The notes beneath the pieces are model-generated. The model did no database searches. It was not told the DNA's origin and saw only the letters and a program-made list of their open reading frames with translations. A stretch of 64,000 nt of DNA from an uncultured Candidatus Saccharibacteria bacterium. GTDB lineage: Bacteria > Patescibacteriota > Minisyncoccia > Phycocordibacterales > XYD1-FULL-46-19. How positions within the stretch are numbered: position 1 is the first letter of the stretch; the number at the start of each line of letters is the position of its first letter. Below, one piece after another: positions 1-64,000 of the stretch. Both the position numbers and the translations under genes were made by a program. Location of the stretch: positions 219,757-283,756 of the forward strand of contig CAZXCI010000001.1 in assembly GCA_964639285.1 (NCBI GenBank), in the 5' to 3' direction.

Positions 1-155
1 TTGGCGATAGACCAGAAGACTGTGTCTAAGGTGATGAGAGCAAAAAGAATATTGGTAACATTTCTTCGATCGTGGAGATAAGTTATAATTCCAAGGTAAA
101 TAACCAAGAAGCTTGGAATGATCGTCAAAAACAAATCGACATAGCTTGAAACCAT
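1..155 (-). CDS. Partial CDS giving the N-terminus of a membrane protein (MVSSYVDLFLTIIPSFLVIYLGIITYLHDRR...); the gene continues beyond the window edge
   Basis: ATG at 153-155 on the minus strand and an open frame running to position 1; the N-terminus is hydrophobic. Confidence 0.3.
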   Translation of the reverse strand, partial: MVSSYVDLFLTIIPSFLVIYLGIITYLHDRRNVTNILFALITLDTVFWSIA

Positions 156-236
156 TAGAATATTATAACAGATTTTGGTAATTTTTAGCTAATATAAAGA
201 GGATAACATTAAGAAGGTTGCAGAAATTCTTAATTA

Positions 237-683
237 TTAGATATCCTCTTTTTTGACCAATTCTTCGACAACAAGAAAAAGTAGGTCCTTTTTGTAAAAC
301 GGGGCCTTATTTGTCCCATTAAGTATATCTGTCACAAAACTTTGCATTGTTCCGTTGGTTGATATTTGAGTATAATATTGAGCAAGTTCTACTTCAGGCC
401 AGTCCGTAATTTTATCAATTAAGACTTTAGTTCTTTCTAGACTTTTTGTCCAAGAATATTTATTCTTCTGCAGACCTCGAATCTTGGGCAACAATTTATC
501 ATTTGACACATCATTCATTAAGGTTATTCCCATATCAAATTGACTTGCCTTTTTTAGATTAAAGTCATCTTTGAAAGTGACCCCTTCGTTATTCAAGAGA
601 CTCAAAAGGTCTTCTTTAGAGATAACTTTCGTTAAAAAAATCTCGATGTAGGAATTTTCCAGATTAAATTTTTCGTTTATCAT
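237..683 (-). CDS. Hypothetical protein, 148 aa
   Basis: ORF with no recognisable motif; lies downstream of the ThiF/nitroreductase/ANL operon on the same strand. Confidence 0.4.
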   Translation of the reverse strand: MINEKFNLENSYIEIFLTKVISKEDLLSLLNNEGVTFKDDFNLKKASQFDMGITLMNDVSNDKLLPKIRGLQKNKYSWTKSLERTKVLIDKITDWPEVELAQYYTQISTNGTMQSFVTDILNGTNKAPFYKKDLLFLVVEELVKKEDI

Positions 684-744
684 GATATTTGTTATATCTT
701 GACAACAATATTTAAGTTTAATAAAATATAAACAATAACATTTT

Positions 745-1044
745 ATGATTAATCAAAAAATTAAACGATTTAATGATCTGGTGTCTCTGATAATGTCTTC
801 TATCAAAAAGGGTGACGATAAACAGGCTCGATTAATTTTTGATAAAGAGTTGCGACCAAACTTTGGCGAAGCGGTATGGATCGGCAGTAGCCCCTTAAGG
901 CCTCTTGCTTTTTTCTATTGTGAAATGGACGATTATCTTAACAATGAGGGAGCTAAAATTTTGGGGGTTTCAAGTAAAGGAAAAATTTTAGATTTATATG
1001 AGAGTGAATACAAAGAAGAATTTGCTAAACTTGCGGGTGATTAG
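745..1044 (+). CDS. Hypothetical protein, 99 aa
   Basis: ORF only. Confidence 0.3.
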   Translation: MINQKIKRFNDLVSLIMSSIKKGDDKQARLIFDKELRPNFGEAVWIGSSPLRPLAFFYCEMDDYLNNEGAKILGVSSKGKILDLYESEYKEEFAKLAGD

Positions 1045-1082
1045 GGCTGGATTTGCTCTAATCACCCTGTATCTCGTCTTTG

Positions 1083-1301
1083 TTATTTGTTCCCGCTACG
1101 ATCACCTGAATTTTCTCCTCCGCCATACTGCGAGTATTCGCCAGTAGACGTGTTTAGGTTGAAACTTTCATGAACGTGTCCGCCACCACCAGTGTTGGTA
1201 TAACGGTCTGCGGTAATCCTGTCTTGATCCTCCTTACTTTGACGAACTCTAGTTGTCTGCCCATCACTTGAGCTGTTGAATAACCGTTCGAACAATCCCA
1301 T
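1083..1301 (-). CDS. Small Gly/Ser/Thr/Tyr-rich protein of 72 aa (…TNTGGGGHVHESFNLNTSTGEYSQYGGGENSGDRSGNK)
   Basis: ORF preceded by AGAGAGG, a Shine-Dalgarno-like sequence; low-complexity Gly-rich C-terminal half. Confidence 0.45.
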   Translation of the reverse strand: MGLFERLFNSSSDGQTTRVRQSKEDQDRITADRYTNTGGGGHVHESFNLNTSTGEYSQYGGGENSGDRSGNK

Positions 1302-1517
1302 GACAACCTCTCTTTCTGACCCCTTGGGTCATTATCACCAGACTTATTTCTGATGATGTCTAATTTCATTATGATGTTATGAAGACTGTTGTCTATATCT
1401 AACAACATGGGCTGAAAAAGGCTTTTAAATAGGGTTTAAGTAAGGGGTGGTTTGACAAAAGAGGTAAATTTTGTTAAATTTGTTGGATAGTAACAACAAT
1501 TTAGATATCGCAAAAAA

Positions 1518-2312
1518 ATGACTATCCTATCTAATAATATATTGGTTAAAAATTTGGTCGAATATGGCTTAAGCGACAAAGAAGCTAAGATATATTTGGC
1601 TTTGTTGAGACTCGAAGTTAGTGTGGTCAACGAAGTAGCTAAAACGGCGGGAGTTAATCGTAGCTCAGCTTATGTTGTCCTTGAAGCGCTTAAAGAAAAA
1701 GGTTTGGTTAGTGTTTCGCATGATAAAAAAATTCAACACTATATTGCCACTTCGCCTGAGGCCCTCCTCTACTCTGCCGAGAATCTTGCTCAAAAACAAG
1801 AGAATATTAAGAACAAAATTGCTGATATCGTGCCAGAATTGAAGGCTCTTCATAAGGATACTAAACAGAAACCCAGGGTTATGGTCTACGAAGGTGAAAA
1901 AGGAATTATGAATGCCTTAAGCTGTACCCTAGGAAGCAAAGAAAAGAAGATTCGTGTTCTCTCTTCAAGTGAACAAGTCTCTGAGCTGATGATTGGCTAT
2001 ACAGTAAAAAGATTTGAAAAGGGTATAAAAATGATGGGGATTCATCCTGATGGCGAAATCGCTAAAATGCTAATTTCTAAATCTCCTAAAAACTTTGACG
2101 AATTAGCTCTAATTTCTGCTAAAGATTACAAATTTTCCGCGGACATTGCTATTTTTGACGATAAAATTGGATATATATCAAATAAACAAAAAGGTATCTC
2201 TTTTATTATCGAGAGTAGAGACATGGCGGAAGCAATGAAAACAATTTTCGATTTAGCCTGGAAAGAAGCAAGACGTGTTGGTTTTAGCGAAAAGGAGTAT
2301 CAAAAAGATTGA
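1518..2312 (+). CDS. TrmB-family transcriptional regulator
   Basis: N-terminal helix-turn-helix LVEYGLSDKEAKIYLALLRLEVSVVNEVAKTAGVNRSSAYVVLEALKEKGLV matches the TrmB winged-helix pattern. Confidence 0.7.
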   Translation: MTILSNNILVKNLVEYGLSDKEAKIYLALLRLEVSVVNEVAKTAGVNRSSAYVVLEALKEKGLVSVSHDKKIQHYIATSPEALLYSAENLAQKQENIKNKIADIVPELKALHKDTKQKPRVMVYEGEKGIMNALSCTLGSKEKKIRVLSSSEQVSELMIGYTVKRFEKGIKMMGIHPDGEIAKMLISKSPKNFDELALISAKDYKFSADIAIFDDKIGYISNKQKGISFIIESRDMAEAMKTIFDLAWKEARRVGFSEKEYQKD

Positions 2313-2313
2313 T

Positions 2314-3432
2314 CTAACAAAGACTCTCTCTTATTTGGTCAAGTTCCAAACGATAACGCCCGGTCGGCATATCTTCAGAGATTAAGATTTTTCGGGCGAA
2401 GTAAGCTAGGGTAGCCCCACGCAGGAAAGTGGCTTCGGCTAGTTGTGGGATACCGGCGAGATCGACACCGACGCGGTCGAAGGATTCGCGTAATTCTTTA
2501 ACTAGATTCTCGCTTCCCATAAAATCGCGAGCCAGGGCCATCTTCTCACGAAAGTCGGTTGTTGGTCCAACTTGAGCGATGCGATCGATTACCTCTTGCT
2601 TAAGTTTCCCATTTAGGAGAGTGATAGAATTATCTAAATCGTAGCGTTCGACATCGATGATGATGTTAGAGCCATTGCCAGTGACCATTAAGACGGGAAT
2701 TTTGAGCCCCCTTGCTTTTTCTCGGATGGCAATTTTAAGCTTGAGGTTGTCCATTTCTTCAATCAGCAGATCAATTTTGGAGTCAGTCAGGAATTTGTCC
2801 AAGTTATCTGGTTGGATACCTTGGTCATAAAGTTCGAGATTGACGTAGGGATTAATTTCGTAAATTTCGCGGGCGGTGATCGTCGTTTTATCTAGTTCAA
2901 CATCAGAAAGGCCTGCGCGAAAACGATTAAGGTTGGAGAGAGAAAGAATATCGAGATCGGCTAACTTCAAGTTCTCGAAGCCCTCTTGCGCTAGACAGAT
3001 AGCTCCGGGGTTACCAACATTTAGACCAGCTATGCCAATTGTTAGTTTTTTTATTGCATTTTGTTCAGCACTAGAAACAAAACTATTATTGCGAGAGAGA
3101 CGAAGTAATTCGTAGTCATCCTTAGGCAGGGCATGTATCAATTTTTCGTTCCATGGGTAGTATATCCAGTTGCCATCTTCAATCTGGCTAGCCCCTTCTT
3201 TAACTGATGAGTTGGCCATTTTATCTAAAATTAGAGTGGGATTATTCACTAAAGCTAACTCTCCACTTTGTTCTCCGTAATTATCAACAACCTCTTTTAT
3301 GCTACCCTGCTCAAACATTGTTAACAATTTTGCTTGGTCCGCGGGATCTGTTAGTTTAAAAATTTGTGGCTTACTATTAGGCTGAGAATGACGAGTTTTA
3401 GCCTTGAGATAATCAATTAATTGAGAGTTCAT
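2314..3432 (-). CDS. ThiF/MoeB/E1-like adenylyltransferase-fold protein with an N-terminal extension of about 100 aa
   Basis: Rossmann motif IGIAGLNVGNPGAICLAQEGF...LADLDILSLSNLNRF matches the ThiF-family pattern; this is the last gene of a 3-gene minus-strand operon. Confidence 0.65.
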   Translation of the reverse strand: MNSQLIDYLKAKTRHSQPNSKPQIFKLTDPADQAKLLTMFEQGSIKEVVDNYGEQSGELALVNNPTLILDKMANSSVKEGASQIEDGNWIYYPWNEKLIHALPKDDYELLRLSRNNSFVSSAEQNAIKKLTIGIAGLNVGNPGAICLAQEGFENLKLADLDILSLSNLNRFRAGLSDVELDKTTITAREIYEINPYVNLELYDQGIQPDNLDKFLTDSKIDLLIEEMDNLKLKIAIREKARGLKIPVLMVTGNGSNIIIDVERYDLDNSITLLNGKLKQEVIDRIAQVGPTTDFREKMALARDFMGSENLVKELRESFDRVGVDLAGIPQLAEATFLRGATLAYFARKILISEDMPTGRYRLELDQIRESLC

Positions 3433-3445
3433 AATTATTGAGTAA

Positions 3446-4492
3446 TTAAATTAATAATTTGTCTTTTAATTTATGTCGTGGGGTGGTTCGAAATTGCTTG
3501 TCCATTCGACCTGCGGCAAAAACGAATTGAGGGTCGTCCTGAGATCCAATAATCTTCTTAACTTCTTGATAGAAATTACCGATTTCAATGGAGGCAAGAT
3601 AAATCGAAGTGTTATAACCATCATTTTGTAATTCGAGCATTAGACGTTCAATTAACCGGCCCAGCTTGATCCAAGTTTCGGCTCGTGGCTTCGGTGCAGT
3701 AAAAATAAAAACAAAGGGTGAAGTTGAGACGCTCAAGTAATTAATTTTGCCCATAATTGGGCCCATGTTGAAAAATCGAATTACTTTTGATACAAAAAGA
3801 GATATCGGTCCGGGCATATTCATTGAATAGCCGATCATTCCATCATTTCTTCGACTATAGTTACTGATAATCCATCTGGACATTTCTCGCCTAAAGTTTT
3901 TGTCGGAGTGGGCCAAACGCATTCCTTGCTGAGTTAAACTGGCAATCTTTTCAATTTCGGCGGGGGTGGTAATAATCTTAACGTTAATTCCATCTTCGGA
4001 CCAGCGACTGATTAAATCTTTAAGTTTTGCAATGTAAGACTGATCAATTTTTTCTCTAATGAAAGGCCCACGGGCGTTGGTGCGATGTAGAATTGTTTTA
4101 ATGAGTGATGACAAATCTTTCTTGTCTTCCTCGTCTTCAAATGAAACTGTCGCAATCAAATTACCCACATTGTCGTCAGCAGAATAAATGATTTCTGTTT
4201 TTTGGCCATAATACTTGGCGGCAATGACGAGGTTTTCAATTGCGCAGCCGATACTGATGTATAGATCACGGCTTTTAGGGTCGGCATACTTCAGTTTAAG
4301 TTGAGGATCAAAATAAACGGAACAAATATTTTTTTGTACTTTGAATAACCAAGGCTGAGTATTATGGGTTGAGGGAGCTAAAATAGTATAACGTAGTAAA
4401 AATTTAATTTTCTCTTCGATATTAGTTAGACCAAAAAATAAGTCCTTCTCTTGGACCAATTGATTACGCATTTTATCTAATCTTGCTTCCAT
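3446..4492 (-). CDS. Nitroreductase-family (FMN-dependent dehydrogenase-fold) protein, 348 aa
   Basis: APSTHNTQPWLF motif, the NQPW nitroreductase signature; larger than a canonical NfsB-type nitroreductase; SagB-like is not excluded. Confidence 0.65.
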   Translation of the reverse strand: MEARLDKMRNQLVQEKDLFFGLTNIEEKIKFLLRYTILAPSTHNTQPWLFKVQKNICSVYFDPQLKLKYADPKSRDLYISIGCAIENLVIAAKYYGQKTEIIYSADDNVGNLIATVSFEDEEDKKDLSSLIKTILHRTNARGPFIREKIDQSYIAKLKDLISRWSEDGINVKIITTPAEIEKIASLTQQGMRLAHSDKNFRREMSRWIISNYSRRNDGMIGYSMNMPGPISLFVSKVIRFFNMGPIMGKINYLSVSTSPFVFIFTAPKPRAETWIKLGRLIERLMLELQNDGYNTSIYLASIEIGNFYQEVKKIIGSQDDPQFVFAAGRMDKQFRTTPRHKLKDKLLI

Positions 4493-4523
4493 CAGAGAAT
4501 TATAGCTTTTTTCCTCTATTCTG

Positions 4524-6065
4524 TTAATCGTGAGACTCTTTAATTACCCACTTTTGTTTAATCCCCGGCTGAAAGAAAGTAACATCCTCAGCTGGCCATA
4601 AGACAACCTTAGGTAAGGCTCGCTTGCCGATGAAGCGATAAAGTTCTCGGTACTCGGAACTTTTTTTAAGTAAACCTTCGAGAATTGCTCTCTGGACCTT
4701 GTAACGAAGCTTGGGGCTGGCTTTAACCCCTTTTTTCATCTCGACGTTGATTTCGAGATATTGGTTTTGATGTTTATCGAATTTTGTACACATCGCCATC
4801 TTGCCCGTGCAAAACTTGGAGCTTTCTGTTTGGAGGAGTCCATCTTTGATAAATTCTGGGAAAATATTTAGGCCATAAAGAGTAGTAGATAGATCTTTGC
4901 GCTCATAGACATAGACGAAAGGTAGCTCGTTTTTTTGATCTGCAATCCCAGCCTTGCTCATTTCCTTTTTTATATCAAGACCATTATTTTTGAATTTCTC
5001 TTTTAAATCAGCAAAGCTTATTACTCCGCCGTTGTCGCCGATGGCATAACGAACAAGGGGGATAGTATTATCTCCGGTCAGTATTATTTCTCCTTGATCC
5101 TCATCAAAGCTTATGAAGGATGGGTTGAATTGGGTGAAGGTCGGGGTTTTTTCGATATTGCCAAAAATTTCTCCAAAGAGCTTCTTATTTTTAATTGCCT
5201 TCTCTCTTGCGAGGATTGAAAGTGGAGTTTCTGAAGCCATTGCGCCGATATCTGCGCTGCCATAGATGTTAATGGTTTCGCGGTACTTGTTGTTGAGGCC
5301 AACGTGTTCGGCCAAATAATCACGGAAACTCTCGGTGAAAGATTCTGCGGCGAAAGAAAATTTAATTTTTAGTTTCTTCAAATTAATCCCGTTGGCAATT
5401 GCTTCGTCAATTACATCTTTAACAAATGGAGGGTAGCCGCAGATAATTGTCTGGTCAAATAGTGGCGACAACTTACTAAAGGCACTAAAGATTTCCTTTT
5501 TATTTAATCCTGGAGTGATGATAGAAATTTTATTTTTTGTTCTATCCCGAGTCATTTCATAACCGCTAAAGGTAATAAGTCCTCCAATCCAAACCCCCAT
5601 GCCAAAAGCTATGATAACAAGAGTAGACTCCTTGGCGGAGGAAAAACTGTCCAAAAAACGTTCGTGGATAATAGAGCCTTGCCAGTCAAGCTTTGCTTCG
5701 CGAGGGAAATAAAAAGGTTCACCTGTCGAACCGGTGGTTGAGGTATAAGTAGAGTTTTTTTGGGGTTCTCCGTTCCAGAAGAGTTCGCGGTAAGGATAGT
5801 AACGAAGATAATTCTTCTTATTTATAACGGGGACTTTTTGGAAATCGTTCCAAGTTTTTATTTTTTTATGGTTGATTTTGTGTCGGGCCAAAAATTTTTT
5901 ATAAGCAGGGACTTTTTCGGCGGCACGATGAAAAAGGCTTAAGGCTCGAACCTCTCTTTCTCTCATCCAAAAATTACTTGTTCTGGACGAGATAAGGGCA
6001 CTCATTTTTTCTACTTCTTTGTTTGCCTCTTGCATATATTCTAATACCGTTACAGTATACCACAA
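4524..6065 (-). CDS. ANL-superfamily adenylate-forming enzyme, similar to phenylacetate-CoA ligase PaaK and coenzyme F390 synthetase
   Basis: YTSTTGSTGEPFYFP matches the T(S/T)G(S/T)TG.P AMP-binding P-loop; first gene of the 3-gene operon. Confidence 0.6.
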   Translation of the reverse strand: MWYTVTVLEYMQEANKEVEKMSALISSRTSNFWMREREVRALSLFHRAAEKVPAYKKFLARHKINHKKIKTWNDFQKVPVINKKNYLRYYPYRELFWNGEPQKNSTYTSTTGSTGEPFYFPREAKLDWQGSIIHERFLDSFSSAKESTLVIIAFGMGVWIGGLITFSGYEMTRDRTKNKISIITPGLNKKEIFSAFSKLSPLFDQTIICGYPPFVKDVIDEAIANGINLKKLKIKFSFAAESFTESFRDYLAEHVGLNNKYRETINIYGSADIGAMASETPLSILAREKAIKNKKLFGEIFGNIEKTPTFTQFNPSFISFDEDQGEIILTGDNTIPLVRYAIGDNGGVISFADLKEKFKNNGLDIKKEMSKAGIADQKNELPFVYVYERKDLSTTLYGLNIFPEFIKDGLLQTESSKFCTGKMAMCTKFDKHQNQYLEINVEMKKGVKASPKLRYKVQRAILEGLLKKSSEYRELYRFIGKRALPKVVLWPAEDVTFFQPGIKQKWVIKESHD

Positions 6066-6127
6066 AGAAAAAATAAAGTAAAGTGTCTGGACTATGCCTG
6101 GCTCCAGACTGATGATATAATAGCTTA

Positions 6128-7168
6128 ATGCCTAAAAATAAGAAAGAGTTCAGGCTTGACCTAAACGAGGGCCAGCGGAGTTTTATTAACAAGAAAATGC
6201 TTGGAGGAATATTGGACCCTAGTGATTGGCACCAATATGCTCGAAAGTCAGACCTTGCTACTCTTCAAAAAAATACAGCTAAGCGTCTTGGTGTTTTGTC
6301 AGAAAATCTAGTTTTTATGAATGGGACTTATCATGCCCTTGATACCCTTTTTAATTTCTTAGTTCGCGAGGATGAGTCAGTTGTTATTCCTGTCCCTACC
6401 TTTGCTTTCTATCCTAAGTTTGAGAAATATCGTCGGATCACCTTTAAGAAAATTAAGTATGGCGAAAATCTACATTTACCAGTCACAAGAATTCTCTCTG
6501 CTCTTGATGTTAAAACAAAATTAGTTTATTTGGTTAACCCTCATAATCCTCTTGGTTCTGTCGCTAGCTCTAACGAATTAGAAATTATAATAAAGGCAGC
6601 TAAGTCAAAAGGGGCTTATGTCGTTGTCGACGAAGTCTACTCGGAATTTTGGGGCAAAAGCGTTGTCCAGTTAATCAATAAACATAAAAATCTTATTATT
6701 CTTCGGTCTTTTTCTAAGGTTGGTCTAAGCGGTTTGAAGCTTGGATTTACTGTCTCAAATGAGAAGCTGGCTCAGAAAATTGAGGAGATGCGTGGTGATA
6801 TCTATAATGTAAACAAGGCCTCAATCTCTATTGTCTCAAAAGTTTTTTCTGGTCGCGAGCAAATAAATAGGTACGTTGATGATATCAAAGAAGCTCGTTC
6901 TGGGCTCATTAAATTTTTGAATGAACGTAAGGTTTTGGTTTTGCCTAGTGAGACAAATTTCGTTACGGCTAAATTCTATCGACAAGAAGAGCTTGTTTCT
7001 AGGCTAAAAGGGAAAGGTGTTTGGGTCAAGGACTTGACCCATTATCCCGATGCCCCTCGTTGGCTTAAGGGTTATGTCCGCATTACTGTCCCGGGGACTA
7101 AAGATTTACCAACTTTTTTAGCTATTTTGGGTTCTGTTATGGACGATTTCAAAAAATCTTCCCTCTAG
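6128..7168 (+). CDS. PLP-dependent class I/II aminotransferase (histidinol-phosphate aminotransferase-like)
   Basis: LNEG, NPHNPLG, VVDEVYSEF and SFSKVGLSGLKLGF (Lys-containing PLP site) motifs. Confidence 0.7.
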   Translation: MPKNKKEFRLDLNEGQRSFINKKMLGGILDPSDWHQYARKSDLATLQKNTAKRLGVLSENLVFMNGTYHALDTLFNFLVREDESVVIPVPTFAFYPKFEKYRRITFKKIKYGENLHLPVTRILSALDVKTKLVYLVNPHNPLGSVASSNELEIIIKAAKSKGAYVVVDEVYSEFWGKSVVQLINKHKNLIILRSFSKVGLSGLKLGFTVSNEKLAQKIEEMRGDIYNVNKASISIVSKVFSGREQINRYVDDIKEARSGLIKFLNERKVLVLPSETNFVTAKFYRQEELVSRLKGKGVWVKDLTHYPDAPRWLKGYVRITVPGTKDLPTFLAILGSVMDDFKKSSL

Positions 7169-7201
7169 TTTAATAGTTGTGCTAGAATTATAGTAATTAA
7201 T

Positions 7202-8422
7202 ATGACAAATATAATCGAAGAACTTAAAGCTCGCGGGCTCGTTGCGCAAGAGACGCATGACGGTAAATTAGGAGAAATTTTGGCGAGAGAGAAAATGGCT
7301 TTCTTTGCCGGCTTTGATCCTTCGGCGGATAGTTTGCATATTGGGAGTTTGGCGCTAATTGTTACAATGACTCGCCTTGCGGGAGCGGGGCACAAGCCGA
7401 TTTTTTTAATGGGTGGAGCGACGGGTCTAATCGGCGATCCGAGTGGAAAAATAGAAACCAGAAAAATGCTTGGTGAAGCCGATGTCGAGCGGAACCTTCA
7501 GTCTATTAAAAAACAAATTGGAAAAATTCTGGGAGATCAAGAACTTCTTTTTGTTAACAATTTTGACTGGCTCAAGAAATTTAATTATCTAGAATTTTTG
7601 CGTAATTACGGCCCCCTTTTTAAGGTTAACGAGATGGTCAAAAGTGAGACCTATCGTGAACGCCTAGAGAAAGAATATGGTCTTACTTTTCTTGAGTTTA
7701 ATTACCTGATTCTTCAGGCGATAGACTATCTTCATCTTTTTGATACCGAAGGTTGTCGTCTGCAAATTGGTGGGAGTGATCAATGGGGCAATATTCTGGC
7801 TGGGGTGGAGCTTGTTCGTCGAGAGCGCCAGACCGAAGCTTATGCTTTTACCATTCCTTTGATCGAGCGTTCGGATGGTAAGAAGATGGGTAAGTCTGAA
7901 GCCGGAGCTGTTTGGCTCGATGCCAAGAAGACTTCCCCTTTCGATTTCTATCAATACTGGGTTAATGTTGACGATAAGGATGTTGGCCGTTTCTTGAAAA
8001 TTTTTACTTTTCTCTCACTTGAAGAAATTGCCGAGCTTGATAAGCTGAGTGGTTCTGAAATTACAGAAGCTAAAGACATCTTAGCTTATGAGGTCACGAA
8101 GTTTGTCCATGGAGAAGAAGAAGCTGAAGAAGCCAAACGTCTTTCTTATGAATTGTTCAGCTTGAGAGGTGCCGGTATTAATTATTTACCTCCAATTAAG
8201 GTCTCTCTTCCTTTGGGAGGCTTGAATATTGTTGATTTTCTTGTTAGTACAGGAATAAGTGATCTCAATTCCAAAAGGAAAGTTCGTGAGTTAATATCAT
8301 CTGGCGGTATTTATCTTGATCTCGAACCAGTAAAGGATTTAAATCTTGTGGTGAAAAAATCAGATTGGACAGTGCTTCTTCGTGTTGGGAAGAAGAAATA
8401 TTATAGAATAGAGGCGAATTAA
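7202..8422 (+). CDS. tyrS: Tyrosyl-tRNA synthetase
   Basis: GFDPSADSLHIGS (HIGH-like) and KMGKS (KMSKS-like) motifs, with a C-terminal S4-like domain. Confidence 0.85.
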   Translation: MTNIIEELKARGLVAQETHDGKLGEILAREKMAFFAGFDPSADSLHIGSLALIVTMTRLAGAGHKPIFLMGGATGLIGDPSGKIETRKMLGEADVERNLQSIKKQIGKILGDQELLFVNNFDWLKKFNYLEFLRNYGPLFKVNEMVKSETYRERLEKEYGLTFLEFNYLILQAIDYLHLFDTEGCRLQIGGSDQWGNILAGVELVRRERQTEAYAFTIPLIERSDGKKMGKSEAGAVWLDAKKTSPFDFYQYWVNVDDKDVGRFLKIFTFLSLEEIAELDKLSGSEITEAKDILAYEVTKFVHGEEEAEEAKRLSYELFSLRGAGINYLPPIKVSLPLGGLNIVDFLVSTGISDLNSKRKVRELISSGGIYLDLEPVKDLNLVVKKSDWTVLLRVGKKKYYRIEAN

Positions 8423-8451
8423 CTAAAGGTATCACTTATGAAGTCCAATTT

Positions 8452-9612
8452 CTAAGTTCCCCTGCCGACGGCTTCACTTATATTTTTATAACCATCTTTT
8501 TGGAGTAACTCAACTAAGCCTTGATTGATCTCGCTGATTAGCTGGGGTCCTTCGAAAATCATGCCGGTGATGAGTTGGAGAAGAGAAGCGCCAGCTTTTA
8601 TTTTGGTATAAGCGTCCTCGGCGCTTGCGATTCCCCCGCAACCGATGATAATTGGTCGTTCTGTTTCGGGGAGAAGCTTAATTTTGTTGTAAATATATTT
8701 GATTTGCATATTAGCCAACTCTTCGACGATCTTGCCGGAGAGGCCACCTTTATCGGTGGGCAGAACGTCCTTGATTTTTGCTTGGAAGTTGGGGAGGGTT
8801 CTATCCTTGGTTAAATTAGTGCAGATAAAGCCGTTAACTTTATATTCTTGAGCTATTTTGATAATTTCATCTAATTTTTCTTCGCTTAAGTCTGGTGGTA
8901 ATTTAAGAAAAAGAGGTTTAGCCTTGCCCGAGGCTAGTCCTCGGGCAAGGGCGGAGAGTAATAAAGTAAGACGCTCTGGTTCAACAAATGGCTCTCCGCC
9001 AAAAGTGTTGGGGCAACTGATGTTGATGGTATAATAATCGCCAACCCCAGCTTCGATAAATTTTTGATACGCGAAGAGATAGTCAGACACTCCTTCTTCG
9101 GTCGTGATCGTTTGTTGGTCGTTGGTCTTGGCCAGGCTAACGCCCACGGGGAAATTTGAGCGGAGGAGGCTTCCTAATCTCTTGGCCACCTCTTCTGCTC
9201 CATTATTTTTTAATCCATAGTAGACAATGAGGCTCCGCGACTTTGGCAGACGCCAAAGTCGCGGTCTCTCGTTTCCCGCACAAGGTTGGCCTGTGACCGA
9301 ACCAATTTCGGTAAAACCGAAACCGACTGACGGCATAATTTTTGTCATCTCGCCATTTTTATCAAAGCCGGCCGCGAGTCCTAACGGATTTTTAAATTTG
9401 ATCCCGAGAATTTCTTGCTCGAGAACTGGGTTCTCATAAAAAAACAAGATTTTTGTTAGCCACCGGGTGGCTGATATCGAGCCCAAGAATTTCCCGATAC
9501 TTATGAACCAGTCATGAACATTCTCTGGGTCAAAGTGAAAAAAAATCGGTTTCAACACCCAGCGGTATTTCCAACGAATAATTTTGTTTCTAAATTTTAT
9601 CCAATTTTCCAT
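8452..9612 (-). CDS. pyrD: Dihydroorotate dehydrogenase, class 2
   Basis: FKNPLGLAAGFDKNG, INISCPNT and IIGCGGI...GASLLQL motifs. Confidence 0.8.
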   Translation of the reverse strand: MENWIKFRNKIIRWKYRWVLKPIFFHFDPENVHDWFISIGKFLGSISATRWLTKILFFYENPVLEQEILGIKFKNPLGLAAGFDKNGEMTKIMPSVGFGFTEIGSVTGQPCAGNERPRLWRLPKSRSLIVYYGLKNNGAEEVAKRLGSLLRSNFPVGVSLAKTNDQQTITTEEGVSDYLFAYQKFIEAGVGDYYTINISCPNTFGGEPFVEPERLTLLLSALARGLASGKAKPLFLKLPPDLSEEKLDEIIKIAQEYKVNGFICTNLTKDRTLPNFQAKIKDVLPTDKGGLSGKIVEELANMQIKYIYNKIKLLPETERPIIIGCGGIASAEDAYTKIKAGASLLQLITGMIFEGPQLISEINQGLVELLQKDGYKNISEAVGRGT

Positions 9613-9615
9613 TTA

Positions 9616-10710
9616 TTATAATCCTTCGGATTGCAGATTTTCGATCGCCTCACGGGCTTTCTTAGAAAGTTTCGCCGGGGTTGGGAAAGTGACCCGGATG
9701 AGGAGGTCGCCTCTTCGGCTTGTTCCTCGAATGGGTACACCCTTAGCCTTTACCCGTAAAATTTCGCCATAGGTGAGCCCAGCTGGCACCTTCAAAGTTA
9801 GTTGTCCATCGGGAGTTTCTAATTTATAGTCAGTGCCGAGCAGGGCCTCGGTTAATTTGATTTTGATATCGGTGACGAGATCGTTGCCGTTGCGCCTCCA
9901 AGTTTTGTCTTTATCGACATGAACTTTTATATATAAGTCTCCAGTCTGTCCGCCAGCCACCGCTTCGCCTTGACCGGTAAGACGTATCATCTCCCCCGCA
10001 TCGATTCCTGCCGGAACTTTGACCTCGATGCTCTCTTGTTTGTTCAGAATTCCGGCCCCGTGACAGGGCTGGCATTTTTTCTCAGGTATTTCACCACGGC
10101 CAAGGCAGTCGCTACATTCATGGGTTGATTGGAATACGCCGAAGATTGAGCGTCGAGTCTCATTGACCTTCCCTTTCCCGTCACAAGTGGCACATTTTTT
10201 CATCTGAGAGCCAGCTTCGGCTCCAGAGCCATGACAGTTGTCACATTGACTGACTTTATTAATTAAAATATTTCTCTCAGTGCCAAAAATGGCCTCTTTG
10301 AAACTGATTTGGATATCTACTGATATGTCTCTTCCTCTTTTGACCCGGCTACGCCCGCCACCACCGTTGAACATTTCGCCGAAGATATCGCCTAAGTCGA
10401 ATTCGAAGCCACCATTCCCCGCATTTTGGAAACCAGAAAAATCAAAACCACCCCACGCACCATTCGGTCCATGGTTAGTACCGCCTCCGTGATTGCCGCT
10501 AGCAAAATCACTTCCGAACTGATCATACTGTGCGCGCTTAGTATCGTCAGAGAGGATCTGATAAGCTTCGTTAATTTCTTTAAATTTCGCTTCATCACCG
10601 CCCTGCTTGTCGGGGTGGTATTTATGGGCAAGTTTATGAAAAGCTTTTTTCACCTCTTCCTTAGAGGCCTTTTTTTCCACGCCCAATGTTTTGTAATAGT
10701 CTTTGGCCAT
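9616..10710 (-). CDS. dnaJ: Chaperone DnaJ
   Basis: J-domain YYKTLGV...HKLAHKYHPDK, a Gly-rich linker, and four CxxCxGxG zinc-finger repeats. Confidence 0.9.
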   Translation of the reverse strand: MAKDYYKTLGVEKKASKEEVKKAFHKLAHKYHPDKQGGDEAKFKEINEAYQILSDDTKRAQYDQFGSDFASGNHGGGTNHGPNGAWGGFDFSGFQNAGNGGFEFDLGDIFGEMFNGGGGRSRVKRGRDISVDIQISFKEAIFGTERNILINKVSQCDNCHGSGAEAGSQMKKCATCDGKGKVNETRRSIFGVFQSTHECSDCLGRGEIPEKKCQPCHGAGILNKQESIEVKVPAGIDAGEMIRLTGQGEAVAGGQTGDLYIKVHVDKDKTWRRNGNDLVTDIKIKLTEALLGTDYKLETPDGQLTLKVPAGLTYGEILRVKAKGVPIRGTSRRGDLLIRVTFPTPAKLSKKAREAIENLQSEGL

Positions 10711-10814
10711 CCCGTTAGAAATTCATTAATTTATAAGTAATTTCAGACCTTTTATATTTATCAATAATCGTAATATTTACCCCCGTATTTCTAGATAGTA
10801 AAATTTCTAACGGG
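10711..10814 (-). repeat. Inverted-repeat leader element, copy A (CCCGTTAGAAAT...ATTTCTAACGGG, 104 nt, AT-rich interior); it abuts the dnaJ start codon
   Basis: Terminal inverted repeats of 12-13 nt; the same arms are found at 52178-52264 and 59520-59642. Confidence 0.7.
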
Positions 10815-10829
10815 ACCATGTATCCTTAT

Positions 10830-10857
10830 ATTATACTATGTTTTTTGCTAGGGGCAA
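10830..10857 (-). promoter_or_regulatory. Putative sigma70-type promoter for dnaJ (-35 TTGCCC, 16-nt spacer, -10 TATAAT), directly upstream of element copy A
   Basis: Minus-strand reading of plus 10852-10857 and 10830-10835. Confidence 0.4.
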
Positions 10858-10866
10858 GGGTTATGT

Positions 10867-10895
10867 TTGACAGAATACAGTTTAAAGAGTATAAT
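10867..10895 (+). promoter_or_regulatory. Consensus sigma70 promoter (TTGACA, 17-nt spacer, TATAAT)
   Basis: Exact consensus hexamers at 10867-10872 and 10890-10895. Confidence 0.55.
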
Positions 10896-10948
10896 TAAAG
10901 AGGAGTTTAAAGAGAGTACACCAGTACACCATAGAAAGGAGAAAAGAA

Positions 10949-11326
10949 ATGGTTATACCTTCGTTTCCTAGAGCGAAAAAGAAGACTCCTCGTCAGTGTC
11001 CCTTGTCTTTAATGAGAGGCAAGGCTAAGCAGAATGGCCTTGATCTTGGTGTCCCTGGTGGGGAAAACCACCCCGTTGCCTTTAATGGGATTCCTCGAGA
11101 CATGATTGAGAAAATCGTCGTATTTTGCCACCCGGATAAGACTTTCCAACCTTCTAGAAGTCTGAGGTCTCTCCCCAGGAGAGTGGCCGAAAAGATTGAG
11201 AAATTGGGGCCGGCTTCCATTGGCAGAACCTGCACTTTGTCCGGAACCAAGCTCGTTTTAATTGATGTTTATTCCGGGGAAAGATACTATTTTCTCCCTG
11301 CCAAATTGGTTGACGTCGGGAAATGA
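10949..11326 (+). CDS. Hypothetical protein, 125 aa
   Basis: ORF with a strong Shine-Dalgarno sequence (AAAGGAG), a consensus promoter upstream and a hairpin terminator downstream. Confidence 0.45.
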   Translation: MVIPSFPRAKKKTPRQCPLSLMRGKAKQNGLDLGVPGGENHPVAFNGIPRDMIEKIVVFCHPDKTFQPSRSLRSLPRRVAEKIEKLGPASIGRTCTLSGTKLVLIDVYSGERYYFLPAKLVDVGK

Positions 11327-11348
11327 TGCCAACATGTTTAGTGTCCAG

Positions 11349-11378
11349 CCGTGGCGCGCTTGCGCGCCACGGCTTTTG
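11349..11378 (+). terminator. Intrinsic terminator hairpin (ccgtggcgcgc-tt-gcgcgccacgg) followed by a T-run
   Basis: 11-bp GC stem plus cttttggttt. Confidence 0.5.
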
Positions 11379-11451
11379 GTTTCGAGGTTGGATCTGGCCC
11401 CCACTTCGCTAAAGCTATGAGGGGCAGGTATGCGAGATCCAACCTCGAAAG

Positions 11452-13392
11452 CTATGATTTTGTTTCTGCGTCTCTTACATTACCTTCGTCGGAGTCGGAA
11501 GGGCTGGCATTGTCAGCGGGCTTCGCCTCGCTGGAGCCTTCGGCGGAAGCGGGGGCGGATTGGGCCTTCATTAATGCTTCTCCAATTTTTTGCATTTCGG
11601 CAGAGAGGGCGGCGGTCGCTGTTTTAATCGCCTCAATATCCTCGCCATCCTTTACGCCCTTGAGAGCAGTAATTTTGTCTTCGACTCCCCTTTTGATTTC
11701 TTCGGGAACTTTTTTCTCACCTTCGGGTACGCCATCGGCATCTTTCAAACTTTTTTCGGCAGTATAAATTAATTGATCAGCCATGTTGCGAGTTTCAATT
11801 ACCTCGCGCTTTTTCTTGTCTTCTTCGGCGTGAAGTTCGGCATCTTTTTTCATCTTTTCAATATCTTCTTTAGAAAGACTAGTCTTGGCTTCAATGCGAA
11901 TTGATTGTTCTTTGTTTGTCGCTTTATCCTTAGCTTTGACCGACAATATACCGTTGGCATCAAGGTCGAAGGTAACTTCAACCTGAGGCAAACCCCTTGG
12001 TGATGGCGGGATGCCGTCTAAGATGAAGCGGCCAAGTGTTTTGTTATCAGTTACTAGTTCTCGTTCGCCTTGGACGATATGAATTTCAACAGATGTTTGA
12101 TTGTCGGCGGCGGTCGAGAAAATTTGTGACCGCGAGGTAGGGATTGTCGTGTTGCGTTCAATAATTTTTGTAGCAACTCCACCCATTGTTTCGATACCGA
12201 GAGAAAGTGGGGTGACATCGAGGAGCAGGACATCTTTTACGTCTCCGGCAAAAATTCCTCCTTGGATGGCCGCTCCAATAGCTACGACCTCGTCGGGGTT
12301 AATTGAACGGTTTGGCTCTTTGCCGAAGAGGGTTTTTACGGCTTCTTGTATCGCCGGCATACGAGTCTGGCCCCCAACCATGATAATCTCATTAATATCG
12401 CCTACTGCGAGCCCAGAGGCTGTCATAGCACGCTTGGTGATCTCAATCGACTTATCGATAAACTCACGGGCAAGATCCTCTAATGTTGCCCGAGTCATGC
12501 TCATATTGAGGTGGACAGGGCCAGAGGCATCGGAGGTAATAAATGGGATGTTGATCTCGGTTTGATTCATTGTTGAGAGTTCATGTTTGGCTTTCTCGGC
12601 GGCTTCTTTCAAGCGTTGAAGGGCGAGTTCGTCTTTGGTGATATCAATACCATTTTGCTTTTTGAACTCATTACCAATCCAGGCAATGATTTTTTGATCA
12701 ATGTCTTCTCCACCCATATGTGAGTCACCATCGGTAGATTTAACGGAGATACTTTGCTCCTCCTCGCCCCCAATGATTTCGAGAACTGAGACGTCGAAAG
12801 TTCCTCCGCCAAAATCGTAGACAACAACCTTTTCGTCTTTTTTCTTATCAAGACCATAAGCCAAAGCGGCGGCTGTCGGTTCGTTGATAATTCGACGAAC
12901 CTTAAAGCCGGCAATTTCGCCAGCATCTTTTGTTGCCTTGCGTTGAGAGTCGTCGAAGTAGGCGGGCACCGTGATAACAGCCTCTTCAATCTTTTCCCCA
13001 AGCTTGGCCTCAGCATCGTGTTTTAATTTTTGGAGAATTTGAGCCGAGATTTCTTCTGGTCGGAAGTTTTTGTCTCCCATTTTGACCTGGACACCACCGT
13101 CTGATGACTGCTCCATGGTGAAGGAAACAAGCCCCTTATCTTTTTGGATATTGGGATCGTTGAATTTGTGACCCATTAAGCGCTTCACACCAAAAATTGT
13201 GTTCTTTGGGTTAGTGATAGCTTGGCGTTTAGCCAATTGACCCACTAAGCGCTCACCCGCTTTAGAAGTTGCCACAATCGATGGGGTCGTGCGCATACCC
13301 TCGACGTTTTCGACGATACGAGGAGAACCGCCCTCAACAACAGCCATCGCTGAGTTTGCTGTACCTAGATCAATTCCTAAAATTTTTGCCAT
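11452..13392 (-). CDS. dnaK: Chaperone DnaK (Hsp70)
   Basis: [18 protein letters not shown]..., full-length Hsp70. Confidence 0.95.
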
Positions 13393-13405
13393 ATTGTTTT
13401 TTATC

Positions 13406-13978
13406 TTAATTCTTGTAATGTTTAACTTTTACACTAGCCGGACGAACAATTTTTCCATGTAATTTGTAGCCTTTTTTAATAATCTCAGAAATCTCGTCAT
13501 CCTCCGCTTCTTTTTTAGTCTCAATTGTTCCTAGCGGTTCTTGCTCGGTGGGATCAAACTTATCGCCAGGGCTGGGATTTATTTCTTCGACCCCATGGTC
13601 ACGGAAGATGGTTTGCAGTTGGTTGTAAATGTATTCAATTCCTTTCCGCCAGTTCTCTGGAGCCTGTTCCCAGGCTTCTTTGTTACCGAAGGCCATTTCG
13701 AAACTGTCCGCGATAGCGAAGAGGTCTGAGAGGACCCCTTCTTTGGCCCATTTGCCAATTTCGTGCCGATTCGTCTCGTTTTCTTTTCTGAGGTTTAAGT
13801 AATCAGCCTTGGATCGTTGCCAGCCGTCTAGGTATTCTGAGCGTTCACTCTGGCAGGTTTTAAGCTCTTCTTTTACCTTTTTTAATTTTTCACTCATTTC
13901 GACCGCTTCTGGGGCTCTATCCTCGGTATTTTCTACAAAATCAAAATCCTCTTCGTCTTTAGTTATATTTTTAGCCAT
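13406..13978 (-). CDS. grpE: Nucleotide exchange factor GrpE
   Basis: Immediately upstream of dnaK on the same strand; acidic N-terminus and a GrpE-like C-terminus. Confidence 0.8.
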
Positions 13979-14050
13979 ATTTTAGTGATTTTTAAGAATT
14001 GTTGACTTTTCTTATTCTTGATAATAACAAAAATATTATTTTAATCAATA

Positions 14051-14088
14051 TGTGCGATATCCAATCTCGCACAATAAGGATATTTTAG
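14051..14088. repeat. REP-like palindrome tgtgcga-tatccaatc-tcgcaca plus a conserved tail ataaggatattttag
   Basis: Same unit, with the loop flipped, at 49101-49138; flanks the RAYT gene. Confidence 0.7.
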
Positions 14089-14769
14089 CTATTCTATCCA
14101 CAGATTTGTATAGTTTATAGAGCTGGCTTCTTTTAACCATTCACCTATTTCTTTTTCAAGTTCTTGGGGTGATCTGAGGTAGTCAATTAGTTGATCTTTG
14201 TCTATAATGCTGGCAAAATTGTTGTAGCCTAAGTAATCGCGAAGACTCGACCATTCGTATGATTTTAAGAAGTCTAAAAGACGACTTTTGTCTACAATTT
14301 CTTTTTCTTTCCAGCGGGCTTCAATAAGTTCGGCAGGATTAAAATGGATGTAAAAAGGAATATAATTTAATTGTTCTTCGTTTTCAATTCTAACAAATTT
14401 GTATTTACCTTGGAACAAAGTTCCTGATCTTTCGTTTTTAATATTGAAATAGTGAGTATAGCCAATCCCGATTTTTTTCATAAATTCCGAAGCCCCGTCT
14501 TTGACCAACGGTTTAATTAGGAGGTGGTAATGGTTAGGCATTAAAACAAAAGCCAGGATCTCTACAAGTTTTTCTCGTTGATCTTCTGTTTTTGTGCGAG
14601 ATTGGATATCGCACAAACGATCAATATTTTTTGTTTGATTGACGTCGTTAAAATAATAAAGACAAGCCAAAAAACGACGCCTATCATTGTCGCAACTAAA
14701 TATCTCCCGTTTATCTACCCCGCGGTTGTAGATGTGGTAAATATAGTCCTCCGTCGGCTTTTCTCTCAT
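14089..14769 (-). mobile_element. REP-associated tyrosine transposase (RAYT), an IS200-like Y1 HUH transposase
   Basis: HUH motif LMPNHYHLLI and catalytic Tyr motif FYIHFNP; flanked on both sides by REP palindromes. Confidence 0.75.
14593..14615. repeat. REP palindrome copy (tgtgcga-gattggata-tcgcaca) inside the RAYT coding sequence, translated as ...DRLCDIQSRTK...
   Basis: Identical 7-nt stems and the same 9-nt loop as the uvrC copy. Confidence 0.6.
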
Positions 14770-14800
14770 GTTGTGGATATCTTACCATAAAAACCTTTAT

Positions 14801-14850
14801 TGTGCGATATCCAACCTGCCCGAAATGCCTAGGCAGGCGGGTCTCGCACA
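14801..14850. repeat. REP palindrome (tgtgcga...tcgcaca) carrying a nested 27-nt GC-rich element (cctgcccgaaatgcctaggcaggcggg) in its loop
   Basis: REP stems at 14801-14807 and 14844-14850; the nested element at 14815-14841 belongs to the cctgcc/ggcagg family. Confidence 0.6.
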
Positions 14851-14860
14851 ATCACAAATA

Positions 14861-14896
14861 CCAAAATCGCCCGGCTGACAAACAGACTAGGCGATT
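14861..14896 (-). terminator. Intrinsic terminator downstream of rpsI (aaaatcgcc...ggcgatttt)
   Basis: 9-bp stem with flanking A/T runs. Confidence 0.5.
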
Positions 14897-14913
14897 TTGA
14901 AGCACAAGGATAG

Positions 14914-15321
14914 TTAACGTTTAGACCACTGAGGAGCCTTACGAGCCTTTTTAAGGCCAAATTTGCGACGTTCTTTGGCACGGGCGTCACGGGTCATCAT
15001 CCCCTCTTTCTTCATCTCTGGCTTAACCTCTGGCTTCATGGTAACAATGGCGCGACCAAGACCCATGATAACGGCGTCGGTCTGGCCACTGATGCCACCT
15101 CCTATTGAGTGGACGGTGACGGCGAAAGAGCCGTGTTCGCCAATTTTGGCCAGAGCCTTCTTAACTCGTTCGCGCATTTCAACAGTTGGGAAATAGGCAT
15201 CGAGAGTTTTGTCATTAATCTCAAAACTATCTTTGTTCGCTTTGGTAATGCGAACACGAGCTGACGCTGTCTTGCGTCGCCCAACTCCTTCAAAATATCT
15301 TTCTTTAGTAGCGGTTGTCAT
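14914..15321 (-). CDS. rpsI: 30S ribosomal protein S9
   Basis: GRRKTASARV...GGGISGQ...KAPQWSKR. Confidence 0.9.
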   Translation of the reverse strand: MTTATKERYFEGVGRRKTASARVRITKANKDSFEINDKTLDAYFPTVEMRERVKKALAKIGEHGSFAVTVHSIGGGISGQTDAVIMGLGRAIVTMKPEVKPEMKKEGMMTRDARAKERRKFGLKKARKAPQWSKR

Positions 15322-15330
15322 ATTTATTAA

Positions 15331-15705
15331 CTATTCGGTAATTATTAAATTCTTTATCATTACTGCGCGCAAACGATTAGCCGGGAGCATTCCGTAAACA
15401 GCTTTCTTGATTGGTTCAGCCCACCCCTTTTTTTCTACAAGACGGGATAAAGGTGTTCTGCGCAAACCGCTTGGGTGGCCAGTATAATGAGTATAGATCT
15501 TGTCATCCATTTTCTTCTGGGTAACCTTGAGCTTGCTGGCATTGATGACCTTAACGATAACTTGGGGGGCAATGTTCTTGGCAAAACTGGTTGTGTCTTT
15601 ACCGCGCAAAGCATTAGCCGCTTGAGTGGCAACTCGGCCCAGGGCTTGTCCGGTAGCGTCAATAGTATATTCCTTTTTTTCTGTTTGGGTATTCATATTA
15701 AACAA
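15331..15705 (-). CDS. rplM: 50S ribosomal protein L13 (the alternative start at 15696 would avoid overlap with rplQ)
   Basis: L13-like sequence, immediately upstream of rpsI. Confidence 0.85.
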   Translation of the reverse strand: MFNMNTQTEKKEYTIDATGQALGRVATQAANALRGKDTTSFAKNIAPQVIVKVINASKLKVTQKKMDDKIYTHYTGHPSGLRRTPLSRLVEKKGWAEPIKKAVYGMLPANRLRAVMIKNLIITE

Positions 15706-16051
15706 ATTCGATTACAGCCATTGGACTGCCATCACTGATGCGTCGTCCAAGTTTGGTAATACGGGTATAGCCACCATGTCGCTCGTTGAAACGAGGACCT
15801 AATTCGGCAAACAATTTAACGATAACCTTTTTGTCTTGACCAATTTTCTCAATAACAGTTCGGCGATTGGCAAGGGTATCTTTTTTTGCTTTGGTCACCA
15901 ATTTCTCCACGTAAGGGCGGATTTCTTTGGCCTTAGGTTCAGTCGTTGTGATTTTTTCTCTTAAAATTAGATTGCTTGCCAAAGAACGCACTAAAGCGGT
16001 GCGGACTTTCTTAACGCGGTTGAATTTTCGGCCTTTTACTTGGTGACGCAT
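15698..16051 (-). CDS. rplQ: 50S ribosomal protein L17
   Basis: MRHQVKGRKFNR... Confidence 0.9.
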   Translation of the reverse strand: MRHQVKGRKFNRVKKVRTALVRSLASNLILREKITTTEPKAKEIRPYVEKLVTKAKKDTLANRRTVIEKIGQDKKVIVKLFAELGPRFNERHGGYTRITKLGRRISDGSPMAVIEFV

Positions 16052-16057
16052 AATAAT

Positions 16058-17011
16058 TTATTTGAGGCTTAGACCATAATCTTCTAACACTTTTTTGATT
16101 TCTTGTAAACCTTTTTCACCCAAACCTTCGATCTCTTTGACATCGGACTCCCTCTTTCGTCCTAAGCCGCCAACTGTTCTAATACTGGCATTGGCCAGAG
16201 CCTTTTGGGTTCGGACAGAGAGCCCAAGGTCCTCGATTTTGGTTTTAAGGGCATCAGTCTCTTCTTCACGTTCGGTATCGTCAACCTCGGTTTTCTTGGG
16301 TTTCTCGTTCTCAACTTCTTCTTTAAAGCCGACAATAGCTTTGAGCTGTTCAATCATAATATAGATACTTCTCTCGAGGGCTTCTCGTGGAGAGACGGTC
16401 CCGTCAGTTTCGATGTGAAGAATTAATTTGTTGAAGTCAGTACGATCACCAACGCGCATGTTCTCAACCTCGTAATTGGCTTTCTTAATAGGGGTGAAAG
16501 CAGCATCGAGAACGATGGCTCCAATCTCCACCTTATCCTTCTTTAGGTTTTCGCTGGGAATATATCCGATACCTTTCTCGATAGTGAATTCTCCTTCGAG
16601 AGTTATATTTTTGTCAGTAAGGCTGGCAATGTATTGATCGGGATTAATAACCTTAACTTGGCCTGGAACTTGGAGATCACGAGCGGTTGCCTCTTTGCCT
16701 CCTTTAAAATGGAATTTAACAACCTGACTCTCGTCGCCAACAACCTGGAATCTAATTTTTTTTAAATTTAGGATGACGTTGATTGCGTCTTCTTTAACCC
16801 CAGCAATAGATGAAAACTCGTGATTGACCCCCTCAATTTTGAGTGAAGTGATGGCCCAGCCAGGCAAAGAGGAAAGAATAATTCGGCGCAAAGAATTGCC
16901 TAGGGTGTGACCATAGCCGGGGTAGAAACCCTCTATCTCATAAACACCGCTGGTGGCAGTTTCGCTAACGACACGAGGCTTAGATGGAAAAATAATATTG
17001 GAATTTATCAT
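16058..17011 (-). CDS. rpoA: DNA-directed RNA polymerase alpha subunit
   Basis: GYGHTLGNSLRRI and a C-terminal domain (CTD). Confidence 0.9.
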   Translation of the reverse strand: MINSNIIFPSKPRVVSETATSGVYEIEGFYPGYGHTLGNSLRRIILSSLPGWAITSLKIEGVNHEFSSIAGVKEDAINVILNLKKIRFQVVGDESQVVKFHFKGGKEATARDLQVPGQVKVINPDQYIASLTDKNITLEGEFTIEKGIGYIPSENLKKDKVEIGAIVLDAAFTPIKKANYEVENMRVGDRTDFNKLILHIETDGTVSPREALERSIYIMIEQLKAIVGFKEEVENEKPKKTEVDDTEREEETDALKTKIEDLGLSVRTQKALANASIRTVGGLGRKRESDVKEIEGLGEKGLQEIKKVLEDYGLSLK

Positions 17012-17059
17012 AAATGTTTATTCAAATAAATGACCTATTGGTAATATGGATAAACTTTT

Positions 17060-17674
17060 CTAACGACTATAGAACTCTAAAATTGAACTAAAATCGATAC
17101 TTGCCTCGTTTTGACCCCTAACTGGTTCGCCTTTGACAGCGCCGGTTGAGGTTTCGACATCAAACGAGAGCCACTCCGGAGTCTGATGACCCCGAACTTT
17201 TTCGCCGAGATTGGCAAAAATTCCTTTGTTTTGACTAGCCGGGCGAATTTTTACAGTATCCCCAGCTTTTAATAGGATTGACGGGACGCGGACCTTCTTG
17301 TTGTTGACAAGGAAGTGTCCATGAGAGACAGCCTGGCGGGAAGCTTGGCGAGAGGTAGTTAAGCCAAGACGATAGACAATGTTATCAAGACGAGACTCAA
17401 GTTTTTTGAAAAGGAGGTCGACGTGATCACTTCCTCGTTTAGTGCGGATGGTTTGGACATAATTGCTAAATTGTTTTTCTGTTAATCCGTAAGTGTAACG
17501 GGCTTTCTGTTTCTCTTGGAGCTGAAGTGAGTATTCAGAAGGAGCTCGCTTCGGGTGCTTACCTCCACGTCGGACTTTGTCGGTTCCCGAAATAGCAAAT
17601 CTCGGTCCCTGGCATTTACCAAACACTTGATCTCCAACACGACGACAAATTTTAAATTTTGGTCCTAATTTCAT
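17060..17674 (-). CDS. rpsD: 30S ribosomal protein S4
   Basis: MKLGPKFKICRRVG... Confidence 0.9.
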   Translation of the reverse strand: MKLGPKFKICRRVGDQVFGKCQGPRFAISGTDKVRRGGKHPKRAPSEYSLQLQEKQKARYTYGLTEKQFSNYVQTIRTKRGSDHVDLLFKKLESRLDNIVYRLGLTTSRQASRQAVSHGHFLVNNKKVRVPSILLKAGDTVKIRPASQNKGIFANLGEKVRGHQTPEWLSFDVETSTGAVKGEPVRGQNEASIDFSSILEFYSR

Positions 17675-17680
17675 AATTTT

Positions 17681-18109
17681 TTATACTCGTCTCGGCTTAG
17701 GCGCCTTAGGTCCATTGAAAGGTACTGGCGTCTTATCCTTGATTGATAAAATATTAACCCCTTTGGCCGCAATGGCGCGCATGGCCCCTTCTCGTCCGGC
17801 TCCAACTCCGCGGATGATGACATCAATTTCTTTAACTCCCATGGCCATAGCTTTCTCGGCAATCAATTCTCCAACCTTACTAGCCGCAAACGGAGTTCCC
17901 TTTTTGGAACCAGAATAACCAAGAGACCCGCTTGAAGACCAAACAAGGGCCCCACCAGAACCGTCGGTTAAGTTCAATTTAGTATTGTTGTAAGTTGCCT
18001 CAATGTGAAGAGTGGCTCGTTCGAGTTTCTTTTTGGGTACGCGAGAACTCCCGGCTGTTTTGCCGGAAGAAGTTTGCCCTGATTTCTTTATAATTCTTTT
18101 CTTTCCCAT
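17681..18109 (-). CDS. rpsK: 30S ribosomal protein S11
   Basis: ATLHIEATYNNTKLNLTD... Confidence 0.9.
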   Translation of the reverse strand: MGKKRIIKKSGQTSSGKTAGSSRVPKKKLERATLHIEATYNNTKLNLTDGSGGALVWSSSGSLGYSGSKKGTPFAASKVGELIAEKAMAMGVKEIDVIIRGVGAGREGAMRAIAAKGVNILSIKDKTPVPFNGPKAPKPRRV

Positions 18110-18117
18110 TTTATTTG

Positions 18118-18498
18118 CTATTTCTTCTCAACTTTACGCTTTCCTGAACCCATCGTCTTCCTTACATTACCACGGCGAGTGCGGGAATTGGTCTTAGTAC
18201 GCTGGCCTCTTGAGGGGAGACTTCGTGTGTGTCTTGATCCGCGATAGCTTTTAATATCTTTTAGACGTTTAATATTGCCAGAAATTTCTCGCTTAAGATC
18301 GCCTTCAATCTTATACTTTTCAAGGGCCTTGCGGATTTTGTTTTCCTCTTCAGGCTTAAGATCTGCGCTTTTTTTTGAAGCATTAACTTTCGCTTCAGCG
18401 AGGATTTTTCTTGAACGAACAAGACCTACGCCATAAATTGCTGTTAGGGCATACTCCAAGCGCTTATTATCGGGAATGTTAATACCTACAATACGCAT
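18118..18498 (-). CDS. rpsM: 30S ribosomal protein S13
   Basis: MRIVGINIPDNKRLEYALTAIYGVG. Confidence 0.9.
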   Translation of the reverse strand: MRIVGINIPDNKRLEYALTAIYGVGLVRSRKILAEAKVNASKKSADLKPEEENKIRKALEKYKIEGDLKREISGNIKRLKDIKSYRGSRHTRSLPSRGQRTKTNSRTRRGNVRKTMGSGKRKVEKK

Positions 18499-18500
18499 GG

Positions 18501-18617
18501 CTAGGCTTGTTTTTGCTTGTGGCGTGGCTTATTAGGGCAAATAATATAAAGATGGCCACGGCGTTTGACCATTTTGCACTTAGCACATCTTTTTTTGATT
18601 GTTGATCTAATTTTCAT
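18501..18617 (-). CDS. rpmJ: 50S ribosomal protein L36 (38 aa; below the ORF-track length cutoff)
   Basis: Translates to MKIRSTIKKRCAKCKMVKRRGHLYIICPNKPRHKQKQA, which carries the L36 zinc-ribbon pattern; lies between infA and rpsM as expected. Confidence 0.8.
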   Translation of the reverse strand: MKIRSTIKKRCAKCKMVKRRGHLYIICPNKPRHKQKQA

Positions 18618-18632
18618 AAAAAATCGACTGAA

Positions 18633-18854
18633 TTAGAAGCGTTTGACTATCCTACCTCTTCCGCCGTAGTCGTCGAGAACGAGCTCCACTTTATCACCCA
18701 CGAGGACGCGGATTCTGTGGATTCGCATTCTACCAGCAAGATAAGCTAGTACTTCTTCTCCAGTACCAATATTGACCCTAAATTGGGTGTTGGGTAAAGC
18801 CTCGGTAACTATACCGCTAATCGTTTCTTTTTTTTCAGCTTTATCCATTGCCAA
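18633..18854 (-). CDS. infA: Translation initiation factor IF-1
   Basis: S1-like fold, 73 aa, GIVTEALPNTQFRV... Confidence 0.85.
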   Translation of the reverse strand: MAMDKAEKKETISGIVTEALPNTQFRVNIGTGEEVLAYLAGRMRIHRIRVLVGDKVELVLDDYGGRGRIVKRF

Positions 18855-18937
18855 ATCTGACCTGTTTATCCTAGCAAATTAACTGGGTATAAGTCAACCC
18901 CCGTAAGGTCCGTTTGTAAAGGGTCAAGGGGTGAGTC

Positions 18938-20233
18938 TTATGGTTGAGTAATATTGGTTTCGACTTTTATCTTAGATTCGTCGGAAGGGACCGTTCTTAT
19001 CCATGGTGGCGAGAAGACGACGGTGGCCATTTGGATGGTAGGGAAATTTTTGTCAAAAACGTCTTTGTAATTTTTACTAGTGGCCAAACGAAGCTTATTT
19101 TTCAAGCTTTTTTCGTCAAAGGACCAAACCAGGTGGCCATTGCCCTCAAGCTTAAAGCTGATCTTTTCTAGGTTGCTGATATTCAAATTATCTCTATTTT
19201 GTAAGGTAAATTTAAGTTCTTGCCAGTTGGTGATGGAAACGGGCTCATCTTCGTAGTCTGGAACCTGCTGAGCGGCAAGATATTTGCTGAGTTCCTCCTT
19301 GTTGAAGAGAATTCCCGTGGCATTAACCGACATTTTGAAAGTTGCTTTGTCTGGTGCTTCCGGGGTCGGGAGGATACTTTGAGTAAAATTGGTGATTATT
19401 CCATCGTCAAAGAGAAGATAGTCTTCAGGAATCTGGGGCTTAAGTTTCTGAGCAATCTTTGTCATCAAGATTTTCTTCAATTCTGTCTCAGCTTTAGCTT
19501 TATCTACTTCTGACACCTTACCCCTCTCACCAATGAAACCTCCGGTCATGGCAGTTTTAGACTTGGCATAAATACTAGTGGCCTTGTCTGTTCCCTTGAA
19601 ACCAGGAATACTAAAATCTGAGAGCCCAATATTGTAATTATCTCCTGCTTTATCAGCAACGACCGTTACTTCTAATTGGCCAGGAACATCTTTACCGCTA
19701 GCGTCCTTAGACATCCCGGGAATAGAAATAGCGGTTGGTGTTCGAAAAATTAAACCTTCGGCCGTTTGAAACCTTGTGGTTGCTACAAGATTTTGGACCT
19801 TGGAGCTGTAATTATTATAGACAATTATTTGACCACGAGCTTTTTCTTGGACATTTTCTTTGCCGGTTGTTGTGACAGATAGGGTTGCCTCATCTTGAAG
19901 GTTAGAAGCTAGAACAAACTTAAGACCAGTTTGACCACCTTGAGTGGCCTCATAAGTGTTACTAATTAATAAGCGACCCTGTTTGGGGGTAACCTTAACG
20001 GTGACATGAGCAAACTGACTACTTAAGCCGTAACCAATACCACCAAGGACAAGTAAACAAACTAATCCAAGAGCGATTTTGCTCCTCCAGCTTTTTAACA
20101 TTGATTTATTGTTTATATCCATATTTCTATTTGGTTGGTAATAATTAGTAACGATCTCCTCGTGTTGCTCTTCATGATTAGACTCTGGGAAGATATCTCG
20201 CAAACTTCTTTTTGTTTTATTGATGTCTTGCAT
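18938..20233 (-). CDS. Hypothetical membrane-anchored protein (one N-terminal transmembrane helix, extracytoplasmic domain)
   Basis: ORF; transmembrane helix IALGLVCLLVLGGIGYGL. Confidence 0.45.
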   Translation of the reverse strand: MQDINKTKRSLRDIFPESNHEEQHEEIVTNYYQPNRNMDINNKSMLKSWRSKIALGLVCLLVLGGIGYGLSSQFAHVTVKVTPKQGRLLISNTYEATQGGQTGLKFVLASNLQDEATLSVTTTGKENVQEKARGQIIVYNNYSSKVQNLVATTRFQTAEGLIFRTPTAISIPGMSKDASGKDVPGQLEVTVVADKAGDNYNIGLSDFSIPGFKGTDKATSIYAKSKTAMTGGFIGERGKVSEVDKAKAETELKKILMTKIAQKLKPQIPEDYLLFDDGIITNFTQSILPTPEAPDKATFKMSVNATGILFNKEELSKYLAAQQVPDYEDEPVSITNWQELKFTLQNRDNLNISNLEKISFKLEGNGHLVWSFDEKSLKNKLRLATSKNYKDVFDKNFPTIQMATVVFSPPWIRTVPSDESKIKVETNITQP

Positions 20234-20266
20234 AATAAAAAATTAAGCTTACAAAGTTAATTGTCC

Positions 20267-21418
20267 TTATTTAAGCTTAGCACAGAAAAGGGCCTCCGCC
20301 AATAACCAGCTGTTGGTAAGTATCTGGGCCTTCCCCGTGAGGTGGGCGAGGCCACTGGCCAGGAGTTTTTCAACAAAAATAGTATCTAATTTGTGGTTGC
20401 TGAGGGTAACATCGCTAAGTTCTGCCTGATTTATAAAATTGACAAAGAGACTGTCAGTCGGGTCATCGCTAATAAGATAAACGGTCTCTGGCAGAAAAGT
20501 TGTGGTAAGGGCTGAAGTAAGAGTTTGTTTGAAATCTGCTTGCCAGAGCTCTTCCACCTTCCCCATCACTGAATTTAGTCTATTTTTAAGTTGTTGGTTG
20601 GCTTGGCCAGAAGTCAGGAGATTAAGCGAAGTCTCCGCTTCAGCCGGTATTGTTCCTAACTCCTTTGCCAGACTACGAACTAGGAAATTCTTGCCTTTAG
20701 GGAAGGAAAAATGTTCAGCGAGGATATTATCCTTGATAATTAAAATGTCAGTGATTTCGTTGCCAACATCAAGCAGGATAAAATCTTTTTCGGGCAGAAA
20801 ATCTTTAAAAATATCGTAGGTAGCAAAAGAAAAGGTGCTAAAAATCACCGGTGCTTTGGCGTACTCGGCGCGCATCAGGTCGCGCAAATTAACAAGCAAA
20901 TCTTTGTCGGCCCAACTTAAGAAACGGTTTAAGACCACTTCCTGGGCTCTTTGTCCGACTGGCCAAGTGGTGACATAGCCGTCGAGTTTTGTCTGCATCA
21001 CTTTATCTTCAAGGATAACAATATCTTCGCCCAATTTTGTCTCCTTGTCGGCCTGTTTGACAAGATCGGCCAGATAAGCCTTGGTGATCTTTGTCGAGCT
21101 GGGATTATCTGCCCGAACAACCTTTGTCTGGGACTGGAAAAATGGCGAGGAGAGGAAGATAAAAATTTTTTCTGGTTCATTAGTTCCTGCTTTGGCCCGT
21201 AATTCTTTGAGTAAAGTTTGGATAGCGAGTTTGGTCTGCTCCCAAAAATGGTTAAATTCGGGCAGATCATGGTAAGAAATCTTCTCGTCTGATTCGGCCA
21301 AAACACTCACGACTTCTCGATCTTGCTGTTTGATAATTGCTCCACTCACACGAGCACTACCAATATCAATAACGCTAACAATCCGACCCTCATCCTTTTT
21401 CGCAGAAGAGAAAAACAT
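20267..21418 (-). CDS. Actin-like ATPase-fold protein (FtsA/PilM-like), hypothetical
   Basis: N-terminal RIVSVIDIGSARVSGAII resembles the phosphate-1 motif of the actin/Hsp70 fold. Confidence 0.4.
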   Translation of the reverse strand: MFFSSAKKDEGRIVSVIDIGSARVSGAIIKQQDREVVSVLAESDEKISYHDLPEFNHFWEQTKLAIQTLLKELRAKAGTNEPEKIFIFLSSPFFQSQTKVVRADNPSSTKITKAYLADLVKQADKETKLGEDIVILEDKVMQTKLDGYVTTWPVGQRAQEVVLNRFLSWADKDLLVNLRDLMRAEYAKAPVIFSTFSFATYDIFKDFLPEKDFILLDVGNEITDILIIKDNILAEHFSFPKGKNFLVRSLAKELGTIPAEAETSLNLLTSGQANQQLKNRLNSVMGKVEELWQADFKQTLTSALTTTFLPETVYLISDDPTDSLFVNFINQAELSDVTLSNHKLDTIFVEKLLASGLAHLTGKAQILTNSWLLAEALFCAKLK

Positions 21419-21563
21419 TGGTTATATTATAACAGTAATCAAAGAGAAGTGTTAAGAAATAAGTGGAAAAATAAATTAATCTGGGGATAAAAAGATGGCA
21501 TTGAAGTCCAAGGGCAATCCTCGGATGATCCTTTCGTCACCAGCCTTATTATGGTAAAATAAA

Positions 21564-21755
21564 ATGATGATGAAGAAAACTTTAAAGATAACTATCGTTG
21601 TATCAATACTAATTTTGGTATCCTTTGGAGTTTATCTTGTTTATTTTTTGTTACAACCATTATCAAACCCAGAGAGATTTAGGACTGATCGAGATTGGTG
21701 GAGATATTTGCAAGTTTCCACACTCACAAGACAAGAACTAACTGATAAAAAGTAA
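21564..21755 (+). CDS. Small membrane protein, 63 aa
   Basis: ORF with a hydrophobic helix. Confidence 0.3.
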   Translation: MMMKKTLKITIVVSILILVSFGVYLVYFLLQPLSNPERFRTDRDWWRYLQVSTLTRQELTDKK

Positions 21756-21761
21756 AATTTC

Positions 21762-21806
21762 AAAAACTTAACATTCATGACGGTCGTCAATGATGTTAAG
21801 TTTTTG
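21762..21806. terminator. Bidirectional terminator hairpin (aaaacttaacat...atgttaagtttt) between convergent small genes
   Basis: 12-bp stem flanked by A-runs and T-runs. Confidence 0.55.
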
Positions 21807-21808
21807 GG

Positions 21809-22075
21809 TTACTTAAAGAAATTATTTAGCCACCATTTCTTGAAAAGTGGGATTGTCAGGGTAGATAAAACAAAACCAAGAGTTGGGACAACCGCGTTGA
21901 CAAAAGGCTCGGGTAGGTTGGCGAAGAAGAAAAAGATGACGACAACGAGATAGGTTAAAATTAAAATAAGAAATTTTCTTGCCCAACTTGTCTCCCAGGC
22001 TTTATCCGCTTCGACGCGCTTGTTACGTTCTTTAATCTTTTCTATTTCCTGTTGTAATTCTTCAACTGTGGACAT
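21809..22075 (-). CDS. Small membrane protein, 88 aa
   Basis: ORF with a hydrophobic core. Confidence 0.4.
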   Translation of the reverse strand: MSTVEELQQEIEKIKERNKRVEADKAWETSWARKFLILILTYLVVVIFFFFANLPEPFVNAVVPTLGFVLSTLTIPLFKKWWLNNFFK

Positions 22076-22076
22076 T

Positions 22077-22664
22077 TTATTTTTTCTGGAGTTCTTTTAC
22101 CGCGATATGCCAAATACCATTGTCGTCCTCGATTGTTCCAATATCAGTGAGTCCATTTTTTTCGATGTTGGCCCTTAGAGATCGTTTGTTTTCGTCGTTA
22201 ATTTCGCCTATACCAATTTCATATTTGAGGCCCAGTTTTTTAGTAAGGGTCTCATAAAGTGCTGGCAAAATTGTTTGCCCTCGAAAGTTCTTATCGATAC
22301 AAATTTGTGCGAGAACAGCAAATTTATATTGAGCGATAGGTTTGCCTTTAAATTCTAGCGCTTCTACTGAAGATAATAATTTGTCAAAAAAACCACTTTC
22401 TTTAGCTTGTTCGGGTGACATTGGCATATAATAACCGACGATTTTCCCCTTCGATCTTGCGATCGGCAATCCTTCATTGGTAATAATTTTTGCAAGAAGT
22501 TCTGGTGATGTTTCCATCATTATAAAACCGCCAGATTCTTTTTCTTTGGGAGTTAGATTCTTGTCCAAATTCCTTTCCTGAAGAGCCAAGATTTGGTCAA
22601 TATCTTCTATCGTTGCGAGTCTGATTTCAGTTTCCTGTTCGATTTTTGGATTTGTCTCTTCCAT
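22077..22664 (-). CDS. GNAT-like N-acetyltransferase (start corrected to the Met just after the alaS stop; 195 aa)
   Basis: MEETNPKIEQETEIRLATIEDIDQILALQ... resembles a GNAT N-terminus; the upstream part of the track ORF overlaps alaS. Confidence 0.45.
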   Translation of the reverse strand: MEETNPKIEQETEIRLATIEDIDQILALQERNLDKNLTPKEKESGGFIMMETSPELLAKIITNEGLPIARSKGKIVGYYMPMSPEQAKESGFFDKLLSSVEALEFKGKPIAQYKFAVLAQICIDKNFRGQTILPALYETLTKKLGLKYEIGIGEINDENKRSLRANIEKNGLTDIGTIEDDNGIWHIAVKELQKK

Positions 22665-22665
22665 C

Positions 22666-24570
22666 TTATTCCAAAACTGCTTTAATTCGGCGGACGCCGG
22701 CGGAGATGGCTTCTTCTTTAGTAATTTTGAATTTGGCCACTTGCGCTGAGCCGATTGAAGCGAGGATGCCAGTATTCTCAACGTGAGGGCCACCACAGAA
22801 TTCTGTGGAGAAAGCTTGCCCGGCTGGGTCAGACGGGTCGTTAATTTTATACACCTTAACTGTCTCGCCATATTTAGATTCATCGAAAGATAGAACAGTA
22901 ACAATTTTTTTCGCCTCGTCTTTCGATAATTCGAGCATCTCAACGGGAATTTTCTCTTCAATTTTCTGATTTACTAAATCTTCAACAGCTTTTATCTGTT
23001 CGGGAGTTAATTTCTCGGGCCAATTGAAGTCGAAGCGCAAACGTTCACTGGTGATGTTACTCCCCTTCTGGACGATATCGGCGCCCAAAACTTTTCTAAG
23101 CGAAGCAAGAAGTAGGTGGGTAGCGGTATGATACTTGATCTCCATTTCTCCCGTCCCGGCTAATCCCCCTTTGAATTTTTGCTCTGATCCGGCTTTAGAA
23201 ATGACTTGATGTTTGCTCATTTGTTCGTCGAATTTTTGGCGGTCGATAATTATCCCCTTTTCTTTAGCCAATTCTTCAGTCAGTTCGATGGGAAAACCGA
23301 AGGTTTGATAGAGGTCAAAGGGGTCTTGATTTTTCTCAAACTCTTTGAGGCCTTTCTCGAGAGTCTGCTTGAACTTATTTTCTTCTTTTTCTAACTCGGC
23401 AAAAATTTTCTCTCGATTTTCCTCTAATTCGGGATAAACTTTCTTATATTTCTTGATAACGATCTCGGCTAATTGAGTGATCAGATTTTCGGCCGATTGC
23501 ATTTGGTTGGCGTGACGGACAAGTCGGCGAATAATTCGTCTCAAGATGTAGCCACGATCGGTATTGGAGGGAGTCACCCCATCGGCAATCATGAAGACGG
23601 CCGTTCGCACATGGTCGGCGACAATGCGCTCACTTTTCTCTGTTGGTTTGGCCGAAGTTTGCCTAATTTTGTCTAAAATCGGAAGAAAGAGATCAGTCTC
23701 GAAGACATTATCTTTGCCATTGACCACGGCGGTTGTCCTTTCCACCCCCATGCCGGTGTCCACATTCTTCGCTGAGAGAGGTTCATAACGGCCTTCAGGC
23801 GTCTTGTTGAACTCCATGAAGACATTGTTCCAAACCTCGATTAGACGGAAGGAATCTACTAAATCGCTAAATTTGCCTTCAAGACCTGCCCGTACGCCTG
23901 CGCTGTCCGGATCAACCCGTCCGGCTACTCCATCCGGGTAAACATCATAAAAAATTTCGGTATCACTCCCACAAGGTCCTGAGTTGCCAGCAATCCAGAA
24001 ATTATCGTCCACACCAAGAGGAATAATTCTCACACCGTCTCTCAACATTTCATCGTCGCCAGCTACATCGTTGGAGAGGCCGTATTTAGCAAAAACTTCT
24101 TGCCAGATTTTTATCGATTCTTCGTCGCGAGGAATACTTGCTCCGCCATTGGCAGGTAAACCTTTAAAAACGGTCACGTAGAATCTAGCTGGATCAAGCC
24201 CAAGACCATAATCTTTGTTGGTTAGAAAATCAAAACTCCAAGGGATAGATTCGGCTTTAAAATAGTCGCCAAGCGACCAATTGCCAAGCATCTCGAAGAA
24301 AGTATTGTGACGGTTGTCACCGACATCATCAATGTCGCTGGTGCGGACACATTTTTGCACATCAGCAATCCTTTGGCCTCTGGGGTGGGCTTGACCGAGA
24401 AGATAAGGAATCATTGGTTGCATCCCCGCTGTCGTGAAGAGGGTGCCTTCGTCGCCGTAAGTGCTTGGGATCAGTGAAGCTGAGGGTACAATTCTGTGTC
24501 CCTTTTTCTCAAAAAAATCTAGGAATTTCTGGCGGATTTCTTCAGAAGTCATTGCCTCTAATCTTACCAA
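22666..24570 (-). CDS. alaS: Alanyl-tRNA synthetase, short form lacking the C-terminal C-Ala/DHHA1 domain
   Basis: DEGTLFTTAGMQPMIPYLLG catalytic core plus HTATHLL editing-domain motif; 634 aa. Confidence 0.85.
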   Translation of the reverse strand: MVRLEAMTSEEIRQKFLDFFEKKGHRIVPSASLIPSTYGDEGTLFTTAGMQPMIPYLLGQAHPRGQRIADVQKCVRTSDIDDVGDNRHNTFFEMLGNWSLGDYFKAESIPWSFDFLTNKDYGLGLDPARFYVTVFKGLPANGGASIPRDEESIKIWQEVFAKYGLSNDVAGDDEMLRDGVRIIPLGVDDNFWIAGNSGPCGSDTEIFYDVYPDGVAGRVDPDSAGVRAGLEGKFSDLVDSFRLIEVWNNVFMEFNKTPEGRYEPLSAKNVDTGMGVERTTAVVNGKDNVFETDLFLPILDKIRQTSAKPTEKSERIVADHVRTAVFMIADGVTPSNTDRGYILRRIIRRLVRHANQMQSAENLITQLAEIVIKKYKKVYPELEENREKIFAELEKEENKFKQTLEKGLKEFEKNQDPFDLYQTFGFPIELTEELAKEKGIIIDRQKFDEQMSKHQVISKAGSEQKFKGGLAGTGEMEIKYHTATHLLLASLRKVLGADIVQKGSNITSERLRFDFNWPEKLTPEQIKAVEDLVNQKIEEKIPVEMLELSKDEAKKIVTVLSFDESKYGETVKVYKINDPSDPAGQAFSTEFCGGPHVENTGILASIGSAQVAKFKITKEEAISAGVRRIKAVLE

Positions 24571-24599
24571 AAAAGTCCCGAAAATAAAAATTTTTATTT

Positions 24600-25754
24600 T
24601 TAGGCAATCACTCCTCCACCAAGGCAGATATCTTTGTCGTAGAGGACAAGTGATTGACCGGGGACAGCCAATTGGGGCTTCTCGAAAATGATTTGGGCTG
24701 TTCCCTTTTTACTATCGATATTTTTAATCCGGCATTTCTGGAGAGGTTGGCGATAGCGAACCCTAGATTCTAGCTGGCAGCTTTTACCTGCCTGCGCAGG
24801 CAGGGCTGGCAGCTTAAGAGGGTCAGAAATCCAATTGGTTTTTTCTAGCTGAACTTCTAATCTCTCGGCTCTTATCGAATAAGGTTTATCTGAGACAGTA
24901 AGTGTATTCTTTTTCACATCTTTGGCAATAATATAATAAGGCTTCTCATCTGGGGATTTGGTTGTGATTTCGAAGCCATGGCGTTCTCCCAGGGTGAAGA
25001 AGGTTGCGCCATCATGACAGCCAATAACTTTTCCTTGTTCGTCTAAGATGTTTCCTTTTTTTTCTTTTATCTCACGTTTAAGAAAATCTTTAAAATCAAT
25101 CTCACCGACGAAACAGAGTCCTTGGCTATCTTTCTTCAGAGCGGTAGGTAAATTAAATTTTTTCGCTAAAGCGCGGACTTCTGGCTTAGTATATTTACCG
25201 ATAGGAAACAAGATTTTAGGCAATTGTTCAGACTTGAGGTTCCAGAGAAAATAAGTTTGGTCTTTGTTTAGATCTTTTGAAACTTTTAAAACAAGCCCCT
25301 TTCGAGGTGAGACCTCGGGCTCACTTGAGGACTCACCTCGGGAAACCGGTACTTGAGAAATTTGTGAGTAATGCCCCGTCGCAACAAAGTCGGCGCCGTG
25401 GGTCATGGCCCAATCATAGAAGACGCCGAATTTGATGTGTTTGTTGCACATTACATCGGGGTTGGGAGTTCGTCCAGCTTTATATTCAGCGATAAAATAA
25501 TCAACTACTCTCTTCTTGTATTCTCGACTCAAATCTAAAGTTAGGAGGGGGATATCAAGATGAGCTGCAACTCGCCTGGCCCAGCGACGTTCCTCTCTCC
25601 AGCTACAAAAGTCGGCGGATTTACCCTGAGCAAAGTTGAAGGGCTCCCACACCCTAATAAAAACGCCGACAACATCATAACCCGCCTTCTTCAACAAAGC
25701 AGCCGAAACCGAGCTATCGACCCCTCCGCTCATTCCAACAAAAACTTTTTTCAT
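24600..25754 (-). CDS. mnmA: tRNA-specific 2-thiouridylase MnmA
   Basis: PP-loop SGGVDSSV; carries two short GC-rich in-frame insertions (see findings). Confidence 0.85.
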   Translation of the reverse strand: MKKVFVGMSGGVDSSVSAALLKKAGYDVVGVFIRVWEPFNFAQGKSADFCSWREERRWARRVAAHLDIPLLTLDLSREYKKRVVDYFIAEYKAGRTPNPDVMCNKHIKFGVFYDWAMTHGADFVATGHYSQISQVPVSRGESSSEPEVSPRKGLVLKVSKDLNKDQTYFLWNLKSEQLPKILFPIGKYTKPEVRALAKKFNLPTALKKDSQGLCFVGEIDFKDFLKREIKEKKGNILDEQGKVIGCHDGATFFTLGERHGFEITTKSPDEKPYYIIAKDVKKNTLTVSDKPYSIRAERLEVQLEKTNWISDPLKLPALPAQAGKSCQLESRVRYRQPLQKCRIKNIDSKKGTAQIIFEKPQLAVPGQSLVLYDKDICLGGGVIA

Positions 25755-26743
25755 TAATCCAAATATAGACGACGGTTCTTCTTGTGTCCAGCAAAGTCTT
25801 CGGCGTAATACATTTTGCCGTCTCGGCCAGTTAGGTAATAAAGATAGGGAGAAAAGGTTGGATTAATTGCTGCTTCGATTGAGGCGAGGCCCGGGTTAGC
25901 GATCGGCGTTGGCGGGAGCCCCTTGTTGGTGTAGGTATTATAAGGCGAATCCTTTTTCATTTCGGCCTTAGTAATAGTATAAGTATTTTTATTAGTAAAA
26001 TATTCGAAGGTGGCATCAACTTGCAGAGGCATGTCAATGGAAATCCGCTTCCAGAGTATCCCGGAGACAAGTCGCCGGTCCTCATCTGTTTTTGTTTCTC
26101 TCTCGATAAGAGAGGCCATCGTGAGAATTTGATCGAGAGTTTTGCCAGAGAAAACAATCGCTAGTTTGAGCGATGAGATTTGGTCGTTAAAATTCTGATT
26201 CATCTCATAGATAACATCATCAACGGTATCATAAGGTGAGAAAAAATAGGTATCAGGAAAAAGTCGCCCTTCAAGATTATCTGTTTTTTCTAAAAATTCT
26301 TTCTTAGAAAATTCGGGGAATTTCTTAACTAGAGCCGTAGCAATTTTTTGATTAGACATTCCTTCGTAGACAGTTACAGAAACCGGCTTATAGCCCAAGA
26401 AACGATTAGTCAGTTTAAGAGCAATATTCAGAGCCGAGACTGGTTGTTTAAAGAAATAAGTTCCAATTTGCATTCTTTTTTCTCCTCCCAGAAAGATAAC
26501 GAAGATTTTGAAGGCAGTTTTTGATTGAATGAATCCCTTTTCCTTAAGCTCTGTTGCAATTTGCGAAACGGATTTGCCTCGATCGACATGATAGAACGGG
26601 CTTGTTGGAAAATTGGCAGGGGGAAAGACAATCTTAACCACCCCGACAAAAATCAAGACAAAAATCAAAGCGAGGACAATAATTTTCCAGGGTTTGTTGT
26701 ATAGCATAAATAATTTAGATAGGCAGGTTCGCTGGTGGTTCAC
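25754..26743 (-). CDS. mltG: Endolytic murein transglycosylase MltG/YceG family
   Basis: N-terminal transmembrane helix; GLPPTPIANPG...SPYLYYL signature. Confidence 0.75.
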   Translation of the reverse strand: MNHQRTCLSKLFMLYNKPWKIIVLALIFVLIFVGVVKIVFPPANFPTSPFYHVDRGKSVSQIATELKEKGFIQSKTAFKIFVIFLGGEKRMQIGTYFFKQPVSALNIALKLTNRFLGYKPVSVTVYEGMSNQKIATALVKKFPEFSKKEFLEKTDNLEGRLFPDTYFFSPYDTVDDVIYEMNQNFNDQISSLKLAIVFSGKTLDQILTMASLIERETKTDEDRRLVSGILWKRISIDMPLQVDATFEYFTNKNTYTITKAEMKKDSPYNTYTNKGLPPTPIANPGLASIEAAINPTFSPYLYYLTGRDGKMYYAEDFAGHKKNRRLYLD

Positions 26744-27959
26744 CTCGCTTAGATTGGATACGGTCGAGGCTTGGGGTGGTGGCTACTTGGCCAGGGAAGT
26801 GGAAAATTGTCGCCAGCTCTTCTGTCGTAAGAGTCATCGGTTTACGACTAGCTGGTGGATAAAAGAACGATCGGTTGCGATAATATTTAAAATGATTAAG
26901 TTTTCTTCTTTTTGCCCGCCAACCAAAAGGATCTTCCCACGGGTTGTTAAAACCAGTTAGAGTGTTATCGAGTAAACTAAATCCATTTCTTCTTTCAGCG
27001 CTAAATTGTTTGAGACTTGCTATGATTCCAACGTTAACGGCTGGACGGATGCCCTCAGAAGAGGCATAGAGGATTCTCATGCCAACGTCGAAGGGTAATT
27101 TTTTGAGATTTCGCTCAACGGCTTCAATCATATCGCGTTCTCCAGGAGAGAGAACAGTTTTGATCCAGGCTGACGACATATCTTTAGCGTCAACGTCCCG
27201 ATTAAGCAACTTAGAGAGCTCAGCCTTAACCTCTTTCTGCCAAGAGACAAGTTCGCCCTTTTTGTCTGTAAAGCGTTTTTTCCCACCCATAATCATGATT
27301 TGAATCCAAACCTGCTCCGTTGGCTTAATGGTCGAGAGGAACTCGAGAAGTGGTGTCATCGGATCGATCTTGAACTCTTCTTTTGGATCTTTATCTAACT
27401 CGTAATCGATATAAGTACGGATCGGATAAACTTCTGGTTCGCTCAATTTAAGGTCACGTCCGGCAATATCCCAAGCCGAACCCGGTTGGCCATAAGTGAC
27501 CTCTTCAGTATAGTCACGGTCACACTTGATAATTTCTACTTCTGGGTATTGAGAATAGATACGGGATTCCACAAGGTTCTGGAAAAATTTAGGGATATAT
27601 AGGTAAAAATGGATTTTCCCCCCGATAGAAATGAGTTCGAGCGAGAACCAACCACGAACGACACCCCTAATATATTTATCCACTAGTTCACCCTCGTAAG
27701 TCTGATAGAAAACCTCAAGAAGAAGCTCCATTGCTCGAGGCGATTTGGTAATCTCTTTAGGAATTCGAACTTCGAGCAAGACCCATTCTTGTTCTTTAAC
27801 ATATTTTGATCGGATATAGAAAAGATAAGTTTGCCATAATAAAAAGGCTAAGAGGATCGGTGAGAAATAAACAAAGTATTTAAGACCCTCCAAAAAGATG
27901 GGGGCAGAAGCCCAAACGAAATTGTTGAAAACTTTAAAAGGCGTGAGAGCAGAGAGCAT
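26715..27959 (-). CDS. Hypothetical membrane protein, 414 aa
   Basis: ORF; N-terminal transmembrane helices. Confidence 0.45.
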   Translation of the reverse strand: MLSALTPFKVFNNFVWASAPIFLEGLKYFVYFSPILLAFLLWQTYLFYIRSKYVKEQEWVLLEVRIPKEITKSPRAMELLLEVFYQTYEGELVDKYIRGVVRGWFSLELISIGGKIHFYLYIPKFFQNLVESRIYSQYPEVEIIKCDRDYTEEVTYGQPGSAWDIAGRDLKLSEPEVYPIRTYIDYELDKDPKEEFKIDPMTPLLEFLSTIKPTEQVWIQIMIMGGKKRFTDKKGELVSWQKEVKAELSKLLNRDVDAKDMSSAWIKTVLSPGERDMIEAVERNLKKLPFDVGMRILYASSEGIRPAVNVGIIASLKQFSAERRNGFSLLDNTLTGFNNPWEDPFGWRAKRRKLNHFKYYRNRSFFYPPASRKPMTLTTEELATIFHFPGQVATTPSLDRIQSKRGEPPANLPI

Positions 27960-27984
27960 GCCTTAATTATAACCCAAGAGAGGT

Positions 27985-29007
27985 TTATTTGGCTAGACTA
28001 AAACGTCCATCAGTCCCCTTCTTGAAGTATTTAGGATTCTGAAGATTGACGATAATTGTGTTGAGTTTGACTTGTCGTTGTTTCAAGACAAGATCTACGA
28101 CATCTTGGCGAGCAAGAGGGCCCTTCTCTTTTATCAATTTCTGGATAACCTCAATGACGGTTCCCTTGGAGTAACCCCATTCGGTAAGAGCGTACAAGCC
28201 TCGGCCAACTAAGACAAAACGACTATCTTTGATCAACTCGTTATGACAAGTGGCGGGGTGAGCTTCGCGACCAAAAGTTTTCTGAATTTGTTTGGCGACT
28301 TCGCTAAAGTGAAGAGGCTTCTCGGCTTTGCGCAAGACGAGATAGGCGTAGTCACGAATACCACGCATGCGAATATTAGGAGAAGAAGCGAGTCCCCACT
28401 CACCCAGGGGATTCCTGGCGAGAGATTTGCTGATTGAGAGCCACTTATTAGCAAACTGATTAACCTTGGGTTCATCAGAAAGATTCTTTAGTTCCTTTAA
28501 AAATTTCTCAACTAGTTCTGGCTCAGAGACAAGGTCTCCTTCAGAAAAGTTAGAACACAAATTTTTGAGAGACTGGTGGATTTTAGTAGCAAGCTCTTCG
28601 TCAGTTGTCCACTGGTGGTGGAAATCTCCGTCTTCTCGCAATTTAGTAAAAGCGTTAGACACCACCAACAAGAAGTGAATGTGATTTTGAGTTGAACGGT
28701 CTTTAGCCTGAGCATCAAGAAAGAGTTGTTCATGCACAACCCCGCCAAAATCGTCGACAAGTTTCTTAAGTTGATCGAAGGCTGGTTGACTGGTGCCATA
28801 AGCCTTAGATTTCTTAATTAAGTTCAAAGCAAACGACTCAATCTGGCGAACACGCTCACGGGTTATTTTATATTCTCGGCCAATACCTTCGAGGGTTTCC
28901 CTCTTAGCAACTTTTCCTAGGCCATAACGCTTCATCAAAATATCTTGACTACGCTTAGGCAACTCATCGAGCAAACGCTTAGTGATGTCCTTAACTTTGA
29001 TACTCAT
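27985..29007 (-). CDS. Protein with an N-terminal sigma-70 region-4-like helix-turn-helix and an uncharacterised C-terminal domain
   Basis: GIGREYKITRERVRQIESFALNLI resembles sigma70 region 4.2. Confidence 0.5.
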   Translation of the reverse strand: MSIKVKDITKRLLDELPKRSQDILMKRYGLGKVAKRETLEGIGREYKITRERVRQIESFALNLIKKSKAYGTSQPAFDQLKKLVDDFGGVVHEQLFLDAQAKDRSTQNHIHFLLVVSNAFTKLREDGDFHHQWTTDEELATKIHQSLKNLCSNFSEGDLVSEPELVEKFLKELKNLSDEPKVNQFANKWLSISKSLARNPLGEWGLASSPNIRMRGIRDYAYLVLRKAEKPLHFSEVAKQIQKTFGREAHPATCHNELIKDSRFVLVGRGLYALTEWGYSKGTVIEVIQKLIKEKGPLARQDVVDLVLKQRQVKLNTIIVNLQNPKYFKKGTDGRFSLAK

Positions 29008-29055
29008 ATAAACCTATTTCTATCATTAAATGCTAACAAAGTCAACTAGTGATTA

Positions 29056-32016
29056 TTATACCACAAAGTTTACCAATTTATCCTTAATATATATGGCTTT
29101 TTTATACTTCCCTCTTTCGAGCCATTTACTAACAGTTTCGTCGTTTAGAGCTTGTTTGATAATATTTTCCTCGATCTGGTTAGCCGGGAGATTGAGAGTT
29201 GCTCGGGTTCGGCCATTGATCTGAACAATAATCTTTACTTCAGAGACGACTAATTTCTTTGGATCAGCCGTCGGCCAAGCAGAGAGATGGATAGACTTTT
29301 TCTCACCTAAGTTCTGCCACAATTCTTCGGCCAAGTGAGGGGCAAAAGGGGCCAAGATTTGCAAGAATAATTTGAATTCATTTTTATTTATTACCTCACT
29401 CTTCTCATATTCGTTGACCAAAATCATCATCTGAGAAATAGCTGTGTTGAAGGACATGGCTTCAATATCATCTGTTACTTTTTTAATCGCTTGGTGGGTT
29501 AGTTTTTCTATTCTCTGAGTTTCGAGCGTTGAACGGTTGCTTGATTTTACTTTTTTACTCACTCGCCAAATTTTCTCTAAGAAACGATAAGAACCAATAA
29601 TACTCGCCGTATCCCAACTAATCGCTTGGTCAAAAGGCCCCATAAACATTTCGTAGAGCCTTAGAGTATCGGCTCCATAACTTTCAATAACCATATCCGG
29701 GTTAACAACATTACCTCTCGATTTAGACATTTTTATTCCTCCTTCGCCCAAGATCATACCGTGCGAAGTTCTCTTCTGGTAAGGTTCAATAGTTGGGACA
29801 ACCCCAAGATCATAGAGAAACTTATGCCAGAAACGTGAGTAGAGAAGGTGAAGAGTCGTATGCTCCATTCCTCCATTATACCAATCTACGGGCGTCCAAT
29901 ATTTAGCTTTCTTAGGGTCAAGGGGGTTGGTTTTATTTTGAGGATCAATGTAACGAAGATAATACCAAGAAGAGCCTGCCCAGTTGGGCATGGTATCGGT
30001 CTCGCGCTTGGCTGGGCCATTGCAGACAGGGCATTTTGTCTTTACCCAATCAGAAATAGCCGACAGAGGAGATTCGCCCGTTTTTGTTGGCTTATATTTC
30101 TCAACATGGGGAAGAACTACCGGTAAATCTTTCTCGGGTACCGCTTGCCAACCACATTTATCGCAATGAATCATCGGGATAGGTTCACCCCAATAATGTT
30201 GCCGCGAGAAAATCCAATCACGCAATTTGTATCGTGAGACCTGCCGCCCTCGAACAAATTTTGTCATCGCCTTTTTTGCCTGTTCGTTATTGAGGCCAGT
30301 CCATCGTCCGGAGTTCACCATTTTCCCTGACCCTGCGTAGGCCTCTCCGGCGTGATCAATAAGGGTAGGAAGGTCATTAATAATGACCGGAATAATCGGC
30401 AAATGAAATTTCTTAGCAAACTGATGATCCCTCTCGTCATGAGCGGGGACAGCCATAATGGCTCCTGTTCCATAGTCTGGTAAAACGTAATCGGCAATAA
30501 AAATAGGAATTTCTTCGTTATTGACCGGGTTAATGGCTGTGATCCCTTCTAACTTTACCCCTGTTTTTTCTTTAGTTTCTGCCGTACGTTCAATCTCGCT
30601 TCGACGTCTAGCCTCGGCGATATATTTTTTAACTTCTTTGAAGTTTATGATTTTACTTTTCCACTCAGCAACCAATTTGTGCTCTGGAGCTAAGACTAAA
30701 TATGTTGCTCCGAACAACGTATCAGCCCTAGTGGTGAAAACTTTCACCTGATCTAAACAATGATCAAGAACCAATGGCTCAACTGTCCCGCAAAAATGAG
30801 GCTTTTCCGCTTTAACTCGATACGATTCGCCACCAAGATTTTTCTGAATAATGTCTGACTCCCCTTCAGCGATTACTCCGTCGTTATCATCCTCAAGAAT
30901 AACAATTTTGCCTACATTTTTTTTGATTTTTTCTAAATCAAACTTCCAATCTATAAGATATTTAGCTGCTAAGCGTTCCTTGCCTCGAAATTTTGGCTCA
31001 ATTAGCCCTCCGACAATGACTAACTTTTTAATGGGCTTTTTAAGTCTTTCCAAAATGCGATAAGAAACAACCGAGCCGAGCGAATGACTGACAATTGTCG
31101 TATTTTCATCAAAGTTTACTTTGGAGAGAACTGTTTCCGCTTGTTCAATAACGTCAGGGACAAAAGGATGGGGCAAGTCAAAAGTGATAACTTCGTGGCC
31201 CCTTTCTTCTAACTCACGCCTGAGCCAAGGGATGAAGCAACTCTTGCTCGTGCTTCTCCACCCATGAAGGATGACGTATTTCTCCTTGGCTTTAAGGGGA
31301 AAAGAAATCTCCGCTCCTTCACTTCGGCCAATCCAATTACGCTGTTGGATCTTTATTTTTTCTAAATAATCAACAGTCTCAAGATCATCATAAAGTCGAT
31401 CAGCATATTTAGTAATTGCCAACATCCATTGATCTTTCTCTTTTTTCTCTGCTTCCGTTCCACAGCGTTCACATTTACCGTCCACCACCTCTTCGTTGGC
31501 TAGACCAGTCTTGCAAGAAGGACACCAATTGATTGTCGCCTGACTCTTATAAGCCAAACCTTTTTTGAAGAGCTGGAGGAAGATCCATTGTGTCCATTTA
31601 TAATACTTGGGGTCAGTCGTATCAATTTCTCGATCCCAATCAAAAGAGAAACCAATTGATTTGAGTTGCCGACGGAAATTGCCAATATTTTTCTTAGTAG
31701 TGATTGCTGGGTGAATGCCGGTCTTAATGGCGTAATTTTCTGACGGTAAGCCAAAAGCGTCCCAGCCGATGGGGTACAAAACATTATATCCTTGCATTCG
31801 CCTCTTGCGCGAAATAATGTCCATCGCCGTATTGCTTCTTACATGACCAACATGGAGACCTTCACCTGAAGGATAGGGGAATTCAATGAGAGAGTAAAAT
31901 TTGGGTTTCTTAGAGAAATCTTGGGCCTTATAGATGCCCTCTTTCTCCCAAACTTTTTGCCATTTAGGTTCAATCTTTTTCGGATCGTAGGGTCCCTCTT
32001 TAGAATCATTTTTCAT
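29056..32016 (-). CDS. leuS: Leucyl-tRNA synthetase carrying a serine-hydrolase domain of about 180 aa inserted in-frame
   Basis: HVGH and KMSKS motifs, NWIGRSEGAEI and VFTTRADTLFGATYLVLAPEH CP1 markers; the insert between them has HGW...SHSLGS...H motifs. Confidence 0.9.
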   Translation of the reverse strand: MKNDSKEGPYDPKKIEPKWQKVWEKEGIYKAQDFSKKPKFYSLIEFPYPSGEGLHVGHVRSNTAMDIISRKRRMQGYNVLYPIGWDAFGLPSENYAIKTGIHPAITTKKNIGNFRRQLKSIGFSFDWDREIDTTDPKYYKWTQWIFLQLFKKGLAYKSQATINWCPSCKTGLANEEVVDGKCERCGTEAEKKEKDQWMLAITKYADRLYDDLETVDYLEKIKIQQRNWIGRSEGAEISFPLKAKEKYVILHGWRSTSKSCFIPWLRRELEERGHEVITFDLPHPFVPDVIEQAETVLSKVNFDENTTIVSHSLGSVVSYRILERLKKPIKKLVIVGGLIEPKFRGKERLAAKYLIDWKFDLEKIKKNVGKIVILEDDNDGVIAEGESDIIQKNLGGESYRVKAEKPHFCGTVEPLVLDHCLDQVKVFTTRADTLFGATYLVLAPEHKLVAEWKSKIINFKEVKKYIAEARRRSEIERTAETKEKTGVKLEGITAINPVNNEEIPIFIADYVLPDYGTGAIMAVPAHDERDHQFAKKFHLPIIPVIINDLPTLIDHAGEAYAGSGKMVNSGRWTGLNNEQAKKAMTKFVRGRQVSRYKLRDWIFSRQHYWGEPIPMIHCDKCGWQAVPEKDLPVVLPHVEKYKPTKTGESPLSAISDWVKTKCPVCNGPAKRETDTMPNWAGSSWYYLRYIDPQNKTNPLDPKKAKYWTPVDWYNGGMEHTTLHLLYSRFWHKFLYDLGVVPTIEPYQKRTSHGMILGEGGIKMSKSRGNVVNPDMVIESYGADTLRLYEMFMGPFDQAISWDTASIIGSYRFLEKIWRVSKKVKSSNRSTLETQRIEKLTHQAIKKVTDDIEAMSFNTAISQMMILVNEYEKSEVINKNEFKLFLQILAPFAPHLAEELWQNLGEKKSIHLSAWPTADPKKLVVSEVKIIVQINGRTRATLNLPANQIEENIIKQALNDETVSKWLERGKYKKAIYIKDKLVNFVV

Positions 32017-32064
32017 TCTAATACTTTAACACGAATCGCCAGAATTTCAATTTTTAAAAAGCAA

Positions 32065-32093
32065 TTGACTTTACGTTTCCACTGATCTATCCT
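32065..32093 (+). promoter_or_regulatory. Putative promoter (TTGACT, 17-nt spacer, TATCCT) that would drive a plus-strand non-coding transcript
   Basis: Hexamers at 32065-32070 and 32088-32093. Confidence 0.35.
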
Positions 32094-32099
32094 TCTCTT

Positions 32100-32340
32100 T
32101 GGAAATGGTGGTACAATTTTGTATCGTTAGCTCAGACCACAACGCTTGGGGATTCCTAGGTAGCCTAGGATGAAAGAGTGAAAAACTATGGCTTTCTGTC
32201 GATTGGGACGCTGCGAGAGACCGATAACCCAGGCGGTGCGAGCTTGGACCTCGGGGAAATCGCAAATATCCCGAGGCGTAGGGGCGTTCTAGACCCATTT
32301 CCTTTCTTTCCGCCTGGTGGGTTCCGTCAGGCGGTTTTTT
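32100..32340 (+). ncRNA. Candidate structured small RNA or attenuator of about 240 nt, ending in an intrinsic terminator; class unknown
   Basis: No credible ORF; nested helices; ccgcctgg can pair either with the upstream cccaggcgg or with the downstream caggcgg; T-run at 32335-32340. Confidence 0.3.
32312..32340 (+). terminator. Intrinsic terminator (ccgcctg-gtgggttccgt-caggcgg-tttttt)
   Basis: Hairpin followed by a T6 run. Confidence 0.6.
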
Positions 32341-32435
32341 CTTGCCTAAATATTCAAACTATGACAGAAATGGAAGTGGAATAATATTGTGTCGTTTGGA
32401 AAGTTAATCTCAACACCCTGAAAGGAGGTGGCTTT
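32341..32435 (+). promoter_or_regulatory. Leader/promoter region, paralog A (TTGCCTAAATAT...CAGAAAT...)
   Basis: About 70% identical to 38139-38242, which lies upstream of an unrelated gene. Confidence 0.5.
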
Positions 32436-32810
32436 ATGTCAGAAGACAATTGCCTTGATAGTGGAGAAAGAAAGACGTTTGAAGAAGCCAAGAAGACACT
32501 TTTAGACTTTCTCGATCAACTTGAGCCAGATGAACGGAGAGAAAAAATAGACGATTTCCTGCATCTTCTCAACTTCGAACGCCGCTTTATGCTTCTTACA
32601 GACGAGGAAAGAGCGCACATGATGGACGAGGGCCTTTCTCCCGAGCAAAGAAAAGCCCTCGATAAAGACAAGGCTTTGTCAGAGGAGGCTTACGAAGAAC
32701 GATTAAAAGGTTATGCTAGGGCGACATACTTCAGGCGCATGGCCTGGGCAGCTTACCTTAACGGAGAAACAGAAAAAAAGCCGTTCTCTTCTCGGCCAAA
32801 GGGAGACTAA
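32436..32810 (+). CDS. Hypothetical acidic protein, 124 aa
   Basis: ORF with a Shine-Dalgarno sequence (GGAGGTGG) and a terminator downstream. Confidence 0.5.
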   Translation: MSEDNCLDSGERKTFEEAKKTLLDFLDQLEPDERREKIDDFLHLLNFERRFMLLTDEERAHMMDEGLSPEQRKALDKDKALSEEAYEERLKGYARATYFRRMAWAAYLNGETEKKPFSSRPKGD

Positions 32811-32973
32811 GGTTATTTAGTCATAGCAACAACAATGCCCACTATTAGTGTCCCCTCTCTCCGGGAGGGGGCCTTTTTATTTGTTTGCAAAAGAAGGGAA
32901 ATTAGGTAGAGTAAGAGCAGAAGTTTTGTTATTTTGAAAAATTAACCCAAATTCTCGAGAAAGGAGAGAAACT

Positions 32974-33993
32974 ATGATTAGTCAAGAAGAAGTTGCTCTC
33001 TTTACCTTAGAGAGAGTGGAGAAAGAAGCTCGAGTTATTTTGGAGCTTCTCCCTAATGGGGAAATCTTAAAGAAGAGAAATCCGAATGGAAAAATCAATG
33101 TCCTCGCCGTTATTGGCCCCGGACTTGAGCCTCTTAACGGTTGCCCTCCAATGGAACAGGTCCTCTTGGCTGAAGTCGGTTTCTACCGAACAAAGCCATA
33201 TAATAGGGTTCGTTCAGTCCCATACCGTCCCAAGCAATTTGTCCTAGCTCCGGAGCAGTATGAATTAGTGGGCACTCATATCTGGGCAGAGTTGGTAGAA
33301 AGAGTAGAAAAAGCTGTCGAAGGTTGGGAATACTCAACTTTCAATTTACCGGTTAGGAGGGACTGGCTGAAGATAACTACCCGGGAAATAGAGACCTCTT
33401 TCCCGCGAAGAAGCTTTGTTCGTGGTTTAAGTTTTAGCTTGGATCAGAGGGATAAAAGGCTTTTTCAGGATTTGTGTTGGGCCGAATTCCATCTGAATCC
33501 TCAAACTAAGAAGATGATAAACTGGCTTGCAAAATTTATCGAGGGAGCTCTTTCAAAAAATAAGAAATTTTTGACACCTCAACAATTTCAACGTTTGAAA
33601 GGCTATCAGGTAATCCAGCAATTATTAGCTGGGCGCAATTTCCCCCCTCACCTGCTTCCAGATGTCCTGATGTCCTCTCCCGTCGGGAAAAAACATCCTC
33701 ATATTCACAATCTCGCTGAATCCGATCTTTTCTCTTGGGACCTAAGTCCAACGGAAGCAATGAAAATGAGGCAAGCATCCCTTCCTGGCCAAAAAGAAAG
33801 ATTAAGGGGGGTTCAAGCACGAATTCGTTCCTTTAGAGAGAACTATGTCGTTTTTGAGATCCTTCCTCGACCAGATTTTCTTTTGAAGCTTGTCTCAGAA
33901 AAAACAAAGGGTGACGAGCCAGAAATTTTTTCCAACAGGAAACTTCAGTATTTAAGGCCAGCTGAGTCTACTGACGAAGAGATCCCCTTCTAA
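32974..33993 (+). CDS. Hypothetical protein, 339 aa
   Basis: ORF with a strong Shine-Dalgarno sequence (AAGGAGAG). Confidence 0.5.
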   Translation: MISQEEVALFTLERVEKEARVILELLPNGEILKKRNPNGKINVLAVIGPGLEPLNGCPPMEQVLLAEVGFYRTKPYNRVRSVPYRPKQFVLAPEQYELVGTHIWAELVERVEKAVEGWEYSTFNLPVRRDWLKITTREIETSFPRRSFVRGLSFSLDQRDKRLFQDLCWAEFHLNPQTKKMINWLAKFIEGALSKNKKFLTPQQFQRLKGYQVIQQLLAGRNFPPHLLPDVLMSSPVGKKHPHIHNLAESDLFSWDLSPTEAMKMRQASLPGQKERLRGVQARIRSFRENYVVFEILPRPDFLLKLVSEKTKGDEPEIFSNRKLQYLRPAESTDEEIPF

Positions 33994-34028
33994 TACCCTG
34001 AGTTTAGCTTGACTAGGCTCAGGGTATT

Positions 34029-34703
34029 TTAATTTTTTTCAATCCCAATGATTCTACCGTCATCAATGCGCACAATTTTTTGAGCCATCGCGCCATATGG
34101 TTCTTCGTGAGTGACCATGACGATGGTCTGGCCCGCTTCATGTAGCTGTAAAAAAATTTTCATAATCGCTCGTGATGATTCGTTATCAAGATTAGCCGTT
34201 GGCTCATCGGCGAAGAGGATATTAGGATCATGTGAGATGGCCCGAGCAATACTTGTTCTCTGTTGTTCGCCACCAGAGAGTTGGCTCGGCAATTGATGAA
34301 GGTGATTTACCAAGCCCACTTTTGATAATGATTCAAAAGCGAGTTCGTAAGCTTTACTTTTCTTTGTTCCTTGCATCAAGAGAGGAAGAACCACATTTTC
34401 TAGGGCCGTAAGTTCGGGAATCAACGCATAATCTTGGAAGACATAGCCCAGTTTTTCTAGGCGAAATCTAGTCTTCTCTTCGGGGCTCATGGTGTGGACA
34501 TCATGATTCTCAATATAAATTTCACCACTTGTCGGCTCATCAAGAAGGCTCATCTGATACATTAAAGTACTCTTGCCTGCCCCTGACCGACCCATAATGG
34601 CGATGAACTCTCCTGTTTCAACTTTAAAGTCAATCCCCTTGAGAACCTGGGTTTCAACATCGCCGATATGGAAGGATCTTTTTAAATTTTTTACTTCAAT
34701 CAT
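34029..34703 (-). CDS. ABC transporter ATP-binding protein (MacB/LolD-type)
   Basis: Walker A GRSGAGKST, signature LSGGEQQR, Walker B LFADEPT. Confidence 0.85.
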   Translation of the reverse strand: MIEVKNLKRSFHIGDVETQVLKGIDFKVETGEFIAIMGRSGAGKSTLMYQMSLLDEPTSGEIYIENHDVHTMSPEEKTRFRLEKLGYVFQDYALIPELTALENVVLPLLMQGTKKSKAYELAFESLSKVGLVNHLHQLPSQLSGGEQQRTSIARAISHDPNILFADEPTANLDNESSRAIMKIFLQLHEAGQTIVMVTHEEPYGAMAQKIVRIDDGRIIGIEKN

Positions 34704-34711
34704 ATTATTAT

Positions 34712-35995
34712 TTAATCACGCCCCAAGATGGAGTCGAGGGTATTCTTCCGCACAATCATCCAAGCGGGGACATAGCCAGCAATAATTGTAGCAAAAACTA
34801 AGAGGGCAAGGCGAAAGAATGACGAACCGATCGGGGCAACCAAAATTCCGTCACTAAAAGGGAAATTGATCGGATGAGCGGCAATATAAGGTTGAAGAAT
34901 CACATAGACAATAAAGAGTCCGATGGCCGAACCAACAATCGCGTAGAAGAACGACTGAAGAACATAAGAAATCTCAATTGCTTCACCAGAGATACCGATC
35001 CCCTTCAATATCCCGATAAACTTACGCCGAGTTATCGCGTTGATGAAGATGACGATAAAAATGGTGATCGCCGCCACGACTAAGCCAAGAGAACTGAAGA
35101 TATCGCCCAAGATAGCAAAGGTTTGAATCATATCTTTAATAAATTTTGGTTCAGCATCTTCGAAAGTTTGGACTTTAGCAACCCGACCAATGCCATTGCC
35201 AAGGAGCGAATCTCTAACCGCAACAGGGTCATAGCCTGGCTTTAATTTGATAGAAATTTCGTCAACGTTAAAATCGTTGCGACCGATGAGACTACGTAAT
35301 TGTGAGTCCACCATAAAGATTCTCATGTTAATCTCATCAACCTTACTGCTAATGATCCCCTTAACTGTCACTTCACGGACAACATCGCCAATGGCAATCC
35401 GAACCTTCGTTCCTGGATTAATATTTCCACTTAAAGTCACGAAGCCGGGGCTTTCTATTGGTAAGTATTCTTTAAGCAGGTAAGCCCCCAAGACGATTTG
35501 GTCATAGTCTCCTGGCGCGAGCCACTCCCCTTCGACAATAAATTTTGAAAGGTTCGTGACCTTATCTTCAGCGATCGGATCAATACCGGCAAAAGAAGCC
35601 GAAGTAAGATTAGCTTTATCGGTATCCTTGATTCGAGTCTTATAATCAGCTTCAACCGTTCCTCTGTCAGCATAACGGGCACTGTAGAGGTCGATACGAG
35701 GATCTCTCTTTATGATATCGATAACTGTCGGGCTATTCTCAATGTAATTTTTGTTATTTAAATTGGTGACAATAATATCACTAATATAATGACTGCGGAT
35801 TGATTCAACCGCCCCCTGGATAAGTCCCACCAGAATACCAGAGACCACCACCAAGTTGAGGAAGGTTAGGACCATCACGAAGGTAATGAGGATGTTAGTC
35901 CAAATACTCGCGCGCTTAACTTGACGCACGGCGAGGAAAAAACCGATGCGATAATTGAGCCAAGAAAACATACTAATCAGTTTTAGGATTAACAA
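34712..35995 (-). CDS. ABC transporter permease, FtsX/MacB-like
   Basis: N-terminal transmembrane helix, periplasmic domain, and a C-terminal 3-TM FtsX-like region. Confidence 0.7.
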   Translation of the reverse strand: MLILKLISMFSWLNYRIGFFLAVRQVKRASIWTNILITFVMVLTFLNLVVVSGILVGLIQGAVESIRSHYISDIIVTNLNNKNYIENSPTVIDIIKRDPRIDLYSARYADRGTVEADYKTRIKDTDKANLTSASFAGIDPIAEDKVTNLSKFIVEGEWLAPGDYDQIVLGAYLLKEYLPIESPGFVTLSGNINPGTKVRIAIGDVVREVTVKGIISSKVDEINMRIFMVDSQLRSLIGRNDFNVDEISIKLKPGYDPVAVRDSLLGNGIGRVAKVQTFEDAEPKFIKDMIQTFAILGDIFSSLGLVVAAITIFIVIFINAITRRKFIGILKGIGISGEAIEISYVLQSFFYAIVGSAIGLFIVYVILQPYIAAHPINFPFSDGILVAPIGSSFFRLALLVFATIIAGYVPAWMIVRKNTLDSILGRD

Positions 35996-37433
35996 TCACT
36001 AAGTCCCCTTCTTTAAGCCCCGAGATTATCTCTGTTTGGCCAAGAGCCCCGATGTTTCCCAGAACAATCGGCTGCTTAACAGTTTGCTCACCAACCTTAA
36101 GTTCTACAAATTTTTGCCCGTCGAGAGTGATAATGGCGCTTGGAGGAACAGAGATGACTCCCGGCTTGCTGAGTGTCGTCAAGATAATATTAGCGGTCAT
36201 CCCTGATTTAATACGAGAATCATTATGAGCAAATTGAAGTTTGACCTTGTAAGTTGAGACACCGTCTCGGATAGTTTCGGCTGGGTCAATAGCAATAATT
36301 TGAGCATCAAAAATGACATCTGAACCATAGGCATCAAGAGTAATCTTTGCTGGATTGCCAACCTTGATGTTCGCGATATTGATTTCGGGGACGAAACTCT
36401 CAATTTGGAAGAGCCCCGAGTTAATCATCGTCACCGTCGCTTGGCCAGCAACCGCCAGCTCGCCCGTCTTAATATCGAGACGAGTGATAATTCCAGCAAA
36501 GGGGGCGCGAAGGAAATAGTCAACCATGTCGTTTTCCCTCTGCTTCACGATCAAACGTTGGCCGTCAATATCAAAGTTAGAATTTTTAAGAGTATTACGG
36601 CTGGCGATGATCGAAGACAAACTATTGTTTACCGTTTGAAGCCAAGTATTGATATTCGTTCGATCGCTCACCAAGCTCGCAACAGAGACCGAACCCATAG
36701 ACTTAAGTTCGTAATCATAAAGATAATTGATATGGAGATTTGTATCCTTGGTCGTCTGGGTAAGGGCCTGGAGCATGGTATAAGTCTCTTCAATTAGATT
36801 TTTTACGGTCTGTGAAGAGATCGGCTGAGTTGCCCCTTTGTAATCAGCGAGGACTTTTTCATACTCGGCCAAAGACTTGTAAAAACCGGCTTGAGCCACC
36901 CTATAATAATTACGGCTCGTTTCGTTTGGTAAGCTAGTCAAGTAAGGCGAAAGTCGGTAATTATTCAAGACACTATCTAGGCCATTGATAATTGTCGGAA
37001 GATCAGAGAAAATTTGATTAATAGTATTTAGACTATCTTCAGAATCCTTATCTAGACCCGAGGAACCACTCAAACTACTGTTTTCAGTCATTTTTCTAAG
37101 TTCTACCTTGGCATTCTCAAGAGCCAAGACCGCATCGCGCGAATCAAGTTCGGCGATTAGTTGTCCAGCACCAACATTTTGCCCGACAGCAACAGGAACA
37201 TTAGATATTTTTCCACTTTTGTTGAAACCGAGATCAACACTCTTAGCCGGGATCACTTTACCTGAGACGGAGACTGTTTGGACAAAGTCCGCCTTTTGAA
37301 CAATTTGAATTTCTTCCACAACTGTATCTTTCTTGTACCAGACAAAATAATAGGCAATTACCCCAATAATCGCGACAACGATAACAATAATGAAGTACCC
37401 CTTAACTTTTCCCAGGAAATTTTTCTTTGTCAT
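35973..37433 (-). CDS. HlyD/MacA-like periplasmic adaptor (membrane fusion protein)
   Basis: N-terminal transmembrane helix, coiled-coil region, biotinyl/lipoyl-like hairpin GQNVGAGQLIAELD. Confidence 0.65.
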   Translation of the reverse strand: MTKKNFLGKVKGYFIIVIVVAIIGVIAYYFVWYKKDTVVEEIQIVQKADFVQTVSVSGKVIPAKSVDLGFNKSGKISNVPVAVGQNVGAGQLIAELDSRDAVLALENAKVELRKMTENSSLSGSSGLDKDSEDSLNTINQIFSDLPTIINGLDSVLNNYRLSPYLTSLPNETSRNYYRVAQAGFYKSLAEYEKVLADYKGATQPISSQTVKNLIEETYTMLQALTQTTKDTNLHINYLYDYELKSMGSVSVASLVSDRTNINTWLQTVNNSLSSIIASRNTLKNSNFDIDGQRLIVKQRENDMVDYFLRAPFAGIITRLDIKTGELAVAGQATVTMINSGLFQIESFVPEINIANIKVGNPAKITLDAYGSDVIFDAQIIAIDPAETIRDGVSTYKVKLQFAHNDSRIKSGMTANIILTTLSKPGVISVPPSAIITLDGQKFVELKVGEQTVKQPIVLGNIGALGQTEIISGLKEGDLVIVNPKTD

Positions 37434-37477
37434 GGCTATATCCTAGCATATTTTAGGCTTGGAATTCAATTTTGAAC

Positions 37478-38092
37478 CTAACCCTTAAATTTCTTCAAAC
37501 CTAACCAAATTAAGGTCGCCAGAGCCAGACCCAAGACAATAACTCGAAGGTAATCGTCCATTGCCGACCAGTAACGGATAGTTCCGACAACAAAGGAAAT
37601 TAACCCGCCATAAGATAGTCCTGTCGAAATCACAATATTGGCAGATAAAAGTAAGCCAACAAGCAGAGACAATATTCCCAAAATAATTAAAACCAAGAAG
37701 ATATTGCGATTATACAAATCTCGAGCTGTTCCAAAATTCTTTTGGCAAGTGAAGAAAGTGTCGCAATAACCACTAGTGACCGGTCTCGTCTGGTCAAAAT
37801 TAACAGGGCTAGCAGGCGAAGGAATAAATTTTTCGTTAGGATTACTATTCCAAGCTCCGCCGACTTCAAGGCAGGCTTTCTCTCCCTCGGGTTGAATATT
37901 AACTTGTTTCGTCGGGCAAAAGTCTTCGAAGTTTGGTTCGTTATAAACCAGCCTCAGCGCAAAATGGAAAAACAGGTTGAGAACAATCACAATACCAATA
38001 ATCAAAGCCCACTTTAAGAGATTTTTATTATTCATATATCTTAATGGTAGCAGATTTTTACCTAAAACACACCCGCCAAACCCCCTACTCAC
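37478..38092 (-). CDS. Hypothetical membrane protein
   Basis: ORF; several hydrophobic helices. Confidence 0.4.
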   Translation of the reverse strand: MSRGFGGCVLGKNLLPLRYMNNKNLLKWALIIGIVIVLNLFFHFALRLVYNEPNFEDFCPTKQVNIQPEGEKACLEVGGAWNSNPNEKFIPSPASPVNFDQTRPVTSGYCDTFFTCQKNFGTARDLYNRNIFLVLIILGILSLLVGLLLSANIVISTGLSYGGLISFVVGTIRYWSAMDDYLRVIVLGLALATLIWLGLKKFKG

Positions 38093-38138
38093 TTTTAGCC
38101 GAGGCTCAACCTCGACTTTTGCATTACCTCTTTTCCTT

Positions 38139-38242
38139 GCCTAAATATCCAAATTATGGCAGAAATAGGGGCGGAATTTTGTTTAAAAATTTGTGTTGTT
38201 TGAAAAATCAACCCCTCTTAGAAGGGAGAAAGGGAGACTATT
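38139..38242 (+). promoter_or_regulatory. Leader/promoter region, paralog B
   Basis: Conserved blocks shared with 32341-32435. Confidence 0.5.
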
Positions 38243-38710
38243 ATGAGTACAGGGCTCGGATTTCTCGCATCACTTATCTCGCTAACGGTAGTGTTTTACG
38301 GTTTACCGATACAAATTTTAAAAAACTACCAGAACAGGAGTTGTCGAGGTCTATCTTTGGAGCTGGTCGTGGTGACGTTTTTTGCTTACTCAACCTGGTC
38401 GGCTTACGGTTTGACAAAACCAGACTGGTTTCTTTTCGCTTCGCAAACTCCAGGAGCAATATTGGCCCTTCTGATTATTCTCCAATTTGTGAGGTACGAG
38501 GATCTGGTCAGAAGAATTAAAAAAGTGGCAAGGCAAGGCTGGGAAGACTTTCGTTGTACTTGCCCCAAAGAATGCGATTGCGAGATGCCTAAACCGGATA
38601 ATTGGAAGGGAGGAGAAAGGGTGTGGCGATACAGCAACAATTGCCCCATCCACAATGAGGAACCCGAACCAGACCCAGACTGCCCAATTCATGGAGATGA
38701 ATGGGAATAA
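38243..38710 (+). CDS. PQ-loop (SemiSWEET-like) 3-TM membrane domain fused to a Cys/His-rich C-terminal tail
   Basis: LPIQILKNYQNRSCRGLSL resembles the PQ-loop motif; tail has CTCPKECDCE...CPIH...CPIH. Confidence 0.45.
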   Translation: MSTGLGFLASLISLTVVFYGLPIQILKNYQNRSCRGLSLELVVVTFFAYSTWSAYGLTKPDWFLFASQTPGAILALLIILQFVRYEDLVRRIKKVARQGWEDFRCTCPKECDCEMPKPDNWKGGERVWRYSNNCPIHNEEPEPDPDCPIHGDEWE

Positions 38711-38816
38711 TTTAACCCCGCCTATGATTACGACAAACTCGTTGTCAATTATGTGGCGGGTTTGTTGTTTATCCCGTTTAAAAGCCCCCATATCGTCTAG
38801 TAAAGAGCTAGGAAAC

Positions 38817-38845
38817 TTGACTAGTTAAAGCTACTATGATATAAT
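38817..38845 (+). promoter_or_regulatory. Consensus sigma70 promoter (TTGACT, 17-nt spacer, TATAAT)
   Basis: Hexamers at 38817-38822 and 38840-38845. Confidence 0.5.
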
Positions 38846-38851
38846 GGAAGA

Positions 38852-38905
38852 TAGGGTGGATTCAGACCAATTACCGTCAGCGCCTCCGGCGCTGACGGGA
38901 TTTTT
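38852..38905 (+). ncRNA. Candidate tiny sRNA of about 50 nt, lying between a consensus promoter and an intrinsic terminator
   Basis: Terminator ccgtcagcgcc-tcc-ggcgctgacgg-ga-ttttt at 38874-38905; there is no ORF. Confidence 0.3.
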
Positions 38906-38906
38906 C

Positions 38907-40019
38907 TTAAATCTTAAACTCAATCACATCCCCGTCTTTGACGATATATTCTTTGCCCTCAGTACGAACAAGACCTTGCTCACGTGCTTTACCATAAGAA
39001 CCGGCTTTAAGGAGATCTTGCCAATTGATAATCTCAGCTTTGATAAATTTATCATAGAAGTCGGTGTGGATAGCCGTACCAGCCACCGGAGCCGTTGAAT
39101 CTTTCTTTATCGTCCAAGCCCGGGTCTCATCTTCGCCCGTGGTGAGGAAGGTGATGAGTCCCAGCATCTTATAACTTTCTTTGATCAGGTCATTAATACC
39201 GTCATCTTCGACCCCCAACTCTTTTTTGAAGACTTCTTTATCCTCCTTTTCAAGTTCGGATAGCTCCCCCTCAATTTTGGCATCAACTATCACCCAATTC
39301 GCTTTAATCTTACCTAAATAATCAATCAATTCTTGGTTTACCCCGTTAGAAGTAGCTAATTCATTAGCGTTAGTTCTAATGGGGCCAGAGTGCTTGTTAT
39401 TTAGAACATATAGTATAGGTTTGGCCGACAAGAGATGCATCCCCTTAAGAATTTCTTCTTCCTCTTTGGTTAGGGAAACAGAATTGGCCATTTGCCCCTT
39501 TTTCAAAACTTCTTCAATTTTTACCAGAACGGCATGTTCAGCGATAGCTGTCTTGTCTCCCCGCTTCACGTCATGAGCGAGATTGGCAATTCTTTTACTC
39601 ACCGTCTGGTCATCGGCCAAGATCAATTCGAGATTGATAGTCTCAATGTCATCAATTGGGTCAATGCGATCAGAAACGTGAGTAATATTAGAATCTTCAT
39701 AAATTCTTACCACTTCAATAATAGCATCCACTTCACGGATATGGGACAAGAATTTATTTCCTAGCCCTTCGCCGGCCGAAGCTCCTTTCACCAAACCGGC
39801 AATATCTACGAATTCAATGGCCGCCGGGATTCTTTTGGCCGAATGAGAAAAATCAGCGAGAATATCAACACGCTCGTCTGGCACTGCCACAATCCCCACC
39901 GCCGGATCAATAGTACAGAAAGGGTAATTCTCCGCCGGCACCCCCTTCCGCGTCAATGCGTTAAAAAGCGTCGATTTCCCGACATTTGGCAACCCCACAA
40001 TTCCCACCGAAATATTCAT
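38907..40019 (-). CDS. ychF: Ribosome-binding ATPase YchF (Obg-family GTPase)
   Basis: GIVGLPNVGKSTLFNALT...NYPFCTIDP. Confidence 0.85.
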   Translation of the reverse strand: MNISVGIVGLPNVGKSTLFNALTRKGVPAENYPFCTIDPAVGIVAVPDERVDILADFSHSAKRIPAAIEFVDIAGLVKGASAGEGLGNKFLSHIREVDAIIEVVRIYEDSNITHVSDRIDPIDDIETINLELILADDQTVSKRIANLAHDVKRGDKTAIAEHAVLVKIEEVLKKGQMANSVSLTKEEEEILKGMHLLSAKPILYVLNNKHSGPIRTNANELATSNGVNQELIDYLGKIKANWVIVDAKIEGELSELEKEDKEVFKKELGVEDDGINDLIKESYKMLGLITFLTTGEDETRAWTIKKDSTAPVAGTAIHTDFYDKFIKAEIINWQDLLKAGSYGKAREQGLVRTEGKEYIVKDGDVIEFKI

Positions 40020-40063
40020 TCTCTGATTCTATAGAAAAATCAACAAAAAAGCGAGTTACAAAA

Positions 40064-40091
40064 TCCCGCTGGTGCGCATGCGCACCAGCGG
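40064..40091. repeat. Perfect 28-nt GC-rich palindrome cccgctggtgcgcatgcgcaccagcggg (terminator or mini-element)
   Basis: Perfect dyad symmetry. Confidence 0.5.
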
Positions 40092-40118
40092 GACACAACA
40101 TCTCTCAACAAAAAATAA

Positions 40119-41150
40119 TCATTCGATCTCAGCCTCAGGGAAAAGTTGGGAAAAAAGTTCTCTAATAACCTGAACCTCCCTTCCGTCGAGGGAATCGCGT
40201 TTGTTGTCGAAAGGTTTGACATTACCCTCTCTAACTTCACTCATGAGGTAAGCAATCCGAGAGCAGATACCCTTAACGTCGGACATTCGTTGAGGCCTCT
40301 CTTGGATTGTATATTTCTCAGTTTGACGAGAAGATTGCGATCGTTGAAAACTATCCAAGAGTAGTTCCAGCCGTTCCCGCCTAAAATATTCGGGGGAGCA
40401 AACATGAACACCTCCCTGAGATTCACACCAAATAGAATATGCGACCAAATTTTTTGAGATCGGTCTTCCAACAAGAGATGGGTCAAGGGCCTGAGAGAAA
40501 TCGGTAAGGAATTCCAGACGTTGCCTCATCCTTTCTAGGCGTTTCTCTCTTTGTTGCAGAACTTCGTTAACAGTTTTGTAAATCTCTTCCACAATGTGAA
40601 GAGAGAAGGCATAGCGAAAAAAATCGACAAGGAAAAGAGAATTTTCCTCCTCTTCCAAGATTCTCTCCATTTCTTTTCTCTCGTTTTGACCTCGGAAGAA
40701 TTCCTCTTTCCAGGTTATATCAATGTACCCTGAAAACATTTTGCTCAACCCCAAAGAATCTACTTCTACGGCAGAGCAGTACTCCTGACCAGATGGCGAC
40801 AAATTGATAACCCACTCCCCCTTACGATTAAGGCCTAAACGTAAGGAACCTCGACGATAGAGCAACATGACCCTCCTTGGCTCTAAATCTTGAGCTTCAT
40901 CGGAGCCGGGCCAATAATTAAGGGGCCGGTCAAGCCATTGGACAAAGGGGAAGAGAATTTCTAGGAACCCCTGCAAAACTTCGGGGGTTAAACAGGTTCC
41001 TCCCCTTTTTCCCACTCTTTCTGCTAGTCCCAACTGTCTCATTTTTTGAGCAATAGTTAGAACAGGGAAATCATCAGATTCTCTTTTTGTCATGACAATG
41101 ATCCTTTTCTGTTTCGAGGGCGAACCCTCATTTGAGAAAATCCATCCCAA
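40119..41150 (-). CDS. Hypothetical protein, 343 aa, in a locally GC-richer block
   Basis: ORF only. Confidence 0.45.
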   Translation of the reverse strand: MGWIFSNEGSPSKQKRIIVMTKRESDDFPVLTIAQKMRQLGLAERVGKRGGTCLTPEVLQGFLEILFPFVQWLDRPLNYWPGSDEAQDLEPRRVMLLYRRGSLRLGLNRKGEWVINLSPSGQEYCSAVEVDSLGLSKMFSGYIDITWKEEFFRGQNERKEMERILEEEENSLFLVDFFRYAFSLHIVEEIYKTVNEVLQQREKRLERMRQRLEFLTDFSQALDPSLVGRPISKNLVAYSIWCESQGGVHVCSPEYFRRERLELLLDSFQRSQSSRQTEKYTIQERPQRMSDVKGICSRIAYLMSEVREGNVKPFDNKRDSLDGREVQVIRELFSQLFPEAEIE

Positions 41151-41333
41151 TGATGGAATCTAGTCCTATTAATACCCCTAAAAATGATCTTTGTCTAGTT
41201 TGAGAATCTGCTCTGGCTAAAATTCTCAATCTGTGGTAGGAATAAGAGTAGGTTGCAGTTTATTGTTCAAACGATTGCGCTTCTGAAGACGCGTAATCGT
41301 AACAGGAATAAATTCAGGAAAGGAGGAGCCGTC

Positions 41334-41528
41334 ATGTCCAGAAAAGCAAGTTTCCATGTTACCTTGCCAAATGGTACCACTATTACTGTTAGAGCAAGTA
41401 GCCGAAGGGTTGCGATCAATACCCTGTGTGCCAAGTCAGGCTATTCGCTCCAAGAGATTAAAAGCTTTGGTGTCTATGGCTCTGGGGCCCATAGCGGTAA
41501 GAAATCTCGCAAGAAAGTCTATTGGTAG
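41334..41528 (+). CDS. Small basic hypothetical protein, 64 aa
   Basis: ATG preceded by AGGAGGAG; the upstream part of the track ORF lacks a ribosome-binding site. Confidence 0.4.
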   Translation: MSRKASFHVTLPNGTTITVRASSRRVAINTLCAKSGYSLQEIKSFGVYGSGAHSGKKSRKKVYW

Positions 41529-41566
41529 TCGTGGTAACCAGTTACCAACTGGCCGTCGTCATTACG

Positions 41567-41608
41567 GGCCCCGCCAGCACTTCAGTTTGCTGGCGGGGTT
41601 AATTTTTT
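41567..41608 (+). terminator. Intrinsic terminator (ggccccgccagca...tgctggcgggg followed by a T-run)
   Basis: 11-bp GC stem plus ttaatttttt. Confidence 0.6.
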
Positions 41609-41614
41609 ATTTAA

Positions 41615-42166
41615 TTATATTTTCTCATAACGAGCTCCGCCTTTGTCTCCAGTCCGGCGAATTCGCCCAGCCTTAATCAATTCATTAAGATAATTAGTTG
41701 CCGAGGTGTCAGAGACATGCAGAAGTTTTTCCACCATATCATTAGTGATTTGCGATTTTTTTTCGAAGAGGGTCATCAGACGGTCAAGCCTTTTCTTTTT
41801 TCGAATTTGAAAGCCAATTTTGGCTTTAGCCCGAAGCCAAGCCATGAAGCTGGCTGAAGGTTTCATTTGACTATAATCCTCAATTTTTTCTACCGATTTT
41901 GTCTCCCCTGCTGGTACCGTCACTACGACTTGCTCGGTTGAAATGATCGGTTCGTTAATAGTGGTCGGAGTAGGAGCTGGTTCTGGGACAGGTGCTGGCT
42001 CTGGAGATATCGGAGGAGTAACTGGAACTTCTGCCACAGGGGTTTCTGAGACAACCATCGGTTCGGAGATTATCTCTGGAGATACTGCTTCCGAAGTTGG
42101 AGTTACTTCTTCTAGAGTTATTGCTTCTTGAGTTTCAACTGGCTCTATTTTTTCTTCGTCTGCCAT
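41615..42166 (-). CDS. Hypothetical protein with a Pro/Glu/Val-rich linker and a C-terminal winged-helix-like domain
   Basis: ORF; low-complexity PVxEP repeats. Confidence 0.4.
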   Translation of the reverse strand: MADEEKIEPVETQEAITLEEVTPTSEAVSPEIISEPMVVSETPVAEVPVTPPISPEPAPVPEPAPTPTTINEPIISTEQVVVTVPAGETKSVEKIEDYSQMKPSASFMAWLRAKAKIGFQIRKKKRLDRLMTLFEKKSQITNDMVEKLLHVSDTSATNYLNELIKAGRIRRTGDKGGARYEKI

Positions 42167-42174
42167 AATTCTAA

Positions 42175-42402
42175 TTATTTCTTCCCAAAAATTTGGGCCA
42201 ATTCGGCTTGATACTTGGTCGTCACCGCCAAAGCAGCTTCTTGATAACCCATTTTATCCTTCTTCACCCTCTCTTCGATCTCCTCACCCAGTTTCTGGAA
42301 GAGGCCGGGGTTCTTCTTTACCACCTCCATCATTCCTTCTAATTGCGAACCATCTACCCCCATACTCTTCAATTGACGCTTAACAAAAAATTCTTTTAAC
42401 AT
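42175..42402 (-). CDS. Small hypothetical protein (75 aa after start correction; the longer track ORF overlaps the tRNA)
   Basis: ORF. Confidence 0.3.
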   Translation of the reverse strand: MLKEFFVKRQLKSMGVDGSQLEGMMEVVKKNPGLFQKLGEEIEERVKKDKMGYQEAALAVTTKYQAELAQIFGKK

Positions 42403-42485
42403 AAGTTTTGATTTTAAAGATGTTAAGTAATAATTTAAAATCTTAAGTAATACCGTGCTCGCACTGCGAAGCTTCAGCGAAGCAG

Positions 42486-42559
42486 TGGACCGCACCGGGA
42501 TCGAACCGGTTACCTCCCGCTTGCAAAGCGGGTGCTCTAGCCAGATGAGCTAGCGGCCC
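42486..42559 (-). tRNA. tRNA-Ala (anticodon TGC)
   Basis: Cloverleaf GGGCCGC...CCCGC-TTTGCAA-GCGGG...TTCGATC...GCGGTCC-A; Ala-identity G3:U70 pair present. Confidence 0.85.
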
Positions 42560-42605
42560 AACAATCGTAATTAAACCAAATTTTGGGGTAAAAAGGAAGG
42601 AAAAG

Positions 42606-43151
42606 CTATACCCGCCAATTTTCAATTTGTTCTCTAAGCAACAAAATATTGTCAGTGGATTCTTTAATCATTCCCAAAGATGGGCCGTCGGAAAAACCAA
42701 CATACTCTACACTTTTACCCCTAGTCTTGACATAACGAATTGCGGGGATTAGATCCGTATCAGAACTGACGATAATCGCCGTATCATAATTATTCTCGAC
42801 AGCGCCAATCACAAGATCTATCGCAATCTGAACATCAACACCTTTTTCTCTAATTTTATTATCATAGACAACTCGGCCCCGTTTAATTTCAAACCCCTCG
42901 TTTTCCAAACCGCTCAAAAGCTTCTGTTGGCTTTCTACCATCTTTTGACTTTTATCACTTTGATCATAATTCCTTACAATACCAATATAATAATTTTTAG
43001 ACGCAATTCCCCTTTCCCTGGCCAAAAATTGGCAAAATTTAGAGTAATCAAATCTTGTCCCTTTCGGAATGAGATTACCATGGCGAATTTTTCGGAAAAA
43101 ATTCCCACCGTCAATAAATATTGCTACACACTTTTCTTTTTGATCATCCAT
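42606..43151 (-). CDS. NYN-domain (LabA-like) putative RNase
   Basis: IFIDGGNF...DVQIAIDL...SSDTDLIPAI. Confidence 0.65.
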   Translation of the reverse strand: MDDQKEKCVAIFIDGGNFFRKIRHGNLIPKGTRFDYSKFCQFLARERGIASKNYYIGIVRNYDQSDKSQKMVESQQKLLSGLENEGFEIKRGRVVYDNKIREKGVDVQIAIDLVIGAVENNYDTAIIVSSDTDLIPAIRYVKTRGKSVEYVGFSDGPSLGMIKESTDNILLLREQIENWRV

Positions 43152-43261
43152 AAATCAAAAGTATTATATCGCAAATTTTTGATAACCAAAACCGCCCTTA
43201 CTCTTACGAGCAGGGGCGGTGAGGTTAATGTCTTAAATTATAGACCTATTGTCTGAGAAGT

Positions 43262-43310
43262 CAAGGGGCCTTGCCGGGATCGAACCGGCCACCTTTCCTG
43301 TGCAGTCGTA
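43262..43310 (-). pseudogene. tRNA 3'-half remnant (anticodon TGC region to acceptor 3' end) fused to a copy of the upstream flank of tRNA-Ala(TGC)
   Basis: TGCAC-AGGAA-AGGTG-GCCGG-TTCGATC-CCGGC-AAGGCCC-C parses as tRNA positions 34-73; the adjacent 35 nt at 43311-43345 are nearly identical to 42560-42600. Confidence 0.5.
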
Positions 43311-43367
43311 ATTAAACCAAATTTTGGGGCAAAAAGGAAGGTAGATAAGATTTCTCCTCTGCTAAAC

Positions 43368-43397
43368 TTGACAATTCATGCCATTTAGGTGTATAAT
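43368..43397 (+). promoter_or_regulatory. Consensus sigma70 promoter (TTGACA, 18-nt spacer, TATAAT)
   Basis: Hexamers at 43368-43373 and 43392-43397; followed by a GAGAGGAG Shine-Dalgarno sequence. Confidence 0.55.
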
Positions 43398-43464
43398 AAT
43401 AGAGTATCTGAACACAATAAAATTAAATACACCTAGAAACCACAAAAACGAGAGGAGATGAATA

Positions 43465-43836
43465 ATGACCGAAAAGCTTAAGGACGGGTACATTTTGTAC
43501 CAACCTAAGAACCACAAGGTTCTTGTGGTCGATCATTTTGAGGTTTGGGTGGGACTTCCCCTGGACCTCGAGTTCTACGATGCTAGGGCTCGAAATCCGC
43601 GGTATATTGGTCTAAGGGCCGAGACAGACCAAGCTTATGCATGGGTCGATCCAGGAGCCGTGCCTATTATCAAGGCCGACCCAAAGACCTTACTCTTGGC
43701 TCTCGGAAAGAGGACAAGTAAGAGAATGGAGTTCTACTCCGTTTTCATCCCCTCTCAAGAAGACCCGGTCGCTTTCGCGAAGAGTTTCGCGGAAGAGAAA
43801 CTAAGGAGCCTTTACCGGGGAAGAGGCCATCATTAA
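43465..43836 (+). CDS. Hypothetical protein, 123 aa, GC-richer than its surroundings
   Basis: ORF with a consensus promoter and a strong Shine-Dalgarno sequence; roughly 50% GC in a roughly 40% GC context. Confidence 0.5.
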   Translation: MTEKLKDGYILYQPKNHKVLVVDHFEVWVGLPLDLEFYDARARNPRYIGLRAETDQAYAWVDPGAVPIIKADPKTLLLALGKRTSKRMEFYSVFIPSQEDPVAFAKSFAEEKLRSLYRGRGHH

Positions 43837-43906
43837 GAGCCCCCCCCTATCAAGAATCCCGCAAAGGGCGACATCAATGAAAGATGCCGCCCTTTATTTA
43901 TATTTG

Positions 43907-43979
43907 TGGACCATACCGGAATCGAACCGGTCACCTCTCCCATGCCATGGGAGCGCTCTACCAAATGAGCTAATGGCCC
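43907..43979 (-). tRNA. tRNA-Ala (anticodon GGC)
   Basis: GGGCCAT...CTCCC-ATGGCAT-GGGAG...TTCGATT...ATGGTCC-A; G3:U70 present. Confidence 0.85.
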
Positions 43980-44040
43980 TTTGTTAATTTATCTCATCTT
44001 TCAAAAATCTTCTCCCCGCTGAACTTTTTAAATACAACGT

Positions 44041-44110
44041 AAGGCGGGCGCTCCCCGCCCGACTGAACGATTTCAGTCGTTCGGGCGGGTACCAAATGAG
44101 CTAATGGCCC
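44041..44110 (-). pseudogene. Partial duplicate of the tRNA-Ala(GGC) 5' end (21 nt identical), interrupted by a 36-nt GC-rich hairpin
   Basis: GGGCCATTAGCTCATTTGGTA + cccgcccgaacgactgaaatcgttcagtcgggcggg + GAGCGC... Confidence 0.45.
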
Positions 44111-44151
44111 TTACGCCCGTTATATTACCAAACTTTCCTCCCTTTGTGAAG

Positions 44152-44184
44152 TAAAATAAAACCCCCAAACTGGGGGTTTTATTT
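44152..44184. terminator. Bidirectional intrinsic terminator (aaaacccccaaactgggggtttt)
   Basis: Perfect hairpin flanked by A-runs and T-runs. Confidence 0.6.
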
Positions 44185-44199
44185 TACGATCGCTAGTCT

Positions 44200-45525
44200 T
44201 TACCAAAACTTCCAGAACGGTTTCTTCGCTGGTGAGCTCGAAGCCGTTGAGGTCGAAGGAATTTCTTCGCCAGTGACAGGATCCACAATCCCCGTCCCCG
44301 CTGTTGGAGCTTTTGTCCCCAAGACTTGAGAAGCCTGTGGATGCTTAAGCTCATAAATCTTAATGGCAAAGTGATTTTTTCTTTTCTTCAGAAGGCGCAA
44401 CCTCTTTTCTACCGGTGTTAAATTTGACCTGTCTCTAACCTGAGAAGAAATCTTCTCTGTCGAGGTCCCCAAAACTTGACCCAAAACTAGGTTAACTGAT
44501 CCGTTCGGTCCCCAACCTGGAGCAAAACCACTACTATGACTACCCGAACTTGGGGCTTCAATCTTTACTTCTCCACCTTGGGCAACCTCCTGATTACCAA
44601 CATAATCAATACCGTAAACTTTTAGCAAATAGGTGCCGGGTGTTGTTAGGGTAAAGGGCCCAGCATAAACAGTATAATTAGCCCCGTCATCGGTTGAATA
44701 ATAAATTTTATCAAGACCACTTTCGCTATCGACACTATCCAAGGTGACAACAACGCTATTGGTCGTAGGAGTGCCAAAGGAATAAGGGGCTGAACCAGAC
44801 TCAGCACTGATGGTCGTCACAGGGGCTGTCGCATCAACAGTTACTGCCTGATCACCACTTTGTGAATGTTGAAAGTTGTCGTAAGCCTGAACAATAATCT
44901 TTGTAATCATCTGATCTGAAGTGTCAACATCATTGAGGGTACAACTTGTTACCGTAGAACCCCAATAACTAACAGTCCCATTGTCATAACCAAACTCGCA
45001 GTCTCTAATCCCGGTTCCGGCATCAGAAACGTCCACACTTAAGTCCGAAGAAACTCCAATATAAGTTGTCGATCCTACAATCCGACTTGGAGTAACAGTA
45101 ATGGCTCCAACAACGGGAACGTCATTATCGACAATAATCGTCTTGCTAGTGTCAGTGGCCGTAGTACTCGCACTAGTGTAGACAACCTGCACAGTATAAG
45201 TCCCATCAGCAACGAAATTATTAGAGGAATCCTTCCCGTTCCAAACCCGAGAAAAAGTACTAGAAGCGGCAACATTGTAAAAATGTTTAATCGCAACGTC
45301 AGAGCTGTTGCGGAGATACATATCAATATCAACCGGACCTGAGAACTCAAGATCAATACTTGCACTTTTTGCAAGAAGCCCGGAAGTGTCCTCAGGAGCA
45401 ATGACAGGATTATCAATAGTGAAGACATCCAAGGTCGCCGGAGTGATCGCGCTAGCCGGTAAAGCCAAGAAGAAAAGTCCTAAAATCAAGCTGAGCTTGA
45501 GACTAAATAAAAGTTTTTTATCCAT
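44200..45525 (-). CDS. Secreted or cell-surface Thr/Ser-rich protein with a signal peptide
   Basis: Signal peptide LSLILGLFFLALPASA; repetitive Thr/Ser/Val-rich, beta-rich composition. Confidence 0.5.
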   Translation of the reverse strand: MDKKLLFSLKLSLILGLFFLALPASAITPATLDVFTIDNPVIAPEDTSGLLAKSASIDLEFSGPVDIDMYLRNSSDVAIKHFYNVAASSTFSRVWNGKDSSNNFVADGTYTVQVVYTSASTTATDTSKTIIVDNDVPVVGAITVTPSRIVGSTTYIGVSSDLSVDVSDAGTGIRDCEFGYDNGTVSYWGSTVTSCTLNDVDTSDQMITKIIVQAYDNFQHSQSGDQAVTVDATAPVTTISAESGSAPYSFGTPTTNSVVVTLDSVDSESGLDKIYYSTDDGANYTVYAGPFTLTTPGTYLLKVYGIDYVGNQEVAQGGEVKIEAPSSGSHSSGFAPGWGPNGSVNLVLGQVLGTSTEKISSQVRDRSNLTPVEKRLRLLKKRKNHFAIKIYELKHPQASQVLGTKAPTAGTGIVDPVTGEEIPSTSTASSSPAKKPFWKFW

Positions 45526-45755
45526 AAATATCTATAAAGATTAATAATTAAAAATACCAATAATTTATTCTATATAACTACCTTAACTAGGATTAAAGTC
45601 AAGATATCTCTGGAGAGGAAAAAGATGAGAAAACAGTCATTCTAAAAGACAAAAATGCCTGTCCAATAGAAAAGCCCCGAGTTAAGGGATTTTACAGAAA
45701 CCAAAAATCCCCCAGCAAAGCTGAGAGAGCAAAAAAACTGTGGATAACTCTATAT

Positions 45756-46733
45756 TTAGTGTCTAGCCATTGCCAAAGTGACAATGTGGTCAAGGAATTG
45801 ATCATAAGGAATCCCCGCCGCCAACAGGGACTTAGGAATCAACGATTCTTCGGTTAGACCCGGCAAAGTGTTAACCTCAAGAGCATAGATTCCTCGGGGC
45901 GAGAGAATGAAGTCAGAACGGGAATAATGCCTCAAACCGAGAACTTTGTGGATTTCTCGCGATAATCTCTCCAACTCCGCCTTTTCCTCTCGACTAAAGC
46001 GTCCTGGGCAAATCTCTGAAGTGATACCAGTATACTTGGACTCATAGTCAAAAAGCTTTTTATTGCTTGGAGTAACTATCTCAATCGGCAAAAGTAGGTA
46101 ATGATCTTGACCTCGAAGACCATCGACAACTCCGCAAGTCGCTTCTTTACCCTTAATATACTCTTCGACCAAGATCGAATCACTGAATTTAAAACAAGCT
46201 TCTATTGACTGAACAAGCTCTGGGTAAGTGCGGGCCAGGTAGAGACCAACCGAAGAACCACTCCCCACCGGCTTGATAATCCACGGAGGAGAAATTCGCT
46301 GGAAGGCGTCGTAAGCGATGGCTTCGACTTCAGTTTGATAATCTCTCTTCAAGACGACGCCACTAGGGACCTTAATCCCCGCTTTTTTAAAAATTTCTTT
46401 GGCCCGAACTTTATCCATCCCAAGGGCTGAAGCTACCGTTCCCGAGCCAGTATAAGGAGTATTAAGGGCATCGAGAATTTGCTGAACTTGTCCATCCTCG
46501 CCAAACTCGCCGTGCAAGGCGTTGAAGATAACGTCAACACTACGCACCGCTCTTTCTGGGGATGTTGGCAGACCATTCACATGCCAAGCTCCATCACGAG
46601 ATAAGAGCATATCTATTGGCTGATACTTGTCAGCTGGCAAATTCTTAAGAACACTGGCGCCAGTCTTAAGCGACACTTCGTATTCGTGCCCGATTCCACC
46701 ACGCAAAATTCCAACTTTGATTGGGACTCCCAT
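45756..46733 (-). CDS. ddl: D-alanine--D-alanine ligase
   Basis: HGEFGEDGQVQ...YTGSGTVASALGMDK, ATP-grasp fold. Confidence 0.85.
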   Translation of the reverse strand: MGVPIKVGILRGGIGHEYEVSLKTGASVLKNLPADKYQPIDMLLSRDGAWHVNGLPTSPERAVRSVDVIFNALHGEFGEDGQVQQILDALNTPYTGSGTVASALGMDKVRAKEIFKKAGIKVPSGVVLKRDYQTEVEAIAYDAFQRISPPWIIKPVGSGSSVGLYLARTYPELVQSIEACFKFSDSILVEEYIKGKEATCGVVDGLRGQDHYLLLPIEIVTPSNKKLFDYESKYTGITSEICPGRFSREEKAELERLSREIHKVLGLRHYSRSDFILSPRGIYALEVNTLPGLTEESLIPKSLLAAGIPYDQFLDHIVTLAMARH

Positions 46734-47114
46734 TTATTTTAAAACCTCTTTAATCTTTAAGACGACATCATCGAGAGTAAAATTAGCCTTCACTAAGAAA
46801 TCGATCGCTCCAAGGTTGTGAGCTTTCTCAATGTCCTCCTTCTGGCCAAGGTTAGAAAAGACTATGACCGGGATATCTTTGGTCTTCTCATCAGCCTTGA
46901 TTTTCTTAAGGACTTCGAAACCATCAATACCCGGGAGAAGAAGGTCAAGAAAGATTAGGTTCGGCATTTCTTTTGGAATAAGATCGATCGCATTCTGGCC
47001 ATCAACAGCGACAACAACCTTAAAACCTTCTGTCTCTAGGCGTTTGGCATTGAGCGATCGAAGGAATTCGTCGTCTTCAACGATTAGAACTTTTTTGACA
47101 TCAGCGTTTTCCAT
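46734..47114 (-). CDS. Single-domain response regulator (CheY-like receiver)
   Basis: KVLIVEDDEFL...LDLLLPGIDG...KA. Confidence 0.8.
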   Translation of the reverse strand: MENADVKKVLIVEDDEFLRSLNAKRLETEGFKVVVAVDGQNAIDLIPKEMPNLIFLDLLLPGIDGFEVLKKIKADEKTKDIPVIVFSNLGQKEDIEKAHNLGAIDFLVKANFTLDDVVLKIKEVLK

Positions 47115-47145
47115 ATTTTTATTATTAAATGATTAATTAACCAAA

Positions 47146-48216
47146 TTATACTTTTTTCTGATGTAAAGGTAAAGAGAAGGAAAAAGAGGTTCCTTGATTG
47201 CCCACTGACAAATCTCCACTAGAGCGATTCTCAAACCAGATAGCTCCATGGTGCTTCTCGATGATATCTCGGGCAATGAAGAGGCCCAGGCCAGAGCCAT
47301 CGGGCTCGCTTTTTATCGCATTAGACGCTCTAAAGAATTTTTGGAAGACTTTCTCAGACTCACTCGACGGAATACCGATCCCCGAATCAGTGACAATCAC
47401 TTCAAGAGCCCCCTCGGCACTATTTACTCGCTCATCAGAGATCCTAATCGTGACTTTGCCTCCCTCCGGTGTATATTTAATGGCGTTATCGATAAGGTTC
47501 TCGATGACCATCCGAATTTTATCATCATCTATTTCTACTTTGGGAATAGTATTTTGGGGTCGGAGAAAGAGGAAATTAATCTTCTTTAATGCCGCTTGAC
47601 TAGTAAATTCAAAAATGACATTAGAAATAAGCTTAACTAAGTCAGTTGGCTGGAAGTGATAATCAACCCGCTCGGCATCCATTGAGTCCACTTTGAGCAA
47701 ATCATTGACAATAGAGATTACTCGCTCAGTACTAACCAAACCTTGGAGTAGGTATTTCTTCTGTTCATCTGTCACGGCACCAAGTTGGCCCTTCGCCGCC
47801 ATATCAAGAGTCCACTTAACTGCCGCCAGTGGTGTTCTCAATTGATGAGTCGTTACAGAAATAAATTTTGATTTCGCTTCTTCTAGAGATTGGAGTTTCC
47901 TATTAGCTAAAGTTAGGCCCAATTCTTTAGAATAGAGTTCGCGGTTTTTCTCTTCGAGCTCATTGTTGACCTTCTCTAATTCCTTAATCTGCTGAGTCTT
48001 AAGATTTGCTTCATTAATGAGAATCTTGAGGCGACTTTCTTTGCTTTGAGAAAAACGTCCCAGATAAAAAACCAGTAAGCCAAAAATAATTAGCAAAATC
48101 CAAAAAGCTGGAATAGAGACAAAAGAGAAATCTAATAAAGATTCTACCACCCTTATATTATAGCAACCGCCCGCGTAATTTTCTATGGTAAAACAGTGCA
48201 AAACGGTGAGCTTCAC
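47146..48216 (-). CDS. Sensor histidine kinase (GTG start; overlaps the 3' end of uvrC)
   Basis: H-box HQLRTPLAAVK, HATPase_c motifs (N and G boxes), N-terminal transmembrane helix. Confidence 0.75.
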   Translation of the reverse strand: MKLTVLHCFTIENYAGGCYNIRVVESLLDFSFVSIPAFWILLIIFGLLVFYLGRFSQSKESRLKILINEANLKTQQIKELEKVNNELEEKNRELYSKELGLTLANRKLQSLEEAKSKFISVTTHQLRTPLAAVKWTLDMAAKGQLGAVTDEQKKYLLQGLVSTERVISIVNDLLKVDSMDAERVDYHFQPTDLVKLISNVIFEFTSQAALKKINFLFLRPQNTIPKVEIDDDKIRMVIENLIDNAIKYTPEGGKVTIRISDERVNSAEGALEVIVTDSGIGIPSSESEKVFQKFFRASNAIKSEPDGSGLGLFIARDIIEKHHGAIWFENRSSGDLSVGNQGTSFSFSLPLHQKKV

Positions 48217-49528
48217 TATTGGCCAGAATTATGGCTTTGCGATAATCGCGAATAATCGCCGAGTCACCGATTAATTTCCCCACTTTATGTCTGTCGTTTT
48301 TAGTCACGGCAATGATCTGTGCTCTGTTTAGCGCCGTGCGATTTCTCACAACAGAATCGGCCACATTAACTTGCACCTGATTCCCATCAACCACAATAAC
48401 ATCGGGGTAAGGCCACTCCGTGTGAGCCAAGCGACGTTCGAGAATCTCGCGCAAATTAGCGAGGTCATCAACTTGTTTGGCTTTTGATCCTTTTAGTTTA
48501 AACTTTTTGTATTTACTCTTATCCATTTCGCCGTCTTGCCAGACAACCATCGCCCCCGCAGTATTCGTTCCCGAGAGATGGGCAATGTCATAGGCTTCAA
48601 TCCGAATTGAATGAGTCATAATTTGCGTCCGAGGTCTCTCCTCTGGTGAGTTCGAGGTGAGTCCTCGGGCCCCTTTGAGCAGCGACACATCTCGAATATG
48701 ATTCAAAGCGAAGATTTGATCACGAACTTGCCCCGCTTTTTCGAACTCTCGCTTCTTTGACAAGTTCTTCATCTCTTTTTCCAAACTCTTCAAAATTTCT
48801 TGTTTTTTACCAGAAAAAAGAAGTTTAATGTTTCGCACAATTTTCCGATAATCCGTCTTAGAAATTTCCCCCGTGCAGACACCGGGACAAAGTCCGATCT
48901 GGCGATTGAAACAAGAACGACACCGGTCGCGAGGAGAGACCTCGGCCTGCCCGCAATGCTTTGTAACGCAAGGCAGGCGGGGCTCACTTGAGGACTCACC
49001 TCCCGATCTGCAGGGCAAGCATTTATCCCGAAACGGGAAAATTTTACGAATAATCTTCAGCGCCTCTTTAATTTCACTCGCATAAGGAAACGGCCCAAAT
49101 TGTGCGAGATTGGATATCGCACAATAAGGATATTTTAGTTCTTGGCCACGGACAAGGAGGACACGGGGGAAGTCTTCGTCAGTAATAATGACATACCAAT
49201 AGCTCTTGTCATCTTTTTCTCGCGAATTATATTTGGGTTGATGCTTCTTAATCAATTCGGTCTCCAACAATAGCGCTTCTAAGACAGAATCTGTCTCCTG
49301 CCACTCTACCTTATCCGCAATCTCAACCATACGCCAAATCTTGGGTCCTCTCTTCGCCACGCCGGAGCCTTCGGCGAAGGCTGGGCCAATATCACCAACA
49401 AAATAACTCCGCACTCGATCCTTGAGCGAAGTCGCTTTGCCGACGTAGAGGAGACTTTTCCCCCGTTTGAAGAAATAAACCCCTGGCTTATCTGGCAATT
49501 TATATTTTTTTACATCTTGACTATTCAT
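48158..49528 (-). CDS. uvrC: Excinuclease ABC subunit C, short form lacking the C-terminal (HhH)2 domain and carrying in-frame repeat insertions
   Basis: GIY-YIG motif VYFFKRGKSLLYVGKATSLKDRVRSYF and a C-terminal endonuclease-like domain. Confidence 0.8.
   Translation of the reverse strand: MNSQDVKKYKLPDKPGVYFFKRGKSLLYVGKATSLKDRVRSYFVGDIGPAFAEGSGVAKRGPKIWRMVEIADKVEWQETDSVLEALLLETELIKKHQPKYNSREKDDKSYWYVIITDEDFPRVLLVRGQELKYPYCAISNLAQFGPFPYASEIKEALKIIRKIFPFRDKCLPCRSGGESSSEPRLPCVTKHCGQAEVSPRDRCRSCFNRQIGLCPGVCTGEISKTDYRKIVRNIKLLFSGKKQEILKSLEKEMKNLSKKREFEKAGQVRDQIFALNHIRDVSLLKGARGLTSNSPEERPRTQIMTHSIRIEAYDIAHLSGTNTAGAMVVWQDGEMDKSKYKKFKLKGSKAKQVDDLANLREILERRLAHTEWPYPDVIVVDGNQVQVNVADSVVRNRTALNRAQIIAVTKNDRHKVGKLIGDSAIIRDYRKAIILANSEAHRFALFYHRKLRGRLL
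48931..49003. repeat. Composite GC-rich mini-element inside uvrC: a 36-nt cctgcc...ggcagg element nested within a copy of the 42-nt element also present in mnmA
   Basis: ggctcacttgaggactcacctc is shared with 25321-25342; the 36-nt insert is in-frame (translated RLPCVTKHCGQA). Confidence 0.65.
49101..49138. repeat. REP unit (tgtgcga-gattggata-tcgcaca plus tail ataaggatattttag) inside uvrC, translated in-frame
   Basis: Same unit as the RAYT-flanking REP at 14051-14088, with the loop inverted. Confidence 0.7.
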
Positions 49529-49549
49529 GTTTTATCGTCAAAAAATTTT

Positions 49550-52177
49550 TTATTTTTTTCTCAACGCCCTTTTGAGATACTTCGCCGTGAAAGAGCCCGG
49601 GGCGTAGGCCACTTCCTCAGGTGTCCCTTTGGCCACCAAGTCACCGCCCCCAAGACCGCCATCCGGACCCATGTCAATAATATAATCAGCACATTTGATC
49701 ACCTCCATATTGTGCTCGATCACCACCACGGTATTCCCCTTCTCTACTAATTTCTGCAAAATATTATTCAAATTTTTCACATCTTCATAGTGCAGACCAA
49801 TCGTCGGTTCATCGAGAATATAAATTGTTCGCTCGGTATGCGGACGATAAAGTTCGGAAGAGATCTTCACCCGTTGCGCTTCACCGCCCGACAAGTCGGT
49901 CGCTGATTGACCAAGTTCGAGATAACCCAGACCCACATCATTAAGAGTTTTGAGTCGATCATAAATGGCTGGGATATCGTTGAAGAACCCTAAAGCTTCT
50001 TCAATCGTCATATGGAGAATCTGACTAATATTTTCCTTTTTATATTGTACCTCGAGCGTATCTTTCTCATAACGAGTGCCTAAACATAAGTCACAAGGAA
50101 CATAGATGGTTGGCAGGAAATGCATCTCTACCGCCACTTCGCCATTACCCCGACAAGCCTCACAACGCCCGCCCTGCACGTTGAAGGAAAAGCGCGAAGC
50201 CTTCCATCCTCTGGCTCGAGCGAGAGCTGTCTCAGCCAAGAGTTCACGAATGAAGGTGAACGCGCCGGTATAAGTGGCTGGATTCGAGCGTGGCGTTCGA
50301 CCAATCGGTGATTGATCAATCATCACGACGCGACTAAGATATTCGCTCCCTGAGAATTCTCGGCAATTAAATAATTCATTTGTGCGATAACGTCGCTCCA
50401 GTCGCGCCTGCAAATTTTTAAACAAAATTTCGTAAACCAAAGATGATTTACCCGAACCTGATACCCCCGTGATCGCCACAAGTTTCCCTAGAGGAATATC
50501 AACATTAAGATTTTTAATATTGAAGATTTGGCCTCCCCGAATTTTGATTGTCCCCTTATCTTTGCTCCGGCGATTCTCGGGGACGGGGATTTCTTTGTCC
50601 CCGCGCAAATAATCAACAGTTAGAGAATTATGATCATTTTTCTTCGAAGTCAGGAGTTTGTCTGTCTCACCCGCCACCACAATTTCTCCACCATGAACAC
50701 CGGCTCCCGGCCCAATATCCACAAGATAGTCGGAGGCAAAAATTGTGTCTTCGTCATGTTCAACGACGACAATAGAATTACCAAGATCGCGCAATTCGAG
50801 CAAGGTTTTTATCAAGCGATCATTGTCACGGGCATGCAAACCAATTGTCGGCTCATCGAGTACATAGAGAGTCCCCACCAAGCGTGAACCAAGCTGAGAC
50901 GCCAAACGTATACGTTGAGCTTCACCACCAGAGAGAGTGTCCGCCCGACGATTAAGAGCAATATAATCCAAACCAACATCATTTAAGAACTTCAGGCGAG
51001 CGCCAATCTCTTTAGTCAGAACTTCAGAAATCGCTTTATCCTTAGGTGATAATTTAAGAGTGTCAAAAAATTTCTTAGCTTCGCCAATGGATAAAGCGAC
51101 GAGGTCGACAATATTTTCATTAAAAATTTTCACTTCGAGGGCTTCGGGGCGAAGCCTGGCCCCCAAACAAGTCTCACAGACTTCGTTACCCCACATATGC
51201 TTGGTTCCCAAACCATGACAAGCGGGACAAGCCCCATAAGGAGAATTGAAGGAGAAGAGGCGAGGCTCAATCTCGGGGAAAGAGAAACCGTCATGGGGGC
51301 AAGCAAATTTTGACGACAAGAGGGAAGTCTCCCCTCCGATGATAATCTTAATTAAACCGTCAGATTCTTTGAGCGCTCGCTCCACCCCCTCGGTTAAGCG
51401 TTCGTTAGCTGAGTCAAATTTAGCAATGGCAACAATCTTGCTAAGTTCGCCCCGCGTAGCTTTAGCGGAGTGGGGCTTCGCGATAAAATCGGACAAGTTT
51501 ATCTCATCCACTACTACATCAATATCGTGTTTCTTGGTTTTAGTGAGAATTATTCTTTCGCGTAATTTATATTTTTTATTATCAATCAAAACTTCTGAAT
51601 AACCCTTCTCAATCAGATCATAGAGAAGTTGATAATATTCACCTTTTCTCCCTTTCACTACCGGCGCCAGCAATGTGACTGAGGTAAAGGCAGAGAGAGA
51701 TCGTTTTTCGCGTAGCAAAATGGGGTCTCGCGGAGCTTCTTCTATTTTATTTTTTACAAAATTCACAATCTCCTCATGTGAAAGTTTTTCGATCCGTGTT
51801 CCACAGACAGGGCAATAGGGCTGACCAATTCGAGCATATAGCACCCGTAGATAATCATAAATCTCGGTAATAGTAGCAACAGTTGAACGTGGATTATGTG
51901 ATCGTGACTTCTGATCAATGGAGATGGCGGGCGAGAGACCGGTAATCTCATCGACGTCAGGCTTAGGTAATTGCTTCAAAAATTGACGAGCGTAAGCTGA
52001 GAGCGATTCCACATAACGACGTTGGCCCTCGGCAAAAATTGTGTCAAAAGCGAGGCTAGACTTGCCCGAACCCGAAAGACCAGTAAAAACCACCAACTTA
52101 TTGCGTGGTATTTCTAAACTCACATTCTTGAGATTATGAGTCCGAGCCCCCTTAATTTTGATTTTTTGTTCTTCCAC
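49550..52177 (-). CDS. uvrA: Excinuclease ABC subunit A (GTG start)
   Basis: [10 protein letters not shown]...[23 protein letters not shown]; two ABC ATPase modules. Confidence 0.9.
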
Positions 52178-52264
52178 CCCGTTAGAAATAGATCGCGATC
52201 TATGAATAAATAATAATCTCTTTAGACTCTCTCGTTAGCCATCGCGGTTTCTAACGGGATTCAT
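52178..52264 (-). repeat. Inverted-repeat leader element, copy B; abuts the uvrA start codon
   Basis: CCCGTTAGAAATAGATCGCGATC...CGCGGTTTCTAACGGGATTCAT. Confidence 0.7.
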
Positions 52265-52334
52265 AATCGAAATCCCCTCTGGTTTTCCCATAGGGTGATA
52301 GAGCGATTATAACATACGAGTCAAACTTTGGGAA

Positions 52335-54113
52335 TTAAGCAATAAATCCTCCTGCTTGGAGTTGCCAGAGCTTGGCATAGATGCCACCAATTTGTTTAGA
52401 AAGATCGCTGTGAGTTCCCTCTTCGACAATCTTACCTTTTTCAATCACGATTATTCGATCCGCATGACGAATAGTAGACAAACGATGAGCAATAACCAAA
52501 ACCGTCTTCCCCCTCATCAGTTCATTAAGTGCTTCTTGAATCAAGTGTTCAGATTCTGAATCAAGACTAGAGGTCGCTTCGTCAAGAACTAAAATCGGTG
52601 CATTACGCAAAATGGCACGAGCAATCGCCACCCGCTGACGCTCTCCACCCGAGAGCTTGATTCCCCGTTCACCGACAAAAGTGTCATAACCTTTTTCTTG
52701 TTTAATAATAAAATCATGACAGCGAGCTTTTTGAGCCGCTTCCATCACTTGCTCATCCGTAGCCTCAGGCCGACCATAACGAATATTCTCCTTGAGCGTT
52801 CGGTGGAATAGGATAGGGTCTTGAGGAACGAGACTAATATTACGCCAGAGACTTTCTTGAGTCACTTTGGTGATATCTTGATTATCAATCGTAATTTGCC
52901 CAGAAGAGAGATCGTGCATGCGCAAAATTAATTTGATGATCGTTGTTTTGCCCGCCCCAGACGAACCAATAAAAGCCACCTTCTCTCCAGACTTAATATT
53001 GAGACTAAGATTATCAAGAACTGTTCGTCCCTGCCGGCCATATTTGAAGACAACATTATTGAAGTTTATTTCCCCCGCTTTAACTTTAAGTTTTTTGGCC
53101 CTAGGGGCGTCCTGGATCTCCGGCGGGGTCATCAATATCTCGGTCATTTCTTCAGCATCAGAGAGAGATTGGAAGATTCGACGCATCACATTACCAAGCC
53201 CCCAAATTTTATAAAAGAGAGTGATGAGATAGGCTTGAATTAACGCAAAGTCACCAATAGTAATGAGACCCTTAACCCATAGCCTCACAGCTAAATAAAT
53301 AATAAAAATTTCTAAGGCTGAAGCTAAGAAATCTTGAGCAGCACCAAAATAATTTTCCAAATCCCAGGTAAAAAGACGAGCCTTCTTGACCTTGTCGGTT
53401 GAACGAGAAAAACTCTCAACCTCATTTTGATAACCAGTAAAAAGTTTGATGTTGGCATTATTGACGATGCCGTCAGCTAAGAGACCTGAATTTTCTGACT
53501 CGGCCTCATTGCGCAAGGCGTCATACCTTAACTTGTAGATAGCAAAAAATCCGTTAACCGTGAGAAAAACGACCATCCAAACAACTAGCGATAAGGCTAG
53601 CCAAATGCTTGTAAAAGCGAGGACTATCACAATAACAATAGCCGAGATAACAAAGGGGATAATATCCCAAACCAAACGATCAGTTAGAGCCTCAAAGGCT
53701 CCAGTGAACCACTTCATCTTTTTGGTCAGAGTGCCAGTAAAATTATTATTGAAAAAAGAAAAAGAGTGTAAATGCAAACGGGCAAAACAAAAATTAGAGA
53801 GACCAGCCATAGTCCCAGATTCAAAGCGGGCGAGAACCTGATTAGCTAGACGTAAGGCCAGCCATTGGACGAAATAAAGAAGGGCCACCCACCAGACAAT
53901 TGCCAGCAAAGAGGTTAAAAGCTCAGCCCGAGTCGAGAGCAAATCAGAAGAGGCAAGAAGATTAAATAATTTTTTGTAGAAAAGAGGGGCAATCAATCCA
54001 GCCACCATATTAAGCGCTACCGCAAAAATCAACAAAGATATGGCTACTTTATATTTCCTCGCCTCAGCCCAATAAAAACCAAGGGTTTCCTTAATTTTGT
54101 TATTTTTCTTCAT
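52335..54113 (-). CDS. ABC exporter with fused transmembrane and ATP-binding domains (MsbA-like)
   Basis: 6-TM N-terminus, Walker A GSSGAGKTT, LSGGERQR, Walker B LVLDEATS. Confidence 0.85.
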   Translation of the reverse strand: MKKNNKIKETLGFYWAEARKYKVAISLLIFAVALNMVAGLIAPLFYKKLFNLLASSDLLSTRAELLTSLLAIVWWVALLYFVQWLALRLANQVLARFESGTMAGLSNFCFARLHLHSFSFFNNNFTGTLTKKMKWFTGAFEALTDRLVWDIIPFVISAIVIVIVLAFTSIWLALSLVVWMVVFLTVNGFFAIYKLRYDALRNEAESENSGLLADGIVNNANIKLFTGYQNEVESFSRSTDKVKKARLFTWDLENYFGAAQDFLASALEIFIIYLAVRLWVKGLITIGDFALIQAYLITLFYKIWGLGNVMRRIFQSLSDAEEMTEILMTPPEIQDAPRAKKLKVKAGEINFNNVVFKYGRQGRTVLDNLSLNIKSGEKVAFIGSSGAGKTTIIKLILRMHDLSSGQITIDNQDITKVTQESLWRNISLVPQDPILFHRTLKENIRYGRPEATDEQVMEAAQKARCHDFIIKQEKGYDTFVGERGIKLSGGERQRVAIARAILRNAPILVLDEATSSLDSESEHLIQEALNELMRGKTVLVIAHRLSTIRHADRIIVIEKGKIVEEGTHSDLSKQIGGIYAKLWQLQAGGFIA

Positions 54114-54177
54114 AAGACAAAGAAGGCCTTTCGGCTTTTTTCATTATACCACAAAAATATTATTAATAGAAAAAGGC

Positions 54178-54200
54178 CGGCGTTCCTCCACGCCGGCCAT
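54178..54200 (-). terminator. Intrinsic terminator (ggccggcg...cgccggcc) downstream of the small zinc-ribbon gene
   Basis: 8-bp GC stem plus a T5 run on the minus strand. Confidence 0.5.
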
Positions 54201-54223
54201 TAGTATCTGCATCGTCACCGTTG

Positions 54224-54379
54224 CTAGCCAACTTTAATTTTCTTATGTCGACCTTCTTTGTGACGCGTAGCCTTTTTACAATGCTGGCAAAAAGCTTGCC
54301 CTCCCGAGAGCCTCACCGTATGAACCTCTCGACAAACCTCACATGTCGCTCTTACCTTGTCTGCCGCCGGTTTGCACAT
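54224..54379 (-). CDS. Small zinc-ribbon protein (51 aa; CxxC...CxxC), not in the ORF track
   Basis: MCKPAADKVRATCEVCREVHTVRLSGGQAFCQHCKKATRHKEGRHKKIKVG; AAGGAGAGG Shine-Dalgarno sequence; terminator downstream. Confidence 0.4.
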   Translation of the reverse strand: MCKPAADKVRATCEVCREVHTVRLSGGQAFCQHCKKATRHKEGRHKKIKVG

Positions 54380-54482
54380 TCATCCTCTCCTTCTATCTGT
54401 TTTTACCAAAGACACAAAAAAATACGTTGAACAAAACCTCTTACTAGGATAGCAACGCCCAAAGAGCTTGTCAATTTTTAGG

Positions 54483-55034
54483 CTATCTCTTAATAAACTT
54501 AAGCTCGCTGGCTAAACTTTGTTCTTTAAGGATATTTTTTAAGCTAGCTAAAGCTTCAACCAACTCACCGTTGTTGTTAATAACTTTTTCGTCTGGGATA
54601 ACGATGTTTTTTATATCTCTCCCTAAATTCTCAAGGTCTTCTCTTGAATTATGCCTGGGACGTTTAGCCCGTTCAAGAGTCTCTTCTAATTCTAAAAGCT
54701 TTTCTAAATCTCTTTCTACTCTAAACCAGACAGTTTCAACTCCCTTTTCCTGACAGAAAGATCTTAGCCTCTCGACAAATTCTTTATCTCGTAATAATTC
54801 CTCACAGACAAGAGTTGCAATACCCTTGGCTTCGGCTTGAGCCAAATATTCAAGAGTAGCCTCATAAGCTTTAGCTCTAATTTCTGGCCAGGTAAATTGC
54901 CCGGGGAAATCTTTCATGATTTGGGTTTTCAAATAATCAATATGCAAAACTTCAGCCCCAAGATCCGCCGCTAATTTGTTGGCTAATTCTGTTTTCCCCG
55001 AACCTGGGAGACCTCTTATGATTATGAGCTTCAT
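54483..55034 (-). CDS. P-loop NTPase/kinase-like protein
   Basis: Walker A GLPGSGKT. Confidence 0.5.
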   Translation of the reverse strand: MKLIIIRGLPGSGKTELANKLAADLGAEVLHIDYLKTQIMKDFPGQFTWPEIRAKAYEATLEYLAQAEAKGIATLVCEELLRDKEFVERLRSFCQEKGVETVWFRVERDLEKLLELEETLERAKRPRHNSREDLENLGRDIKNIVIPDEKVINNNGELVEALASLKNILKEQSLASELKFIKR

Positions 55035-55048
55035 CTTTCGATTATAAG

Positions 55049-57208
55049 TTATTGATTGCTTTTCTCCAACTCACGAATCTCGTCACGGAGGATGGCAGCG
55101 GTTTCGAAGTCGAGATTCTTGACTGCTTCGGACATTTGTTTATTTTTTTCTTTAATCAATTTCTTATAACCCTTCTTATCAAGATCAAGCGTCTCAATCG
55201 CCAGCAAATTGGCCACCGCCTTATGACGATCCCCAGCAATCGAGTCAGTAATGTCATGAATTTTCTTAGAAATAGAAATGGGGGTGATTTTGTGTTTTTT
55301 GTTATAAGCCAGCTGGATAGTGCGACGACGATTGGTCTCATCAATCGCCTTCTTCATTGAGCCAGTCACAACATCAGCATAAAGAATTACTCGCCCAGCC
55401 AAATTACGAGCCGCCCGACCGATAGTCTGAATTAAGGAAACTTCAGAACGCAAAAACCCCTCCTTATCAGCATCAAGAATCCCGATGAAAGAGACCTCGG
55501 GCAAGTCCAAGCCCTCACGCAAGAGGTTCACTCCCACCAAGCAGTCAAAAGTTCCTCGACGAAATTCGGTGAGAATCTTAATGCGCTCCAAGGTCTTAAC
55601 CTCACTGTGGAGATACTCCGACTTCACCCCCTCGTTCTTGAGATACTCGGCGAGATCCTCGGCCATCTTCTTGGTGAGAGTGGTGGCAATCACGCGATGA
55701 CCACTTTTAATTTCTTTTTGTGCTTCTACTATAAAATCTTTTATCTGGCCATCGTAAGCCCGGCAGTTTGAAGTCGTATCTCGCGTAGCCAGATCCGACT
55801 TCGAACTGCCAGATCCGAGGACTTTCTGAGAAGCAGAGTTCTTCTTCGGAGTTATTCTTGAAATTATGGGCCTAATTTTGACCATTGGATCAATCAACCC
55901 AGTCGGACGGATAATTTGTTCGACAACGCCCTTTCCTTCACTTTTTTCAAGTTCATACTCACCTGGTGTGGCACTGGTATAGATAACTTGACCAACCCGT
56001 TCTTCAAATTCGGGGAACCTAAGGGGGCGATTATCAAGCGCGGAGGGAAGACGAAAACCATACTCAACTAAATTCTTCTTGCGACTCTCATCACCAGCAA
56101 ACATCCCCCGAATTTGTGGTACCGCCACATGCGATTCATCAATAATGGTCAAAAAGTCAGCGACCTTCTTCGCATGAGAACCTGTCCCGAGCGTAGTCGA
56201 GGGGAAGTAGTCAAGCAAAGTCGCTGGCGCCTCCCCCTTCTTCCGCCCCGTTAGGTGACGCGAATAATTCTCAATTCCATTGCAATAACCCACCTCCTTA
56301 ATCATCGCGAGGTCATAATTGGTTCGTCTTTTTAATCTCTCGGCCTCAAGCAACTTCCCCTCTTTATTTAATTCCTTCAATCTCGTCTCAAGCTCTAATT
56401 TTATAGATTTTATCGCGCGATCACGGTCTTCTTGACTAGTGATGAAGTGCTTGGCCGGATAAATATAGGTTTCTCGGGGCGTACTAATGATCCGCCGGGA
56501 AATAGAATCAACGATCAAAATTTCACCAACTCTACTTGCCCCGTCATGAGAGGAGTCAGCCACCATTTTCAAATTCACAATCTCACGGCTACCCGGCAAC
56601 ATAATCTCGATGGAGTTACCAATCGCGCGGAAGGTGCCCGGAGTTAAGTCAGCATTTGTTCGTTCAAAATAAACATTGATTAATTTCTCAATAATTTCCT
56701 GACGCGTATATTTGTCACCCACCAAGAGACGCACGAAGCTCTTGGCATATTCCTCCGGACTCCCTAAGCCATAAATACACGAAACCGAAGCGACAATAAT
56801 CACATCACGCCGAGTAAGCAAGGCCTCGGTGGAAGCATAGCGCAAACGCTCAATTTCTTCGTTAATGCTGGCGTCCTTCTCGATATAAGTATCAGAGTGA
56901 GCAATATAGGCTTCGGGTTGATAATAATCGTAATAAGAGACAAAATAATGCACGGCCGCATCAGGGAAAAAATCGCGATACTCTTGGGCCAATTGGGCCG
57001 CCAAGGTCTTGTTGTGAGCGATTACCAGGGTTGGCTTATTGTGCTCGGCAATCACATTGGCCATGGTGAAGGTCTTGCCCGAGCCCGTCACACCCAACAA
57101 GGTCTGATGCTTGAGACCTTCCTTAAGCCCCTTAACCAGCGCCTCAATCGCTCGTGGTTGGTCACCAGCTGGGGCAAACTTAGATTGTAATTTAAAAATC
57201 TTGGCCAT
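55049..57208 (-). CDS. uvrB: Excinuclease ABC subunit B
   Basis: GVTGSGKTFTMANVI, helicase motifs, C-terminal UVR domain; possible insertion of about 35 aa around 55762-55820. Confidence 0.9.
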   Translation of the reverse strand: MAKIFKLQSKFAPAGDQPRAIEALVKGLKEGLKHQTLLGVTGSGKTFTMANVIAEHNKPTLVIAHNKTLAAQLAQEYRDFFPDAAVHYFVSYYDYYQPEAYIAHSDTYIEKDASINEEIERLRYASTEALLTRRDVIIVASVSCIYGLGSPEEYAKSFVRLLVGDKYTRQEIIEKLINVYFERTNADLTPGTFRAIGNSIEIMLPGSREIVNLKMVADSSHDGASRVGEILIVDSISRRIISTPRETYIYPAKHFITSQEDRDRAIKSIKLELETRLKELNKEGKLLEAERLKRRTNYDLAMIKEVGYCNGIENYSRHLTGRKKGEAPATLLDYFPSTTLGTGSHAKKVADFLTIIDESHVAVPQIRGMFAGDESRKKNLVEYGFRLPSALDNRPLRFPEFEERVGQVIYTSATPGEYELEKSEGKGVVEQIIRPTGLIDPMVKIRPIISRITPKKNSASQKVLGSGSSKSDLATRDTTSNCRAYDGQIKDFIVEAQKEIKSGHRVIATTLTKKMAEDLAEYLKNEGVKSEYLHSEVKTLERIKILTEFRRGTFDCLVGVNLLREGLDLPEVSFIGILDADKEGFLRSEVSLIQTIGRAARNLAGRVILYADVVTGSMKKAIDETNRRRTIQLAYNKKHKITPISISKKIHDITDSIAGDRHKAVANLLAIETLDLDKKGYKKLIKEKNKQMSEAVKNLDFETAAILRDEIRELEKSNQ

Positions 57209-58475
57209 TGATAATTTTTTCTCTAATGTTATTAGTCAAATGGATTAGAAAATAGAGATTATGAACTGAGGCAAGTGTGCCGGCCAACATTTCCTTAGCG
57301 CGGAAGAGGTGGGCCAAGTAAGCGCGAGTGTAATGCTTACAAACATAACAACCGCAACCTTCCTCAATCGGAGTAAAATCTTCTTTATATTGAGCATTCA
57401 AGATATTTAGACGGCCATTTTTTGTAATTAACGTACCATTCCTAGCCATGCGGGTAGGAGTGACACAATCGAAAGTGTCGGCTCCATTTTTAATCCCCTC
57501 CACGATATCTTCAGATTCGCCAATGCCTAATAAATGTCTTGGTTTGTCTTCGGGCAAAAGAGCGGAGACCCAACCCACCGCTGTCCCCATGTCTTCTTTA
57601 TTAAAGGAGCCCCCAATGCCGAAGCCGTCGAAGTCCATTGCTCCAATCACCCTTGCCGATTCTTCTCGCAAATCTTGATGTCGCCCACCCTGAACAATGC
57701 CAAATAAGGCGGGTTGCGAAGAAGGTAAGAAGTCCCTATCAAAAACGTCTGGCCGAGCATCGCGAGGAGATCCGAGGACTTTTTGAGAGGGAGCTTCTTC
57801 CTTCTGAAGCAAACGTTTATGTTCAGCCAAACTTCTCTCCGCCCAACGGTGAGTTCTCTCCATCGCTTGCTTCTGATAATCATAGTCAGCAGAAGGTGAC
57901 GTGCATTCATCAAAAGCAAAAATAATATCCGCTCCCAAATTATGCTGAATCTGCATCGAACGTTCAGGGGTGAAGCGATGCTCACTCCCATCAATATGTG
58001 ATTTGAAAGTTACCCCTTCCTCATCAATCTTCGCCAGCTTGACAATAGGCTCACGATCGGAGTCTTCTTCGGCCTGCCCGCCTAAGTTTTGCTTAGCAAA
58101 ATTTTGGAGGGCAAATTTAGAAATCCCACCTTCACCGTATGCGGCCCCCAGAGAGAAAACTTGGAAACCGCCAGAGTCAGTCATCATTGGTCCGTGCCAA
58201 TTCATAAAATTATGCAGTCCACCCGCGCGAGCCACCAATTCATCGCCTGGTTGGAGATATAAGTGATAAGTGTTAGCGAGCACCACTTGCGCGCCAAGAT
58301 TATTGACCATCTCGGGCGTCAGAGCTTTAACTGTGGCCTTAGTTCCCACAGCAACAAAAGCCGGGGTCTGGATATCCCCGTGTGCCGTATGGATCACTCC
58401 GGCCCTGCCTGCGCAGGCAGGCCGGCCTAACTCACCTTTCATCTTCTTCTCAATTTTAAAACTAAAATCGCTCAC
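57192..58475 (-). CDS. tgt: Queuine tRNA-ribosyltransferase
   Basis: TPAFVAVGT and the zinc site CGCYVCKHYTRAYLAHLF; a GC-rich palindrome is translated in-frame near the N-terminus. Confidence 0.85.
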   Translation of the reverse strand: MSDFSFKIEKKMKGELGRPACAGRAGVIHTAHGDIQTPAFVAVGTKATVKALTPEMVNNLGAQVVLANTYHLYLQPGDELVARAGGLHNFMNWHGPMMTDSGGFQVFSLGAAYGEGGISKFALQNFAKQNLGGQAEEDSDREPIVKLAKIDEEGVTFKSHIDGSEHRFTPERSMQIQHNLGADIIFAFDECTSPSADYDYQKQAMERTHRWAERSLAEHKRLLQKEEAPSQKVLGSPRDARPDVFDRDFLPSSQPALFGIVQGGRHQDLREESARVIGAMDFDGFGIGGSFNKEDMGTAVGWVSALLPEDKPRHLLGIGESEDIVEGIKNGADTFDCVTPTRMARNGTLITKNGRLNILNAQYKEDFTPIEEGCGCYVCKHYTRAYLAHLFRAKEMLAGTLASVHNLYFLIHLTNNIREKIINGQDF

Positions 58476-58517
58476 GATCTGATATTAACATCTTGAGCGA
58501 TTTTAATGAAGTTTATC

Positions 58518-59519
58518 TTATTTCACTAGGTTCACCGGTGTGCCGGAGGCAAAACTTCTGACATTCTCAAGGGTTGTATTAACGATACGCAGCATAGCCT
58601 CCCAAGTGTTGAAGGCGTTGTGCGGAGTGACAATAACATTGGGCATATCAACCAAAATGTGGTTTTGCAAGACCGTACGGAGATTGTGTTCACCCGAACT
58701 TGGGGTGGTGAGATAAGTAAATTCATCTTTAGTCACCCCCTCTTCTTCTAAGACATCAAGACCAGCTCCCGCCAAGTGTCCATCTTTAAGACTCTTGAGT
58801 AAAGCATCTGTCTCGACTAAAGCCCCGCGAGCCGTATTGATGAGGTAAGCCCCTTTCTTCATCTTGGCCAAAGTGTCAGCGTTGATGAGGTGATGATTCT
58901 CTTCCATATAGGGCACATGTAGAGTCACAATATCAGCTTGCGCCAAGACCTCATCGAAAGTTAGATATTGGTAATCAAATTTCGCCCGATAGGCCTCATC
59001 GGGGAATTTGTCATAAGCGATAACCTTCATGTTGAAGCCTTTAGCAATCTCAATCACGTTCTTGCCAATCTTGCCGGTGCCAATCACACCCAACGTTTTC
59101 CCATTCAGGTCAAAACCGCGCATCCCCTCGAGGCTAAAGCTTCCTGTCTCTCTAATCCGATCATAGCTAGCAAAAATCTTACGTGACAGGGTGAGCATCA
59201 GGGCAAAGGCGTATTCGGCCACCGTCTCCTCACCATAACTCGGGACATTAGCCACCACGACTCCGTGAGCTTTGCAAAGGTCAAGATCAATATGATCAAA
59301 ACCGGTCGAGCGTGTCGAAATCATTTTGAGCTTGGGAAAATGAACGAGAACTTTCTCATTAATTACTGAATTCACAAAAACAGAAAGGATCTCCGCATCA
59401 TTCTCGGTCGGCAGAGTGTCTTCGGTCAAAATTCCATCAAGAAGTTCTGTCTCAGACAAATTTTGTTCCTGCAAATACTCCTTTTCCCATTTTTCTAACT
59501 CAAAAAATATTGTTTTCAT
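58518..59519 (-). CDS. D-isomer-specific 2-hydroxyacid dehydrogenase (D-lactate dehydrogenase-like)
   Basis: GKTLGVIGTGKIG NAD-binding motif, catalytic region AYLINTARGALV...H. Confidence 0.8.
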   Translation of the reverse strand: MKTIFFELEKWEKEYLQEQNLSETELLDGILTEDTLPTENDAEILSVFVNSVINEKVLVHFPKLKMISTRSTGFDHIDLDLCKAHGVVVANVPSYGEETVAEYAFALMLTLSRKIFASYDRIRETGSFSLEGMRGFDLNGKTLGVIGTGKIGKNVIEIAKGFNMKVIAYDKFPDEAYRAKFDYQYLTFDEVLAQADIVTLHVPYMEENHHLINADTLAKMKKGAYLINTARGALVETDALLKSLKDGHLAGAGLDVLEEEGVTKDEFTYLTTPSSGEHNLRTVLQNHILVDMPNVIVTPHNAFNTWEAMLRIVNTTLENVRSFASGTPVNLVK

Positions 59520-59642
59520 CCCGTTAGAAACAGGTCGCGATCTTTAAATCACCACCCGTCATTATTTTATTATTTAATAATATCTTTAACATTTTAACTT
59601 TTATACACCATCCTAGCGATCGCGGTTTCTAACGGGATTCAT
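59520..59642 (-). repeat. Inverted-repeat leader element, copy C; abuts the start codon of the 2-hydroxyacid dehydrogenase gene
   Basis: CCCGTTAGAAACAGGTCGCGATC...GATCGCGGTTTCTAACGGGATTCAT. Confidence 0.7.
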
Positions 59643-59646
59643 TTTT

Positions 59647-62094
59647 CTACTCTTGAACGCTCGAGTCCGGACCCGGATATTTCTTCTCCGCGGATTCGAT
59701 AATTGGAAGAGTTTTTATAACCGTATCAGGGTTAAGGGAGATACTTGAAATGCCGTTCTTGATCAGAAACTCAGCGTACTCTGGATAATCCGATGGCGCT
59801 TGGCCACAAATACCAATATACTTATTCTCTTTGCGGCAAGCACTAATCGCCACCTCAATCAATTTCTTTACCGACGGATGGTTCTCGTTAGCGATGTGAC
59901 TAATAATATTCGAATCACGATCAAGACCAAGAGTAAGTTGAGTTAAATCGTTAGAGCCAATCGACATCCCATCGAAGACCTCCAAAAATTCAGTGGCTTC
60001 AGTGACGTTTGAAGGGATCTCACACATGACATAGACCTTAAGCGACGGATCAGCCTTACGATCAAGTCCCGCTTCTTCCATAATAGCAACCACTTGGTTC
60101 GCCTCCTCAACGGTGCGACAAAAAGGAATCATAGGAATAATATTGAAGAGGCCCATTTCTTGGCGCGCCTTGTAGAGAGCCTTGCACTCAAGAGCAAAAG
60201 CTTTGCGGAACTTGGGGTCATAATAACGCGAAGCGCCTCTCCAACCAATCATCGGATTCTCCTCGTGAGGCTCATACATATCGCCTCCGATCAAAGTACT
60301 ATACTCGTTGGTCTTGAAATCGGAGAAGCGGATAATGACATCATGCGGATAGAAAGCGGCGGCGATAAGGGAAATGCCCTCAGCTAATTCGCCAACATAA
60401 TAATCTGTTTTATTTTTATATTCTTTGGCCAATTCATCAATCGCTTTTACCGCTTTCTTGGCTCGGGGATCCCGGCTAGTTTTTAGCTCTTTGTAGTCAA
60501 GCAACGCATTAGGGTGCACCTTGATATAAGAACTGATAATGAACTCTAGACGGCCAAGACCAACACCGGAGGTGGGTAAATGGAAATTGCGGAAGGCGTC
60601 TTCGGGCGAGCCAATATTTACCATTACTTTAGTCCTGGTTTTAGGCAAGCGATCAAGATGGTGTTCCTTAACCTCAAAATCGAGTTTTCCCTCATAAGCA
60701 ACTCCTTCTTTGCCTGACGAACAATCAACTGTCAGCAATTGGTTATTTTTCAGAACCTTAGTCGCGTTACCGGTTCCCACAATACAGGGGACACCGAGCT
60801 CACGAGAGACAATAGCGGCGTGGCTGGTGCGACCACCTTTCTCAGTGATAATGGCTGAAGCAATCTTCATGATGGGTTCCCAATCTGGATCGGTAATTTC
60901 TGTCACCAAGATCTCCCCCTTTTTGAAGGTATTCATCTGCTTAGCATCACGAATAATTCGAACCCGCCCTGAAGCAATCTTAGAACCAATAGCCGTCCCT
61001 TTAATCAGCTCTTTACTCTTGGGGCCAAGAACATATTCAGAGTAAACATTTTTGTCTGCTCCCGCGTGAATCGTTTCGGGTCGAGCTTGCACAATGTAGA
61101 GCTCCTTAGTTTTTCCATCTTTAGCCCATTCCATATCCATTGGCTGATAGCGATTATGCTTCTTCGAGAAATATTTTTCGATAGTCATCCCCCAAATTGC
61201 CAACTTATTGATCTCGTCATCAGTTAAGGCAAATTTCTCGAAATCGGCGGCTGGCACCTTCACCTGCTTAGTCCCCTTCTTGTCATAAATTAATTTTACA
61301 TCTTTCTTGCCCAGAGTCTTAGATAAAATTGCGTGATAACCTCGCTCAAGAGATGGTTTGAAAACGGTATATTCGTCTGGTGTAACCTTGCCCAAGACAA
61401 TCATCTCACCGAGGCCATAAGAAGCGTTAATAATCACAACTTTGTCGAAACCATTCTCAGTATCAATAGAGAACATTACACCAGAACAGCCAAGGTCACT
61501 TCGCACCATCTTCTGAACACCAACCGAGAGAAGAACATCAAACATGGAGAAACCTTTGTCGAAGCGATAAGAAATGGCCCGATTGGTGAAGAGTGAGGCC
61601 ATACACTTGCGCACCGAGAACATTAACTCCTTCTCATTATTAATATTTAGAAAAGTTTCTTGTTGGCCAGCAAAAGAGGCTCCGGGTAGATCTTCAGCCG
61701 TCGCCGAAGAACGCACGGCAACGTCAACATTGCGAGTATGATAACTTGAACTAAGTTGCTGATAAGCAGCAATAATTTCAACCTTTAATTCTTCGGGGAG
61801 TTCCTCGGCAATAATCATGTCACGAACCTTCTTCCCTCGTTTTTGCAAATCAGTAATATTGTGAGTATCAAGATCAGTAAGAACCTCTTTGATTCGTTGC
61901 TTCAGGCCCGTCTTGTCGAGAAAATAAGAGTAAGCGTACGCCGTAATGGCAAAACCATTGGGGACATTAACTCCCATCTGAACTAAATTATTAAACATTT
62001 CGCCAAGAGCGGCGTTCTTACCACCAACAAGAGGGATGTCAGAGATAGTGAGGTCCTTAAACCAGATAACAAATTCTTTTGATTTTTCCGTCAT
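59647..62094 (-). CDS. ppsA: Phosphoenolpyruvate synthase (pyruvate, water dikinase)
   Basis: LVGGKNAALGEM N-terminus, phospho-His domain GGRTSHAAIVSRELGVPCIVG, C-terminal PEP-utilizing domain. Confidence 0.85.
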   Translation of the reverse strand: MTEKSKEFVIWFKDLTISDIPLVGGKNAALGEMFNNLVQMGVNVPNGFAITAYAYSYFLDKTGLKQRIKEVLTDLDTHNITDLQKRGKKVRDMIIAEELPEELKVEIIAAYQQLSSSYHTRNVDVAVRSSATAEDLPGASFAGQQETFLNINNEKELMFSVRKCMASLFTNRAISYRFDKGFSMFDVLLSVGVQKMVRSDLGCSGVMFSIDTENGFDKVVIINASYGLGEMIVLGKVTPDEYTVFKPSLERGYHAILSKTLGKKDVKLIYDKKGTKQVKVPAADFEKFALTDDEINKLAIWGMTIEKYFSKKHNRYQPMDMEWAKDGKTKELYIVQARPETIHAGADKNVYSEYVLGPKSKELIKGTAIGSKIASGRVRIIRDAKQMNTFKKGEILVTEITDPDWEPIMKIASAIITEKGGRTSHAAIVSRELGVPCIVGTGNATKVLKNNQLLTVDCSSGKEGVAYEGKLDFEVKEHHLDRLPKTRTKVMVNIGSPEDAFRNFHLPTSGVGLGRLEFIISSYIKVHPNALLDYKELKTSRDPRAKKAVKAIDELAKEYKNKTDYYVGELAEGISLIAAAFYPHDVIIRFSDFKTNEYSTLIGGDMYEPHEENPMIGWRGASRYYDPKFRKAFALECKALYKARQEMGLFNIIPMIPFCRTVEEANQVVAIMEEAGLDRKADPSLKVYVMCEIPSNVTEATEFLEVFDGMSIGSNDLTQLTLGLDRDSNIISHIANENHPSVKKLIEVAISACRKENKYIGICGQAPSDYPEYAEFLIKNGISSISLNPDTVIKTLPIIESAEKKYPGPDSSVQE

Positions 62095-62170
62095 AATTTA
62101 AAATTACTTATAATTAAGTTTTAATTGTAATAATGTTTTAATTATACAGGAACAAGGGAGAATAAACAAA

Positions 62171-62205
62171 AAATCCCCCCGGCCGGAGGCCGGGGGGATT
62201 TTTCT
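62171..62205 (-). terminator. Intrinsic terminator (tccccccggcc-gga-ggccgggggga) with flanking A-runs and T-runs
   Basis: 11-bp GC stem; lies immediately downstream of the 52-aa ORF. Confidence 0.65.
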
Positions 62206-62209
62206 TGGA

Positions 62210-62368
62210 CTATTTGCCCCGATTGAAGACTTTGATCGGACGACTCTTGAAATTATTCTTGGTCGCCCAAGTTGCCTGATTCTCGATGTTCTTAGATCCA
62301 CGAAAACTAGAGGCAGTACGAAACTTCGGTTGACCTGGCTTATTGCCAACTTTCCCCGTATTTTTCAT
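62210..62368 (-). CDS. Small basic protein (52 aa), not in the ORF track
   Basis: MKNTGKVGNKPGQPKFRTASSFRGSKNIENQATWATKNNFKSRPIKVFNRGK; a strong terminator follows directly; the 81-aa ORF in the track in another frame looks spurious. Confidence 0.4.
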   Translation of the reverse strand: MKNTGKVGNKPGQPKFRTASSFRGSKNIENQATWATKNNFKSRPIKVFNRGK

Positions 62369-62397
62369 GTTAATTTACAACGTTAGAGACAAAAATA

Positions 62398-63186
62398 TTA
62401 ATTTTTGAAGGCATCACGGAGATCAGCGATGGCTTTTTCATAAGCAGCACGAAATTCTTCTTGCGCTCTGGTTACGGCCATCTTACGAGTTTCAGTGCTT
62501 GAATTCACTGTCACCTTGGCCTTATCGATACCCTGAACAGCTTGCCTAAATTCCTCTCGAGCAGCCTTAATTCCCTCGTTGATGTTCCTTCGAATAACTT
62601 GAATATCAACACCATTGTCACAATCAGTTTTAGCTTTAGCCAAGAGGCCATCAACGGCTGCCTTAAAGGCTGTGCGAGCTGTCTCATTAGCCGTCTTTCT
62701 CAAAGAAAGAGCTTGGTCAACATTTTCACGATAAGCCTTCACGGCTTCATCAACAGCTAAACGATGAGTCTCGGTAATAGAAGCGAGTGTTGTGCGAAAG
62801 GCGGTGACGGCAATTTTCTGGTCACTCGTTGTTGCTCGAGCTTCTAACTTGGAGATACGTTCGTCACGATTAGCGTCAACTCTAGCTCGAATGCTAAGAC
62901 GTTTCTCATCAACATTTAAGCGATTTTCACTAATTTTCTTAAGTTGCTCGGCTTTCTTAATTTCGAATTTGGCTAATTGCTCGGACAAATTCTGATTTTG
63001 CTGGGTTAATTTATCGGTAATATTGACACAGAAATTATTGCCAACCTTGTTTGCTTTAGGCGTAGAAGTCGCAAAGGGACGTGCAAAAGAGGCAATCGGC
63101 AAAATTAAAGCACCAAGAACAAGGGCACTGACTAAAACTTTGAAATTGTTTTTATAATTCATTTTGGTAAGTTTGGTTAATCTCAT
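62398..63186 (-). CDS. Secreted coiled-coil protein with a signal peptide
   Basis: Signal peptide LVSALVLGALILPIASFA; Ala/Lys/Glu-rich helical repeats. Confidence 0.5.
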   Translation of the reverse strand: MRLTKLTKMNYKNNFKVLVSALVLGALILPIASFARPFATSTPKANKVGNNFCVNITDKLTQQNQNLSEQLAKFEIKKAEQLKKISENRLNVDEKRLSIRARVDANRDERISKLEARATTSDQKIAVTAFRTTLASITETHRLAVDEAVKAYRENVDQALSLRKTANETARTAFKAAVDGLLAKAKTDCDNGVDIQVIRRNINEGIKAAREEFRQAVQGIDKAKVTVNSSTETRKMAVTRAQEEFRAAYEKAIADLRDAFKN

Positions 63187-63484
63187 CTAATAATGAGTTG
63201 TTGTCGGTTAAAGCTGAAACGTTGGCGTCCCCCGAACGCAAGAGTTCTGTTTCCTCAGCTTGTTCCTGGTCCAGAGAAGAGAGGAGGCTATCAAGATCGA
63301 CATCGCCAGTTTTAGCAGAAGGATTGACTACTTTACCTGGCCAAAACGGTTCCTCTATTATATCTGCCGACTTAAAGTAGAAGTAGACAACCCCAGCTAA
63401 CAAAATTAAGACGATAACGACGAGAGAGACAATAATTTTTATAGTTTTGCTCATATTAATAATTAAGATACTAATAATATACAA
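63152..63484 (-). CDS. Small membrane-anchored acidic protein
   Basis: ORF; transmembrane helix IIVSLVVIVLILLAGVVYFYF. Confidence 0.4.
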   Translation of the reverse strand: MYIISILIINMSKTIKIIVSLVVIVLILLAGVVYFYFKSADIIEEPFWPGKVVNPSAKTGDVDLDSLLSSLDQEQAEETELLRSGDANVSALTDNNSLLDEINQTYQNEL

Positions 63485-63507
63485 ATCTACCTTTATCTTA
63501 TCACAAA

Positions 63508-63762
63508 CTAAGAACCAGCGCGATAGGAAGGGAGCCAGTCCATCACCCGACGACGATGTTTGTCAATTGTCCAGAGGCCACTTTTTTCGAAGAGGGAATC
63601 GTGGGTAACTTGAAATTCAAGAAGGGACTCTTTAGTTGCCCGGGGCATAGCTAAGGGAGTATTTTCATTATAGTAGGTCTTAAACTCGTCAAGAGACATC
63701 TCAACAAAATTTACCTCCTGTTCTTGCTTATAGTTATTCTTCACTCCCCTATTGTAACACAA
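63508..63762 (-). CDS. Hypothetical small protein
   Basis: ORF only. Confidence 0.3.
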   Translation of the reverse strand: MCYNRGVKNNYKQEQEVNFVEMSLDEFKTYYNENTPLAMPRATKESLLEFQVTHDSLFEKSGLWTIDKHRRRVMDWLPSYRAGS

Positions 63763-63866
63763 ACTTACTACTTTTACAAATTTACCCTTGTTTATTTCTC
63801 CAGAAGGTCTAAACTGTAATCAGTATCTAAATCCTAAGTGTTCTTTTTTCATAAAAAGGAGGTAAC

Positions 63867-64000
63867 ATGTCTGGAGAAGACCGTCCTAGCGAAGAGATCT
63901 TAGAGCGCAACAGACTTCAAGCAGAAGACAGCAAGCAATATTACAGATTTGCCTGCCAGGTTATGGGGAAAGAATTGACCCCCAGCGAACTATTTGAGTT
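63867..64000 (+). CDS. Partial CDS (5' end) of a hypothetical protein
   Basis: ATG with an AAAGGAGGT Shine-Dalgarno sequence; open frame to the window edge. Confidence 0.4.
   Translation, partial: MSGEDRPSEEILERNRLQAEDSKQYYRFACQVMGKELTPSELFE

Follow-up and report, generated by a model that had tools for sequence, protein, structure and literature searches.

Results

Gene Content of the Locus

The window, a 64-kb stretch of DNA from a Patescibacteria bacterium with a tiny genome, contains three closely spaced minus-strand genes, separated by 31 and 13 nt. Their products are an ANL ligase, a flavoenzyme of nitroreductase fold (FDO) and an E1-like protein (Table 1). The ORFs named in an earlier note on this DNA, namely these three and those of the TrmB-family regulator, the aminotransferase and a 72-aa ORF, all exist where it placed them. 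The mechanical ANL ORF (4524–6065, minus strand) begins at a TTG at 6065, and the gene caller picks the ATG at 6035. The ANL motif YTSTTGSTGEP is present as quoted; the region of the nitroreductase motif quoted as NQPW is also present, but its actual letters are HNTQPW. A σ70-like site with a TG extension (6082–6054, minus strand) upstream of ANL points, weakly, to 6036–6127 as the probable promoter region for ANL and the aminotransferase; promoter-like sites are not enriched there (22 versus 17.9 ± 4.3 in shuffles). The aminotransferase matches Pfam Aminotran_1_2 (150.8 bits) and TIGR01141 hisC (199 bits, under the cut-off of 276).

Table 1. Coordinates of the operon genes and flanking features in the window
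Feature	Position	Strand	Remarks
HisKA_7TM sensor histidine kinase, first 51 codons	1..155	−	Runs off window start; full length 581 aa
72-aa Gly-rich ORF	1083..1301	−	ORF present
TrmB-family HTH regulator, candidate local regulator	1518..2312	+	Pfam TrmB 59.3 bits; convergent with E1, 1-nt gap
E1-like protein, putative ThiF/E1-like adenylating cyclase	2314..3432	−	372 aa; family-specific N-terminal domain ~1–112
FDO, nitroreductase superfamily (Acg/TyzC/TrzS type)	3446..4492	−	348 aa
ANL ligase, PaaK family	4524..6035	−	503 aa from ATG at 6035
Intergenic region ANL/aminotransferase, probable promoter region for both	6036..6127	.	σ70-like site
HisC-like class I/II aminotransferase	6128..7168	+	Divergent from operon

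The translation of the kinase fragment at the window start is identical to the start of the kinase in locus L081; the complete gene in L081 and L082 encodes HisKA_7TM, HisKA and HATPase_c, and in the source genome the kinase lies mostly just beyond the window edge. A lineage-specific insertion of ~2.1 kb separates it from the E1 gene. The 72-aa ORF, which the earlier note had offered as a possible precursor, sits in this insertion and was not called by the gene caller. It is absent from all 80 related loci, even from relatives with a 69–85% identical E1, and a search of 5.8 billion proteins gave just one homologue, nearly identical to it; a role as RiPP precursor is not supported.

Conservation of the Three Genes and Their Partners

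In 76 of 80 Patescibacteria species-representative loci, the E1, FDO and ANL genes lie side by side on the same strand, in at least 10 gene orders and with a median inner gap of 3 nt; in the four exceptions (L019, L020, L047, L049), the locus is short or E1 sits close to the end of the contig. Because of this adjacency, the grouping is not due to chance. In the reverse test, anchored on ANL, ThiF was found in 4/4 loci and the nitroreductase in 3/4, with no FDO near the ANL of L088. The co-occurrence in related genomes on which the earlier note had staked its proposal is thus strongly borne out, and E1, FDO and ANL constitute a conserved functional module.

A Trp/Leu/Phe-type ELFV amino-acid dehydrogenase, whose best model is the ScyB Trp dehydrogenase (232 bits), adjoins the cluster in 39 of the 80 loci and a HisC-like aminotransferase in 12; the two never occur together in one locus and usually lie directly upstream of ANL. 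Of the 73 loci whose contig extends far enough downstream, 71 have a HisKA_7TM histidine kinase there, at a median gap of 10 nt; over all 80 loci the count is likewise 71.

Relationship of E1 and FDO to Oxazolone Synthases

The Pfam ThiF match of the E1-like protein spans only residues 114–249. The N-terminal extension noted earlier is therefore real, at ~110 aa, and its fold is predicted with high confidence (model pLDDT 92.8); it shows no sequence similarity to solved structures or Pfam families. The best model for E1 is NCBIfam NF005901, the “Rv1355c family” (279 bits; next-best ThiF model, 71 bits), and BLASTP aligns it with a Rhodococcus Rv1355c-family fusion at 31% identity (E 3e-50), N-terminal extension included. 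The invariant ThiF adenylation residues include D228, which aligns with the Asp of the EECDS motif of the Rhodococcus fusion; the corresponding residue of Mycobacterium smegmatis TrzS, D217, is essential in that enzyme (PMC12856293). In Streptomyces, a GNAT gene is adjacent or fused to ThiF of the same clade. An N-acylating enzyme is therefore a recurrent partner of this clade, a position that ANL fills in CPR.

FDO matches the C-terminal half of NF005901 (74.8 bits) and of the proteobacterial-type di-domain model PRK14851 (90 bits; E1, 55 bits), and is 22% identical (E 3e-8) to the C-terminal FDO half of the Rhodococcus fusion. HMM scores place it nearer the generic Acg-family FMN oxidoreductase model, NF047509 (190.8 bits; cut-off 199), than the TrzS FDO half, and in the PDB it matches MsAcg (2ymv, E 3.7e-7). 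It has in common with TrzS-type FDO the motif APSxxNxQPW, R137, R141, G82, G218 and G278. It is a candidate Cα/Cβ desaturase. Natural E1–FDO fusions occur in three CPR loci (L053, L070 and L074), and that of L074 matches the Rv1355c model over both domains (positions 10–644, 396 bits). E1, FDO and the CPR fusion all score below the curated cut-off of this equivalog model, 476 bits.

The ANL Ligase

ANL has no Pfam hit, AMP-binding included, and scores 49.5 bits against NCBIfam PaaK (cut-off 646); its profile finds PaaK in the PDB at 36 bits. Foldseek searches with the predicted model (pLDDT 86.4) gave as best matches PaaK1/2 (E 1.9e-20), BT_0428, NatL2, AjiA1, ClxA and HCL. ANL shares its two-domain fold with PaaK1/2, BT_0428, NatL2/AjiA1/ClxA and 2-hydroxyisobutyryl-CoA ligase (Foldseek E values between 1e-20 and 1e-14) and has the P-loop, YG(S/T)x(D/E), RYxxGD hinge and C-terminal Lys, but it is only ~15–17% identical, ~70 residues longer and a separate family. 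It has at least 2,942 homologues, every named one from Patescibacteria, and its invariant residues include T100, G102-S-T-G105, Y258-G259, Y330, G333-D334 and K493.

Neither the window nor 84 CPR loci contain a linked acyltransferase or N-acyl amino acid synthase, and tblastn of the 64-kb window with two actinobacterial acyltransferase partners found no acyltransferase. Thus, a defining feature of the known oxazolone pathway is missing. The searchable literature holds no description of the ANL-containing combination, in keeping with the earlier view that this is not a textbook cluster.

Discussion

On sequence grounds, the E1+FDO pair is a split homologue of the N-acyl-amino-acid oxazolone synthases TrzS (Rv1355c), TyzB/TyzC and OxzB. 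TrzS, also annotated “MoeY,” constitutes with TrzA the N-acyl tryptazolone synthase of Mycobacterium, Rhodococcus and relatives, and in vitro carries out ATP-dependent cyclisation and then O2-dependent desaturation of N-acyl-Trp (Kleetz et al. 2025, PMC12856293). TyzA/TyzB/TyzC of Mycobacterium tuberculosis and OxzA/OxzB of Pseudoalteromonas rubra form N-acyl tyrazolone pathways (Grigg et al. 2023, PMC10404671; de Rond et al., bioRxiv 10.1101/2020.06.11.147165), in which TyzB/TyzC and OxzB perform the same two reactions on N-acyl-Tyr (PMC10404671; PMC12596934). Pathways of this recently discovered type yield oxazolones, which are reactive. Every known natural N-acyl oxazolone comes from aromatic amino acids, and all characterized pathways use an acyl-CoA and an N-acyl amino acid synthase.

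By both HMM and BLAST, the window E1 is closest to TrzS. In both systems an Acg-like FDO accompanies a ThiF-like cyclase whose N-terminal region and “GLxVGx” nucleotide loop are shared; the catalytic Asp and the FDO motifs are kept, and fusions exist in CPR too. In contrast to TrzS, however, the window E1 and FDO are separate genes of low identity in a Patescibacteria host, TrzA, an acyl-CoA-dependent N-acyltransferase, is replaced by a strictly linked PaaK-family ligase, and the partners further include a 7TM histidine kinase and an amino-acid dehydrogenase or aminotransferase. The Tyz system resembles the window in placing a stand-alone ThiF (TyzB) beside a stand-alone FDO (TyzC), and ATP-dependent cyclisation and flavin-dependent desaturation of an N-acyl aromatic amino acid would be shared with both Tyz and Oxz. 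Both fall in a ThiF subcluster other than that of TrzS, are always accompanied by an N-acyl amino acid synthase and lack an ANL ligase.

We propose, with a probability of about one-half, that the operon encodes the N-acyl-amino-acid oxazolone (azlactone) pathway in a Patescibacteria form, in which ANL would produce an N-acyl amino acid for E1 to cyclise and FDO to desaturate. Specifically, ANL would adenylate a carboxylic acid and use it to acylate an amino acid, probably an aromatic or hydrophobic one, on its amino group; this putative role is drawn from its position and from precedent in distant relatives. By homology to TrzS/TyzB/OxzB and in view of its conserved adenylation residues, the E1-like enzyme would then adenylate the α-carboxylate of the N-acyl amino acid, and attack by the amide oxygen would close the 5(4H)-oxazolone ring. 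FDO, in complex or in concert with the E1-like enzyme, would desaturate Cα/Cβ via FMN, as its homologues do, to yield a conjugated alkylidene/arylidene oxazolone or, after hydrolysis, an N-acyl dehydroamino acid. Since the placement of aminotransferase and dehydrogenase genes is mutually exclusive and ANL-adjacent, the HisC-like aminotransferase here, or the ELFV dehydrogenase in most relatives, may interconvert amino acid and 2-oxo acid and so feed the ligase.

Several observations weigh against parts of this model. The hallmark synthase is absent, identities to the TrzS type are low (E1 31%, FDO 22%) with scores below the cut-off, FDO is nearer the generic Acg-family model, ANL resembles PaaK only remotely (36–49 bits), and L088 has ANL with no FDO nearby. 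Many Patescibacteria are regarded as anaerobic fermenters; the characterized FDOs require O2, and another electron acceptor might therefore be needed.

The absent synthase also bears on an alternative that we regard as unlikely, in which E1 and FDO carry out the same oxazolone chemistry while ANL is an ordinary acyl- or aryl-CoA ligase that supplies acyl-CoA to an N-acyltransferase encoded elsewhere in the genome or activates the pathway product. The nearest sequence and structural relatives of ANL are indeed phenylacetate-CoA ligases, and the universal use of acyl-CoA by characterized oxazolone pathways favors such a role. However, no acyltransferase is linked to the cluster in the 84 CPR loci or present in the window, ANL linkage is as tight as that of FDO, and the PaaK fold also includes CoA-independent enzymes: NatL2, AjiA1 and ClxA form ester or amide bonds directly from the acyl-adenylate. 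Moreover, fatty-acid metabolism and a large part of CoA metabolism are usually missing from CPR genomes.

A different small-molecule pathway with the same enzyme logic appears rather improbable. ANL might couple an amino acid to a second amino acid or to a 2-oxo acid, giving a precursor of a diketopiperazine or other ring that E1 closes and FDO desaturates in the manner of the albonoursin cyclic dipeptide oxidase; alternatively, the enzymes might run a cycle in which amino acids become 2-oxo acids by way of dehydro intermediates open to hydrolysis. The dehydrogenase or aminotransferase almost always beside ANL suggests that the ligase substrate is an amino acid or 2-oxo acid. An M19 dipeptidase, an S9 peptidase and an FDO–α/β-hydrolase fusion occur sporadically in clusters, and M19 enzymes are classical dehydropeptidases. 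Nitroreductase-fold enzymes are also known to desaturate diketopiperazines (de Rond preprint). These hydrolase partners are nevertheless rare (1–3 loci each), a dipeptide substrate has no direct support, and the closest characterized homologue of both E1 and FDO acts on N-acyl amino acids to give oxazolones.

A housekeeping role, whether sulfur-carrier activation for thiamin or molybdopterin (ThiF/MoeB), tRNA ct6A formation (TcdA) or a ubiquitin-like or defence E1, is very improbable. In many genomes the cluster lies among DnaK/DnaJ, TyrRS, AspRS and PrfB, some sources annotate homologues as TcdA or MoeB/ThiF, and TcdA likewise forms an oxazolone ring; yet these neighbors are kept in at most 23 loci, versus 71–76 for module genes. 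E1 falls far below the cut-offs for ThiF (71 versus 159 bits), MoeB (45 versus 266) and TcdA (51 versus 304), has no CxxC motifs and has no conserved ThiS/MoaD/Ubl or E2/JAB gene nearby, and PADLOC gave weak E1-core hits only (≤32 bits). E1 is thus distinct from housekeeping MoeB/ThiF, as the earlier note had supposed.

The analogy to MccB, PaaA and TOMM “ocin-ThiF-like” enzymes, with the E1 extension as a peptide clamp and the Gly/Ser/Thr/Tyr-rich 72-aa ORF as its substrate, is largely refuted and hardly credible: the ORF is an orphan, the clusters hold neither a conserved small ORF family nor YcaO, the extension has no RRE/clamp match by sequence and no detected structural match and is common to TrzS-type enzymes, and the nearest functional relatives act on small molecules.

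Relative to the known pathway, the proposed oxazolone route would be new in its ATP-dependent ligase, in place of the usual acyltransferase, and in the near-constant downstream membrane sensor kinase. Because this kinase almost always follows the operon, the product may be a signal; gene linkage suggests that the product or a precursor could be sensed by the co-operonic 7TM sensor histidine kinase, although the link could instead reflect co-regulation. Seven of 81 loci have a TrmB-family gene within or beside the cluster, each time on the opposite strand; in L089, a TrmB gene shares the strand of the cluster.

A conserved three-gene module in Patescibacteria

The earlier note had described an operon encoding an adenylate-forming ligase (ANL), a nitroreductase-fold protein (below FDO, for flavin-dependent oxidase), and a ThiF-like protein with an N-terminal extension (E1), and every ORF that it named is present at its coordinates. 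The intergenic gaps of the operon are 31 nt and, between the FDO and E1 genes, 13 nt. Housekeeping genes (DnaK, DnaJ, PyrD, TyrRS, LeuRS, AlaRS, and UvrABC) surround the module, the GC content is ~36–46% in the window, and the genome belongs to the Parcubacteria group of the Patescibacteria (CPR), its nearest named relatives being Candidatus Vogelbacteria. The Pfam ThiF match is confined to residues 114–249 of E1, indicating that the N-terminal extension is real, and the extension folds confidently in an AlphaFold model (overall pLDDT 92.8), with only a 71–80 loop being weak. The middle protein shows two weak Pfam nitroreductase matches, and the ANL protein has no Pfam match.

Eighty homologous loci, essentially all from Patescibacteria, were fetched from species-representative genomes with an alignment of the E1 family, and further partners were found by clustering all ORFs of the neighborhoods. 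In 76 of these loci the E1, FDO, and ANL genes are grouped on a single strand; the exceptions (L019, L020, L047, and L049) are short loci or have the E1 gene close to a contig end. The earlier reading of the locus as a conserved, nontextbook biosynthetic module was right. At least 10 gene orders occur, such as ANL-NTR-E1, NTR-E1-ANL, NTR-E1-DH-ANL, DH-ANL-E1-NTR, and E1-NTR-ANL (NTR being the FDO and DH a dehydrogenase), with a median inner gap of 3 nt. That adjacency has been kept despite so much rearrangement is strong evidence for functional coupling. In the reverse direction, neighborhoods anchored on four ANL homologs from long contigs contain ThiF in 4/4, a sensor kinase in 4/4, and FDO in 3/4. 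One ANL-anchored locus, L088, has the order ThiF-DH-ANL-kinase with no nitroreductase within 6 kb; its pathway may end with the saturated ring, or its FDO gene may lie elsewhere. The cluster is also tolerant of insertions: in L089 a GmrSD-type (type IV restriction) gene separates ThiF from FDO, and L090 has acquired a methyltransferase gene and a UCP032817-like gene on the strand opposite to the cluster.

Coordinates of the module, its surroundings, and features of related loci (L handles)
Feature	Location	Strand	Remark
ANL	window 4524-6065	-	ORF; gene caller prefers ATG at 6035 (503 aa)
FDO	window 3446-4492	-	nitroreductase-fold protein, 348 aa
E1-like protein	window 2314-3432	-	372 aa
HisC-like aminotransferase	window 6128-7168	+
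TrmB-family regulator	window 1518-2312	+	convergent with E1
HisKA_7TM kinase	window 1-155	-	first 51 codons
Insertion ORF	window 237-683	-
Insertion ORF	window 745-1044	+
Insertion ORF	window 1083-1301	-	72 aa
Insertion ORF	window 1154-1408	-
TyrRS	window 7202-8422		406 aa, SYY C-terminal domain
tRNA-synt_1b protein	L081:15020-16024		334 aa, after kinase
Two tRNA-Ala genes	window 42485-42559; 43906-43979	-	anticodons TGC, GGC
ORF without Pfam match	window 44200-45525		441 aa
Streptomyces ThiF	L085:6962-8760		adjoins GNAT
Streptomyces ThiF-GNAT fusion	L087:6167-9081		followed by KAS III
ThiF-DH-ANL-kinase	L088:3812-9088
GmrSD-type insertion	L089:8608-10419
Methyltransferase and UCP032817-like insertion	L090:8709-9870		opposite to cluster
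FDO–hydrolase fusion	L078:11038-12939		Abhydrolase_1, 83 bits
~309-aa protein	L018:11106-12035		between cluster and kinase
M19/S9 peptidase loci	L003:12600-13541; L025:11171-12106; L001:11165-13201; L040:7039-8829; L045:3350-5152

E1 and FDO are related to oxazolone synthases

E1 matches the NCBIfam model NF005901 (“Rv1355c family protein”) with 279 bits over residues 13–367 (model 4–338), the next-best NCBIfam model being a ThiF at 71 bits. The FDO matches the C-terminal half of NF005901 (74.8 bits) and also that of the PRK14851 di-domain model. Since the two proteins match parts of di-domain models, they constitute a split version of a ThiF–nitroreductase fusion. Natural E1–FDO fusions are present in three Patescibacteria loci (L053, L070, and L074), and the L074 fusion matches the Rv1355c model over both domains with 396 bits. 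E1 (279), FDO (74.8), and this fusion (396) all miss the NF005901 equivalog cut-off of 476 bits, and by these profile scores the pair is a clade related to Rv1355c, not an equivalog. The same relationship is seen in BLASTP comparisons with an annotated Rhodococcus Rv1355c-family reference protein recovered from a plasmid collection: E1 shows 31% identity (E 3e-50; residues 21–366 versus 8–332), and the FDO shows 22% identity to its C-terminal half (E 3e-8). The E1 alignment takes in the N-terminal extension, so that the extension is common to this clade of enzymes; E1 is homologous to the cyclase domain of the oxazolone synthases along its whole length, the part that precedes the Rossmann core included. 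The FDO also falls just under the cut-off of the Acg-family model NF047509 (190.8 versus 199 bits). The FDO half of the L074 fusion scores 200.8 bits against that model and a bona fide TrzS-type FDO 117.5 bits, and the model is generic for FDOs.

Rv1355c is TrzS, in which the ThiF-like domain cyclizes N-acyl-tryptophan with ATP and the FDO domain then desaturates the ring with O2, yielding an N-acyl “tryptazolone” (PMC12856293). TyzB and TyzC of Mycobacterium tuberculosis and OxzB of Pseudoalteromonas produce tyrazolones (PMC10404671; review PMC12596934; de Rond preprint). In these oxazolone synthases (TrzS, TyzB + TyzC, and OxzB) the FDO is fused to or adjoins ThiF, and the two likewise adjoin in the window module. 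Residues R114, D159, D161, N169, R170, K182, and D228 of E1 are invariant among 50 homologs, leaving the adenylation site intact. D228, in the motif EEMDN, aligns with the Asp of EECDS in the Rhodococcus fusion and would be the equivalent of D217 in Msmeg TrzS, the mutation of which (D217A) abolished cyclase activity (PMC12856293). The FDO and TrzS-type FDOs have in common the motif APSxxNxQPW, R137/R141, and three Gly residues. The E1–FDO core adds a new, distantly related member to an enzyme kind already known. The nearest solved structure to E1 is that of AclA from Tenacibaculum (9egb), for which no relevant paper was found in the literature.

An adenylate-forming ligase in place of the N-acylating enzyme

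An N-acyl amino acid synthase is present in every described oxazolone or N-acyl-dehydrotyrosine cluster (PMC12856293, PMC10404671, de Rond preprint) and has been termed a “hallmark protein” in one study. This synthase (OxzA/TyzA/TrzA/NasY), a trait of the characterized clusters, is absent from the window module, and no such family is found among the conserved neighbors of the loci. Nor is an acyltransferase hidden in the edge families fam29, fam65, and fam69 or the in-cluster inserts, which comprise VKOR, a membrane protein, an unknown protein, M19 and S9 peptidases, a HIT protein, GTP cyclohydrolase II, and cytidylate kinase. When the upstream protein of Rhodococcus and the Streptomyces GNAT served as queries, tblastn gave no match in the window or in any of 84 loci. 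Streptomyces linear plasmids encode a ThiF from this clade (NF005901, 422 bits), which adjoins a GNAT in L085; in L087 it carries a fused GNAT domain and KAS III comes next. FDO is present in neither locus, and these look like further uncharacterized pathway variants. That ThiF is next to or fused with GNAT here indicates that members of the clade repeatedly occur together with an N-acylating enzyme, and in Patescibacteria the position of that enzyme is held by the ANL.

The ANL family has at least 2,942 matches; the named ones are all Patescibacteria, and none carries a Pfam domain. The predicted structure (pLDDT 86.4) has the two-domain PaaK fold (Foldseek E 1.9e-20) with P-loop, hinge, and C-terminal catalytic Lys, which places the protein in the PaaK-like branch of the ANL superfamily at the level of fold; TM scores to PaaK1/2 and BT_0428 are 0.53–0.61 (query-normalized) and 0.62–0.69 (target-normalized). 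Invariant residues are T100, G102-S-T-G105, Y258-G259, Y330, G333-D334, and K493. The protein scores 49.5 bits against TIGR02155, the model of the phenylacetate-CoA ligase PaaK, short of the equivalog cut-off of 646, and the family profile scores 36 bits against PaaK2; judged by these sequence scores (36–49 bits), the ANL is only remotely PaaK-like. Its next structural neighbors include NatL2, AjiA1, and ClxA, which in benzoxazole biosynthesis join an acyl-adenylate straight to a nucleophile with no need for CoA. The PaaK fold, these neighbors, and the N-acylating position together suggest the ANL as the enzyme that forms the substrate’s amide bond. A PaaK-like enzyme might instead merely make an acyl-CoA for an unlinked transferase; this is less likely, given that no linked transferase was found.

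Alternative amino acid-converting enzymes

One of two unrelated enzymes adjoins the cluster in many loci. An ELFV-family amino acid dehydrogenase of ~350 aa is found there in 39/80 loci; among NCBIfam models it scores best against ScyB tryptophan dehydrogenase (232 bits, below cut-off), not against glutamate dehydrogenase. A HisC-like aminotransferase, the type present in the window, adjoins the cluster in 12/80. The two are never in the same locus, and whichever is present usually lies directly upstream of the ANL gene. Both interconvert amino acids and 2-oxo acids, and their occurrence as alternatives suggests that a conversion of this kind supplies the ligase. Aromatic amino acids are the source of all known natural N-acyl oxazolones (PMC12856293), which fits a Trp/Phe/Leu-type dehydrogenase and a HisC-like (aromatic-type) transaminase.

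A linked sensor kinase

The gene for a HisKA_7TM sensor histidine kinase follows the cluster in 71/80 loci, and 7 of the remaining 9 have no contig left, so that the kinase is present in 71 of the 73 loci with room for it. The median gap between cluster and kinase is 10 nt, and 12 of the gaps are overlaps. Simple housekeeping synteny is rejected by this close spacing and by the fact that no housekeeping neighbor is kept in more than 23 loci. In the window genome the kinase lies ~2.1 kb past E1, as seen on the identical contig L081. A lineage-specific insertion of ~2.1 kb separates the two, consisting of the TrmB gene and small ORFs (72/84, 99, and 148 aa). The 72-, 99-, and 148-aa ORFs have no homolog in the 80 related loci and no Pfam or NCBIfam match. 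A good Shine-Dalgarno-like sequence, GAGAGG, precedes the 72-aa ORF, but the gene caller chooses instead the 84-aa frame that overlaps it. TrmB-family regulators occur in or beside 7/81 loci on the opposite strand; in L089, a further locus, TrmB shares a strand with the cluster. A scan for promoters and terminators gave counts not above those of shuffles.

In five loci (L018, L022, L035, L049, and L072) a protein of ~309 aa is encoded between cluster and kinase. This protein contains a stretch, FDLGGGG, that resembles motif I of SAM-methyltransferases, and has no Pfam or PDB match; the assignment of fam69 as a methyltransferase, suspected from this motif, was rejected for want of Pfam or PDB support.

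Other readings of the locus

A peptide-modifying (RiPP) role had been entertained on account of the extension of E1 and the Gly/Ser/Thr/Tyr-rich 72-aa ORF, a candidate precursor. This framing fails. The ORF is not called by the gene caller, tblastn detects it in none of the 80 related loci, and a database of 5.8 billion proteins holds a single homolog, itself an orphan (93% identical). Across the loci no conserved small-ORF family accompanies the cluster, and neither a YcaO partner nor any further conserved gene family is found in or beside it (80 loci). The extension is common to a small-molecule enzyme, and a profile of E1 residues 1–112 matches nothing in PDB or Pfam, no RRE or clamp being recognizable by sequence. 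The suggestion that E1 is not a housekeeping MoeB or ThiF held up: the scores lie far below the cut-offs for ThiF, MoeB, and TcdA (71 versus 159, 45 versus 266, and 51 versus 304 bits), the alignment has no CxxC zinc motif, and no sulfur-carrier (ThiS/MoaD) gene is conserved nearby. A defence E1–E2 system was rejected, as PADLOC gave only weak core matches.

Proposed pathway and its significance

Collectively, homology and conserved catalytic residues predict oxazolone chemistry for the module, with ATP-dependent cyclization and FMN-dependent desaturation. The ANL would convert an acid and ATP to an acyl-AMP, whose reaction with an amino acid would yield the N-acyl derivative, a step suggested by linkage. 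E1 would then adenylate the α-carboxylate, allowing the amide oxygen to close the 5(4H)-oxazolone ring, and the FDO, with FMN, would introduce the Cα–Cβ double bond. From linkage, the aminotransferase or dehydrogenase may supply or recycle the amino acid/2-oxo acid pair, and the kinase, from linkage only, may respond to the product or a precursor. Against the oxazolone model count the low identities, the missed equivalog cut-off, and the L088 locus without a nearby FDO; the O2 needed by characterized FDOs is a further caveat. In one relative (L078) the FDO carries a fused C-terminal α/β-hydrolase domain, which could be an oxazolone or ester hydrolase for the pathway product. Genes for M19 “membrane dipeptidases” and S9 prolyl-oligopeptidase-family proteins occur sporadically within or directly after the cluster. 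M19 enzymes are classical dehydropeptidases, and a role in the turnover of N-acyl dehydroamino acids would fit.

Oxazolone synthases were discovered only in 2021–2025, in Proteobacteria, Actinomycetota, and Planctomycetota, and their signaling role is speculation by the respective authors. A related module is now seen conserved across many lineages of Patescibacteria, which have ~1-Mb genomes and very little biosynthetic capacity. Here the substrate appears to be made differently, by an ATP-dependent PaaK-family ligase plus an amino acid dehydrogenase or transaminase, and the module is translationally coupled to a 7TM sensor kinase. It is tempting to view the whole as a Patescibacteria-wide small-molecule signaling circuit, in which a CoA-independent, ligase-dependent synthase draws on scavenged amino or oxo acids to produce an oxazolone or a dehydro-N-acyl amino acid and the cooperonic 7TM receptor histidine kinase senses this product, forming an autoinducer-synthase/receptor pair; we give this about one chance in five. 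Such a pair would possibly be used for cell–cell or symbiont–host communication by ultra-small episymbionts. No papers on ThiF plus nitroreductase in Patescibacteria were found in the searchable literature, nor was the architecture itself, with an ANL for the acyltransferase, alternative dehydrogenase or aminotransferase, an operonic 7TM kinase, and wide distribution in Patescibacteria. The known range of the enzyme family now takes in a further superphylum and a pathway architecture not seen before, and a large ANL family gains a testable function. The purpose of oxazolones becomes experimentally approachable through a synthase–sensor pair whose four or five small soluble genes lend themselves to heterologous expression. 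Routine annotations of these genes (MoeB/ThiF, TcdA, “phenylacetate-CoA ligase,” and “hypothetical”) are also corrected.

Additional observations

In the window genome two class Ib aminoacyl-tRNA synthetase genes flank the module; the shorter type groups with the “TyrRS” family found downstream in many loci. Farther along the window, a 441-aa ORF lies beside two tRNA-Ala genes. The typical Patescibacteria cluster is also present on contigs of MAGs titled “uncultured Gammaproteobacteria” or “Nitrospirae” (L017, L032, L052, L054, L058, L059, L065, L072, and others), titles that are probably taxonomic mislabels or binning errors.

Follow-up and report, generated by a model that had tools for sequence, protein, structure and literature searches.

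The window analysed here, a stretch of 64,000 nucleotides (64 kb) from an uncultured Candidatus Saccharibacteria bacterium, carries three inverted-repeat elements, each adjoining the start of a gene on the minus strand. Copy A (10710..10815, minus; 106 nt) precedes dnaJ (9616..10710, minus), which encodes a 364-aa protein with the Pfam domains DnaJ, DnaJ_C and DnaJ_CXXCXGXG. Copy B (52177..52259, minus; 83 nt) precedes uvrA (49550..52177, minus; 875 aa, GTG start), and copy C (59519..59637, minus; 119 nt) precedes the gene for a D-isomer-specific 2-hydroxyacid dehydrogenase (58518..59519, minus; 333 aa, 2-Hacid_dh). Six exact matches to the 11-mer TTTCTAACGGG lie in the window, forming three inverted pairs spaced by 59–95 nt, which confirms the three elements that an earlier note on this DNA had placed beside these genes. 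With one mismatch allowed, TTTCTAACGGG has 9 matches in the window against 1.58 expected, a number reached by 0 of 100 shuffles.

The inverted repeat of all three copies measures 12 bp (YCCCGTTAGAAA...TTTCTAACGGGR). Copy A reads T-CCCGTTAGAAA ... TTTCTAACGGG-A, and copies B and C end in T...G and T...A, respectively. Copies B and C have ~23-nt arms in common, containing GATCGCGA; copy A resembles them in the 12-bp ends only and has an unrelated interior, which corrects the earlier note, where all three were said to share arms of 12–23 nt. Directly 3' of the three 3' arms lie ATG, GTG and ATG, opening proteins with canonical N-termini. The 3' arm had been thought to end at position −1 of each gene. 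Because one extra complementary base lies beyond each arm (T...A or T...G), the element's final base instead doubles as the opening base of the start codon: A in the ATG of dnaJ (10710), G in the GTG of uvrA (52177) and A in the ATG of the dehydrogenase gene (59519).

Target-site duplications are present at all three copies. The duplication is perfect in copy C (TGAA, 59641-59638 and 59518-59515, minus), has one mismatch in copy B (upstream TGAA, 52263-52260; downstream TGGA, 52176-52173, minus) and is reduced to three matching bases in copy A (upstream A-TGG, 10816..10819; downstream TGG, 10709-10707, minus). A displaced original ATG remains upstream of each element, at 10819-10817 for dnaJ and 52264-52262 for uvrA, and opens a short upstream reading frame. 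In copy A, this frame (10715..10819, minus; 34 codons plus stop) crosses the whole element and ends at a TAA within the 3' arm, 4 nt short of the rebuilt dnaJ ATG. Copies B and C contain the nine-codon frames MNPVRNRDG (52235..52264, minus) and MNPVRNRDR (59613..59642, minus), each closed by a stop codon. Both had been noticed before and attributed to the element itself; their opening ATG lies outside it and is the gene's original start, left behind by the target-site duplication. The mini-ORF of copy C starts 4 nt past the stop codon of a PEP-synthase-like gene, an operon-internal site.

The dnaJ promoter predicted earlier (TTGCCC, 16-nt spacer, TATAAT; 10830..10857, minus) was found and is kept in the relatives L122, L123 and L133. 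Only 10 nt separate the end of its −10 box from the original ATG, implying a near-leaderless transcript. The uvrA promoter (TTCCCA-17-TGnTATAAT; 52306..52334, minus) is followed by a conserved leader, CACCCTATGGGAAAACCAGAGGGG, up to the original ATG. The motif CACCCTATGGGNAAACCAGAGGG (52275-52300, minus), downstream of the extended −10 TGnTATAAT, is kept in four relatives (L202-L205) and may be a regulatory site or a structured uvrA leader.

Other repeats are scattered through the window. A 44-nt inverted repeat at 39341-39384, with arm-like ends CCCCGTTAGAAG...GTTCTAATGGGG, sits inside a 370-aa ORF without a flanking duplication and is probably a chance match or a decayed relic. GC-rich repeats occur in frame inside conserved proteins, at 55811-55850 (uvrB) and 57768-57807 (tgt), which share SQKVLGS, and in the further pairs 11521-11554 / 49352-49385 and 11399-11425 / 51449-51475. 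UvrA relatives differ mainly by GC-rich inserted segments, and the in-frame repeats suggest that another repeat family inserts itself into coding sequences. Between two tRNA-Ala genes lies an apparent 3' half of a tRNA (GGTGGCCGGTTCGATCCCGGCAAGG; ~43262-43300, minus), following a 39-nt block duplicated at 42562-42600 and 43303-43341 and followed by a TTGACT-17-TATAAT promoter. ARAGORN and Rfam made no call on this half, which may be a remnant of integration or duplication.

Distribution, ends and target sites of the family

We scanned public genomes, one per species, for the pattern CCCGTTAGAAA-N55-85-TTTCTAACGGG with perfect arms. The scan gave at least 120 loci, in Patescibacteria (many classes), Planctomycetota, Omnitrophota, Desulfobacterota, Nitrospirota, KSB1 and a few Proteobacteria; the carriers among the matches listed are all uncultured genomes assembled from metagenomes. 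Complete genomes with the element include CP011215.1 (Campbellbacteria) and CP113000.1. Since perfect arms were demanded, arm conservation in this set is partly a sampling effect. The base just outside each arm (l1 and r1) is complementary to its partner in 118 of the 127 copies among the matches listed (C:G in 79, T:A in 39), which extends the inverted repeat to 12 bp. Some copies deviate from the common arm sequence, each change on one arm being mirrored on the other (AAG/CTT, AGA/TCT and ATA/TAT). Full-size copies measure ~80–130 nt and mini copies 29–49 nt. The interiors are non-coding and highly variable, with one T next to each arm as the sole conserved base, and the only ORFs are frames of 9–38 codons that start outside the element, leaving no capacity to encode a transposase. 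An Rfam search gave the elements no match to any RNA family, whether at gathering score or at E up to 5. One copy, in a Pseudomonadota locus (L091, ~3559-3590), lies 7 nt upstream of an apparent tRNA 5' end (GCAGGCGGATAGCTCAGTTGGTAGAGC), as judged by eye.

The flanks of the elements are duplicated. A perfect 4-nt direct repeat borders 76 of the 127 copies among the matches listed; it is absent in the other 51, which counts against the explanation we adopt below. The middle two flank positions match directly in 84 of these listed copies and as an inverted repeat in only 8, the signature of a target duplication rather than of an arm extension. The duplication begins with T (position −5, 82%) and ends with A (position −2, 84%), giving the consensus TNNA among the matches listed, and TTAA itself appears in 1 of 127 left flanks of that set and in one mini copy. 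The reconstructed empty site has a purine-rich flank on one side and a pyrimidine-rich flank on the other, so that the target reads R-TNNA-Y.

Orthologous sites exist with and without the element. The dnaJ site was compared among metagenome DnaJ orthologues, found through DnaJ and not through the arms. It is filled in the window and in L123, with homologous interiors, and empty in L122, L133, L125 and L134, where the promoter is followed by ~10 nt and ATGGCC (TATAAT-N10-ATGGCC as read in L122 and L133). Between the window and L123, end stretches of 18 nt and 22 nt are identical and the interior is ~75% identical, which hints at constraint on the ends. At the uvrA site, four relatives (82–88% UvrA identity) lack the element and have the promoter and leader of the window; all four begin uvrA with ATGGAA versus GTGGAA in the window, where the G is the element's last base. 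The clpP site is filled in three lineages, with unrelated interiors, and empty in three others. One of the filled clpP sites (L304) has a mutated arm, CCCGCTAGAAA, which argues against a strict arm requirement. Sites found empty and filled at dnaJ, uvrA and clpP are marks of a transposable element. In the DnaJ tree, the empty lineages fall between the two filled ones with nearly star-like distances, too star-like to prove precise excision.

The three window elements are therefore MITE-like mobile elements, and neither an operator nor an RNA thermometer: they are small, bounded by terminal inverted repeats and a 4-bp target duplication, devoid of transposase coding capacity, present in several copies per genome, and both present and absent at orthologous sites. 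This was one of three options raised in the earlier note. A second, a protein-binding operator, is weighed here together with a further candidate, an integron attC-like recombination site, and we consider this pair of readings barely credible. The arm spacing runs from ~5 to >100 nt, far too variable for a dimeric operator, the flanks are duplicated, and the adjoining genes are ordinary housekeeping genes with no stress regulon. The CIRCE / HrcA operator is TTAGCACTC-N9-GAGTGCTAA upstream of heat-shock genes; as the earlier note had stated, the elements do not match it, in sequence, in arm spacing (59–95 nt) or in the genes they adjoin, which include non-heat-shock genes. An attC site has the order 5'-RYYYAAC ... 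GTTRRRY-3', with crossover between the G and the TT of its GTT, and occurs in cassette arrays. The arm cores GTTAGAA / TTCTAAC do resemble the attC core sites GTTRRRY / RYYYAAC, and ends conserved across phyla around a variable 55–105-nt centre recall attC architecture. The order here is the reverse, however (5'-GTTAG...CTAAC-3'), the boundaries defined by the duplicated flanks lie 4 nt outside GTT (outside YCCC), and the copies are dispersed singly at gene starts rather than in cassette arrays.

Elements at start codons

Across the family, an ATG or GTG at positions r1–r3 opens a long ORF (80 codons or more, or, for frames cut off by the end of the locus, an open stretch of 30 codons or more) on 47 of 65 sides among the matches listed, versus 19 of 184 control frames. 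The earlier note had tied the element to start codons, an association that copies at unrelated positions would reduce to that of a plain MITE. Among the matches listed, it stands in candidate-phyla-radiation (CPR) bacteria, with 34 of 54 copies at start codons and TGAA as the commonest duplication, and falls in other phyla, with 7 of 56 copies and TAAA/TTTA as the commonest duplication; unclassified genomes have 6 of 16 copies at start codons, with TAAA/TTTA and TGAA commonest. The TAAA-type copies of other phyla lie at varying distances from gene starts. The link to start codons is real and specific to CPR bacteria, whose genomes are compact, poor in Shine-Dalgarno (SD) sequences and largely leaderless in style and keep most of their copies at a start codon.

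The geometry at these sites is constant. The original ATG lies upstream, and the rebuilt codon consists of the element's purine followed by TG: because the element ends in a purine, insertion between the A and the TGNN of a start region gives ...ATGNN-[Y...R]-TGNN..., and ATG or GTG is rebuilt. The original codon is ATG and the rebuilt one GTG in 8 copies among the matches listed. What remains upstream of the element is the native start codon, together with the gene's promoter or ribosome-binding context. The adjoining genes among the matches listed are housekeeping genes read from their canonical first residue, including rplA, rpsH, rpmC, topA, ligA, a uvrD-like gene, ssb and clpP, as well as hrcA, hpf, pgk, gmk, fmt, hisA and pilC. 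We conclude that these copies probably belong to a MITE-like mobile family that, in CPR bacteria, sits mostly on start codons and rebuilds the codon with its own last base.

Tolerance of harmless insertions does not by itself account for this placement. Among the matches listed, CPR copies with a perfect TGAA duplication stand at start codons in 16 of 17 cases, compared with 23% expected if all non-disruptive RTGAAN sites of the same loci were equal (p ~1e-9). A filter that removes disruptive insertions is thus not enough by itself. Insertion may be aimed at start codons, or copies that land there may be retained preferentially; the data do not separate targeting from selection. Two other targets were considered and rejected: stop codons, which fall inside the duplication at only 9 of 73 gene ends near elements, and transcription start sites as a general rule, since several start-codon copies are operon-internal or at ATGA overlaps (e.g. 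copy C).

A bolder version of the targeting alternative makes the element a start-codon-homing, portable and possibly reversible translational-control cassette of CPR bacteria, removable by precise piggyBac-like excision. We regard this as distinctly unlikely. It would entail active targeting of first codons, a start codon rebuilt by the element's terminal purine, a leader of hairpin and upstream ORF placed in control of the gene, and expression dependent on translation from the displaced original start, and tiny SD-poor genomes with few regulators could in this way retune essential genes such as dnaJ, uvrA, clpP, hrcA, ssb, topA and the ribosomal protein genes.

For the mobile family as such, the consequences are broader. 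If it is as widespread as the scan suggests, it represents an unrecognised mobile element common to CPR bacteria, Planctomycetota, Omnitrophota, Desulfobacterota and others, which implies cross-phylum transfer of the enzyme that moves it. Insertion exactly at the start codons of essential genes, with the codon rebuilt, would be an unusual way for a transposon to be tolerated. Annotation is affected as well, through starts changed from ATG to GTG, spurious small ORFs or N-terminal extensions, and broken assemblies.

The predicted RNA leader and its translation

SD-like motifs are scarce in this genome, which is assigned to the Paceibacterota. An SD-like 4-mer lies upstream of 4 of 43 window genes versus 6.5% at random positions, which is about background. 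A −10-like TAnnnT box stands 5–9 nt before the start codon in 17 of 43 long window genes versus 9% at random, pointing to a leaderless style. An internal promoter that would give a leaderless transcript at the rebuilt ATG was considered and rejected, the bases upstream of that codon (TTTCTAACGGG) being unlike a −10 box.

After insertion, the transcript would start at or near the displaced ATG, and the gene would gain a leader of ~80–120 nt, essentially the element. The arms of this RNA would form a very stable stem, the base of which would pair the first two nucleotides of the rebuilt start codon. In the predicted fold the arms close, r1 and r2 of the rebuilt codon are paired, and the arm pair probability stays at or above 0.98 from 15 to 65 °C. 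Of the long hairpin suggested earlier to sequester the initiation region, the pairing of the first two bases of the codon is predicted here; SD sequences that it could mask are almost absent from the genome.

The third option of the earlier note, an RNA thermometer or stress-responsive translational switch on heat-shock and DNA-repair genes, starts from the same hairpin. As in RNA thermometers, the start codon would be partly buried in a stem, and stress genes account for two of the three in the window. In a known thermometer, a weak stem over the SD sequence or the AUG melts at physiological temperatures; the stem here is far too stable for that, being predicted not to melt between 15 and 65 °C, which argues against such a switch. 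The 4 of 43 genes with an SD-like motif leave little for it to sequester, the Rfam search drew a blank even at E up to 5, and the genes adjoining elements elsewhere include rplA, rpsH, rpmC, pgk, gmk, fmt, hisA and pilC. We rate this reading extremely improbable.

A more plausible route runs through the upstream reading frame. Ribosomes would start at the displaced original ATG and translate the short upstream ORF into the 5' arm, opening the stem, and the gene would then be translated by coupling or re-initiation; alternatively, fresh initiation could take place on the unmasked start codon. Where the upstream ORF ends would be set by the length of the element. The 3' arm offers an outcome in all three frames: a TAA 4 nt before the start, an ATGA overlap, or continuation in frame into the coding sequence. 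No stop codon interrupts the upstream ORF within the interior in 13 of 35 copies, versus 29 of 175 for other frames (p = 0.01), which tentatively suggests coupling to it as the likeliest route of translation. Early stops weigh against coupling: the upstream ORFs of copies B and C have 9 codons, and that of the orthologous copy in L123 has 15. Leader-peptide coupling of known kinds likewise has an upstream ORF whose translation would open a stem; the peptide here differs in being conserved only in the residues encoded by the arm, and its coupling to the gene is putative.

The element might also have become useful to its host, as co-option into a leader is possible. This reading holds that the element is kept since hairpin and upstream ORF usefully control translation or mRNA stability, for example as a 5'-terminal stem protecting near-leaderless transcripts, with the arms under host-level selection. 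It extends the mobile-family explanation rather than excluding it. The dnaJ copy is inherited vertically between the window and L123, with the identical ends and diverged interior described above; upstream ORFs traverse the element uninterrupted more often than the other frames do; the excess of copies at start codons is larger than a non-disruptive-sites-only filter would leave; and the interior, in gene orientation, is rich in purines and in A on the mRNA sense strand (A>T, p = 0.0002; G>C, p = 0.005). This skew could, however, be ordinary transcription-linked bias. In L123 the orthologous upstream ORF is interrupted, the clpP copy of L304 tolerates its altered arm, interiors are unrelated between copies, and close relatives lack the element at dnaJ, uvrA and clpP. 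On balance, we find a domesticated leader rather unlikely. Whichever route translation takes, the copies offer natural test cases for the way in which an internal start, placed at the foot of a stable hairpin, is located by the ribosomes of SD-poor, leaderless-style genomes.

Search for a moving enzyme, and comparison with known systems

A search of ~0.9 Mb of loci, the window and viral contigs turned up neither an autonomous element nor a transposase gene bounded by these ends. All-against-all clustering of 939 ORFs from the loci returned only housekeeping families and a Y1_Tnp family that does not flank the elements, and the viral-contig scan gave ~90 single matches, estimated to be near chance level, and a few mini copies. 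Several candidates were set aside. Arm pairs separated by 135–5000 nt whose duplications matched proved to be either separate copies or chance agreements between frequent flank sequences, and phage genes lie between the widely spaced arms of L245 and L260. An inverted pair in L007 corresponds to a 325-nt repeat containing the element. In this genome, DX4.bin27, a 92-nt element lies inside the larger ~325-nt repeat (L007 2046-2369 and 4832-5155; L006 1-215; L031 1275-1498), which is multi-copy and breaks contigs; two inverted copies flank a gene for a 686-aa secreted protein. In L065, a lone right arm TTTCTAACGGG (2039-2049) adjoins an epimerase ATG just after an MNT/HepT-like toxin-antitoxin pair, its left arm not being found, and may be a copy split by inserted cargo or one that lost its other end.

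The window encodes an IS200-like Y1 transposase (14089-14769, minus; Pfam Y1_Tnp, E 1.8e-7). Its gene is flanked in REP-RAYT-like fashion by a 25-nt palindrome, TTGTGCGAGATTGGATATCGCACAA, with copies at 14050-14075, 14592-14616, 14789-14850 and 49100-49124. A GC-rich hairpin interrupts one copy, another falls within the Y1 gene, another lies immediately upstream of grpE and another is translated as part of uvrC; in shape alone, the 8-N9-8 layout is CIRCE-like.

REPINs, the REP/RAYT repeats, are small, dispersed and hairpin-forming, as are the elements, and a RAYT-like Y1 gene is present in the window. The elements could accordingly be single-strand hairpins moved REPIN-like by an HUH/Y1 enzyme (IS200-like or RAYT-like) and not by a DDE transposase. 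The mini copies of 29–49 nt barely exceed a perfect hairpin and offer very little length for a DDE-type (cut-and-paste) transposase to form a synapse, though they may have arisen by internal deletion. Y1 ORFs similar to that of the window occur in L029, L088 and L106. Y1 transposition leaves no target duplication, however, and REPINs have none, whereas the elements carry a variable 4-bp one; the window Y1 gene is flanked by a different, unrelated palindrome; and the Y1 genes of L029 and L106 have the element on one side only, at a distance of ~560 nt. Movement by such an enzyme is very unlikely.

The element end CCCGTTAGAAA resembles that of piggyBac, CCCTAGAAAG, and IS1380 makes target duplications of 4–5 bp. 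The piggyBac superfamily has inverted repeats of 12–19 bp, typically beginning CCC...GGG, and a 4-bp TTAA duplication (PMC5381638); its bacterial relative IS1380 was taken as an outgroup in PMC10813416. CCC...GGG ends and a 4-bp T..A duplication are features in common, and precise excision would fit the clean empty sites seen here. The elements differ from piggyBac in that the middle two duplication positions are free, TTAA is rare and one extra complementary pair precedes CCC. An affinity to piggyBac/IS1380 is at this stage a resemblance and a possible lead to the moving enzyme.

A full-text literature search, by arm sequences and for MITEs at start codons, found no description of the family or of start-codon rebuilding. 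Bacterial MITEs such as Correia/CREE, RUP, Nezha and Chunjie are short elements without coding capacity that carry terminal inverted repeats and lie between duplicated target sites; they form long RNA hairpins, are co-transcribed with their neighbours and are sometimes fused to neighbouring reading frames (PMC3184786). Empty and filled orthologous sites are likewise common to them and to the window family (PMC3184786). The family here differs in its end sequence, its 4-bp TNNA duplication and the occurrence of its 12-bp ends in many phyla, not one genus; its terminal base systematically rebuilds a start codon, and no parent insertion sequence is known.

By analogy of function, the nearest parallel is the MIRU of mycobacteria (PMC3184786). 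MIRUs are tandem units with weak inverted repeats, confined to one genus, and there is no report that their own terminal base rebuilds a start codon. Like the elements of the window, they are short repeats set between reading frames: intercistronic, 40–100 bp long and bordered at filled sites by tetranucleotide direct repeats (Supply et al. 1997, as summarised in PMC3184786). Their small ORFs overlap the neighbouring genes at both ends, as described there, so that translation can couple through the repeat (PMC3184786).

Follow-up and report, generated by a model that had tools for sequence, protein, structure and literature searches.

A Y1 HUH transposase-like gene of a Paceibacterota-type bacterium with putatively cognate hairpins on both flanks, in its own reading frame and in uvrC

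REP/RAYT is the textbook domesticated bacterial transposase, and it raises the question of how such an enzyme stays matched to its hairpins and of what limits their spread. The question raised by the present locus, a transposase-like gene in a 64,000-nucleotide stretch of Patescibacterial DNA (the window), is whether the gene and the small hairpins around it make up a system of this kind, and how one of the hairpins came to be translated within the transposase itself. REPs inside coding sequence, excinuclease genes included, and inside tnpA_REP genes have already been published (PMC3733652, PMC6006769), and their presence in coding sequence is not new in principle; a literature search brought up no paper dealing with RAYT or REP in Patescibacteria, or with genes of this type that hold a hairpin upstream of HuH. 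The system is compact, with one gene and about four hairpins in 64 kb of a roughly 1-Mb-class genome. Since it is small and the putative recognition hairpin lies in the gene's own ORF, co-evolution and possible self-regulation are testable with few oligonucleotides and one protein.

The features of the locus are listed in Table 1.

Table 1. Positions of the transposase-like gene, its hairpins and related features in the window
Feature	Position	Strand	Basis
Y1 HUH tyrosine-transposase-like gene, 226 aa, RAYT/TIRYT-like	14089..14769	-	ORF, Pfam, fold match
3'-flank element: 23-nt hairpin 14051-14073 (7-bp stem, 9-nt loop) plus tail ATAAGGATATTTTAG abutting the stop codon	14051..14088		
Imperfect terminal inverted repeat, left arm: hairpin foot, tail and TGTGGATA; overlaps the last codons of the Y1 gene	14064..14102		
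In-gene 23-mer copy, loop inverted relative to 14051, translated LCDIQSRT (residues 53-60)	14593..14615		
Terminal inverted repeat, right arm, directly upstream of the Y1 gene ATG	14772..14810		
5'-flank hairpin: 23-mer broken after ...TATCCAA by the 27-nt insert	14801..14850		
Nested 27-nt GC-rich mini-palindrome CCTGCCCGAAATGCCTAGGCAGGCGGG inside the 5'-flank hairpin loop	14815..14841		
uvrC host gene, intact, 456 aa	48158..49528	-	
Hairpin and tail in uvrC, read in frame as (L)KYPYCAISNLAQ; GIY-YIG domain on one side, FGPFP motif on the other	49101..49138		

The encoded protein (the Y1 protein) contains the motifs NHYH(LL), corresponding to HUH, LFQG and YIHFNP, which holds the catalytic Tyr, and ends in a WSS tail. 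It was matched by Pfam Y1_Tnp (PF01797) at 1.8e-7. More than 3,700 homologs were found, mostly in Patescibacteria, and NHYH and YIHFNP were invariant in the homolog alignment, with YIHLNP in many homologs. The AF2 model (pLDDT 84; C-terminal part helical) gave E. coli TnpA_REP (4ER8) as the top PDB match by Foldseek (E 4.6e-6), and 4ER8 was the sole match of the profile against PDB sequences (E 0.0067). An earlier note on this DNA had named the gene a RAYT flanked by REPs. The Pfam match and the best structural match bear out a Y1 HUH tyrosine-transposase homolog, and the fold and the putatively cognate flanks agree with the note; its placement in canonical REP/RAYT did not stand, as the protein reached only 44.9 of the 80 bits required by NCBIfam REP_Tyr_transpos (NF047646), the hairpins lack a GT[AG]G foot, and their copies are few.

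With E. coli TnpA_REP/RAYT and the REPtron (PDB 4ER8; Nunvar 2010; Ton-Hoang 2012; Messing 2012), the locus shares the Y1 HUH fold and YxxxNP, putatively cognate palindromic hairpins on both sides of the gene and gene-hairpin covariation; a single gene copy and vertical inheritance in a clade may also be common to both. In contrast to that system, the identity is only 13%, the score lies below the curated family cut-off, and a 60-aa C-terminal extension is present here; the hairpin is not bulged and imperfect but closes a 9-nt loop with a perfect 7-bp stem, its foot carries no GT[AG]G, a handful of copies replaces hundreds, and the host phylum is Patescibacteria. Judged by inspection against Table 1 of PMC6006769, not with the authors' HMMs, the motifs look like a better fit to TnpA_Y1 subclass 2.1/TIRYT than to canonical REP/RAYT. 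Shared with this subclass (PMC3733652; PMC6006769) are NH[YF]H, FQ, Y[IV]H-NP and a tail with SS, a length of about 230 aa (published median 238 aa, Table 1 of PMC6006769; here 226), terminal inverted repeats at the gene and small families of solo TIR copies. However, a C-terminal HTH is reported for subclass 2.1, whereas none (Bac_DnaA_C, HTH_23 or HTH_28) was found here by Pfam at E up to 0.1. The subclass is also reported to lack nearby REP-like hairpins, whereas here every inverted end holds a strong hairpin and a further copy lies within the gene. Hairpin association is thus extended to a branch resembling subclass 2.1, reported as REP-free, and to Patescibacteria.

In the 64-kb window, the exact 23-mer TGTGCGA-N9-TCGCACA was found at 14051, 14593 and 49101. 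The copy at 14051-14073 reads TGTGCGATATCCAATCTCGCACA, and its reverse complement, with the loop GATTGGATA, is exact at both 14593-14615 and 49101-49123, so that the loops of the two internal copies are opposite to that at 14051, as had been claimed. The element at 14801-14850 is a fourth copy with the same stems, in which removal of 14815-14841 (27 nt) restores the exact 23-mer; the palindrome therefore flanks the gene on both sides, also in agreement with the earlier reading. Across 100 shuffles, 0.00 matches to the full 23-mer were expected when as many as 3 mismatches were allowed, as against 0.12 for its 7-nt stems alone. The 15-nt tail ATAAGGATATTTTAG follows the hairpin directly on its 3' side at 14074-14088 and 49124-49138, and is identical in these two elements although their loops are mutually inverted. 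By DNA folding, all copies formed hairpins (z = -4.4 to -5.1); 14051-14088 gave -6.8/-7.6 kcal/mol (z about -4.5), and 14801-14850 folded as a nested hairpin (-15.7 kcal/mol). The hairpin feet preceding TGTGCGA are ...CCTTAT, ...AATCAATA and ...GTATAC; neither GTAG nor GTGG is present at these feet. Copy counts, which cover the window and six related GTDB representative genomes holding the 23-mer, were 4 and 1-7, respectively.

A repeat search joined 14064-14102 and 14772-14810 as a terminal inverted repeat of 39 nt (74% complementary), and the gene is bracketed by inverted ends of about 50 nt, each with a 23-nt hairpin within it. The 3'-flank arrangement of hairpin and tail recurs at the orthologous loci L005, L008 and L013, whose genes are likewise flanked by hairpins on both sides, and the upstream and downstream flanks share a hairpin of at least 12 nt in 49 of 61 related loci. 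Solo inverted ends of the form TGTGGATA...AAAACCCTTAT-hairpin (TGTGGA..AAAACCCTTAT) occur in the relatives L010 and L014, and a few further copies of the inverted end or of the hairpin are scattered through related genomes. The outer framework of relatives contains GGGGATAAG, which is near to but does not match the GGGGWSAS TIR motif and is absent from the flanks in the window.

The order rpsI-Y1 gene-grpE-dnaK is kept in five related genomes, and the conserved rpsI/grpE site spans genomes whose proteins are about 76% identical. This context was found at none of 79 more distant loci, so the synteny is limited to a close clade, and distant homologs sit in unrelated genomic contexts. At the same rpsI/grpE site, locus L015 carries an inverted, 51%-identical paralog with a different hairpin core. 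These data bear on the possibility that the gene with its two subterminal hairpins is an active autonomous insertion sequence of the IS200/IS605 type that moves as a whole. Inverted ends that both carry a subterminal hairpin, on the same strand, the unrelated contexts of distant homologs and the inverted divergent copy of L015 would suit such an element. With IS608 and ISDra2 ('peel and paste') the locus shares subterminal hairpins that would be recognised on one strand and an insertion that duplicates no target site, as seen for the nested 27-nt GC-rich insert. Nevertheless, the gene is present once in the 64-kb window, identical extra copies were not seen, and the chromosomal site is conserved over the protein divergence given above. 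IS200/IS605 elements have a TnpA of about 150 aa with Y---Q and occur in several near-identical copies, whereas here the motif is YIHFNP (YxxxNP, class 2), the protein has 226 aa with a C-terminal extension (Table 1 of PMC6006769), and neither tnpB nor a multi-copy IS is found. An autonomous insertion sequence is accordingly very improbable.

The flanking hairpins might alternatively be ordinary gene-boundary structures (terminators or mRNA stabilisers), the matches in uvrC and in the gene then being relics of local duplication unlinked to the Y1 protein. Their low copy number and their position directly at gene ends fit this explanation, and REPs elsewhere do serve as terminators or stabilisers (PMC3733652), but no T-run follows the hairpins, a terminator scan made no call on them, and one of them lies upstream of the gene, where a promoter scan found no convincing promoter before the ATG and no relation to a promoter or operator emerged. 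Moreover, in dozens of distant homologs the hairpin is peculiar to the locus and matches between both flanks and the gene interior, solo copies with the same inverted-end framework are present at unrelated loci in relatives, and the paralog of L015 has its own hairpin core at the same locus. The gene-boundary explanation is already disfavoured by these observations, and we give it hardly any credence.

The best description of the locus, and probably a correct one, is a small low-copy system of hairpins and a transposase, of HUH/Y1 (IS200/IS605-RAYT) type, that would work in cis, with re-copying among its hairpins, in its Paceibacterota-type host. By analogy with TnpA_REP and IS608 TnpA, the Y1 protein would bind the hairpin folded in DNA made single-stranded by a replication fork or a transcription bubble, and would cut and rejoin beside it, as those enzymes do. 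It may act mostly in cis on its own locus, and hairpin copies would therefore build up in and around the gene. Copies would survive only where the host protein tolerates them, which in the Y1 protein would be the low-confidence loop upstream of HUH, the C-terminal tail and the loop that follows the Tyr helix. Their likeness would be maintained by re-copying, for which the enzyme itself, template switching or gene conversion among neighbouring copies could be responsible. The co-evolution of TnpA_REP with its cognate REP has been established experimentally (PMC8266576); the cognacy of the Y1 protein and the present hairpins, read from sequence, is putative. As the hairpins are few and have no GTAG guide, ongoing mobilisation of the 23-mer itself is at most putative.

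The copy in uvrC, which the earlier note had taken for a REP read through in frame, matches the hairpin and the 15-nt tail exactly, and its status was examined by ortholog comparison. The gene reads ...LKYPYCAISNLAQFGPF... through the hairpin copy and, owing to inserts at four sites, exceeds the shortest orthologs by about 50 aa. The hairpin insert lies in a variable linker, at an identical site in four orthologs; it is present but decayed in P0122, P0124 and P0127, has a flipped loop in P0137, and is absent from P0129 and from orthologs of about 400 aa. It is thus a dispersed palindromic repeat within an intact ORF, inserted long ago in a flexible linker and read through in frame. The window copy is DNA-identical to the 3'-flank element, the TAT tail variant included, whereas in P0122, the closest ortholog, the copy is decayed and its tail is the consensus one. 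The lineage-specific tail in uvrC would be accounted for by the proposed re-copying between copies. In-frame translated palindromes in permissive loops are shared with intragenic REPs and with the Rickettsia palindromic elements, reportedly described by Ogata in 2000; the Rickettsia elements are about 100-150 nt, whereas those here measure 23-39 nt, belong to a very small genome and have loops that invert in place. REPs are reported to be enriched in replication and repair genes, excinuclease ABC genes included (Di Nocera 2013, PMC3733652).

Loop orientation varies among relatives. The loops of both flanks in L008 differ in orientation from those of the window, L005 and L013, the uvrC copies of the window and L101 are opposite, and the two copies of L012 differ from each other. 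On the sense strand, the in-gene loop is opposite to the flanks in the window, L005 and L013, and so is the uvrC loop, both in the window and in the L008 genome. The symmetric 7-bp stems would let the 9-nt loop invert in place, and such a flip never breaks the reading frame because 9 nt equal three codons.

The in-gene hairpin, which is identical to the flanking copies at the nucleotide level, lies in a linker upstream of HUH, modelled as coil between helix 27-39 and strand 69-76, with pLDDT below 50 for residues 56-60. Seven codons are identical in the window, L005 and L013, whereas synonymous codon identity elsewhere is 46-56%. A simple insertion was considered as its origin and ruled out, since the orthologs in which the hairpin is decayed or missing (L008, L021) are equally long there and no residues were gained. 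Among 65 related loci with otherwise unrelated hairpin sequences, compared by motif-anchored k-mer matching, 27 (42%) carry their own flanking hairpin, exact, in the linker, as against 82 of 4,160 mismatched cross-locus pairs (2%), and about 40-50% of the sampled genes carry an in-gene copy. Of 36 best in-gene matches, 25 lie in the 36 nt that span -101 to -66 relative to the HUH codon (binomial 1e-23, the loci not being independent). There are two lesser hot spots, +214 to +246 and +388 to +440, which correspond in the model to a loop and the C-terminal tail. The reading phase is common to 18 of 27 loci, and to 8 of 8 among GARGT-type hairpins; this conserved phase fits one ancestral insertion with concerted evolution better than repeated random insertion. 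Stems of at least 7 bp were found in 37% of linkers and in 6.8% of control windows, and in L053 and L057 the linker copy keeps the stems of the flanks while its loop differs.

A REP inside the transposase gene is also known from subclass 2.4 (Bertels group 4; PMC6006769), in which the cognate REP likewise keeps the frame and occupies a peripheral variable region. There, however, the REP lies between HuH and Tyr, an arrangement called unique to 2.4, whereas the main site here is 66-101 nt upstream of HuH; the hosts are Cyanobacteria and Bacteroidetes with GTAG 'double-foot' REPs and not the present phylum; and the motifs NH[IFV]H, WQ and YIxNNP differ from those of the Y1 gene, leaving only the general phenomenon in common.

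The in-gene hairpin could also be a selected cis-regulatory site, bound by the protein on the non-template DNA strand or the mRNA so as to limit its own expression, and for this reason covarying with the flanks. The shared linker position and reading phase of most carriers, the wobble-level conservation in three lineages, the excess of own over cross-locus matches and of long stems over controls, and the retention of stems with changed loops in L053 and L057, as expected under selection on the stem, all speak for such a site. Yet only about 40-50% of the sampled genes have the hairpin, its decay in L008 and L021 left the ORF intact and shows it to be dispensable, and copies at two other permissive positions suggest tolerance and not one designed site. 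Every combination of in-gene and flank orientation is found among 27 distant loci, so orientation follows no consistent rule, and HUH enzymes are known as binders of single-stranded DNA, not of RNA. A site selected for regulation is therefore unlikely as the explanation of the in-gene hairpin, while its use as a binding site for self-regulation by the Y1 protein is plausible but unproven.

A wider reading, which we put forward only tentatively and hold to be doubtful, would make the own hairpin of Y1 HUH proteins, throughout a large branch in Patescibacteria, a built-in, co-evolving coding part placed in the linker upstream of HUH. It might serve self-recognition for autoregulation, or be a protected master from which the copies at the flanks and elsewhere are templated anew, and the frame-neutral flip might toggle the strand that presents the substrate. 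The same genomes would host mobile mini-palindromes lacking target-site duplications, in frame in uvrC, uvrA, mnmA and dnaK.

The nested GC-rich element that the earlier note had placed in the right-flank hairpin is present as the 27-nt insert at 14815-14841. The empty site, an intact 23-mer, was found in the near-identical assemblies L001, L003 and L004; the insert is thus present or absent among near-identical strains, and it has no target-site duplication. It is the sole presence/absence polymorphism observed and is unrelated to the 23-mer. The insert was found in none of the other related loci retrieved. Further copies of the GC-rich palindrome were sought by pattern search, and a census of GC-rich islands (window 42.6% GC) returned 50 matches, many of them ordinary, and was uninformative. 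The polymorphic insert, taken with palindromes lying in frame in repair and housekeeping genes, suggests that mini mobile hairpins are tolerated by very small genomes and still reshape them. Within uvrC, positions 48946-48982 hold a related 37-nt copy of the GC-rich palindrome; another palindrome is found in uvrA.

Four copies of the 23-mer hairpin TGTGCGA-N9-TCGCACA were found in the window, at the places named in the earlier note: three were exact, whereas no match occurred in shuffled sequence, and the fourth was split by 27 nt. Both internal copies proved to be reverse complements, with the opposite loop, as the note had also described. All copies were predicted to fold as DNA hairpins (z about -4.4 to -5.1); a role as terminators only is disfavoured. 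The 15-nt tail ATAAGGATATTTTAG came after the hairpin at 14074-14088 and, in uvrC, at 49124-49138, so that 49101-49138 is indeed hairpin plus tail, and it was common to these two copies despite their mutually inverted loops. When 185,579 representative genomes, a set that excludes the source genome (incomplete here), were scanned for the exact pattern, the 23-mer was found in 6 of them only, with 1-7 copies each. The genome-wide count that had been proposed thus covers the window and these representatives, and from both numbers the 23-mer is not a high-copy REP family.

Features of the hairpin system, loop flips and the uvrC insertion site (WIN, the window's own copy; L005, L008, L012 and L013, relatives; P numbers, UvrC orthologs)
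Feature	Position or genomes	Strand	Details
23-mer TGTGCGATATCCAATCTCGCACA	14051-14073		exact
23-mer, reverse complement	14593-14615		exact; same stems, loop GATTGGATA; inside transposase gene
23-mer, reverse complement	49101-49123		exact; same stems, loop GATTGGATA; inside uvrC
Fourth 23-mer copy	14801-14850		interrupted after TATCCAA by 27 nt (14815-14841)
Imperfect 39-nt inverted repeat	14064-14102 / 14772-14810		brackets the gene
Y1 HUH gene, 226 aa	14089-14769	minus	ORF and Pfam Y1_Tnp
Loop flip, both flanks	L008 vs WIN, L005, L013
Loop flip, uvrC copy	window vs L101
Loop flip, two copies	L012		left flank alike
uvrC site	window		CTA AAA TAT CCT TAT TGT GCG ATA TCC AAT CTC GCA CAA
uvrC site	P0122 (closest, 71% identical)		CTA AAA AAC CCT TAT TTT GCG AAA TCC AAC TTG GCA AAG; decayed, equal length
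uvrC site	P0127		decayed copy resembling that of P0122
uvrC site	P0137		perfect copy, flipped loop: TGT GCG AGA TTG GAT ATC GCA CAA (CARLDIAQ)
uvrC site	P0129		insert absent

The 226-aa protein matched Pfam Y1_Tnp (1.8e-7) over residues 64-142 only, and had more than 3,700 database homologs, labelled mostly Paceibacterota, Vogelbacteria or Patescibacteria. Its AlphaFold model (pLDDT 84) was closest to 4ER8 (E. coli TnpA_REP with a REP hairpin), followed by the IS608 and ISDra2 transposases, and 4ER8 was the only match among PDB sequences in a profile search. Of the proposed RAYT system, the Y1 HUH fold and the flanking hairpins stood; against a canonical system were an NCBIfam REP_Tyr_transpos score of 44.9 bits (cut-off, 80), the low copy number, and the absence of a GT[AG]G foot at the hairpins of the gene ends in the window and relatives. 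The motifs NHYH, LFQG and YIHFNP, the WSS tail and the length class of about 230 aa, compared by inspection with the published groups, fit TnpA_Y1 subclass 2.1 (Table 1, Quentin et al. 2018, PMC6006769), which corresponds to 'TIRYT' of Di Nocera 2013 (PMC3733652). By the same inspection, the protein's motifs do not match those of the canonical REP-associated subclasses (PMC6006769, PMC3733652).

Each arm of the inverted repeat was ordered TGTGGATA, A-rich tail, hairpin. Ends in relatives carried the outer framework CTTATCCCCACTTTTGTATAC-[23-mer]-ATAAGGGTTTTT, and such ends were also present there as solo copies at other loci. The order rpsI - gene - grpE - dnaK was kept in genomes with 63-77% identical proteins and was found at 0 of 79 more distant loci; an active IS made up of gene and hairpins is disfavoured. 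At rpsI/grpE of the relative L015 (JBAZMZ01), a 51%-identical Y1 gene lay in the opposite orientation (L015 240-1520), with a hairpin core, CCGAAGTTCGACTTCGATA, different from the window's and the outer framework unchanged, which suggests either exchangeable hairpin cores inside a conserved end framework or a replaced gene cassette.

At orthologous sites the loop was found in either orientation, with the neighbouring sequence unmoved. With stems that form a perfect inverted repeat and 9 nt of loop between them, a flip alters three codons and always keeps the frame. Template switching and inverted-repeat recombination are established processes, and the flips likely arose when the stems recombined or a strand switched from one to the other; excision followed by re-insertion, both carried out by an enzyme, would be the alternative.

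UvrC orthologs were 400-496 aa long, and none of the inserts was present in the short ones. The hairpin site was compared at the DNA level between ...GAA (codon E) and TTT GGG CCG TTT (FGPF). The decayed, flipped and missing copies indicate an insertion that dates far back in the clade and is read through, and the claim that a REP is tolerated within the uvrC coding sequence was borne out, the insert being in frame and absent from P0129 and the short orthologs. The window's copy was identical to the transposase 3'-flank element, lineage-specific tail included, an indication that it was re-copied recently and not simply inherited. Di Nocera et al. (PMC3733652) described REPs within coding genes, in particular those for excinuclease and for other repair functions. 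The system is probably a Y1 HUH gene of low copy number that is inherited within its clade and has inverted ends bearing its cognate hairpins. Hairpin copies would build up close to the gene, last only in permissive protein loops and stay alike through re-copying; the one in uvrC would be the same element as the gene ends, inserted in frame long ago.

The copy within the transposase gene is exact, as claimed, but it adds no residues relative to homologs: the hairpin-encoded LCDIQSRT sits in a variable linker common to all those aligned. In the relatives L008 and L021 the matching codons had drifted (CDIQAQT, CDIKFET) and the hairpin was gone. A wider sample comprised 80 more distant loci (36-63% identity; 65 analysable), whose flank hairpins were unrelated in sequence to the window's (e.g. 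GAAGTCGGACTTC, GAGGTTGAACCTC, TGTGGACTTGCGATGTCCACA, ATGTTGAGAGTTCAACTCTCAACAT). An exact stretch of the locus's own flank hairpin (at least 12 nt, up to 27) was found in the 80-nt linker 5' of HUH at 27 of the 65, against 82 of 4,160 mismatched locus pairs. Best in-gene matches fell at -101 to -66 nt from the HUH codon in 25/36 cases (binomial 1e-23, not a true probability because the loci are phylogenetically related), with minor clusters at +214 to +246 and +388 to +440. In the AlphaFold model, residues 56-60 (pLDDT <50) formed coil between helix 27-39 and strand 69-76, and the other two hot spots were the loop after the Tyr helix and the C-terminal tail. In 18 of the 27 loci the hairpin centre lay in one common reading phase (8/8 for GARGT-type hairpins), and this shared phase accounts for an apparent conserved 'x-E-V-x-L/P' peptide of the family. 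Seven hairpin codons were identical in WIN, L005 and L013, whereas elsewhere identical residues shared codons only 46-56% of the time. Selection of the in-gene hairpin as a self-binding regulatory site is the main rival reading and less likely. It would accord with this conserved phase, with the conserved wobble bases and with the distant loci L053 and L057, which preserve stems but not loop; the decay in L008 and L021, a prevalence of about 40% and the additional hot spots weigh against it. In-frame REPs inside tnpA_REP, between HuH and Tyr, were called unique to subclass 2.4 (Quentin et al., PMC6006769) and are a precedent for the phenomenon, although subclass, site and phyla differ.

The GC-rich element reported in the right-flank loop was confirmed as a 27-nt insert (14815-14841) with unambiguous boundaries. 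It was carried by the window and L002, and three independent assemblies, L001, L003 and L004, had the intact 23-mer, an exact empty site, in their first 60 nt; L001-L004 are otherwise essentially identical. No target-site duplication was seen between filled and empty sites. This palindrome seems to be a mini-element that is mobile at present; it is the insert alone, and not the 23-mer, whose mobility is shown.

Other repeats were noted. In uvrC, a 37-nt relative of the insert, the 36-37-nt CCTGCCCG...GGCAGGCGGGG element at 48946-48982, was nested in another GC-rich palindrome, GAGGAGAGACCTCGG...GCTCACTTGAGGACTCACCTC (48925-49002), which encodes RGESSSEPEVSPR (peptide GGESSSEP...EVSPRD), the whole in frame; P0126 had the outer palindrome without the nested element, and P0128 had the latter inverted at a different uvrC site (ACPQCFATQGRRG). 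The RGESSSEPEVSPR-encoding palindrome also occurred in frame at 25303-25340 (VSRGESSSEPEVSPRKG) of ORF 24600-25754 (minus), which we read from its translation as putative mnmA; near its C-terminus was a second GC-rich palindrome, CCTGCCTGCGCAGGCAGG (24787-24809), with a similar one at 58399-58421. An additional copy of the GAGGWGWGWCYTC inverted pair at uvrC 48631-48666 was translated RGLTSNSPEERPR, and related peptides, at this site and one other, were confined to the closest UvrC orthologs (P0123-P0138). The uvrC N-terminal region (49352-49385) and dnaK C-terminus (11521-11554) shared an 85%-identical GC-rich CTTCGCC.CGC.GGAGCCTTCGGCG, encoding in uvrC PAFAEGSGVAK, an 11-aa insert in only 4/120 orthologs. 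A 27-nt palindromic element, CCCCACT.CGCTAAAGCTA.G.GGGG, was present in the dnaK 3' flank (11399-11425) and at 51449-51475 in uvrA (ORF 49550-52177, minus), there in frame as PHSAKATRG. Directly upstream of uvrA, 52172-52207 was 83% identical over 36 nt to 59514-59549, with the palindrome ATAGATCGCGATCTAT, and may be a shared operator. Finally, the motif CCGG(G/A)ATCGAACCGG, which looks tRNA-like, occurred in three repeats at 42485-43960, and two near-identical 39-nt spacers lay at 42562-42600 and 43303-43341.
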